Shown here piece after piece: positions 1 to 22,932 of a stretch of DNA of 22,932 bases; within the stretch, counting starts at the first letter, position 1, and every line of letters begins with the position of its first letter. This stretch comes from Candidatus Micrarchaeota archaeon (lineage in GTDB: Archaea > Micrarchaeota > Micrarchaeia > Norongarragalinales > SBBD01). Location of the stretch: contig JBDRLB010000065.1 of NCBI GenBank assembly GCA_043813365.1, positions 1-22,932 of the forward strand, read 5' to 3'. The position numbers were made by a program, and so were the translations under genes. A model generated the notes under the pieces. The model did not search any database. It was not told where the DNA came from and saw only the letters and a list, made by a program, of their open reading frames with translations.

Positions 1-2
1 CG

Positions 3-101
3 TATTTCCATCGCAGCGCTGGCGATGCAGATTTGGAAACTATTCGGAGCTATGTGCGCGAGGAGAACGACCCGAGGCAGCGCACCCTCACATCTTATTA
101 A
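3..101 (+). CDS. tnpA: IS200/IS605-family TnpA (Y1 HUH transposase), C-terminal part cut by window edge
   Basis: Manual translation YFHRSAGDADLETIRSYVREENDPRQRTLTSY* matches the TnpA C-terminal pattern YF..S.G....E.I..Y(I/V), including the catalytic Tyr helix; followed by a terminal hairpin. Confidence 0.75.
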   Translation, partial: YFHRSAGDADLETIRSYVREENDPRQRTLTSY

Positions 102-110
102 CGGGGAAAT

Positions 111-130
111 CCTACGCCTTTAGGCGTAGG
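111..130. mobile_element. IS200/IS605-type right-end subterminal hairpin
   Basis: Perfect inverted repeat CCTACGCC-TTTA-GGCGTAGG 9 nt after the tnpA stop. Confidence 0.7.
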
Positions 131-170
131 TAATTTAAATACTGTTGATATAGAATATTTTAGGATTAAA

Positions 171-800
171 ATGGAATTTCAATGGCCATCCAAAGCAGAG
201 CTTAAAAGCTGGATTGGCTACACGGAATTGCCCCTTTCTTATGGCAATCCAAAAAAACTTTTTGAAAACATAGATGAAATGGTTCAAGATTTGGGTTATA
301 GTGTGGAAACGTCACCTTATTCGCATAAAGTAGGTGGTTGGGAAGATGTGGGCGATATTGACGGAAGAATCCTCGCTTTAAGAAAGCGAGAAAGGGAAGA
401 GGGCTACATTCCTGAGGAACACAGATTCATTGTGACACTCATTGGTATTGCAGGAATTGCGCTTATTATACTTGGAATTCTCGGAAATGCATTTCTGATA
501 ATTTTACTTGGAATAATTTTGTTAATACCATTTATTTTGCTGCATCTTACAAAGAAATATGCATTATCCGAGGCAATTGTAATATTATGCTTTGGAGAAG
601 TGAGAAAAGGTTCGAGGGAACGGAAAATAAATGAAAAAATATCTGCAGAAAAAGGATCGACTGCTAGAAGCATTCAAGAGGTTTATCTAACTAGTGATTT
701 ATCCATTCGCATTGGAGGTCAGGCAAATTATTCCGATGGAGAAAAAAAGGTTAAAGAAGACATTAAGGAACTTACGAAAAGAATTGAAAAATTTATTTAA
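171..800 (+). CDS. Hypothetical membrane protein (two adjacent TM helices)
   Basis: 209-aa AT-rich ORF with a hydrophobic hairpin FIVTLIGIAG...LLIPFILL; TATA-like TTTAAATA upstream; convergent with rpoN. Confidence 0.75.
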   Translation: MEFQWPSKAELKSWIGYTELPLSYGNPKKLFENIDEMVQDLGYSVETSPYSHKVGGWEDVGDIDGRILALRKREREEGYIPEEHRFIVTLIGIAGIALIILGILGNAFLIILLGIILLIPFILLHLTKKYALSEAIVILCFGEVRKGSRERKINEKISAEKGSTARSIQEVYLTSDLSIRIGGQANYSDGEKKVKEDIKELTKRIEKFI

Positions 801-803
801 AAA

Positions 804-1019
804 CTAATATCTCGGATAGGGGATGATCTCGTCGATCAGCTCCTCCTGCGAAAGCAGCATCCGGCGGCAGCAGTAGCGGTCGAAGCCGAGCTTGTCGAGT
901 ATTTTGCCGACATCGCCCTCCTTTCTTATGTGCTGCGTCTTCTCAACTTCCTCCCCGAACTCGTAGTATTTGTCCGCGACAACCTTGCCGCATGAAAAGC
1001 ATCTCACTGGAATCATCAT
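804..1019 (-). CDS. rpoN: DNA-directed RNA polymerase subunit N (Rpo10)
   Basis: [11 protein letters not shown]...RYCCRRMLL signature. Confidence 0.98.
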
Positions 1020-1022
1020 ATC

Positions 1023-1349
1023 TCATCTACCTTTCTTCTTTTTCGACGGCCTTGCTGCTTTCCTTTTTGGAATGACCTTTTTTTCCTTTTCCGCAGTTTC
1101 AACTTTTTCCTTCTTCTCTATTTTCGGCTTCTCCAAAGGCTCCTCATTGTCCTCCGGATTTTCCTCCTCTTCCGGGACGCCGATGAGCTCGCCCTTGTAA
1201 TTGCACTCTTCGCATTCCCACTTGTCGCCTCCAGAGGAATCCATCTGCTCCTCTATGGAAGCCCACTCATCCACGACCTTCACGGGCCGCACATCCGAGC
1301 TGCCGCAATTGGGGCATACTTTCAACACACGCCGCTTTGCCTTCACCAC
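1023..1349 (-). CDS. Hypothetical Zn-ribbon protein with acidic linker and basic tail
   Basis: CPNCGS...WECEECNYKG (two CxxC); fills the gap between rps9 and rpoN. Confidence 0.8.
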   Translation of the reverse strand: MVKAKRRVLKVCPNCGSSDVRPVKVVDEWASIEEQMDSSGGDKWECEECNYKGELIGVPEEEENPEDNEEPLEKPKIEKKEKVETAEKEKKVIPKRKAARPSKKKKGR

Positions 1350-1360
1350 AGCTGCATCAC

Positions 1361-1792
1361 TTACCTGTATGATTTCGTGAACCTTGCCCTTGCCTTTGGG
1401 CCCTTGAATTTCTTGGGCTCGACCCTACGGGGATCCTCGACGAGAAGGCTCCGGTCATATTCAACGAATCTCGCCTTCAGCTTGTCATCCTTCACGAATT
1501 TGACAAGAGCCCGCGCAACAGCAGTCCTTGCCGCCTGCGCCTGCCCTGAGAATCCTCCTCCCTTGACGTTTATATTTATATCGAAATTGCGTGTTTCAAC
1601 GAAATTCAGCGGCTCCTCCACTACTTGCTTTATGAATGGCGAATCATATGCGGAAATCTGCTGCCCGTTGAGGGAGATCCTTCCGGTGCCCTCCTTGATG
1701 GATACGCGTGCGATCGCCTCCTTCCTCTTCCCCCTAGTGACTATGCTTTTCCGTTTCTTCTTCGGAGATTCCGCTTGAGCCTGAGTTTCCAT
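1361..1792 (-). CDS. rps9: 30S ribosomal protein uS9
   Basis: GKRKEAIAR, GGGFSGQAQAAR, DPRRVEPKKFKGPKARARFTKSYR. Confidence 0.98.
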   Translation of the reverse strand: METQAQAESPKKKRKSIVTRGKRKEAIARVSIKEGTGRISLNGQQISAYDSPFIKQVVEEPLNFVETRNFDININVKGGGFSGQAQAARTAVARALVKFVKDDKLKARFVEYDRSLLVEDPRRVEPKKFKGPKARARFTKSYR

Positions 1793-1804
1793 AATCGTTT
1801 ACCC

Positions 1805-2209
1805 CTATATGCTTTCGCACAACTCCTTCATTGTGATGAATTTGTTCGCCAGCCTTTCAGCGGTGAACGCGAATTTTTCGGCCTTCCCCTCCATCCCCTT
1901 CGGGACGCCGAGGTACACCTTGATTTTCCTTGCCGCAGCTTTTCCCCTTCCGGAATGCTTGGGGAGCATTCCCTTGATTATCCTCTTGAACATCATGTCC
2001 GGGCGCTTTGGCCATTTGGATGCATTCTCGGGGTTTGCCTTTTGCGTCATGTGCCTCCTTCCCGAGTATTTTGCCCTTGTTTTCAAGGGGTCGCCGCTTA
2101 TCACGGCGGATTCCGCGTTCACGATGGACACATCCTCGCCCTGCAGCGCTTTCTTTGCTGCAAATGCCGCGAGCCTGCCTGCTATTGCGTCCTTTGCATC
2201 GATAATCAT
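1805..2209 (-). CDS. rpl13: 50S ribosomal protein uL13
   Basis: IIDAKDAIAGRLA...PKRPDMMFKRIIKGMLP. Confidence 0.98.
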   Translation of the reverse strand: MIIDAKDAIAGRLAAFAAKKALQGEDVSIVNAESAVISGDPLKTRAKYSGRRHMTQKANPENASKWPKRPDMMFKRIIKGMLPKHSGRGKAAARKIKVYLGVPKGMEGKAEKFAFTAERLANKFITMKELCESI

Positions 2210-2565
2210 ATGATCAGCCTTACCTTCGAACCCTTCGCATTCAGCTGCACCAGTTTTTCTATTGACATCGTTTCCGCTCCTCCTTTCTTTAATTTTACAA
2301 GGGCGGATTTCGAGAAACGGAATGCTGCAATTTTTGCCTTCTTCCGCATCTCCCCGATCCCGAGCACCTTCCCCGGGACCAATGCGGTTTCGCCGTCATT
2401 CAGCACCCGTCCCAAACGGTTGAGGTTGACCTCTACCCTCTGCCTCGTGGGCTTCCGCAAGTAAAATGCGGCCCTTCCCCAGATTGCCGCATCGTCCTTC
2501 CTCCCTGCCTTCTCCAAAGTGACCAAGAGCTTCCTCAGACTCTGAATTTCGGTTCCGTGCTTCAT
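2206..2565 (-). CDS. rpl18e: 50S ribosomal protein eL18
   Basis: EVNLNRL...VPGKVLGIG...AAFRFSKSA; start moved to ATG 2565 (MKHGTE, GAGGT upstream) because the longer ORF-track version reads through tRNA-Leu. Confidence 0.96.
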   Translation of the reverse strand: MKHGTEIQSLRKLLVTLEKAGRKDDAAIWGRAAFYLRKPTRQRVEVNLNRLGRVLNDGETALVPGKVLGIGEMRKKAKIAAFRFSKSALVKLKKGGAETMSIEKLVQLNAKGSKVRLII

Positions 2566-2600
2566 CTTCAAAACCTCAAATATGAATGCAGGGGCTGGGA

Positions 2601-2703
2601 CACTCATGCCAAGCCCCGCAACAAAAAATATCGGCCGAAGGCCGCAAAAATGTTTTCTTTGGCGGCGCCACCGCCTTTCTTTCCAAAAAGAAAGGCAAGG
2701 CAA
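2601..2703 (-). other. tRNA-Leu T-loop intron at 59/60 (103 nt)
   Basis: Strict BHB: CUGGG/CCCAG, central UUCA/UGAG, bulges AAU and UGU, intron helix UGCC/GGCA. Confidence 0.9.
2635..2696 (+). repeat. Small palindromic element, copy 1 (inside tRNA-Leu T-loop intron)
   Basis: CCGAAGGC..TTTTCTTTGG..GCCTTTCTTT-CCAA-AAAGAAAGGC. Confidence 0.7.
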
Positions 2704-2750
2704 TTTGAACCCAGGCATCCCTACGGAACAGAGACCTCAACCCTGCGCAT

Positions 2751-2803
2751 TTGGCCAAAAATGCTCGAGCCGTTCTGTCCAAAAGGTCGGCTTTTCATTT
2801 TTT
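2751..2803 (-). other. tRNA-Leu D-loop intron (53 nt)
   Basis: Central helix GGUC/GGCC, two AAA segments, intron helix AAAAAUG/CAUUUUU (relaxed BHB). Confidence 0.85.
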
Positions 2804-3058
2804 TTGACCAGGCTCTGCCACCCCTGCAATAAACTTCAACGCCTCCTCGTCCGTCAATCCCTCGAAAGCGATTTCCTTCTCCCGAGATTTCGCGCCCTTG
2901 AGCAGGAATACTTCCCTTCCGGAGAGCTTTTCCAGCTCCGAAAGGAGTTCCCTGTTTGCCCTCCCGCCATTTGCGGGGCTTTTCAGGCGCACGATTATTT
3001 TCCCTTCCTTCATTCCGATCCCAAAACGCTTCGCGTTCGGGACCGCCTTTAATTCCAT
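2795..3058 (-). CDS. DUF167 / YggU family protein
   Basis: VPNAKR...VRLKSPANGGRANRELL...LLKGAKSREKEI; start overlaps the rpoD stop (TAATG). Confidence 0.9.
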   Translation of the reverse strand: MELKAVPNAKRFGIGMKEGKIIVRLKSPANGGRANRELLSELEKLSGREVFLLKGAKSREKEIAFEGLTDEEALKFIAGVAEPGQKK

Positions 3059-3639
3059 TACTTTATTTCCTTCGATTTGCCGAGCTCAACTGCCTTTTCC
3101 TGCAGCAACTTGAGCCCGCGCAGAAGCTGCTCCTCGGCCGAGAGGTTGTTGAAGCTCTCGACGAAGAACGTGAATTCCGGGCTCTTCTTTTCCGGATCAT
3201 AATTGTAGGATGCGATCGCGCTCTGGAATTTTGCATGCTGCTTGGATGTGCCCTTCGTTACCTTCGCCTCAAGCCGCAATTTCTGGTTCGGCCCCAGCTT
3301 CATTATCGGGATGTTGTCGTTGTAAACCTTAATGCGCTCGTCCGAGCTCTTCAGGTCACGCGAATAGACCATGCAAGGGCCTTCGGCATTGAGAGAGAGC
3401 GTAATTTCAACCTTGTCCGCATAATTCTCCTCGTAAGTAAGGGGCATCATGCCCAGCCTGTTCGCGACGTAGTCGTTGAACATCGCGGAATTGTTCTCGT
3501 AGAAGTCAACATCATCTATTGCGAAAGCCTCAAGGTCGGAAATTATGGAGCGCCTGAGCGCATTCATCATTGCAACTGATGCGCCCTTCACCTTAATTTC
3601 CAGTTTCTGCCTCTCGTTTTTCAGGATGCTGAACTCCAT
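3058..3639 (-). CDS. rpoD: DNA-directed RNA polymerase subunit D (Rpo3), short form
   Basis: NALRRSII...NNSAMFNDYVANRLGMMPL...HAKFQ...FFVESF. Confidence 0.96.
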   Translation of the reverse strand: MEFSILKNERQKLEIKVKGASVAMMNALRRSIISDLEAFAIDDVDFYENNSAMFNDYVANRLGMMPLTYEENYADKVEITLSLNAEGPCMVYSRDLKSSDERIKVYNDNIPIMKLGPNQKLRLEAKVTKGTSKQHAKFQSAIASYNYDPEKKSPEFTFFVESFNNLSAEEQLLRGLKLLQEKAVELGKSKEIK

Positions 3640-3648
3640 TTTATCGCC

Positions 3649-4221
3649 TTATACCCTTCTTCCCCTTTTGCCGCCCGGCCTTTTCGTAGTGTCGGTCGGG
3701 ACCGGCGTAACATCTTCTATCTTGCCTATTCTTAAACCTGACCTTGCAAGCGCCCTGATGGCCGCCTGCGCACCCGAGCCAGGCGTCTTCGTGCCATGCC
3801 CTCCGGGAGCGCGCACGCGTATGTTAATCCCCACAAGCCCCCTTTCCTTCGCCTTCTCAGCTGCCTTGAACGCGGCCTGCATTGCCGCATAGGGCGATCC
3901 CTCTTCGCGGGAATTCTTCACGATCATGCCGCCGCTTCCCTTGGCAATTGTTTCGGCGCCGCTCAAATCCGTTATTGTGATGATTGTGTCATTTTTGGAC
4001 GAATAAATGTGCGCTACCCCCCATTTGCCCTCCTTGGCGATGTATCTCCTCTCGAAGCGGTCGTCCCTCCTTCCAAATGTGCGGGGCGCCTCTTCCACCT
4101 TAATGTCCTCCTTTTTTACTGCTTCAGCTGCCGGCGCATCCGCCTTCACTGGTGCGGTTGGAGCATCGGCTGCCTTTGCCTTCCCTTCCTCCCCTGCGAT
4201 AATTTTTTCCTCAACCATCAA
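3649..4221 (-). CDS. rps11: 30S ribosomal protein uS11 with N-terminal extension
   Basis: [19 protein letters not shown]...[10 protein letters not shown]...GGKRGRRV. Confidence 0.98.
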
Positions 4222-4793
4222 TTCTCACTTTTTCCAGCATTCAACTCGGCCGCATCGGAAATGCCCGCTCCGACGTTTTCCTCCTCCTTCTTTGCGGGTT
4301 TCGGCTGCGCTTCCACCCTGATTGCATGGCCGTACCATTCTATTTTCCCCTCATCCTCGTACTTCACGAGGTAGGATGGGGATGAAATTTTTGTTCCCCC
4401 AACGGCGATATGGCCGTGCGCGATGAACTGCCTTGCCTGCCTGACGCTTTTTGCAAGGTGCTTCTTGTATACGATTGTCTGCAGCCTCCTTTCCAGGATG
4501 TCCCGGACTGTAAGCGAGAGCACATCGTCTAGTGAGATGTTTTCCTTCTTGATGAGGAATTTCTTGATCCTGTTTATCAGCTTTTTGGAGCGTTCCTCAA
4601 CGTCCGTCCCCTTGCCTGAAAGGAGCCTCCTGGCCTCGCGCCGAATCTTCCTTAGCCGGGTCTGCATTTTCCAAACCTCCCTCGCATTTTTCAGCCCGTA
4701 TTCGTCCGCTATCTTCCTCTCGGTCTCGATCCGGGTCTTGTCCCAGAGCTTCTTCGGTTTTTCGTATGATTTCCTTAAACGCTTGGCACCCAT
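4218..4793 (-). CDS. rps4: 30S ribosomal protein uS4
   Basis: [11 protein letters not shown]...LERRLQTIV...[10 protein letters not shown]. Confidence 0.98.
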
Positions 4794-4807
4794 ATTGGCT
4801 CACATTA

Positions 4808-5491
4808 TTATTTCTTCTTCTCTGCAGCACCTGCCTTGCCCTGCGCTCCAGCAGCTGCTGCCGCTTTCTGTTCCTTGATCGCCTTCTTCATGACTCCAAC
4901 AGTGAATCCGGACCTTCCGGTTGTCCTTGAGTGCTGGCCCCTCACCCTCTGGCCCAATGAGAACCTCCAGCCCTTGTATGTGTGCATGTCCTTCTCATTC
5001 TGGATGTCCTGCTTTTGCACGAATGTGAGGTCGTTCATCAGGAGGTGCATGTTCTTTCCCGAATCACGGTCCCTTTGCCTGTTCAGCATGTAGCCCTTGA
5101 TTCCATGCGAGGCGGGGCTCTTGATTATTTCATCGAGCCGGTCCATCTGTTCCTCGGAAAGGTCGCCCACCCTCGTTTTCTTGTTGAGCTTCAATTCCCT
5201 GAAAATTATTTTTTCGAGCGCCCTTGCAAGTGTCGGCCCGATGCCCCTTACCCTCATAAGTGCCTTGAAGAGCGTGAAATGGCCATCCAGGTCCTTGCCT
5301 GCGACGCGCACGATTCCCCTGAAATTAGGGTTCTCATCCCCTTGCTGGGAAACTGCCGGCTTCTGGAATTGGGGCTTTGCCTGCTGCGGCGCATTCTGGG
5401 GCCTTTGCGAGGGCTGCGGCTTTTGCTGGTTTGCAATCGGCTTTCCCTGCTGTGCACCCTGTTGCGGCTTTCCCTGCTGCATATCGGCCAT
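4808..5491 (-). CDS. rps13: 30S ribosomal protein uS13 with Gln/Pro-rich N-terminal extension
   Basis: FRGIVRVAGKDLDG...RVRGQHSRTTGRSG. Confidence 0.98.
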   Translation of the reverse strand: MADMQQGKPQQGAQQGKPIANQQKPQPSQRPQNAPQQAKPQFQKPAVSQQGDENPNFRGIVRVAGKDLDGHFTLFKALMRVRGIGPTLARALEKIIFRELKLNKKTRVGDLSEEQMDRLDEIIKSPASHGIKGYMLNRQRDRDSGKNMHLLMNDLTFVQKQDIQNEKDMHTYKGWRFSLGQRVRGQHSRTTGRSGFTVGVMKKAIKEQKAAAAAGAQGKAGAAEKKK

Positions 5492-5531
5492 CGTTTATAC
5501 CCCGTACTGAAATTGAGCGCCGGGACTGGGA

Positions 5532-5619
5532 TACTCTTTCCCCGGACACGGCATGAAAAAAATTTCTGGAATTTACCATTCCAAAATATAGTTGTCAGGC
5601 AACCTCGTGCAAGAGGAAT
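5532..5619 (-). other. tRNA-Ser T-loop intron at 59/60 (88 nt)
   Basis: Central UUCG/AGAG (3 of 4 pairs), bulges AAA and UAU, intron helix UUCCUC/GGGGAA. Confidence 0.85.
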
Positions 5620-5651
5620 TTCGAACCCAGGAGCCCTTGCGGGCACCAGCT

Positions 5652-5686
5652 TTCTCCTTTTTTTCTGCCTTAACGCAGAAGAAAGC
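5652..5686 (-). other. tRNA-Ser anticodon-loop intron (35 nt)
   Basis: Insert between CTGGAA and AGCTGG with inner hairpin UUCUGC/GCAGAA; central BHB helix only partly paired, so boundaries may shift by a few nt. Confidence 0.75.
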
Positions 5687-5726
5687 TTCCAGGCTGGCGC
5701 TTTAACCACTCAGCCATCCCGGCGAA

Positions 5727-5774
5727 CCTTTTCTTTTTGGAAAAGAAAAGCTTCACCAAAAGAAAAGCCTTCGG
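5727..5774 (-). repeat. Small palindromic element, copy 2 (tRNA-Ser 5' leader)
   Basis: Minus strand CCGAAGGC-TTTTCTTTTGG-TGAAG-CTTTTCTTTT-CCA-AAAAGAAAAGG. Confidence 0.7.
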
Positions 5775-5823
5775 AAAACAAGTTTCCTCAGGCGTTCGTA
5801 GGCTATTTTTATCGGAATTAGGG

Positions 5824-5831
5824 TTTATAAG
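5824..5831 (-). promoter_or_regulatory. Probable TATA box of the tRNA-Ser/rps13 operon
   Basis: CTTATAAA on the minus strand about 100 nt upstream of the tRNA 5' end. Confidence 0.5.
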
Positions 5832-5875
5832 CGTTTGTTTTGGAGTTGGTTTCTTTGGCGCGCCGCTTCCGCTGT

Positions 5876-6421
5876 TCAAGCAATTCCTTCCAAAACTTTC
5901 TCCGCCCTCCTAGAAATCGCAAATTCCGCCTGTGCCGGAGTGAGAAGGAACAATGTTGACGCAATCGCAATGATTTCCTGCGGGGATTTCAGTTCAAATG
6001 CATTGGTTGCCCTAGTTGTAAAAACAAATTTCGCATCCAGCTTCAAGCACCTTTTAATGAAGTTCCTTGTTTGGCTGATCAATTTGGCGCGGTAGATGAA
6101 ATTGGCTTTCAGGAATTCAGATATGGGGATTTCGAAAACGGTTTCCCTCTCAACCGCTTCCCTTATCAGCCCCTCATCCCTGTAGAAATCCCTTGCAGAT
6201 AGCGGGTTGCACAGCAGCGGCTTTTTCTGCTTGATGCAATTCCTCAAAAGTTCCGGATCCGTTGACTGGATGGAAATCAGCTCCCTCGAATTGGCTGCAT
6301 TCAAATCCTTTCCGCTTCTTAGGTCAATTATTTTTGCGGTAAGAACACGCGAAAAACCCAGCTTCAACGCTTCCGCTTCCAATCCCTTGTTTTGGAGGTT
6401 GAGGTCGATGTACTCACTCAT
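5876..6421 (-). CDS. rnp3: RNase P protein component Rpp30
   Basis: FEIPISEFL...FVFTTRATNAFELKSPQEIIA matches the Rpp30 C-terminal motif; near rpl15e. Confidence 0.85.
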   Translation of the reverse strand: MSEYIDLNLQNKGLEAEALKLGFSRVLTAKIIDLRSGKDLNAANSRELISIQSTDPELLRNCIKQKKPLLCNPLSARDFYRDEGLIREAVERETVFEIPISEFLKANFIYRAKLISQTRNFIKRCLKLDAKFVFTTRATNAFELKSPQEIIAIASTLFLLTPAQAEFAISRRAEKVLEGIA

Positions 6422-7058
6422 ACCTATATTCCCTCAAATGCCGTTCAATAAATTCTTGTCGAGTCAATTTTCCCGAAAGCAATTCCTTCAATTCGGCAAG
6501 ATGACCTTCTCCATGGATCAATACTCCCAGTTCATTTTCTCCCCATCTTTCGGATAAACTAAAAATATCCCGGGACATCTTGTCGTTCAAATGCGCGCTA
6601 ATTATTTTTAATAATTTAGAAACGGGCGCTCTAAATGAAACTGCATCTTCTGGTTCCTTGGGAATTCTTGTTGGTCTTCTGAACGGATTGATATCATACG
6701 CGAGCGCCCCGAAGCGATAAAATTTTTTTATTTTGCTTACTTGCACCTCCGGGATGCCGTTAAGCCGGGACCATGTGCTTATTTCAGGCCACGAAAGGGA
6801 ATTTATCGAGGTTGCGCCTTTCCAATATTTCCGATTCAGCATTCCGAGGTATGGGCGGGGCTTTCCTTCTGTGTAGAGGCGAATTGGCGAGGTTGCCTGT
6901 AATATTTTCAAATGCCTCCTTATTTCCCTTTGGATTTCAATTTTTGGGCCCAGTTTTATTCCGTGTTGTATGCCTATGAGCTCCACATAGCGTCCGTTGG
7001 GCATACGAACCCTTGCGGTATAAATATACTTATATTTTGGCGCTTCCGCTTGCTGCAT
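6414..7058 (-). CDS. Hypothetical protein, possibly TraB/GumN (Tiki-like) fold
   Basis: VELIGIQHG...LYTEG...VLIHGEGHLAELKELL; overlaps the rpp30 start. Confidence 0.55.
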   Translation of the reverse strand: MQQAEAPKYKYIYTARVRMPNGRYVELIGIQHGIKLGPKIEIQREIRRHLKILQATSPIRLYTEGKPRPYLGMLNRKYWKGATSINSLSWPEISTWSRLNGIPEVQVSKIKKFYRFGALAYDINPFRRPTRIPKEPEDAVSFRAPVSKLLKIISAHLNDKMSRDIFSLSERWGENELGVLIHGEGHLAELKELLSGKLTRQEFIERHLREYRYE

Positions 7059-7088
7059 GGGAAAATAAGGGAAAAGCAGCTTAAAAAA

Positions 7089-7505
7089 TCAGCCCATCCT
7101 CATGTGCCTGTCCTGCAGGATCACTTCGAAGTACTTGTCCGCACCATCCTGCCCAACAAGGTATGAATTGATTACTGTGAGATTCGGGAACCTCCTTTTC
7201 ACTTTCGCCTCGCAATAAGCTTGCAGCGAAAGCCCCGGGTTGACGAATTTCCGGTTCCTGCCGGGCTTCCTTCCCTGGTCGGGCTTGCCGCGCGAGCGCT
7301 TCCCCCTCTTGATCCTCACCCTGGCAATTACGAAATCCTTCCTTGCCTTGTACCCCAAAGCCCTTGCCCTTCCGGGATTTGTTGGCTTTTCCGCACGCTC
7401 GACAGTTTTTTCCTTCCTGAATTTCTGCAGCCTGCTCCTGAAAGAATCAGTCCTTTCCGCAAAGCTCTTTTCAAACGCTGCCTGAATGTACTTGTATGCT
7501 CCCAT
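7089..7505 (-). CDS. rpl15e: 50S ribosomal protein eL15 (C-terminally short)
   Basis: MGAYKY...PTNPGRARALGYKA...NSYLVGQDGADKYFEVIL; ATG 7505 preferred over GTG 7514. Confidence 0.97.
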   Translation of the reverse strand: MGAYKYIQAAFEKSFAERTDSFRSRLQKFRKEKTVERAEKPTNPGRARALGYKARKDFVIARVRIKRGKRSRGKPDQGRKPGRNRKFVNPGLSLQAYCEAKVKRRFPNLTVINSYLVGQDGADKYFEVILQDRHMRMG

Positions 7506-7712
7506 CTGTTCCACCTTTATTCCGGGCCTTCCGCAAGCGGAAAGTGATCCGACATATGTATTGGTTCAGTTTTTGTGCGAGTTCTGATTTTTAAGCATTT
7601 GGATGCTGAAGCGGAGAGGGATTCTGCCGAGCGGTCCCTGGAATTAATGCAAACTTCATATTGGGCAATATGTTTTTATACATTCCGAGAGTTATTTGCC
7701 AACATGGGAGAA

Positions 7713-8114
7713 ATGCCGTTTATAGCGATAAGTGTATTTGCGCTCCTAATTGTGGGAATCGTAATCGCCTACTTCGCATACAAGAAAAAGAGGGAAGCGT
7801 TCGAAAAGACGGGGAAGCACCCGAAAGGGCACTACCTAGGGCTCGGGATGGGATTGGGGATGGTCATTTTCACCCCGATTGGAATAGCGCTCTCAATCAC
7901 CACTGGCAATCCTGGCCTGATGGGTGTCGGGCCGGCAATTGGGCTCTCTATTGGCTTGGCCATCGGGTCCGCATTGGAAAAGAAGCATGAGAACGAGCTC
8001 CGCCCGCTCACCCCCGAGGAGGAGAAGTTCAAGAGCATCGGCATGAAGTTTGCGATCATATTGCTCGTGCTGGGAGCCGTTGCAGCGGTGGCGTTATTTT
8101 TTTTCAGGCCATAG
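7713..8114 (+). CDS. Hypothetical Gly-rich membrane protein (about 4 TM)
   Basis: GLGMGLGM and GPAIGLSIGLAIG glycine zippers; TATA-like TTTTATAC at about 7674 favours a start at 7704 or 7713 rather than 7575. Confidence 0.8.
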   Translation: MPFIAISVFALLIVGIVIAYFAYKKKREAFEKTGKHPKGHYLGLGMGLGMVIFTPIGIALSITTGNPGLMGVGPAIGLSIGLAIGSALEKKHENELRPLTPEEEKFKSIGMKFAIILLVLGAVAAVALFFFRP

Positions 8115-8258
8115 TTAATTTGCCGGATTAAGCCGATTCCTGTGGAAGGAAGCGCACTTTTTTCACCAATTCCCAAGAATACTGGCATATCCGTGCCAAG
8201 GAATAGGATTAAATAAGGGGCAAACTTTTACTTTATGGTTAAAACAGCTGGTGATAGC

Positions 8259-8738
8259 ATGGCAAAAAATGAGACGTTCTGGGGGCAGATAGACCCATTC
8301 CTGGTTTCGATTGTGCTGATCCTGATAAGTGCGATCTACGCGCTTCCCAAGGTTTTCATGTCAGTAGATTATTCCCTGGTGCAGTACGGATTTTATGCGG
8401 CCGCGTCTTTCCTCATACTATTCGATGCATATGCGAGGGGGATGCTCAAGTTCCCCGAAGTATTATTCAAGGGGCCGCTGTCATGGCCGCTTGTTATAAT
8501 CACCGGATTATCCATGTTCGTGGCATTATGGCTTGCCATTCCCTACCTGCTATACGTAATCCTTACTGATCTGCTTGGAATGAGCCTCGATTTCGGCTCC
8601 TCTACGCTGTTCCTCGCGATCGTGAGCTTCGTTGCTGTCATCTGGTACGCTAGCACGCTCATGAATGCACTTGAATTTGCAAAGAAGGGCATGAAACCCT
8701 CCGCTCCCGTTGCGCAGAAGGCCGGAAAAAGGAAATAA
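8259..8738 (+). CDS. Hypothetical integral membrane protein (4-5 TM)
   Basis: Hydrophobic ORF; GGTGA SD precedes ATG 8259 (alternative start 8235). Confidence 0.8.
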   Translation: MAKNETFWGQIDPFLVSIVLILISAIYALPKVFMSVDYSLVQYGFYAAASFLILFDAYARGMLKFPEVLFKGPLSWPLVIITGLSMFVALWLAIPYLLYVILTDLLGMSLDFGSSTLFLAIVSFVAVIWYASTLMNALEFAKKGMKPSAPVAQKAGKRK

Positions 8739-8880
8739 TAAGAAGGCTTATAAATTCAAAGCTGCAGAACAATTGACGCATGGGGAGTTAGTGCTTCGCG
8801 CACTAGGGAACCATCTCGTTCTGAGAGCGTTTTTTCCCAATGTTCAACAGTAGCGATATCGTTATCTGGTGGTGTTCAAT

Positions 8881-9189
8881 ATGGATCTCAACAAGGCCAT
8901 CCGTTTGGTGGTAGATACCGGAAAGGTGGAGCTGGGCGGGGACAAGGCAAGGAAGATAGCGTTGCTCGGAGGCGCCAAACTAATCGTTTTGGCAAGCAAC
9001 CTGCCTAAAGGCTCTTCGAGGGACCTGGAGCATTATGCGAAGCTCTCGGGCATACCCGTGCTGGAGTTCGGCGGGACAAGCCTGGAGCTTGGCACCGTCT
9101 GCGGGAAGCCGTTCCCCGTGTCGGCACTTACCATCATTGAGGAGGGGAACTCCCAGATATTGAAGGCAATAAACAAGGAGAAGAATTAG
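8881..9189 (+). CDS. rpl30e: 50S ribosomal protein eL30
   Basis: MDLNKAIRLVVDTGKVELG...SLELGTVCGKPFPVS. Confidence 0.97.
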   Translation: MDLNKAIRLVVDTGKVELGGDKARKIALLGGAKLIVLASNLPKGSSRDLEHYAKLSGIPVLEFGGTSLELGTVCGKPFPVSALTIIEEGNSQILKAINKEKN

Positions 9190-9633
9190 ATGCAGAAGCT
9201 TTCGATGGATGATTTGCAATTGATGAACGCGCTCGAGCGCATTACCGGCGCGAGGGCGAACGATGTCATCGTGGATGGTGATTCGCTCATATATGCGGTT
9301 CCCGATTCGGAGTTCGGGCGGGCAATTGGGAAGCACGGGGCGAATATCGAGAGGCTCCAGCACGCCCTCAACAAGGAAGTTGAAATAGTCAAGAGCCCGA
9401 CGAGCAAGGAGCAGTTTTTCGGCTCGCTGCTGCATCCGGCAATTCCGAAGGAATTTGTGGAGAAGGATGATGCCGGAAGGCGGTCTCTGGAAATATTGGT
9501 GGACAACAAGGACCGGGGTTTTGCAATCGGCAGGAACGGCGAGAAAATCAAGCGCGCGAAGCTGCTGGGGAAGAGGTATTTCGATTATTGCGACGTGAAG
9601 ATCATCACGCGTTTCGATACGGGCAGGATTTGA
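9190..9633 (+). CDS. nusA: Archaeal NusA (two KH domains)
   Basis: AIGKHGANI and AIGRNGEKIKR KH motifs; lies between rpl30e and rps12. Confidence 0.95.
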   Translation: MQKLSMDDLQLMNALERITGARANDVIVDGDSLIYAVPDSEFGRAIGKHGANIERLQHALNKEVEIVKSPTSKEQFFGSLLHPAIPKEFVEKDDAGRRSLEILVDNKDRGFAIGRNGEKIKRAKLLGKRYFDYCDVKIITRFDTGRI

Positions 9634-9663
9634 TCTGTTGTGGATTTTTCGGGTGAAAGTCAT

Positions 9664-10092
9664 ATGGCACGCGGTTTGTTTGCAGGAAGAAAATTGAAGC
9701 GGGACAGGCAGAGGAAGCGCTGGCTGAAAAAGCCCTGGAAGAGGAAGGCGCTCGGGTTGAAGGAAAAATACGATCCGCTGGAAGGCGCGCCGCTAGCAAA
9801 AGGGATAGTGCTGAAGAAGGAAGGTGCGGAGCAGAAGCGGCCGCACTCCGGGATCATCAAGATAGTCCGCGTGCAGCTCATAAAAAACGGCAAGAAGGTA
9901 GGCGCGCATGCGCCTCGCGACAAGGCAATCACGTTCATTGATGAGCACGACGAAGTCACAATTGCGGGGCTCGGAGGCTCCCAAAGGGGGCAGATGGGCT
10001 CCATCCCCGGCATCCGTTACAAGGTGGTTGCTGTCAACGGAGTGGATCTGAGGCAATTGAGATTGAAGAAGAAGGAGAAGCCAAAGAGGTAA
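9664..10092 (+). CDS. rps12: 30S ribosomal protein uS12
   Basis: [11 protein letters not shown]...[12 protein letters not shown]...IDEHDEV...IPGIRYKV. Confidence 0.98.
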
Positions 10093-10115
10093 ATCGTTAG
10101 GTTGGTGATGATATT

Positions 10116-10721
10116 ATGGAGACAAAATTATTCGGGCTTTACGGCTATGACAACATCGAGATCAAGGACATGTCTCTGGCGAAATATATTTCGCTCAAGC
10201 CCCTGATCTACCCGCACTCGTTTGCGAAGCATGCAAACAAGCAGTTCGCGAAGGCGAAGGTGAACATCGTGGAGCGCCTCATAAACAAGATGCTCCGCGG
10301 AGGCACCGGGGAGAAGATGGGCGGCAAGATCATCCGCACTCACGGAAAGCTGCAGGGGAAGAAGACGAAGGCAATCAAGATGGTCATGCATGCGTTCGAG
10401 ATCGTGCAGCAGCGGACAAAGCAAAACCCCATCCAGGTCTTGATCCGCGCGCTCGAGAATTCGGCTCCCCGTGAGGACACCACGAGAGTCAGGTTCGGTG
10501 GCATGAGCTACCAGGTTGCTGTTGACATTTCACCCCAGAGAAGGCTTGACATGGCACTTAGGAATATCGTCCTTGCTGCGATTTCATCCGCATTTGATAA
10601 GAAGCTCACTTTGGAGGAAGCGCTCGTGAATGAAATTGTGCTAGCTGCAAACAACGATCCCATGAGCTTCTCCGTGAAGCGGAAGAACGAAGTGGAGCGC
10701 ATTGCGAGATCTGCAAGGTAA
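10116..10721 (+). CDS. rps7: 30S ribosomal protein uS7
   Basis: NPIQVLIRALENSAPREDTTR...VDISPQRRLD...ERIARSAR. Confidence 0.98.
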   Translation: METKLFGLYGYDNIEIKDMSLAKYISLKPLIYPHSFAKHANKQFAKAKVNIVERLINKMLRGGTGEKMGGKIIRTHGKLQGKKTKAIKMVMHAFEIVQQRTKQNPIQVLIRALENSAPREDTTRVRFGGMSYQVAVDISPQRRLDMALRNIVLAAISSAFDKKLTLEEALVNEIVLAANNDPMSFSVKRKNEVERIARSAR

Positions 10722-10729
10722 GCGGATCC

Positions 10730-10746
10730 TTTTTTATTTATTTTTT
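10730..10746 (+). terminator. Oligo-T terminator after rps7
   Basis: T-rich run 8 nt after the stop codon. Confidence 0.6.
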
Positions 10747-10838
10747 CAAAGAACTAGCTTTAGCCCTTTAAAGAATCAACCTCCTGTTTATTTTTTTTCT
10801 ACCAAGCCTATTTCTACTCCGGGCTGCAGCTTTACTGC

Positions 10839-11255
10839 ATGAGAGTCTATTTGGATACATCCGTTTATGATGCGGCGTGGCTACTCGAAGAACGGGAAGG
10901 AAAGCTGATTTTTCCCGAGTTCTCAAAATTCGTCGAGGCGGCGGCAGGGTGCATGCATACGATAATCGTAAACGTATATCTTGAAAGCGAATTGCTACGA
11001 AAATACCCAAATTTGGCCGGAACCTGGGAATACTTTTTAAAAGAATGCAAAAGCAAGGCGCTATTCGTAGAAATTGATGATGACATCAAATCCAAGGCCC
11101 GGTCATTGGTGGTGGAAGGGGTCACCCATCATCCCGACTCTATCCATCTTACAACAGCGATAAAATATGCGGATGCGTTTGTTACCTATGATCGTGAATT
11201 AGCCAATGCTGCTTCAAGGCTGATTGCGGTTAAACGGCTGAGTGAGCTGATTTGA
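10839..11255 (+). CDS. PIN-domain (VapC-like) ribonuclease
   Basis: VYLDTSV...E...PDSIHL...FVTYDREL acidic PIN motifs. Confidence 0.9.
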   Translation: MRVYLDTSVYDAAWLLEEREGKLIFPEFSKFVEAAAGCMHTIIVNVYLESELLRKYPNLAGTWEYFLKECKSKALFVEIDDDIKSKARSLVVEGVTHHPDSIHLTTAIKYADAFVTYDRELANAASRLIAVKRLSELI

Positions 11256-11257
11256 CT

Positions 11258-11536
11258 TCAAACTTTTCCATAAAGCCCCATTGCCTTGTCCATATCGCCA
11301 TCGGCTGCTTTAAGGGCTTTTTCCCAGAGCACCTCCCTGATTTCCCTCGTATCCTTCACCGCCTGATTGATGACTGCCTTTTTCTTGAGCTCCAAAACCA
11401 TGATCTTCACTGCGTCCCTTACAGCTTCGCTCCTGCTCCTGAAATAGCCCTTCTTCACGAATTCATCCAGATCCTCCACAAACTTCCTCCCTATCTTGAT
11501 CGGCGGAAGCACTACGGTATTGTTCATTTCCCTCAC
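11258..11536 (-). CDS. Ribbon-helix-helix (CopG/Arc/MetJ) protein, antitoxin-like
   Basis: IKIGRKFVEDLDEFVKKGYFRSRSEAVRDAV. Confidence 0.9.
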   Translation of the reverse strand: MREMNNTVVLPPIKIGRKFVEDLDEFVKKGYFRSRSEAVRDAVKIMVLELKKKAVINQAVKDTREIREVLWEKALKAADGDMDKAMGLYGKV

Positions 11537-11543
11537 AGCAATG

Positions 11544-11563
11544 TTATATGCAATTGCATATAA
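11544..11563. promoter_or_regulatory. Perfect 20-bp palindrome overlapping the RHH gene TATA box (putative operator)
   Basis: TTATATGCAATTGCATATAA is its own reverse complement. Confidence 0.7.
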
Positions 11564-11650
11564 AAGGATTTTGGTACGTTTGTAAACAAGATTACGCCTT
11601 GGCCGAGCAGGGGGGCCTCAAGCACTGCGCCCGGGAAAAAGTCATACCTG

Positions 11651-11693
11651 ATTGGTACCAATTAGCTACAAATTAGGTACAGATTGGTAACAA
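11651..11693. repeat. Four degenerate 10-11 bp tandem repeats
   Basis: ATTGGTACCA / ATTAGCTACAA / ATTAGGTACAG / ATTGGTAACAA. Confidence 0.6.
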
Positions 11694-11778
11694 ACCTTTT
11701 TCGATCATTTCGATAAAACGGTGCATTTACTATCTTAAAGTAGGGTTTTAATACCGATCCTCAGTTAGTATTTAGTGA

Positions 11779-12732
11779 TTGATTGTGCGATCCATTATTC
11801 TCGTAATCCTGCTGTTTTCGATTATCGGAATCGTTCATTCCACATCAATATCATTGCCTTCAGTAAGTATTAGGTGCACTTTAAACGCAAATGAAATACC
11901 TAGAGAAGTCTGCCTAAATTCTGCTTGCTCAAAAAAATTACTTGATTCGCAATATATTGAAGAAAATGGGGTCGGAACATATTCTGGCTTTTCTGTAAAC
12001 ACCGATTATCGCGGATTATTGTCAATTAGGTTAGGTTGGGATTATGGCGCTTATCCAAATAGAAACAAAACCGATAAAGTAGTTCTTGAAACAGCGGCTT
12101 CAGTTGCCAAACAGCTTTGCAAGGAAGATTTTTCTTCGATAGAAAACGAATATGTTAAACAAGCTGATGATCGGGTAAACCTTAAATCGGGAAGAATTGG
12201 AAATCTCGTTGTTGAACCATCTGCTGTTTCTACTGAAAAATCTCAAGAGAAAGAATATGGGAAATGCATATATTCCGAAGTTAAAAATGTCGGTTTTTGG
12301 ACTATTCTTACTGAAAAATATCGGGATTATTGTACCGAATCGTTTACTTTAACCTGGGACTCAGTTTTTCGCTTATTTCCGTTTGCAATCCTTGGAATAT
12401 CTATTCCGAAATTGGCACTTTTCTTCATTTCAAATCCAGATCCCAAAATATTTGTCGATTTCTTACTAAATATTTTGATCTTTATTGCCGTCTGGGGGTC
12501 GTTCTATTACCTTCATAAAAAGAATGCTCTTTGGATTGCTTTCAAACCCAATAAAACAAATGTGGGTTCGATGATCGGCGTATTTATTCTAATATTGATT
12601 TTGGTAGTCATTCTATTCAGAATAATTGTATTCGAATTGTTGAATTTTCCGCTTTATGCTTATTTCATTGGTAGTATTTTCAACTATCTCAAATTTGCCG
12701 ATCAGGAATACAAAAAAAGGATTCTAAACTAA
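11779..12732 (+). CDS. Hypothetical exported/membrane protein
   Basis: Signal peptide, six-Cys soluble domain, about 4 C-terminal TM helices; AT-rich. Confidence 0.75.
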   Translation: MIVRSIILVILLFSIIGIVHSTSISLPSVSIRCTLNANEIPREVCLNSACSKKLLDSQYIEENGVGTYSGFSVNTDYRGLLSIRLGWDYGAYPNRNKTDKVVLETAASVAKQLCKEDFSSIENEYVKQADDRVNLKSGRIGNLVVEPSAVSTEKSQEKEYGKCIYSEVKNVGFWTILTEKYRDYCTESFTLTWDSVFRLFPFAILGISIPKLALFFISNPDPKIFVDFLLNILIFIAVWGSFYYLHKKNALWIAFKPNKTNVGSMIGVFILILILVVILFRIIVFELLNFPLYAYFIGSIFNYLKFADQEYKKRILN

Positions 12733-12746
12733 AGAGGAAAGTATTT

Positions 12747-12875
12747 CTATTTCCTCCTCCTCTTCAACTCCCCCAGCACTTTCTGCAAATCAATCCCCCT
12801 ATTCTCCAGCCCAACCATCATGAAAAACAGCAGATCCGCCGCTTCCCAAACGACCTCTTTATCCGGTTTCTTTAA
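12747..12875 (-). pseudogene. hisE: C-terminal remnant of HisE (phosphoribosyl-ATP pyrophosphatase, MazG-like)
   Basis: Manual translation LKKPDKEVVWEAADLLFFMMVGLENRGIDLQKVLGELKRRRK*; no N-terminal half. Confidence 0.75.
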
Positions 12876-14309
12876 TCAGCACAACAAAAGGAAATACCAT
12901 AAGGGAATGTTGATAATCTTATCATTATATGAGAGCTTGTTTTTCGTAATCACCATTCCAAACGGGCTGGAATTTTCAGCAACAAAATCTGAGCAACACT
13001 TCGAATCCTCGGAGACAATATCATTCTTGAATTTTACCTCTATGGGAATTGCCTTCTTTCCATGCACGATGATATTGTCAATTTCCTTGCCGTTCTTCCA
13101 ATAGTAGCATTTCGGATTGTACGAGTCGAGATGGAAAGCAAGCCTAACTAAGTGGTCATGTGCGACAGTTTCCGCCATCAAGCCAACATCCCCGCTATCC
13201 TGCAAAGCGTTTCTAGAATAGGTTCCATTCAGGACGTTCCGGATTCCTGTATCGCAAATGTAGACTTTTTTTGGATTACGAAGCTGCTTTGATCGGTTTT
13301 TTGAATATATTTCCGAACGCCTTGCAAGAAATACCAATTCAAGGTAATCCAGGTATTCGCCGATGGTCTCCTGCTTCATTTTGAGCTTTGAAGATGCGCT
13401 GGTTTCAGAAAACAACTCGGAAGAGTGGTTGCCCAAATACAATAAAAGATCCTCCATTGCTTTCGGATTCCTTATTCCGAATACCTTGACAATATCCTTG
13501 TAGATCACAAGCTGCATAAGGTCTTGAAGATACTTGGCGCACCATGCGTAGTCATCCTTATCGATAAGCTCGATATAACCGCCCTTGATCATATATTCAA
13601 AAAGGAGGCGCTCGATATGTGCCTGCTTAGGGACGGCTTTTGATAGATTGCTATTCAGGCTTTTCATAAACACGGATGCATCGCTTGTTTCAATTGCCAA
13701 TTTAAGGCTTTCCCGAAGCCTGAAGCTGACATCTTCAAGTTCGCCATCAAGTCCCTTGAATTTAAGGTAATCTATGAATTTCAAGGGCATAACCAAATTT
13801 AGCGAAATCCTGCCGGCAAGCGATTCCGAGCTGCCTTTCGTGATTCCTGCGGCGGAAGATCCGCTCACAATAAACTTAATCTTATACTCTCGGTCATAAT
13901 AGCTTTTCAGCGTCTCGTTCCATTTGTCGACATGCTGGATTTCATCCAAAAAAATGTACGCCCTTTTAGATAAAGAGCCCAAATCCGCCTCAAGCACGTA
14001 TTTCGAATATACTTCAATAAGCCTATTGATCAAGAGCCCTTTTTCCGGCTCGAATAGCGGTTCATCTAGGCGTACGAACAGGAGGCTTTTCGGATCAGTT
14101 TTCTCCTCAATCAATTTGGCAATAAGCTGCTGCATCAATACTGATTTTCCTACCCTTCGGGGGCCGACAATAGCGGTAATCTGCTTGTCAGCCAACGCTT
14201 TCCATAAAACGTAGTAATCACGCCTTTTCGTTTCAGGCACATTGCCCTGCTTACCTTCCCACCAGGGGTTTTGCAAATGGAGTACTTTCAAAAGTTCCGC
14301 GTCGTCCAT
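12876..14309 (-). CDS. AAA+ ATPase, AAA_14 plus DUF4143 (COG1373-type)
   Basis: NPWW, Walker A GPRRVGKS, Walker B FLDEIQ, SGSS, LAGR, KKVYICDTG, C-terminal EID...IEVK. Confidence 0.93.
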   Translation of the reverse strand: MDDAELLKVLHLQNPWWEGKQGNVPETKRRDYYVLWKALADKQITAIVGPRRVGKSVLMQQLIAKLIEEKTDPKSLLFVRLDEPLFEPEKGLLINRLIEVYSKYVLEADLGSLSKRAYIFLDEIQHVDKWNETLKSYYDREYKIKFIVSGSSAAGITKGSSESLAGRISLNLVMPLKFIDYLKFKGLDGELEDVSFRLRESLKLAIETSDASVFMKSLNSNLSKAVPKQAHIERLLFEYMIKGGYIELIDKDDYAWCAKYLQDLMQLVIYKDIVKVFGIRNPKAMEDLLLYLGNHSSELFSETSASSKLKMKQETIGEYLDYLELVFLARRSEIYSKNRSKQLRNPKKVYICDTGIRNVLNGTYSRNALQDSGDVGLMAETVAHDHLVRLAFHLDSYNPKCYYWKNGKEIDNIIVHGKKAIPIEVKFKNDIVSEDSKCCSDFVAENSSPFGMVITKNKLSYNDKIINIPLWYFLLLC

Positions 14310-14424
14310 GCAATCCTTTTGGAGATTGCGCTATATAAAGGTTACTCTTTAGGGGGGCAAATAAGCCTACTTTTACCTCTTTATGAAGGGGCAAAGATGG
14401 TTCACGCCTTGGCCGGGAACAGCA

Positions 14425-15045
14425 TTAACTCGCCTGCGCCCTCGTTACATACCTGCCGCGCTTCTCCATCTCCGCAAGCTGCGGCTTGATGTGGATGTAA
14501 TTGGAGCACACTTTGGAGTACCCTTTGATGAACTCCTTAAATTGCGCTTCCGTGACCGCCTTCTTGAAAACCAGCAGGTCTGTCGCCTTGTCCTCGATGG
14601 AGTTCGAGAAATCCGCAAGCCCGAAATCTATCAACGCAATTTCGTCCTTGTCCGTGACCATGATGTTCGCAGTCTGGTAATCCCCGTGGACGATGTTTGC
14701 GTTATGGAGTTTACCAAGTGTTGCCCCTGCTTCGTATAAGTATTTTGCACACTTTCCGCCCATTTTCCCATCCGCCAAGATTTCCCTCAGCTGCTTCCCC
14801 GACATTTTCTGCATGAATATCTCCGCATTCTGCAGATCCGCATCATAAACAAGGGGGCAAAGTATGCCTGCGAGTTTTGCCATGTGGAGCACTTTCCCCT
14901 CCCTCCTGGTACGGAGCGTCCTGATCCTGCTGTCCAGCTGCTCAATGCGGTATTTCTTCTTCACTCTCCTCTTGAGCATCCCCTTCCTGCCATCCCTTTC
15001 AAGCTCGAAAATTTCTGCTTCTGCGCCCTTTGCTGCCATCTTCAT
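14425..15045 (-). CDS. bud32: KEOPS kinase Bud32
   Basis: KGAEAEI, KRRVKKKYR...LD, VHGDYQTANI, IDFGL, EKRGRY; start probably ATG 15045 or 15039. Confidence 0.95.
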   Translation of the reverse strand: MKMAAKGAEAEIFELERDGRKGMLKRRVKKKYRIEQLDSRIRTLRTRREGKVLHMAKLAGILCPLVYDADLQNAEIFMQKMSGKQLREILADGKMGGKCAKYLYEAGATLGKLHNANIVHGDYQTANIMVTDKDEIALIDFGLADFSNSIEDKATDLLVFKKAVTEAQFKEFIKGYSKVCSNYIHIKPQLAEMEKRGRYVTRAQAS

Positions 15046-15053
15046 AAAATCAG

Positions 15054-15485
15054 CTAAATATCCGGTAAAATTTTTATGGTCCATCCGCCGTCCTTCTCTG
15101 TAACCGTTGCCTCGTGGTGCGTCACCGCCTTCACATACATCCTCCCGAATTTATGCACCGCTTTCTGACCGAAAACGGCAACGGAAACATGGTAATTGCC
15201 CTCCTTCCCGCCGAATTTTTTTACTACCAATTTATTGAACATCAGCTCCCCGGCATCCGCTTCTGAAACCACCTGGTTAAGGAGGTATGTAGTGAGCTGC
15301 TCGAGAGTGGGCGCATTTTCAGCGAGCTTGATTATCTTGACCGCCTTCAGCTTCCCCGAATCCGCAATCGTCTCAAACAAACCCGCGGCAACATTCTCGA
15401 GCGCCTCCGGGTAGCTCTTCCCGTACGCCTCTATGAACATATCTGCTTTGTGATCTAGGAATTTGAATTTTGTTTTATTTTCCAT
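15054..15485 (-). CDS. Archease (RtcB tRNA-ligase cofactor)
   Basis: FLDHKAD...AYG...VKAVTHH...ILPDI. Confidence 0.93.
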   Translation of the reverse strand: MENKTKFKFLDHKADMFIEAYGKSYPEALENVAAGLFETIADSGKLKAVKIIKLAENAPTLEQLTTYLLNQVVSEADAGELMFNKLVVKKFGGKEGNYHVSVAVFGQKAVHKFGRMYVKAVTHHEATVTEKDGGWTIKILPDI

Positions 15486-15556
15486 ATGCTTGCATCTGTT
15501 TGATGGTATTATCAACCGCCTTCTAATTTTTTAACTCGCCGGCTTATTATTTATTT

Positions 15557-15934
15557 ATGTCAACTAAAGGCGCGAATTACGAGAGGCAGCTGAAGAAGAT
15601 GTTCGAGGCGAAGGGCTTCCTTGCAATGAGGGCTGCAGGGAGCGCGCACGACCATACTTCCCCCGATCTGCTGGTGCTTTCCTCGACGAAAAAGTTTGCG
15701 GTCGAGTGCAAGGCGTGGAATTCCGGCAACCTCTGGATTGAAAGGGAAAGGATGGATCTGATGAAGGAATTTGAAAAACGGACCGCGATACCTTACTACG
15801 TTGCGTGGAAGGTCTCTCGCGAGGAATGGAGGTTTTTCCCGCTTATTATGATGAAGGAAACGGAAAAAGCGTTCACACTCTCCGACAAGGAATTGAATTC
15901 GGGGATAAAATTCGAGGAGCTGATTCAAAAATAA
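15557..15934 (+). CDS. hjc: Holliday junction resolvase Hjc
   Basis: KGANYERQL...GFLAMRAAGS...PDLL...VECK. Confidence 0.93.
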   Translation: MSTKGANYERQLKKMFEAKGFLAMRAAGSAHDHTSPDLLVLSSTKKFAVECKAWNSGNLWIERERMDLMKEFEKRTAIPYYVAWKVSREEWRFFPLIMMKETEKAFTLSDKELNSGIKFEELIQK

Positions 15935-15943
15935 ACAAAGTAG

Positions 15944-16723
15944 TTAGTGGATGTATGTCAAGGGTTCCACTTTCCTTTGGGGATCGATTGCGCCGCCCAT
16001 CTGCTGCGATTCGCTCATTGCCTGCTGCTCTATCTTCTTTATCACTTCTTCCGTCTTCTTTGCCTTGCCTTCCAGCTCCTTCAAGTCGATTTTTTCTTTG
16101 AAAACCTTGGAGAGCATTTCCAGCAGAGTGGAAGCGCCCCGTGCATCGATCGCCTGCCCCTGCGTCTCAACTAAAAGGCACGAGCCCTTCACATCATAAA
16201 GCCTTGCGATCCCCGGCACGAGCCCTGCCATCCCCACAATGGGAATGACGGCATCGTTCTGCTTTGCGCCTTGTGAAAGGAAATACTTCAGGTGCGAGCG
16301 GCTGTTGGATGTGCAGTAAACTGCGGGCTTTTCTATCGCTTTCTTGTTGATCGCATAGCCTGCCATCGCTACAACCTCTGAGCCTCCGTAGCTTTTAAAG
16401 AAATTGATTATTTTTGAGGAGACCTCGTACTGCCCTTCTACGGTAAGTGGCTGCACGTCGCCTTTCAAAATGATGGCGTCCCTGCCCTTGAATTTCTTGT
16501 AGAAGAAGCGCATTGAAAAGAGCTTGAGATTGCCGGATTTCAATGCGACTACCTGGTTAGGGAAATTCGGCGAATAAAGCGTGGCAAAATGCTGCGCCTT
16601 GGAAGTCCTTACCAGATGGTCAGCCGCAAGCTTGCTCACGAATCCGATTCCTGGCAAACCAACTATCAAAATGGGGTTGCTGGGCTTGATTTCCCTCTTT
16701 ATGCGGATGTAGGATCCGGTCAT
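15944..16723 (-). CDS. PAC2-family proteasome assembly chaperone (COG2047-type)
   Basis: IVGLPGIGFVSKLAADHL...GDVQP...IVGMAGL...CLLVET; downstream of nop10; start uncertain (16723-16777). Confidence 0.9.
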   Translation of the reverse strand: MTGSYIRIKREIKPSNPILIVGLPGIGFVSKLAADHLVRTSKAQHFATLYSPNFPNQVVALKSGNLKLFSMRFFYKKFKGRDAIILKGDVQPLTVEGQYEVSSKIINFFKSYGGSEVVAMAGYAINKKAIEKPAVYCTSNSRSHLKYFLSQGAKQNDAVIPIVGMAGLVPGIARLYDVKGSCLLVETQGQAIDARGASTLLEMLSKVFKEKIDLKELEGKAKKTEEVIKKIEQQAMSESQQMGGAIDPQRKVEPLTYIH

Positions 16724-16843
16724 GTTCAGCTCTCCTGATGATGAATACTTCATTTGAATCAACCCCTCTGCAATCACTTAAGAAAATCGCGATTTATTAA
16801 ATTATCATTTAACTTATGGAAAGCAAGATTGCAAAACCCTGCA

Positions 16844-17008
16844 CTAAAAAAATTGCGGGTATAGCTCCTTTCTGCGGTAAAGCGCATACCGATCCTCCTT
16901 GGAATATTTTGCGGGGTGGGCCGACTGCGTTTTCCCGCCGCATTTCCCGCAGCTCCCCTCGAGCGCGTAAGCACCGCATTTCCTGCACACTTTCATCAAT
17001 GCGCCCAT
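16844..17008 (-). CDS. nop10: H/ACA RNP protein Nop10 (not in ORF track)
   Basis: Manual translation MGALMKVCRKCGAYALEGSCGKCGGKTQSAHPAKYSKEDRYALYRRKELYPQFF*. Confidence 0.95.
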   Translation of the reverse strand: MGALMKVCRKCGAYALEGSCGKCGGKTQSAHPAKYSKEDRYALYRRKELYPQFF

Positions 17009-17014
17009 CCGGAT

Positions 17015-17767
17015 CTACCCCTTGCTCCTTTCGATGGTAAAGTCAATCCCAGGCGAATCCGAGAGCGCCTTTTCCATCTTCGACACGATCTTGTCCACTT
17101 CCTTGAAATCCTTCACGATGAAATCCGCATAATAATTCGGCGCGCCGGTGTAGTGCACCCGTATTCCCTGGTGGATCTTCTGGATTTTCAGCAGGGCTGC
17201 ACGCACTTTCTCCAATCCGTCGCTGTCCATGGACGAAATTTTCATCTCCACCCTTGCGGTCAGAACTTTTTCCTTGATTTCCGCTTCCGCAACCTCCTTC
17301 AGCGGCCCTATCCAGGAAGGCGGTATCTTCTTGCTGACCTCCCCTTCCTTGATCTTTTCGAAAGCGGAGTAAAGGTCGCCGTATTCCGCAATCAGCAAAT
17401 CGCCGACCTCCTTCATGGAGTCGCGCAAATTCTTCTTGAGCCTTATTCCGGCCCTTTCAAGCAGTTTTTCGGCCCTCTTCCCCAACTGGAAGGATTCGAG
17501 CTTCTTCCTCCTATCGGATTCGCTGACCCTTTTCAAGCTCAAATCTATCTGGTGCTTGTCCGGGTCCAGGCGGGAGACTAATGCGATTATTTTCTGGCCT
17601 TCCTTGACGAAATCGCGGATGTTCTTCACCCATCCGGATGACACTTCGGAAACGTGGAGGAACGCTTCCATGCTGCCGTATTCCTCCAGGGTGCAGAACG
17701 CGCCGTAGGGCATGATCTTGGTGACATGCGCAATTACGAACTCGCCCAACTCAGGATAATTAGCCAA
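17015..17767 (-). CDS. eif2a: Translation initiation factor aIF2 alpha
   Basis: YPELGEFVI, S1 domain LHVSEVSSGWVKNIRD, IDLSLKRV, GAPNY; TTG start after GAGGT. Confidence 0.97.
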   Translation of the reverse strand: MANYPELGEFVIAHVTKIMPYGAFCTLEEYGSMEAFLHVSEVSSGWVKNIRDFVKEGQKIIALVSRLDPDKHQIDLSLKRVSESDRRKKLESFQLGKRAEKLLERAGIRLKKNLRDSMKEVGDLLIAEYGDLYSAFEKIKEGEVSKKIPPSWIGPLKEVAEAEIKEKVLTARVEMKISSMDSDGLEKVRAALLKIQKIHQGIRVHYTGAPNYYADFIVKDFKEVDKIVSKMEKALSDSPGIDFTIERSKG

Positions 17768-17785
17768 ACACTCTTACCTCGTTTT

Positions 17786-17950
17786 TTAGCTCAATACTTC
17801 GACGATGCGCGCATTCACTTTTGCCCTGCCGCCCCGGGGCGTTACCAGATCCCGGCTGCAGTGCTTGCACTTCCGATGCTGTTTCGAATCGCCATAAACG
17901 ATTTCGGAATCGCCACCGCATTCGCATTGTACTTTCAGGAACCTTGCCAT
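17786..17950 (-). CDS. rps27e: 30S ribosomal protein eS27 (not in ORF track)
   Basis: Manual translation MARFLKVQCECGGDSEIVYGDSKQHRKCKHCSRDLVTPRGGRAKVNARIVEVLS*. Confidence 0.95.
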   Translation of the reverse strand: MARFLKVQCECGGDSEIVYGDSKQHRKCKHCSRDLVTPRGGRAKVNARIVEVLS

Positions 17951-17955
17951 TTTGA

Positions 17956-18243
17956 TCACTTCGCGATTTCAGATTTCTTCTTCATCCTTCCGGTCGTAAC
18001 AGTCTCGTGCTTCTTGTGGCACAAGCTGCATTCGAGCATCAGCTTGTTCCTTATGCCCTGCTTCTTCACCTTCGCCTTGCCCTTCACCTTCCCATGGAAG
18101 CCGGCAAGCTTCCTTTCATGCTTCCTTGTTCCCCACGCAAGCGTCCTTCCAGCCTTGTACTTGCTTGTGCTCACCTTTACCTTATGCACCTGATGCTTCC
18201 TGCAGTACGGGCAATACGTCCGGATCTCTTTTGGAACTATCAT
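17956..18243 (-). CDS. rpl44e: 50S ribosomal protein eL42 (L44e)
   Basis: MIVPKEIRTYCPYCRKHQVHKV...LECSLC. Confidence 0.96.
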   Translation of the reverse strand: MIVPKEIRTYCPYCRKHQVHKVKVSTSKYKAGRTLAWGTRKHERKLAGFHGKVKGKAKVKKQGIRNKLMLECSLCHKKHETVTTGRMKKKSEIAK

Positions 18244-18370
18244 ACTATTTACACCTTTGGAAAACAACCCTGCCGCTACCCTTCTAATCGGAAAATTAGA
18301 ACTCGCAGGTATTTGTTTTGAAGCGAAGAATTTAAATATTGTTGTTTGGTTCCGTTCGCTGGAGAATTGG

Positions 18371-20710
18371 TCATTTTTCGGGCTGGGGCTTCCTGTGCTT
18401 CTGTTCCCACTCCTTCATCCTTGCCTCGAGTTCCGATTTCCTCTTGTCGAGCGTGATCATCTGTGCCTCGTAATCCTGCTGCTTCATCAGCCCCTTCATC
18501 AGTTTGTATTTGAGCTCCTTCTGCTGTGCGGGAATCTTCTCGAGCTCCTTCCTGGCATTCTTGCCGAATGTGGCCTCCTTCCTATAAGATCTGACAACGG
18601 TGAAAGTGCCGAACATGGTAAGCACAATTGCCAGCAGGGAGGCGAACCAGAACACGTCCTCCTTCTGCCTGTCAACTACGATAATCCGCGCCACCCTTGC
18701 CCGCACCTTTATCGTGCCGGTCACGGGATCCTGCACCTTCTGGTAATTGACGGTAAAGACCCCTCCAGCCTTTTCGTTATTGCCAAGCTCAATCTGGAAA
18801 CTCCCGGAATCGCCTGTTGTTTCGCAGCGCAGGTTGGAGTTGCTGCCGTCGAATCCGGCACTGCACCTGCATTCCGCCGAATCCTCCTGGGGCCTGCACA
18901 TTATATAGCCGAGGTCTGCCTGGCTGTCCGTTACTATCGCAACCCTCACGACGTTAGTTGCTTCATCGGCTTCGGCAACGTATGTCATGGGGGAGATCGC
19001 ATTGCAGTTGTCGGTGCAGACGCCTCCTAACTCCGGGGCAAGGTCCACTTTTTTGGGCGCTTCCTCGGAAGCGACTGGCTGCGGCTCGGATGAGGAAATG
19101 AATTCCGGCAACTCCAGCAGGAGTTTCCCGGCAGGGTCCACAATCGCCCGGGAGGGGCCCGGGGATTGCTGCAATGACTTGCATGCATCCGGATTTTGGG
19201 TCCAGCCGATTGCAGCAGCAGTATTTGCGCAATACCAATCCTCCCGCATGCATTGCTTGGGTTCGGATGTGCATGCATCGGATTCCTCACAGTATAGGAT
19301 GGAATATTTGCAGCTGCCCGAAACAAGATCCGCGCATTTTCCTTCCACTTTCAGCACCTGCGATGAGCAATCGTCCGGGCATTTGGTATCTTCCGGAATA
19401 TAGCGGCAGCCATTGCTTTGCGGGTCGCATGCGGACTTGAGGCAGCCGCGGTCATTGCACGGCACTGTTTCTATTTGCCTGCATTCCCCATCCACCAGCC
19501 CGTATTTCAGGAATTCGTTGTTGCCTGAGCAACGGCTCATCAACGTGCAGCTTTCATTGGTGGGGAGCACGCGGGTGCGCACTGAAGTCGTAATGTTGTT
19601 GGTAATGTTCGCACCATAAATGACGACGTCCGCCAAATATTCTCCTTCGGTGAATTTCTCCGTATTCCATCCGATCTCCCATTGCAGCCTCTCGCGGGGC
19701 AATATCCAGATGCTTGTGTTTTTTACGAGTATGAAATTGTTAGTTACGGATGCAGGCAATGCGGGCGAGCGCACCTTGAAAATCACGCTGAACTTGATGC
19801 TCTGGTATCCCGTATTGAGGATTTCGGCCCTGAGCGACGCATTCTCCCCCCGCTTGATCAACGGCGGCACCAAAATCGTCAGGTTAAGGAATTCCGGGTT
19901 TTCAAGCTGGGAAGATGGCGAGGAGGATGCCTGTGCTGCTACGGAAGGCGATGCAGCTGCCGATACGCTGGGGGATGGGGAAACCAAATTGCCGCTGGAA
20001 GTGAGGGTCTGGAAGCTTCCCACATAATCCCAGCAGACTGTCGGATAATCGAGGCGGCAGGAACTTAGGAGGAAGAAATACGTAGTTGCGGGCATTAGGT
20101 TCACCAATGCCGCAGTTGGCGAATTGGTCAGGCCGATGTCCCTCCTGTACGCATATGCCGTACTGGGGCCATACCTTACCGAGTTGTTGAGCACAGCTGC
20201 CGTATTTTCCGGCAATTCAGTCAACCATGAGATTACCGCGGATGTTGCATATTGCTCGATGCTAACGTTCCGAATTATTGGGGGTGCAACAGATGGAGCA
20301 GGCGATATTTGCACGGATGGGGAGGGGTAAATGGAAGGAGACGGTTGGGCTCCCGAGGTGGTTATTTCAACGGTGGCAGATGTTCCGCCTTGGCTGTTCA
20401 AACAGAAGCCGGTGGTGCCGCCCATATATGCGACCCGTGCTTGTAATACACGAGTGCCTGGCGCGGGGAAATTCCATATTAAAGTATCGGGGCTGCAGGT
20501 GTAAGCAGTTTTGGATGCGACCTCGGTCCCGTCGATATAATAGCGTATTTCGGATGGGTAGTTGGTGGGCTCGCACGTGAAATCTATGCCGAAATGGATT
20601 ATTTCCCCAATAACTCCCGAATATGCGTCCTGCGAATACCTGCATGAGGAAGCGGACGCGAACGAAATCAGCAACAACGACACAAGCCCGAAGGTGGCAG
20701 CAATTTTCAT
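18371..20710 (-). CDS. Large cell-surface protein (Ig/FN3-like domains, Cys-rich region, C-terminal TM)
   Basis: Signal peptide; SAVISWLT...VRYG...LMPATTYFF FN3-like; Ser/Pro linkers; about 20 clustered Cys; TM followed by a charged tail. Confidence 0.85.
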   Translation of the reverse strand: MKIAATFGLVSLLLISFASASSCRYSQDAYSGVIGEIIHFGIDFTCEPTNYPSEIRYYIDGTEVASKTAYTCSPDTLIWNFPAPGTRVLQARVAYMGGTTGFCLNSQGGTSATVEITTSGAQPSPSIYPSPSVQISPAPSVAPPIIRNVSIEQYATSAVISWLTELPENTAAVLNNSVRYGPSTAYAYRRDIGLTNSPTAALVNLMPATTYFFLLSSCRLDYPTVCWDYVGSFQTLTSSGNLVSPSPSVSAAASPSVAAQASSSPSSQLENPEFLNLTILVPPLIKRGENASLRAEILNTGYQSIKFSVIFKVRSPALPASVTNNFILVKNTSIWILPRERLQWEIGWNTEKFTEGEYLADVVIYGANITNNITTSVRTRVLPTNESCTLMSRCSGNNEFLKYGLVDGECRQIETVPCNDRGCLKSACDPQSNGCRYIPEDTKCPDDCSSQVLKVEGKCADLVSGSCKYSILYCEESDACTSEPKQCMREDWYCANTAAAIGWTQNPDACKSLQQSPGPSRAIVDPAGKLLLELPEFISSSEPQPVASEEAPKKVDLAPELGGVCTDNCNAISPMTYVAEADEATNVVRVAIVTDSQADLGYIMCRPQEDSAECRCSAGFDGSNSNLRCETTGDSGSFQIELGNNEKAGGVFTVNYQKVQDPVTGTIKVRARVARIIVVDRQKEDVFWFASLLAIVLTMFGTFTVVRSYRKEATFGKNARKELEKIPAQQKELKYKLMKGLMKQQDYEAQMITLDKRKSELEARMKEWEQKHRKPQPEK

Positions 20711-20759
20711 GTTAAGGATTAATTTTTATCCCAATATAAACGTTTAGAATTCGGGTGTT

Positions 20760-21419
20760 TTAGTTTATGAAAACCGTATCCGCTTCTTTCCTCCGTTCGG
20801 AAGGGAGCTCCTCCGTTTCCTCCAGCTCCTTTGAAGGGATGCTTTCGGCAGTGGCTTCCTGCGCGCTGAGTTCCGCAATCCCCTTCTTCACGAGGAATTC
20901 GCCGATCTTCTCGTCGATGCTGACCTTCTGCGATTGCGAATAAGGCCCGTAGGTGACCCCGTCTGGTGCGACGAATTTGCCCATCGCCGCAAGCATCCTA
21001 ATTGATAGCAATTTTTGCTGCAGCTTTTCCATCTCCTTCCTCTCCTCCCTCATTTCCGGCCTCTTCTCCGAGAATTGAACGACGGATCCCTCGAATTCCC
21101 TCGAGGAAGCGAGGATTTTCAAATAGTATGCTTTTTCCTCCTTGCTCAATCCGGAGGTGTCAATGGAATTGTTGCGCATGTCCTTGAGCGATTTCAGCAT
21201 GATCTTCTGCTCCCTCTTTCCGCTGATCTCCTCTATTATTTTCTTCGCATTCTCATACGCCTTCAGGGTCTCGATGTTGAAACCCTGCTGCAAAAGCCTT
21301 TTCTGCTCCATGATCCAGAGGTTGTATTTCTCGTAGAAATCCTCCTCCACTGCAGAAAGTGCGCCGAAGTTCCTCTCCTGCAGCTGGATTTTCCTCAGAG
21401 CATCGTATGATATTTCCAT
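20760..21419 (-). CDS. GINS15 (Gins51) replication factor
   Basis: YDALRKIQLQER...LSAVEEDFY...KREQKI...LSKEEK, B-domain FVAPDGVTYGPY; upstream of the rpl44e cluster. Confidence 0.88.
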   Translation of the reverse strand: MEISYDALRKIQLQERNFGALSAVEEDFYEKYNLWIMEQKRLLQQGFNIETLKAYENAKKIIEEISGKREQKIMLKSLKDMRNNSIDTSGLSKEEKAYYLKILASSREFEGSVVQFSEKRPEMREERKEMEKLQQKLLSIRMLAAMGKFVAPDGVTYGPYSQSQKVSIDEKIGEFLVKKGIAELSAQEATAESIPSKELEETEELPSERRKEADTVFIN

Positions 21420-21567
21420 GCGTACACCCGTTTTCCCCACCAATTATAGCGCAAAACACTTTTTATGGCGTGCGGGTAGGGATCATTTCCGAAAAATCCG
21501 CCATATAATAAACAATTTGGGCAATTATTGATTTTTTCTAACCCGCTTTTCCTATAGAGCTGCTCCC

Positions 21568-22524
21568 TCACTCATCTTCCTTTTTGTCTGAATTTTTTCC
21601 CTTGTCAAGTGCTTCCCTTTGCTTCTCAAAGTACGCCTGCTTCAGCTTCTCGATGATGTCTTCGTAATTCTTCCCCTGCTCCTTCTTGTCCGGGGAGATG
21701 GTCGAGGCGATGTTGCTTGCAAGCCTCGAAAGCTCAAGCGGGAAAATAATCTTGTTGCTCCTTCCTTCCGAAACTTTCTTGAGCGCATCCAAGTATAGGT
21801 AGGTCATCGTCTTGTCGCTCAGTTTGCTTGCAGCCTTGTCAATGGTTTCGAGCGCGACCTGCCTTGCGGATGCCTCGATCTCAACTTTTTCCTTGAATTC
21901 CTTTGCGGACCTCGCCTTTGTGCGTGCCTCCACAAGCAACGGAGGAAGTTCTATTGATTCCAGTTCCACTCTCAGCACTACGAATCCCCAATCTTCCTCC
22001 ACTTCCTTCAGCTTGCCGAAAAGGTACTCGTTGATCTGCTCGGTTTCCTCGATCACTTCATCTAGGTCCATTTTCCCCATGGTCAGCCTGATCTCTCCTT
22101 GCAATAGCTTTATGATTGCATTGTTGAGGTTCCTTACCTCCAGCACCACTTTTTTCGGGTTCGTGACGCGGATGAACGAAACAATGTCCACCTTCACTTT
22201 TACGTCGTCCTTGGTCTGCACTTCCTGCGGGTTCGTATCCAAAGTCTGGACGCGCATATCTACAACTGTAAATTTCTCAAATGCGGGGAAGATGAGCGAC
22301 CAGCCGGGGCCGACTGTGCGGTCGTATTTTCCCAGCCGGAGCACGACCGAGCGCTCATACTGCTTGAATTCATACACTCTCGGCAGCATGAAAAGCAGCA
22401 AAATTATTATTCCGGCGATCCCCAGCACTTCATCCCCCTGCAGTTTCGCGGTAGTTGCGACGTAAACCGCGCCCGCAATCAGCAAAAGGATTACCAGGAA
22501 AACGACTATCTCGCGCCCCGCCAT
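21568..22524 (-). CDS. SPFH/band 7 (stomatin-like) membrane protein
   Basis: QYERSVVLRLGK...VDMRVQT...TKDDVKV...KIIFPLEL; two N-terminal TM helices. Confidence 0.93.
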   Translation of the reverse strand: MAGREIVVFLVILLLIAGAVYVATTAKLQGDEVLGIAGIIILLLFMLPRVYEFKQYERSVVLRLGKYDRTVGPGWSLIFPAFEKFTVVDMRVQTLDTNPQEVQTKDDVKVKVDIVSFIRVTNPKKVVLEVRNLNNAIIKLLQGEIRLTMGKMDLDEVIEETEQINEYLFGKLKEVEEDWGFVVLRVELESIELPPLLVEARTKARSAKEFKEKVEIEASARQVALETIDKAASKLSDKTMTYLYLDALKKVSEGRSNKIIFPLELSRLASNIASTISPDKKEQGKNYEDIIEKLKQAYFEKQREALDKGKNSDKKEDE

Positions 22525-22533
22525 TTTTTCCAC

Positions 22534-22932
22534 CTACTTGGAGAACTCTTCGATCCACTGGATTTTCCCGATATCCGGGATGAATTGCAGTGCTGCCTGA
22601 ATAATTGAGTACTTGCCCTGTAAATAGTTTTCCTTTTTCATGGTTTCCTGGGGAGCAATAATTTGCACCCCTTCGGGGATTGCTTTCGCCTTGATGCCCG
22701 CATCGAGCTGTTCCTCAAGGAGCGCATTTATCTTCCCTTCTTTCGCCTCGATCCTTTCGAGCACCTTGAATTTGTACATGACGTCTTTCCCGGCAAGCTC
22801 GTGGTTCAAATCCACCTGCACCCTTCCGCCTGAAATGCTCAGCACCTTCCCCCGCTGGCCGTCCATATCGACCACCATCCCTGCCTGGGGGCTGATTTTT
22901 GCCTCCTCAAACTTCTTCTGCGGTAAAAGCAC
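22534..22932 (-). CDS. Long-type archaeal FKBP peptidyl-prolyl isomerase, C-terminal part (5' end outside window)
   Basis: GKVLSISGGRVQVDLNHELAGKDVMYKFKV...WIEEF. Confidence 0.92.
   Translation of the reverse strand: MLLPQKKFEEAKISPQAGMVVDMDGQRGKVLSISGGRVQVDLNHELAGKDVMYKFKVLERIEAKEGKINALLEEQLDAGIKAKAIPEGVQIIAPQETMKKENYLQGKYSIIQAALQFIPDIGKIQWIEEFSK

Follow-up and report, generated by a model that had tools for sequence, protein, structure and literature searches.

Bacterial intrastrand triplex DNA repeats were reportedly described by Hoyne et al. in 2000. The known systems closest to the repeats analysed here are the bacterial PIT, BoxC and TMECO repeats and, for the copy found in a tRNA leader, the MALAT1 triple helix. 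On one strand, PIT, BoxC and TMECO carry three consecutive tracts separated by loops: a pyrimidine stem, a purine stem and a second purine stem that is the mirror of the first. TMECO is intergenic, and the available portion of the source links it neither to the direction nor to the role of the genes nearby (Holder et al. 2015, PMC4666352). MALAT1 and the MEN-beta ENE+A possess U-rich tracts interrupted by C/G and a genomically encoded A-rich tract, and in MALAT1 RNase P cleaves at a tRNA-like structure after the A-rich tract (PMC7583470). Among archaeal tRNA genes, transposed introns are known from Thermoproteales (Fujishima et al. 2010, as described in PMC4033280), and ARMAN-2 has non-canonical introns and an epsilon2 endonuclease, the tested introns being 13 and 25 nt long (PMC3239211). 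In Caldiarchaeum, a tRNA fragment and a tRNA gene flank a 1.8-kb insert encoding a recombinase (PMC3293823).

The window analysed here is a whole stretch of 22,932 nucleotides from a Candidatus Micrarchaeota archaeon (GCA_043813365.1 JBDRLB010000065.1:1-22932), with two copies of a palindromic motif at two tRNA genes. Both copies are members (types A and B2) of a dispersed repeat family defined by a pyrimidine tract, T1, and a T2/T3 hairpin. Judging from the sequences, we see about an even chance that they are subtypes of dispersed Micrarchaeota fold-back triplex repeats that are non-autonomous and spread at the DNA level. The repeats bear on how archaeal tRNA introns arise and grow.

Host tRNA genes and anatomy of the window copies

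ARAGORN and Rfam (at the gathering score) called no tRNA in the window, and its two tRNA genes were recovered by reading the minus strand and with a stem-matching script. The features of the two loci are as follows.

2588-2827, minus strand: tRNA-Leu(GAG) gene with two introns (hand reading; stem-matching script)
about 2757-2805, minus strand: D-loop intron of tRNA-Leu
about 2601-2703, minus strand: T-loop (59/60-type) intron of tRNA-Leu, ~103 nt, borders accurate to 1-2 nt
2632-2644, plus strand: small GC hairpin holding CCGAAGGC, its stem CGGC/GCCG kept and its loop different in the relative G005
2645-2702, plus strand: type-A arm in the Leu intron (nhmmer 59.6 bits, E 2e-16, this copy being a profile seed), comprising T1 (2653-2662), a GC-rich linker hairpin (about 2661-2676), T2 (2674-2682), a loop, T3 (2687-2695) and a terminal-helix strand (2696-2703)
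5519-5723, minus strand: tRNA-Ser(GGA) gene with two introns (minus-strand reading; stem-matching script)
about 5651-5685, minus strand: anticodon-loop intron of tRNA-Ser, no module inside
within 5531-5625, minus strand: T-loop intron of tRNA-Ser, ~88 nt, no module inside
5724-5766, minus strand: type-B2 module in the Ser 5' leader (nhmmer 31.8 bits, E 8e-8 over 5721-5777, this copy likewise a seed), comprising T1 (5756-5766), a 5-nt linker and the T2/T3 hairpin (5728-5750), followed by GTTC and G1
5767-5774, minus strand: CCGAAGGC adjoining the leader module, not a family feature
5824-5830, minus strand: possible TATA box, TTATAAA in tRNA sense, 101-107 nt upstream of Ser G1
5850-5866, plus strand: truncated type-A arm (T1 and half of the linker), recognised from 11-mer and 13-mer distribution

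All the letters that the initial annotation gave for its two copies and a partial third were located in the window: on the plus strand CCGAAGGC at 2635-2642, TTTTCTTTGG at 2653-2662 and a hairpin at 2675-2694; on the minus strand CCGAAGGC at 5767-5774, TTTTCTTTTGG at 5756-5766 and a hairpin at 5728-5750; and TTTCTTTGGCGCGCCGC at 5850-5866. The acceptor stem (7 bp) and T stem (5 bp) of tRNA-Leu pair across a 110-nt T-loop gap in the script's output, and a cloverleaf is readable by hand once the T-loop insert is removed, its excision restoring a canonical tRNA-Leu, as for an archaeal protein-spliced intron. Stem pairing and the minus-strand reading define the tRNA-Leu gene, and the first copy therefore lies inside its T-loop intron, as had been proposed. 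The gene has a syntenic orthologue in relatives, with identical exons in G005, and both the terminal words of the intron (GCCTTGCC and GGCAAGG) and its position are common to T-loop introns of other tRNAs in the same genome. The intron is made up of one intact type-A arm, whose hairpin is CCTTTCTTT/AAAGAAAGG, and the decayed second arm of a palindrome; the transcript reads the intact arm in reverse sense, hairpin first and mirror purine tract last. At the intron ends, where a bulge-helix-bulge motif would be expected at both exon borders, GCCUUGCC can pair with GGCUUGGC (6 of 8 positions), the minimum-energy fold pairing the 5' end differently.

The Ser gene scores just 20.4 bits against the Rfam tRNA model, over 5625-5723 only. 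The second copy is inverted and stands just upstream of G1, as first described, ending 4 nt before it; at two other class-II tRNAs (C13, C7), sister copies stop 3-4 nt short of G1. The fold z-score of the leader module is -3.8, with ViennaRNA folds limited to Watson-Crick pairs. The TTATAAA sequence, retained in G002, may be the Ser promoter, and if this candidate TATA box is used, the whole module is transcribed as a leader. The suspected partial third copy turned out to be real: it is a truncated type-A arm in the gap that separates the Ser promoter region from the end of the upstream ORF (stop at 5876), with an nhmmer score of just 1.1 bits and an 11-mer, TTTCTTTGGCG, found otherwise only in full arms (10 genome occurrences, nine in full type-A arms and the tenth at 5850). 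Four of the five occurrences of its 13-mer also lie in full arms.

The motif was originally drawn as three blocks, of which the second and third belong to the genome-wide family and the first, CCGAAGGC, is not conserved. This word occurs 84 times in the genome and adjoins the family's pyrimidine tract only at the two window copies; it was retained neither in the orthologous Leu intron of G005 nor in the Ser leaders of G002 and G004. By comparison with complete inverted pairs (C31 and C40, for example), the hairpin at 2632-2644 probably occupies the place of the linker hairpin of a decayed second arm. The two copies, once taken for the same motif, are look-alikes but represent different subtypes, A and B2.

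A dispersed repeat family and its mirror rule

The T2/T3 hairpin core of the family is CTTTCTTT/AAAGAAAG. A type-A profile of 18 copies, dominated by other loci, and a second profile for type B gave 38 matches in the genome (28 type A and 10 type B) in 31 clusters; copies within one genome are kin by descent, and such counts therefore overstate the number of independent events. The gapped pattern TTTCTTT..TTTCTTT..AAAGAAA has 32 matches in the genome and none in each of 20 block-shuffled genomes; in 40 relatives it has 489 matches, spread over 27 of them, where the reversed pattern has 26; and it is carried by 46 of the 151 genomes in a phylum sample. The proposal of a dispersed palindrome-forming repeat was thereby supported, with further copies found in the genome and its relatives and a match well above that in the block-shuffled genomes. 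That two low-complexity stretches merely resemble each other by chance is hardly conceivable: the tracts are simple T/C and A/G runs, and chance does explain block 1, but for blocks 2 and 3 it is refuted by the shuffles, the reversed pattern and the profile E-values (2e-16 and 8e-8, to be read with both window copies among the seeds).

Units are 45-60 nt long and consist, in order, of a pyrimidine tract T1, a linker, which in type A folds as a GC hairpin and in B2 is 5-8 nt long, a pyrimidine tract T2, a loop, typically of 2-5 nt, and a purine tract T3; the full ranges are 0-8 nt for the T2-T3 loop and 5-20 nt for the structured T1-T2 linker. A full element consists of two units inverted around a small central hairpin and closed by a terminal helix; such inverted pairs fill T-loop introns, and a unit standing alone, as the Leu arm and the Ser leader copy do, is one half of such a pair. 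Across relatives the linkers are lineage-specific and the mirror rule is unchanged.

Under this rule, T1 is the mirror image of T2, and T2 and T3 pair as a hairpin; T1 therefore matches T3 in parallel, making T.A-T and C+.G-C triples possible, and the complementary strand, a hairpin and then a mirror purine tract, has the purine-motif arrangement. Among 204 pyrimidine/purine hairpins from the genome itself and from fetched loci of relatives, the latter picked by a pattern already requiring the symmetric core and testing the rule only beyond it, 175 are accompanied, no further than 45 nt away, by a stretch mirroring 7 nt or more of T2; with shuffled flanks the number averages 13.8 and never exceeds 21. 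The mirror match is better than the direct match in 113 and worse in 9. The genome alone, with no pre-selection, yields 52 hairpins, 35 of them with a mirror (mirror versus direct, 24 versus 1). Parallel T1.T3 cells are U.A or C.G in 99.1% of cases and 69-75% when slid, and the T2/T3 hairpin is 92.4% paired and 61-72% when slid. The three tracts covary, a predicted triplex signature legible on both strands, and each unit combines a Watson-Crick hairpin with a third tract matching the purine tract by triplex rules, as in three-tract triplex repeats. The parallel Y-R.Y match noticed earlier for the first pyrimidine tract thus extends across the copies. The mirror rule is also strand-symmetric, hairpin-first copies keeping it and the hairpin-first Leu arm being unchanged between G000 and G005, which we count for a DNA-level reading; the purine motif, moreover, forms in DNA but does not do so in RNA (Holder et al. 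2015, PMC4666352).

With PIT, BoxC and TMECO, the Micrarchaeota repeats have in common a complementary strand of the other triplex class, many dispersed copies, inverted-pair occurrences and local rearrangements and, as far as the available text of PMC4666352 extends, the lack of a partner gene and of a known function. They differ in being archaeal and A/T-rich rather than G/C-rich, and their linkers, up to 20 nt, are themselves hairpins, whereas the ITxF search used loops of 1-6 nt (PMC4666352), a short-loop range to which the Micrarchaeota T1-T2 linkers (5-20 nt) do not keep. In our reading, they may nevertheless be akin in kind to the bacterial intrastrand-triplex repeats.

Placement at stable-RNA genes

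According to our own reading of the loci, tRNA genes contain or adjoin 30 of the 38 copies, the other 8 being in untranslated or intergenic DNA, and 22 of 35 modules fall within 150 nt of automatic tRNA evidence, compared with 1.3% of random positions. This ~50-fold excess bears out the expected enrichment at tRNA loci. The stronger claim that the element is found only in disposable parts of pre-tRNAs holds for most copies but fails for the 8 elsewhere and for relative G023, which has copies in its rRNA operon. Ordinary intergenic DNA should also tolerate copies, and the tRNA enrichment is a counter-point to DNA-level spread.

Orientation is fixed, with the hairpin always facing the exon and ending 3-8 nt from a tRNA end and the third tract pointing away. 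The opposite orientation of the two window copies, originally offered as an argument for a DNA element, instead follows this exon-facing rule. In three tRNAs of this genome, in two of G023 and in an Iainarchaeum record (L135), leader copies stop 3-6 nt short of G1. About half of the single copies in the genome, including the Leu copy, are hairpin-first in the transcript, as are the placeable B2 copies of G016, which directly follow an exon; the mirror rule is kept by such hairpin-first copies (the Leu arms of G000, G002 and G004). Exon-facing placement argues for an RNA-level link, which a purely DNA-level selfish repeat does not predict.

Compared with TMECO, the Micrarchaeota repeats lie mostly inside stable-RNA genes (introns, leaders and spacers) with a fixed exon-ward orientation. 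With the introns of Thermoproteales and ARMAN-2 (PMC4033280, PMC3239211) they have in common similar introns across the tRNA species of one genome, the T-loop 59/60 position, several introns per gene and a broad-specificity endonuclease, here a predicted one. However, the available portions of those two sources describe no repeat unit, mirror tract or triplex signature, and the Micrarchaeota units also occur outside introns and outside tRNA genes.

Copies that turn the same side towards the tRNA or rRNA gene they flank might also suggest a protein-binding or transcription signal of duplex DNA (a promoter, a terminator or supercoil-absorbing H-DNA) at stable-RNA genes, and T1-linker-T2 taken alone has the form of the classical H-DNA motif, an all-pyrimidine mirror repeat. 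The likeness of T-runs to archaeal terminators also favours such a signal. We nevertheless regard it as improbable: a promoter or terminator would be harmful inside introns, where most copies sit, some with sense-strand T-runs of 6-8; the leader copy is downstream of the likely TATA box; the same-strand purine tract T3 is conserved although duplex H-DNA needs none; and bacterial PIT, in the available text of Holder et al. (PMC4666352), is without promoter or terminator activity.

Turnover of the repeats and their introns

What the orthologous Leu T-loop intron contains varies: it is free of the module in G001, carries a single arm in G000, G005 and G002, has a complete inverted pair in G004, and in G003 has arms into which further insertions are nested. 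From one orthologue to another, arms go missing, become doubled or are split by such insertions. The intron is present in all six genus members examined, with or without the module, and G007 and G009 have a tRNA-Leu gene without the T-loop insert. Of the suggestion that the element drives intron gain or expansion, the link to expansion is thus supported by the arm differences among orthologues, but gain is not, the intron being present regardless. The genome has RNase P RNA and a splicing endonuclease frame of 392 residues with two tRNA_int_endo matches (75.6 and 27.5 bits), a predicted endonuclease for non-canonical sites; we count both as host tolerance for the repeats.

Copies at C42, C70, C2, C50 and C74 are flanked by duplications of tRNA ends or of a gene end; these measure about 20-30 bp by reading and are not classical target-site duplications. 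As in Caldiarchaeum (PMC3293823), tRNA 5'/3' fragments stand beside intact genes with an insert between them (C42, C70, C2 and C50), but the Micrarchaeota insert is about 100 nt long and non-coding.

Like REP/REPIN elements and MITEs, the repeats are short, dispersed, non-coding palindromic units, often in inverted pairs. They might accordingly derive from REP/REPIN or IS200/IS605 elements as miniature elements (PATE/MITE type), with a Y1 (HUH) transposase acting in trans and recognising the hairpin in single-stranded DNA; the REPIN-like inverted pairs and the one Y1_Tnp gene in the genome (95.7 bits, C8:179-523) would fit. Such an origin is very unlikely. The hairpins flanking the Y1_Tnp gene are unrelated to the repeats, and Y1_Tnp was found in only 14 of 40 relatives and does not track them: no Y1_Tnp match was found in the module-rich G004 (37 pattern matches), G005 (27), G022 (37), G023 (33) and G030 (61), whereas G012, G020, G024 and G025 have Y1_Tnp and no pattern match. 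In addition, reading revealed no short target-site duplications, REPs do not have the mirror third tract, and the Micrarchaeota units, in contrast to REP/REPIN, are mostly intragenic and without a RAYT or other linked transposase. Unrelated flanking hairpins and the lack of co-occurrence largely refute mobilisation by Y1. The nuclease or transposase partner that the initial annotation envisaged was found neither in the genome nor as a gene tracking the repeats across relatives; a search for a transposase or reverse transcriptase tracking them was likewise negative, as was one for the autonomous parent element of a MITE, although inverted arms are present.

RNA-level and DNA-level readings

Tentatively, the module may instead act in the RNA, where the T1-linker-T2-loop-T3 transcript would fold as a U.A-U / C+.G-C triple helix before an endonuclease cut, made by RNase P at G1 or by the splicing endonuclease at the 3' splice site. 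The freed leader, spacer or intron would then have its 3' end buried, as in MALAT1 and MEN-beta, or alternatively the rigid fold would help to position the cut. The layout agrees with that of MALAT1 in the Brown 2020 review (PMC7583470), the leader copies end shortly before G1 in several tRNAs and genomes, RNase P RNA is present, and RNA is able to adopt intrastrand triplexes of the pyrimidine type (Holder et al., PMC4666352). Moreover, the orthologous Ser leaders of G002 and G004 show three-way covariation, the single C/G shifting jointly in all three tracts (4,4 -> 3,5 / 5,3 / 3,5). Pairing is also possible between the B2 linker and the 4-5 nt that follow T3; on geometric reasoning, this would allow T1 to be joined to T2 across the deep groove. 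Against this reading, about half of the single copies and the placeable G016 copies are hairpin-first and offer just one U-rich tract, yet they keep the mirror rule and are conserved. Furthermore, the Leu arm able to form the U.A-U helix is the decayed one, the ENE lower stem and A-minor contacts are absent, and, as the Ser tRNA apparently has a promoter to itself, what would be protected is a leader of about 75 nt.

The Ser leader copy resembles MALAT1 in its two U-rich tracts with C and its A-rich tract with G, and in a predicted RNase P site at the tRNA a few nucleotides downstream, T3 ending 4 nt before G1. It differs in that T2 is joined to T3 by a short loop and 4 nt follow the A-rich tract; the family as a whole is archaeal, is half in the opposite sense in the transcript and, as far as the cited comparison reaches (PMC7583470), is without a known stabilised RNA. 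The further idea that T1-first units are an archaeal counterpart of the MALAT1 triple helix, spread because the cap lengthens RNA life, is an analogy that we consider rather doubtful. A long-lived freed RNA could then be a functional small RNA or an intermediate that moves introns; if true, this would extend triple-helix RNA stability elements for the first time beyond eukaryotes and their viruses and would provide a concrete vehicle for tRNA intron gain.

Under the preferred reading of fold-back triplex repeats spreading as DNA, we infer that the triplex forms in single-stranded DNA and that the repeats multiply and turn over at the DNA level, probably by stalling and template switching or by gene conversion at short terminal homologies. 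They would persist where the splicing endonuclease or RNase P later removes that part of the transcript. Between G000 and G005, the Leu arm is identical at 50 of 50 positions and the rest of the intron at 43 of 51; such conservation of the arm, as strict as that of the exons, suggests function rather than mere tolerance and counts against this reading.

Split tRNA genes in a ribosomal-protein cluster

The window, a complete 22.9-kb contig (C65), belongs to a 1.34-Mb source genome (G000) of 78 contigs with a completeness of 88.6%. Five DNA sequencing runs cover parts of window 2500-5900, and no RNA run was listed for this interval. Both repeat copies lie within a conserved ribosomal-protein cluster on the minus strand, whose gene order, read by eye from translations, is Rpp30-like ORF, tRNA-Ser, S13, S4, S11, RpoD, an 87-residue ORF, tRNA-Leu, L18e, and L13. 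Neither ARAGORN nor Rfam at gathering score reported a tRNA in the window, and tRNA contexts were assigned from Rfam partial matches, a stem-matching script, and reading by eye. The tRNA-Leu and tRNA-Ser genes are each split by two introns:

2588-2827, minus strand, tRNA-Leu(GAG), with a D-loop intron and a T-loop intron of ~103 nt
5519-5723, minus strand, tRNA-Ser(GGA), with an anticodon-loop intron and a T-loop intron of ~88 nt

All strings named in the initial annotation are present where it placed them, with the first copy in the tRNA-Leu T-loop intron (Leu copy) and the second ending 4 nt upstream of G1 of tRNA-Ser (Ser copy). The repeat unit is absent from the T-loop intron of tRNA-Ser (5531-5625, ~88 nt) and from the D-loop intron of tRNA-Leu (2757-2805, 49 nt); the latter intron is kept in six genus members and occurs in a diverged form in the relatives G007, G009, G010, G012, and G015, but not in G006, G013, and G014. 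A minimum-energy fold paired the pyrimidine tract and linker of the Ser leader with GTTC and the first seven tRNA-Ser bases (5717-5800, minus strand), a pairing that, if real, would make the leader compete with the acceptor stem; it was dropped because the Ser and Leu leaders show no compensatory change between them.

A genome-wide repeat family of two types

Each repeat unit (arm or module) consists, in order, of a pyrimidine tract (T1), a linker, a second pyrimidine tract (T2), a short loop, and a purine tract (T3), with T2 and T3 forming a perfect hairpin of 7-13 bp. Copies were sought with nhmmer profiles and with a gapped pattern built from the cores of the three tracts. A loose hairpin expression found 27 loci in the genome, and two profiles recovered the further copies whose existence the initial annotation had left to a profile scan. 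Type-A arms number 28 (highest E-value 9e-8) and type-B units 10 (highest E-value 8e-8); together they form 31 clusters. The gapped pattern gave 32 matches in the genome and none in each of 20 block-shuffled genomes. Type A has a GC-rich hairpin as its linker and a terminal word, GGCAAGGC, whose inverse lies at the opposite end of the intron and pairs with it, whereas type B carries a small CCC..GGG hairpin within the linker; in subtype B2 the linker measures 5-8 nt. The Leu copy scores 59.6 bits as a strong member of type A; the Ser copy matches the type-A profile by its hairpin alone (16.3 bits) and the type-B profile with 31.8 bits, as a short-linker B2 unit. The suspected partial copy at 5850-5866 proved to be a truncated type-A arm, whose 11-mer occurs 10 times in the genome, nine of them in full arms.

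Two blocks of the three-block motif originally described thus recur genome-wide, whereas block 1 (CCGAAGGC), a short string beside T1 at both window copies, is not a family feature. Full elements comprise two inverted units flanking a small central hairpin (e.g., on contigs C31, C40, C11, and C76) and fill T-loop introns at the same position in differing tRNAs. In the Leu intron one arm is intact and the other decayed, and in our reading block 1 sits there within a small GC hairpin situated where the linker hairpin of the decayed arm would sit. The 6-bp palindrome GGCGCC occurs in the linkers of 11 of the 27 aligned type-A arms (e.g., window 2663-2668), the others having one-letter variants; it could provide a loop-loop contact, or be a protein or restriction site.

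Mirror symmetry of the three tracts

T1 is the mirror image of T2, being neither a direct repeat of it nor complementary to any part, and therefore T1 is the parallel complement of T3, as required of a pyrimidine third strand; the parallel match that the initial annotation noted for the first pyrimidine tract is kept across the family. The set examined comprised 204 pyrimidine/purine hairpins from the source genome and from loci retrieved in five other genera. A mirror of T2, 7 nt or longer and no more than 45 nt away, accompanies 175 of them, whereas shuffled flanks yielded 13.8 such hairpins on average and 21 at most. The mirror match was longer than the direct match in 113 of the 204 and shorter in nine, and in the flank beyond T3 the corresponding counts were 26 and 34. 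In the source genome only, where 52 hairpins were gathered without any requirement on T1, 35 have a mirror copy, and the mirror match exceeds the direct one in 24 and falls short of it in one. The reversed arrangement, with the purine tract first, is rare (26 versus 489 matches in 40 genomes).

The tracts also vary together. Run lengths around a single C, and the number of extra C's, differ among variants, and the mirror tract changes accordingly, as in TTTCTT with TTCTTT, TTCTTTCC with CTTTCTTC, and TTTCTC with its purine partners. At four parallel T1.T3 positions of the 27 type-A arms, 107 of 108 cells are U.A or C.G, compared with 69-75% when the tracts are slid, and hairpin pairing holds in 92.4% of cells, compared with 61-72% when slid. 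Both sides have changed in 13 of the 27 arms at two T1.T3 positions, which represents essentially one subfamily split. In the orthologues of the Ser leader in G002 and G004, all three tracts have the C/G one position away from where it stands in G000. This three-way covariation is offered as natural evidence for a triple helix. The complementary strand of each unit consists of a hairpin and a mirror purine tract, i.e., a purine-motif arrangement.

Placement and orientation in the source genome

Enrichment at tRNAs, which the initial annotation proposed to test, is strong: 22 of 35 modules lie no more than 150 nt from tRNA evidence, compared with 1.3% for random positions, in an automatic check whose missed genes include some at contig ends. 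With introns allowed, ARAGORN found just 23 tRNAs in the genome and missed most repeat-bearing genes, and no ARAGORN tRNA lay within the sequence of 115 of 175 modules. By reading, 30 of the 38 profile matches are tRNA-associated, including nine of the 10 type-B units; 16 type-A arms are within tRNA genes and five lie 33-70 nt downstream of one. Two of the nine type-B units, on C3 and C17, probably represent a single locus that the assembly broke apart. The pattern scan added two leader copies (C13 and C7), ending 3-4 nt upstream of G1 of class-II tRNAs. The proposed restriction to pre-tRNAs does not hold, since the remaining eight profile matches lie elsewhere:

C7, 28143: copy 20 nt upstream of a start codon
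C44, 20838: copy starting at a stop codon
C74: copy downstream of a gene ending in a PIP-box-like motif
C56; C70, 14394; C47, 11966; C42, 33915; C42, 37637: further copies outside tRNA loci

No G000 copy was found in a coding sequence or in a mature tRNA part, and none lies beside the 5S gene. Every single unit that could be placed by reading follows one orientation rule, with the hairpin toward the exon and the third tract away from it. In the transcript, units that directly follow a 5' splice site or the 3' end of a tRNA, including the Leu copy, are hairpin-first, and those before a 3' splice site or before G1, including the Ser copy, are T1-first.

Distribution among relatives

The pattern occurs in 27 of 40 genomes of the order (G000 counted), with up to 61 matches per genome, and in 46 of 151 genomes of a phylum sample, where it is patchy among families (f18, 2/2; f11, 8/8; f13, 1/45; f14, 0/25). 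Linkers are lineage-specific and the mirror rule is kept in the matches listed. Records titled Candidatus Micrarchaeota contain the same kind of repeat, and an Iainarchaeum record (L135) has a leader copy 4 nt upstream of G1 and a second unit in an intron of the same gene. In G016, the B2 units that could be placed (at least nine of the 16 listed) are hairpin-first directly after an exon.

Because 16S and 23S rRNA genes were not found assembled in G000, the rRNA context was checked in G023 and G015. In G023, which belongs to another family, units adjoin tRNA 5' and 3' ends or sit in tRNA introns; in its rRNA operon one unit lies 6 nt downstream of the spacer tRNA-Ala and another lies within the 23S gene. 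The 16S and 23S matches in this region (G023:C1:680988-687599) span 2205 and 3687 nt, longer than the models of 1478 and 2987 positions, indicating that both genes have insertions. A repeat unit lies in one of the 23S insertions, and its linker pairs with a word farther downstream.

Turnover at orthologous sites

Orthologous introns, whose comparison the initial annotation proposed, differ in whether they contain the element. Each of the six genus members examined has the Leu T-loop intron, whose terminal words are the same throughout and whose interior varies: G001 has no unit; G000, G005, and G002 have a single arm (with a linker insertion in G002); G004 has a full pair; and G003 has arms with nested insertions in their loops. 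Genera g3 have a tRNA-Leu without this intron, and G006 has a short version together with a B2 unit 8 nt downstream of the tRNA. Between G000 and G005, the Leu arm is identical at 50 of 50 positions, the rest of the intron at 43 of 51, and the D-loop intron at 41 of 49; identity in the flanking coding DNA is ~71-75%.

Several units are accompanied by duplicated gene ends. The tRNA 3' end is repeated downstream of the unit at C42:10132-10379 and C70:10970-11245, and in degenerate form at C2:28603-28800; a second tRNA 5' fragment lies upstream of the unit at C50:18248-18500, and a gene end including the stop codon is repeated around the unit at C74:3800-3960. An intact gene with a unit and a partial duplicate end looks like the footprint of an insertion or of intron loss. 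Since the unit varies at orthologous sites and leaves duplicated ends, intron expansion, and possibly gain, can be traced event by event.

Relation to intrastrand-triplex repeats

Judged from sequence, the family is an archaeal variant of intrastrand-triplex repeats residing in introns and leaders. The closest described system is the bacterial PIT/BoxC/TMECO repeats, in which, according to Holder et al. 2015 (PMC4666352), a single strand carries one pyrimidine stem and two purine stems, the second mirroring the first. These repeats are dispersed across hundreds of genomes, sometimes as palindromic pairs, form triplexes in vitro, have no promoter or terminator activity, and are linked to local rearrangement. 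The same paper states that, in RNA, intrastrand triplexes of the pyrimidine type can form and those of the purine type cannot. Approximately half of the units here, including the strictly conserved Leu arm, have purine sense in the transcript and yet keep the mirror rule, which argues that the three-stranded constraint more likely acts on single-stranded DNA than on RNA. A different and rather less likely explanation is that pyrimidine-sense units form an RNA triple helix like that of MALAT1 beside an RNase P site; their layout matches the MALAT1 helix adjoining such a site (PMC7583470), and the purine-sense half counts against it.

It is about an even call that the repeats are non-autonomous and structured, that stalling, template switching, or gene conversion drives their turnover, and that they survive where the RNA is excised. 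What speaks most against a purely DNA-level, selfish reading is placement: the hairpin faces the exon and ends 3-8 nt from a processing site, and the units are strongly enriched at stable-RNA genes. The interpretation in the initial annotation, a DNA-level element persisting in removed RNA, was partly right. Bacterial intrastrand-triplex repeats are known solely as intergenic elements tied to instability, whereas this family would extend them to archaea and into essential genes, with an orientation fixed toward RNA processing sites. No published description of these repeats in Micrarchaeota was found in the full-text literature, subscription journals and supplements aside. A study of archaeal tRNA introns (10.64898/2026.10.13.758758) found no general route and describes the way in which introns arrive as still open. 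The present family is useful for the open question of intron growth, providing a recognizable, countable unit that accounts for a large share of the long introns, leaders, and spacers across a whole archaeal class.

Possible partner genes

RNase P RNA is present in the genome, and the splicing endonuclease is encoded by a single 392-residue frame with two catalytic-domain matches (C73:2868-3347, L229), which would fit the three-unit enzyme described for ARMAN-2. Two mobile-element partners were rejected. The suggestion that copies flank a transposase failed, as the end hairpins of the only Y1 transposase in G000 are unrelated to the repeats, and Y1 transposase does not track the repeats in the relatives searched (completeness 68-97%). 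Reverse transcriptase occurs in just two of 40 relatives (completeness 68-97%), both without pattern matches. The one IS200-type transposase gene of G000 lies at a contig start (C8:1-600), and its end hairpin recurs reverse-complemented at the start of C43 (95-140), ~100 nt from a tRNA-Pro gene that bears a repeat; C8 and C43 are probably joined at this shared hairpin.

A similar element in bacteria

A near-constant bacterial element, ~38 nt long and carrying these three tracts (TTTCTTTT, TTTTCTTT, and AAAGAAAA) was encountered in public records (loci L077-L160), in a scan that covered at least 123 stretches. Many bacteria have it, and the matches listed include Paraburkholderia, Xanthomonas, Stenotrophomonas, Aeromonas, Stutzerimonas, flavobacteria, and gut Clostridia, and it is often multi-copy or arranged as inverted pairs. 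No Rfam family was found for it, nor any annotation under its BLAST matches in plasmid records. Two further pairings, of its 5' flank with the loop of the hairpin and of its 6-7-nt linker with the 3' flank, show compensatory changes, so that the element looks like a pseudoknot with a triple helix. In one record, a near-threshold TwoAYGGAY match lies just upstream of the element.

Follow-up and report, generated by a model that had tools for sequence, protein, structure and literature searches.

The gene of a DUF167/YggU-family protein in the window (the whole stretch of DNA analysed here, 22,932 nucleotides from a Norongarragalinales-like Micrarchaeota (DPANN) genome) has no in-frame stop codon upstream of the tRNA-Leu(GAG) gene that follows it, and its reading frame is closed by a TGA that lies within an intron of this tRNA. 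The comparison of related genomes suggests, with a probability that we would put at about 70%, that the overlap arose by incidental loss or drift of the stop codon at a junction with a near-zero spacer. The elements of the junction are the following:

3058..2795, minus strand: DUF167/YggU-family coding sequence, 87 amino acids (ORF list and Pfam PF02594)
2797-2795, minus strand: TGA stop of DUF167, within the 53-nt D-loop intron, 30 nt past G1
2827..2587, minus strand: tRNA-Leu(GAG) gene, 241 nt, with two BHB introns
2827..2804, minus strand: tRNA exon 1 (positions 1-21)
2803..2751, minus strand: intron 1, D-loop 21/22, 53 nt, relaxed BHB
2750..2704, minus strand: tRNA exon 2 (positions 22-59), with the anticodon GAG and an in-frame TAG at 2723-2721
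2703..2601, minus strand: intron 2, T-loop 59/60, 103 nt, strict hBHBh'
2600..2587, minus strand: tRNA exon 3 (positions 60-73)

G1 of the tRNA (2827) is at the same time the start of DUF167 codon 78, and the last ten codons of the protein gene together with its stop fall within the tRNA gene, which amounts to an overlap of 33 nt. Translated in the DUF167 frame, tRNA exon 1 reads AGVAEPGQ, and the first six bases of intron 1 add KK before the TGA, whose U and G are base-paired in the h' helix of the intron 1 BHB. When intron 1 is removed in silico, the frame gains nine codons and ends at the TAG in the variable arm. The first-pass annotation had described a DUF167 frame without a stop before the tRNA, codon 78 at G1, the AGVAEPGQ-KK-TGA ending and a spliced continuation MRRVEVSVP up to the variable-arm TAG, all of which was borne out, the last of them in silico; the lack of a TATA-like box just upstream, also claimed there, holds for positions -45 to -10, whereas intron 2 was not stated in its finding.

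Residues 2-64 of the protein match positions 5-74 of the 76 in the Pfam profile PF02594 (DUF167/YggU, UPF0235) with 44.6 bits against a cut-off of 30.9. The AF2 model (pLDDT 84.6) has the fold of the solved members PF1765, E. coli YggU and MTH637: a Foldseek search with it returned 9vyx (E 3.9e-8, TM 0.79), 1n91 (E 5e-4) and 1jrm (E 6e-3), and a search of PDB sequences with a DUF167 profile gave 9unt (2e-15) and 1jrm (9e-14). In the model, the last helix comprises residues 70-81, and residues 83-87 have a pLDDT below 50. The ORF retains all 9 invariant and 5 near-invariant columns of the alignment, and its frame is conserved through the final codon ahead of G1. Conservation among the 11 aligned in-operon DUF167 proteins stops near residue 77, after which come 5-12 unrelated residues, the tails of the relatives varying in both length and sequence. 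The segment past the last helix is short and variable and probably lacks structure, and the decapeptide encoded by the tRNA gene substitutes for this freely variable segment. In the literature that was covered (listings, abstracts and selected passages), no archaeal protein gene was described as terminating within a tRNA intron, and DUF167/UPF0235 was given no function.

The mature tRNA-Leu(GAG) is 85 nt long, with A73 and without an encoded CCA. In the unspliced DNA, no tRNA was found by ARAGORN, with or without its intron option, and no RNA family by Rfam, either at the gathering threshold or at E<=10. After removal of both introns over a grid of boundaries, ARAGORN called tRNA-Leu(gag) in 1106 of 3600 variants, and the boundaries dictated by the BHB motifs gave a canonical 85-nt tRNA-Leu(GAG) cloverleaf. 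Intron 1 forms an H helix (2809-2806/2756-2753), two AAA bulges (2805-2803 and 2752-2750) and an h' helix of 7 bp (2802-2796/2763-2757); its motif is classed as relaxed because the outer helix h is not formed (a U-U opposition, then isolated pairs). The boundary of this intron can slide within the A runs, leaving the spliced product unchanged, and its helices are kept in all seven family-f1 sequences, with one compensatory pair. At intron 2, the T stem, an H helix (2709-2706/2606-2603), the bulges AAU and UGU and an h' helix (2702-2699/2610-2607) are formed. ARAGORN found 23 tRNAs, 14 of them with introns, in the genome of 1.34 Mb and no other Leu(GAG), which leaves this locus as the sole GAG-anticodon leucine tRNA found there. 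Relaxed motifs call for an endonuclease of the alpha-beta heterotetramer or the epsilon2 type. The splicing endonuclease of this genome is encoded as a single frame of 392 aa, which PF01974 matches twice (75.6 and 27.5 bits), and its sequence appears compatible with the broad-specificity, three-unit epsilon2 type of the ARMAN Micrarchaeota.

The locus is the archaeal S13-S4-S11-RpoD-[DUF167]-tRNALeu-L18e-L13-S9 cluster, which has the following protein genes besides DUF167 in and around it:

7514-7089, minus strand: L15e (Pfam/ORF)
6421-5876, minus strand: RNase P p30 (Pfam/ORF)
5491-4808, minus strand: S13 (Pfam/ORF)
4793-4218, minus strand: S4 (Pfam/ORF)
4221-3649, minus strand: S11 (Pfam/ORF)
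3639-3058, minus strand: RpoD, RNA polymerase subunit D, Rpb3-like (Pfam PF01000 and PF01193)
2565-2206, minus strand: L18e (Pfam)
2209-1805, minus strand: L13 (Pfam/ORF)
1792-1361, minus strand: S9 (Pfam/ORF)
1019-804, minus strand: RpoN (Pfam/ORF)

The spacings are 9 nt between S11 and RpoD, -1 nt between RpoD and DUF167 (the RpoD stop is overlapped by the DUF167 ATG in TAATG), -33 nt between DUF167 and the tRNA, and 21 nt between the tRNA and L18e. The likely start of L18e is the ATG at 2565, which is preceded by GAGG at 2577-2574 and at which the tblastn alignments of the relatives begin; a longer L18e ORF from 2718 would cross tRNA exon 3 and intron 2. Ahead of G1, the region from -45 to -10 has no A/T-rich box, and only GTTTATT is seen at -7 to -1. 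Among 27 loci, none of the listed A/T-rich hexamers lies closer to G1 than -58 (two matches, at -58 and -61), in a scan that used few hexamers in a group with uncharacterised promoters and left A/T-rich runs in some spacers unscored. Because the cluster is tightly spaced and no promoter-like box is seen, the tRNA is very probably co-transcribed with the cluster; a look-up of RNA runs for positions 2400-3400 gave no match. RNase P (RNA of 103.5 bits, Pop5 and Rpp30) and Pelota (230 bits) are present in the genome. Of the 23 other tRNAs that ARAGORN found there, none is entered by an ORF with family support; three apparent cases were discarded, one being a 79-aa ORF that lies mostly inside a tRNA and two being doubtful calls with introns of more than 1 kb.

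To place the overlap among relatives, 40 genomes of the order were searched with the DUF167 protein, and a match was obtained in 32. In 28 of the 32 the gene stands in the S11-RpoD-DUF167-tRNALeu-L18e-L13 arrangement; the remaining four (G013, G016, G018 and G022) have a shorter DUF167 located elsewhere. The DUF167 stop is inside the tRNA gene in nine of the 28 genomes and 4-50 nt before G1 in the other 19. The nine overlaps, with the position of the stop relative to G1, are:

G000 and G002: +30, UGA in the D-loop intron
G009: +24, UAA where the intron begins
G035: +33, UAG in the intron
G033: +126, UGA at the distal end of an intron of 109 nt
G027: +7, U8-A9-G10
G014 and G031: +35, anticodon-loop UGA (U33-G34-A35)
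G039: +51, UAG in the variable arm, a 54-base overlap, without a D-loop intron

There are thus five stops in the D-loop intron, one at U8-A9-G10, two anticodon-loop UGAs and one variable-arm UAG, which take at least seven positions and occur in four families (three genomes in f1, one in f6, one in f7 and four in f11). Four of the nine overlapping genomes have no D-loop intron. As the position and the kind of stop differ, the overlaps share no intron-based mechanism. The tRNA of G039 directly encodes the kind of reading that is predicted for the spliced form in the window.

The genus of the window is itself mixed: G000 and G002 have the overlap, and the stops of G001, G003 and G004 come 23-38 nt earlier. 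G005, of the same genus, has no DUF167; its RpoD stop is followed after 9 nt by a tRNA-Leu whose introns are nearly identical. The UGA of intron 1 lies in the segment AAAAAAUGA(A/G)AAGCC, which is present in all six genomes of the genus, and serves as a stop in only two of them; it is found with or without an ORF that reaches it and is therefore conserved as a part of the intron and not as a stop. No DUF167 match was obtained in eight genomes of the order, five of which were examined. In G005, G010, G020 and G030 the tRNA begins 2-85 nt behind RpoD with no DUF167 between them, whereas G011 retains a DUF167 remnant of 33 residues and G007 a broken copy; judged from these absences and remains, DUF167 is expendable at this site. 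With stops ranging from -50 to +126 in the 28 genomes and a mixed genus, no conserved regulatory ORF-RNA arrangement was found.

When 81 genomes of the class were searched with a profile, DUF167 was found in 54, and beyond the order of the window none of the loci from other orders (16 of the 30 DUF167 loci listed) had a tRNA-Leu behind it or a ribosomal cluster around it. Five well-assembled, hand-picked genomes from other families (G040, G044, G047, G054 and G077) have RpoD followed by the 5' exon of the leucine tRNA after 1, 7, 8, 4 and 50 nt, respectively; L18e and L13 follow, and ARAGORN calls Leu(GAG) in three of the five. Since these junctions are tight as well, the ORF/tRNA-Leu junction would be older than the insertion of DUF167, and the tRNA would always have had coding sequence in the place of a promoter. 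The distribution suggests that DUF167 came to its position by insertion and that its absences within the order are losses.

Given that nine of the 28 genomes overlap, that one genus is mixed and that the UGA is kept without DUF167, the overlap looks like the outcome of drift, and the following course of events may be proposed. In the Micrarchaeia, tRNA-Leu(GAG) stands directly behind rpoD within the cluster and would be co-transcribed with it. In the order of the window, DUF167 lies between rpoD and the tRNA, again abutting the latter, and after the loss of the native DUF167 stop the frame would have continued into the tRNA gene as far as the first stop it met, in this case a UGA that the D-loop intron already contained. 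Ribosomes trailing the polymerase would end DUF167 at this UGA, which lies 30 nt after G1. Owing to the two intervening introns, transcription would reach the 3' strand of the acceptor stem (2594-2588) some 230 nt later, and only then could the RNase P substrate and both BHBs fold; the late synthesis of this strand would therefore leave the first round of translation undisturbed. Later, the folding of the acceptor stem, the D-arm and the BHB would compete with ribosomes on nucleotides 1-33, and RNase P, the splicing endonuclease and ligase would then free tRNA-Leu. DUF167 mRNAs cleaved at G1 would be non-stop messages, on which Pelota would split and clear the stalled ribosomes, and a transcript that was spliced but uncleaved would yield an alternative C-terminus of DUF167. 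The ten residues encoded by the tRNA would be a tolerated by-product without a function of their own.

The first-pass annotation had gone further and proposed a coupling between the maturation of the tRNA and the expression of DUF167. Its chain of reasoning, in which the tRNA is co-transcribed, RNase P cleavage gives a non-stop mRNA and splicing changes the C-terminus, stands as logic: with the RNA and proteins of RNase P encoded in the genome, cleavage at G1 would leave the DUF167 mRNA without a stop. The coupling itself is not supported by the comparison of relatives. In its full form, each transcript could serve either the synthesis of DUF167 or the maturation of tRNA-Leu but not both, a state that selection would maintain or create time and again, with RNase P lowering DUF167 relative to its operon neighbours by making non-stop mRNA, and with terminating ribosomes melting the BHB and delaying splicing. 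The recurrence of the overlap in four families and at several stop positions would agree with this, as would the pairing of the U and G of the stop in the h' helix and the presence of RNase P and Pelota, and a ribosome on nucleotides 1-33 would unavoidably conflict with the folding of the acceptor stem and D-arm. However, the overlap is absent from 19 of the 28 genomes, falls in four different parts of the tRNA, is inconstant even within the genus and occurs in four genomes that lack the D-loop intron; moreover, the intron and its UGA persist in G005 without DUF167, which has been lost repeatedly. We therefore regard selected coupling as unlikely. The expectation that relatives would stop before G1 if the case were a one-off was right for most of them, but the overlap recurs and is not a one-off. 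Overlaps in nine of 28 genomes, four of them among the six of one family, are nevertheless numerous for something deleterious, and the state could be favoured.

The remaining explanations concern the gene, the transcript and the assembly. If DUF167 were dispensable and decaying, the lost stop would be an early sign of it, in line with the absences, the remnant and the broken copy in the six genomes named above; yet the ORF is intact, keeps its conserved columns, scores above the Pfam cut-off and has a confidently modelled fold, and G002, at 60% identity, shares the reading, which speaks for long survival under constraint and makes decay very unlikely. Promoters within coding regions are known in archaea, and the tRNA might have a start of its own inside the DUF167 coding sequence, so that mRNA and tRNA would mostly be separate molecules and the overlap would have no consequence at the RNA level beyond read-through. 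The crudeness of the promoter search leaves some room for such a start, against which stand the lack of a box close to G1 in the window and in the 27 loci and the outside genomes, where the tRNA comes 1-8 nt behind the RpoD stop in four of five and coding sequence takes the place of a promoter; we consider it highly improbable. A sequencing or assembly error that masks a genuine stop before 2827 would be conceivable in a metagenome bin of 78 contigs and 88.6% completeness, the more so as the public contigs from the four best DNA runs gave fragments and contigs of relatives but no near-identical cover of 2795-2830. An error is nonetheless extremely improbable, as the independent genome G002 of the same genus has the identical junction, the ...AGVAEPGQKK end and the TGA, eight other genomes overlap too, and conservation of the frame extends to the codon directly ahead of G1.

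Drift at a tight junction has partial parallels in known systems. In mitochondria, genes abut or overlap the tRNAs that punctuate their transcripts, excision of the tRNAs by RNase P and RNase Z makes the mRNA ends, and polyadenylation completes incomplete stops. The present locus resembles this arrangement in that a protein gene overlaps a tRNA and the end of its mRNA is proposed to be made by tRNA excision; it differs in that the complete stop occurs only downstream of the RNase P site, and is removed by cleavage, and in that it belongs to an archaeon, whose tRNAs contain BHB introns. The cbf5 mRNA of Crenarchaeota also contains a BHB intron, and its splicing is required to make the protein. 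In both cases a BHB lies in translated RNA and its removal changes the continuation of the frame, but DUF167 is already a complete ORF without splicing, and its spliced mRNA form is hypothetical. Fujishima is said to have described, in 2011, the multi-intron tRNAs of ARMAN and the epsilon2 splicing endonuclease. The tRNAs of ARMAN-1 and ARMAN-2, which belong to the Micrarchaeota, contain multiple introns that are cut by a three-unit epsilon2 endonuclease, according to passages of PMC4033280 and PMC5829648. The present tRNA shares with them the phylum, introns at non-canonical sites (D-loop 21/22 and T-loop 59/60) and the combination of a strict with a relaxed BHB, and its genome likewise has a single long endonuclease gene in which catalytic units are repeated; unlike the ARMAN tRNAs as described in those passages, it has a protein gene that ends within such an intron. 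A further parallel is the overlap of ORFs with C/D box sRNA genes, for which passages of PMC6009581 report 23 cases in which the C box supplies the ORF stop and state that a conserved overlap is more than 40-fold less likely for a tRNA gene than for an sRNA gene. As in the overlaps described in PMC6009581, a small structured RNA stands directly behind a same-strand ORF, is probably co-transcribed with it and gives it the stop, and the state is variable between species and tolerated by the 3' end of the ORF; here, however, the RNA is an essential tRNA and not a guide RNA, and the stop belongs to an intron and is lost from the RNA on splicing.

The interest of the junction is that a single stretch of RNA must close a reading frame and also provide the 5' portion of an essential tRNA. 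Relatives offer a natural series of the same gene pair with the stop before the tRNA, in the mature tRNA or in an intron, which could show how archaea order translation, RNase P cleavage, BHB splicing and the handling of non-stop messages. The reach of the finding is modest, since the comparative data speak against a dedicated regulatory function and these archaea have not been cultured. A real function of the conflict or of the conserved intron core is rather doubtful. In a more far-reaching version, which we see as speculative and unlikely, the stop would have moved into the tRNA in about a third of the genomes, translation would compete with the maturation of the only tRNA-Leu(GAG) with a measurable dose effect, the 3' end of the DUF167 mRNA would be made by tRNA processing, and the intron core would act in cis on the pre-tRNA (in folding, modification or quality control), a role not described for archaeal introns. 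For annotation, the locus is a trap: standard finders miss the tRNA, and gene callers would truncate DUF167, stretch L18e across the tRNA or report an empty overlap.

The D-loop intron has a core that is conserved across the order, part of which is complementary to the anticodon loop of the same tRNA. A C/D box guide RNA in intron 1 was considered under the usual consensus (C box RUGAUGA, D box CUGA, a K-turn, and guides ending 5 nt from the D or D' box) and was rejected: Rfam was silent even at E<=10, and on inspection RUGAA and NCGA/NGGA were present, a standard K-turn fitted neither orientation, and no D' box followed the CCUCAA motif. An H/ACA-like pocket for the CCUCAA...ACAGAAC loop, inspected under the rules for such pockets, was discarded because the strand order is reversed relative to an H/ACA pocket and the stem has no ACA box after it. 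The idea that the second intron motif covaries with the anticodon stem was likewise dropped, as cognate and non-cognate arms did not differ significantly in duplex energy (means of -8.2 and -7.7 kcal/mol) and the tRNA's own anticodon arm came out on top in no more than 6 of 18; by eye, the motif fits the stem in several lineages (ACAGA, ACAAG and AUAGG opposite positions 40-44). In intron 2, the first ~52 nt are a repeat that is present elsewhere in the genome.

The introns at the D-loop site of this tRNA-Leu gene, in the window (2751-2803 (-)) and at the corresponding loci of its relatives (L002-L028), are 53-139 nt long and cannot be aligned outside a common core, whose elements follow one another in this order:

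RUGAA
closing stem
CCUCA(A/C)
optional GC-rich hairpin
(C)ACAGAAC-like motif
3' strand of the stem

Compensatory changes are seen in the closing stem across the introns compared, and CCUCA[AC] occurs in 12 of 18 D-loop introns against 0.7 expected. This motif is the complement of the anticodon loop, UUGAGG, of the same tRNA; for the second, (C)ACAGAAC-like motif of the core, the pairing test was not significant. In intron 1 of the window, CCUUUU is the decayed form of CCUCA[AC]. Readings of the core as a C/D, a K-turn or an H/ACA element were considered as well, and did not fit.

The first ~52 nt of the T-loop intron (window 2652-2703 (-)) are a repeat, composed of a long A/U-G/C hairpin and a GC clamp, with copies of 88-93% identity at at least six other sites of the genome:

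Copies of the T-loop intron repeat on other contigs of the window's own genome (G000)
C28:3106-3157
C47:15990-16037
C11:5228-5276
C62:22982-23035
C31:1507-1556
C42:33920-33948

One copy on C28 lies within the intron of a tRNA-Arg(CCT) as called by ARAGORN, further copies on C11 adjoin or lie within tRNA-Leu(TAA), and the repeat was also found, in different contexts, on contigs from other metagenomes. At 2623-2644 (-), the T-loop intron of the window has a GC hairpin of 5 bp with AUAUUUUUUG behind it. This element was scored as terminator-like in a simple scan and, taken as an A/T-rich box, is located ~60 nt upstream of the L18e start; it is not kept in the intron of G002, a genome of the same genus.

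The longest L18e open reading frame (window 2206-2718 (-)) has its first ATG, 2718, within the T arm of the tRNA and, if translated from there, would span intron 2 and exon 3. Its Pfam matches start at residues 92-96, the alignment with L18e of the relatives begins at ATG 2565, and a GAGG is present 8 nt upstream of the latter codon. Gene callers blind to the tRNA may place a false 51-residue N-terminal extension on L18e.

In the relative G019 (locus L050, about 1745-1860) there is an apparent extra insertion in tRNA-Leu directly after the acceptor stem, the layout being GCAGGGGU, ~70 nt and then GCAGAGCUUGGUCAA; the insertion would represent a third intron position. In the window's own genome, ARAGORN called a tRNA-Leu(CAG) with an intron of 1253 nt (C2:28854-30202) and a tRNA-Pro(UGG) with one of 2296 nt (C75:9488-11872), which are either false joins or tRNA genes with very large inserts.

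Four genomes of the order (L080 in G005, L082 in G010, L083 in G020 and L084 in G030) have no DUF167 gene between RpoD and tRNA-Leu. G005 belongs to the window's genus, and its tRNA introns are nearly identical to those of the window. A DUF167 match is present in G010 on the same contig, ~100 kb from the RpoD/tRNA-Leu site. At this site in G011 (L081), the gene is reduced to a 33-residue remnant. In the loci from other orders of the class (L049, L059, L068, L052-L070), DUF167 is followed by same-strand open reading frames; judged by eye, those of three loci start like archaeal DnaG, and those of about nine further loci carry a Toprim-like VVEGKxD motif.

The gene cluster of the window also includes, two genes upstream of S13, the gene for the RNase P protein subunit p30 (5876-6421 (-)), on the same strand as tRNA-Leu, a tRNA that needs RNase P for its excision.
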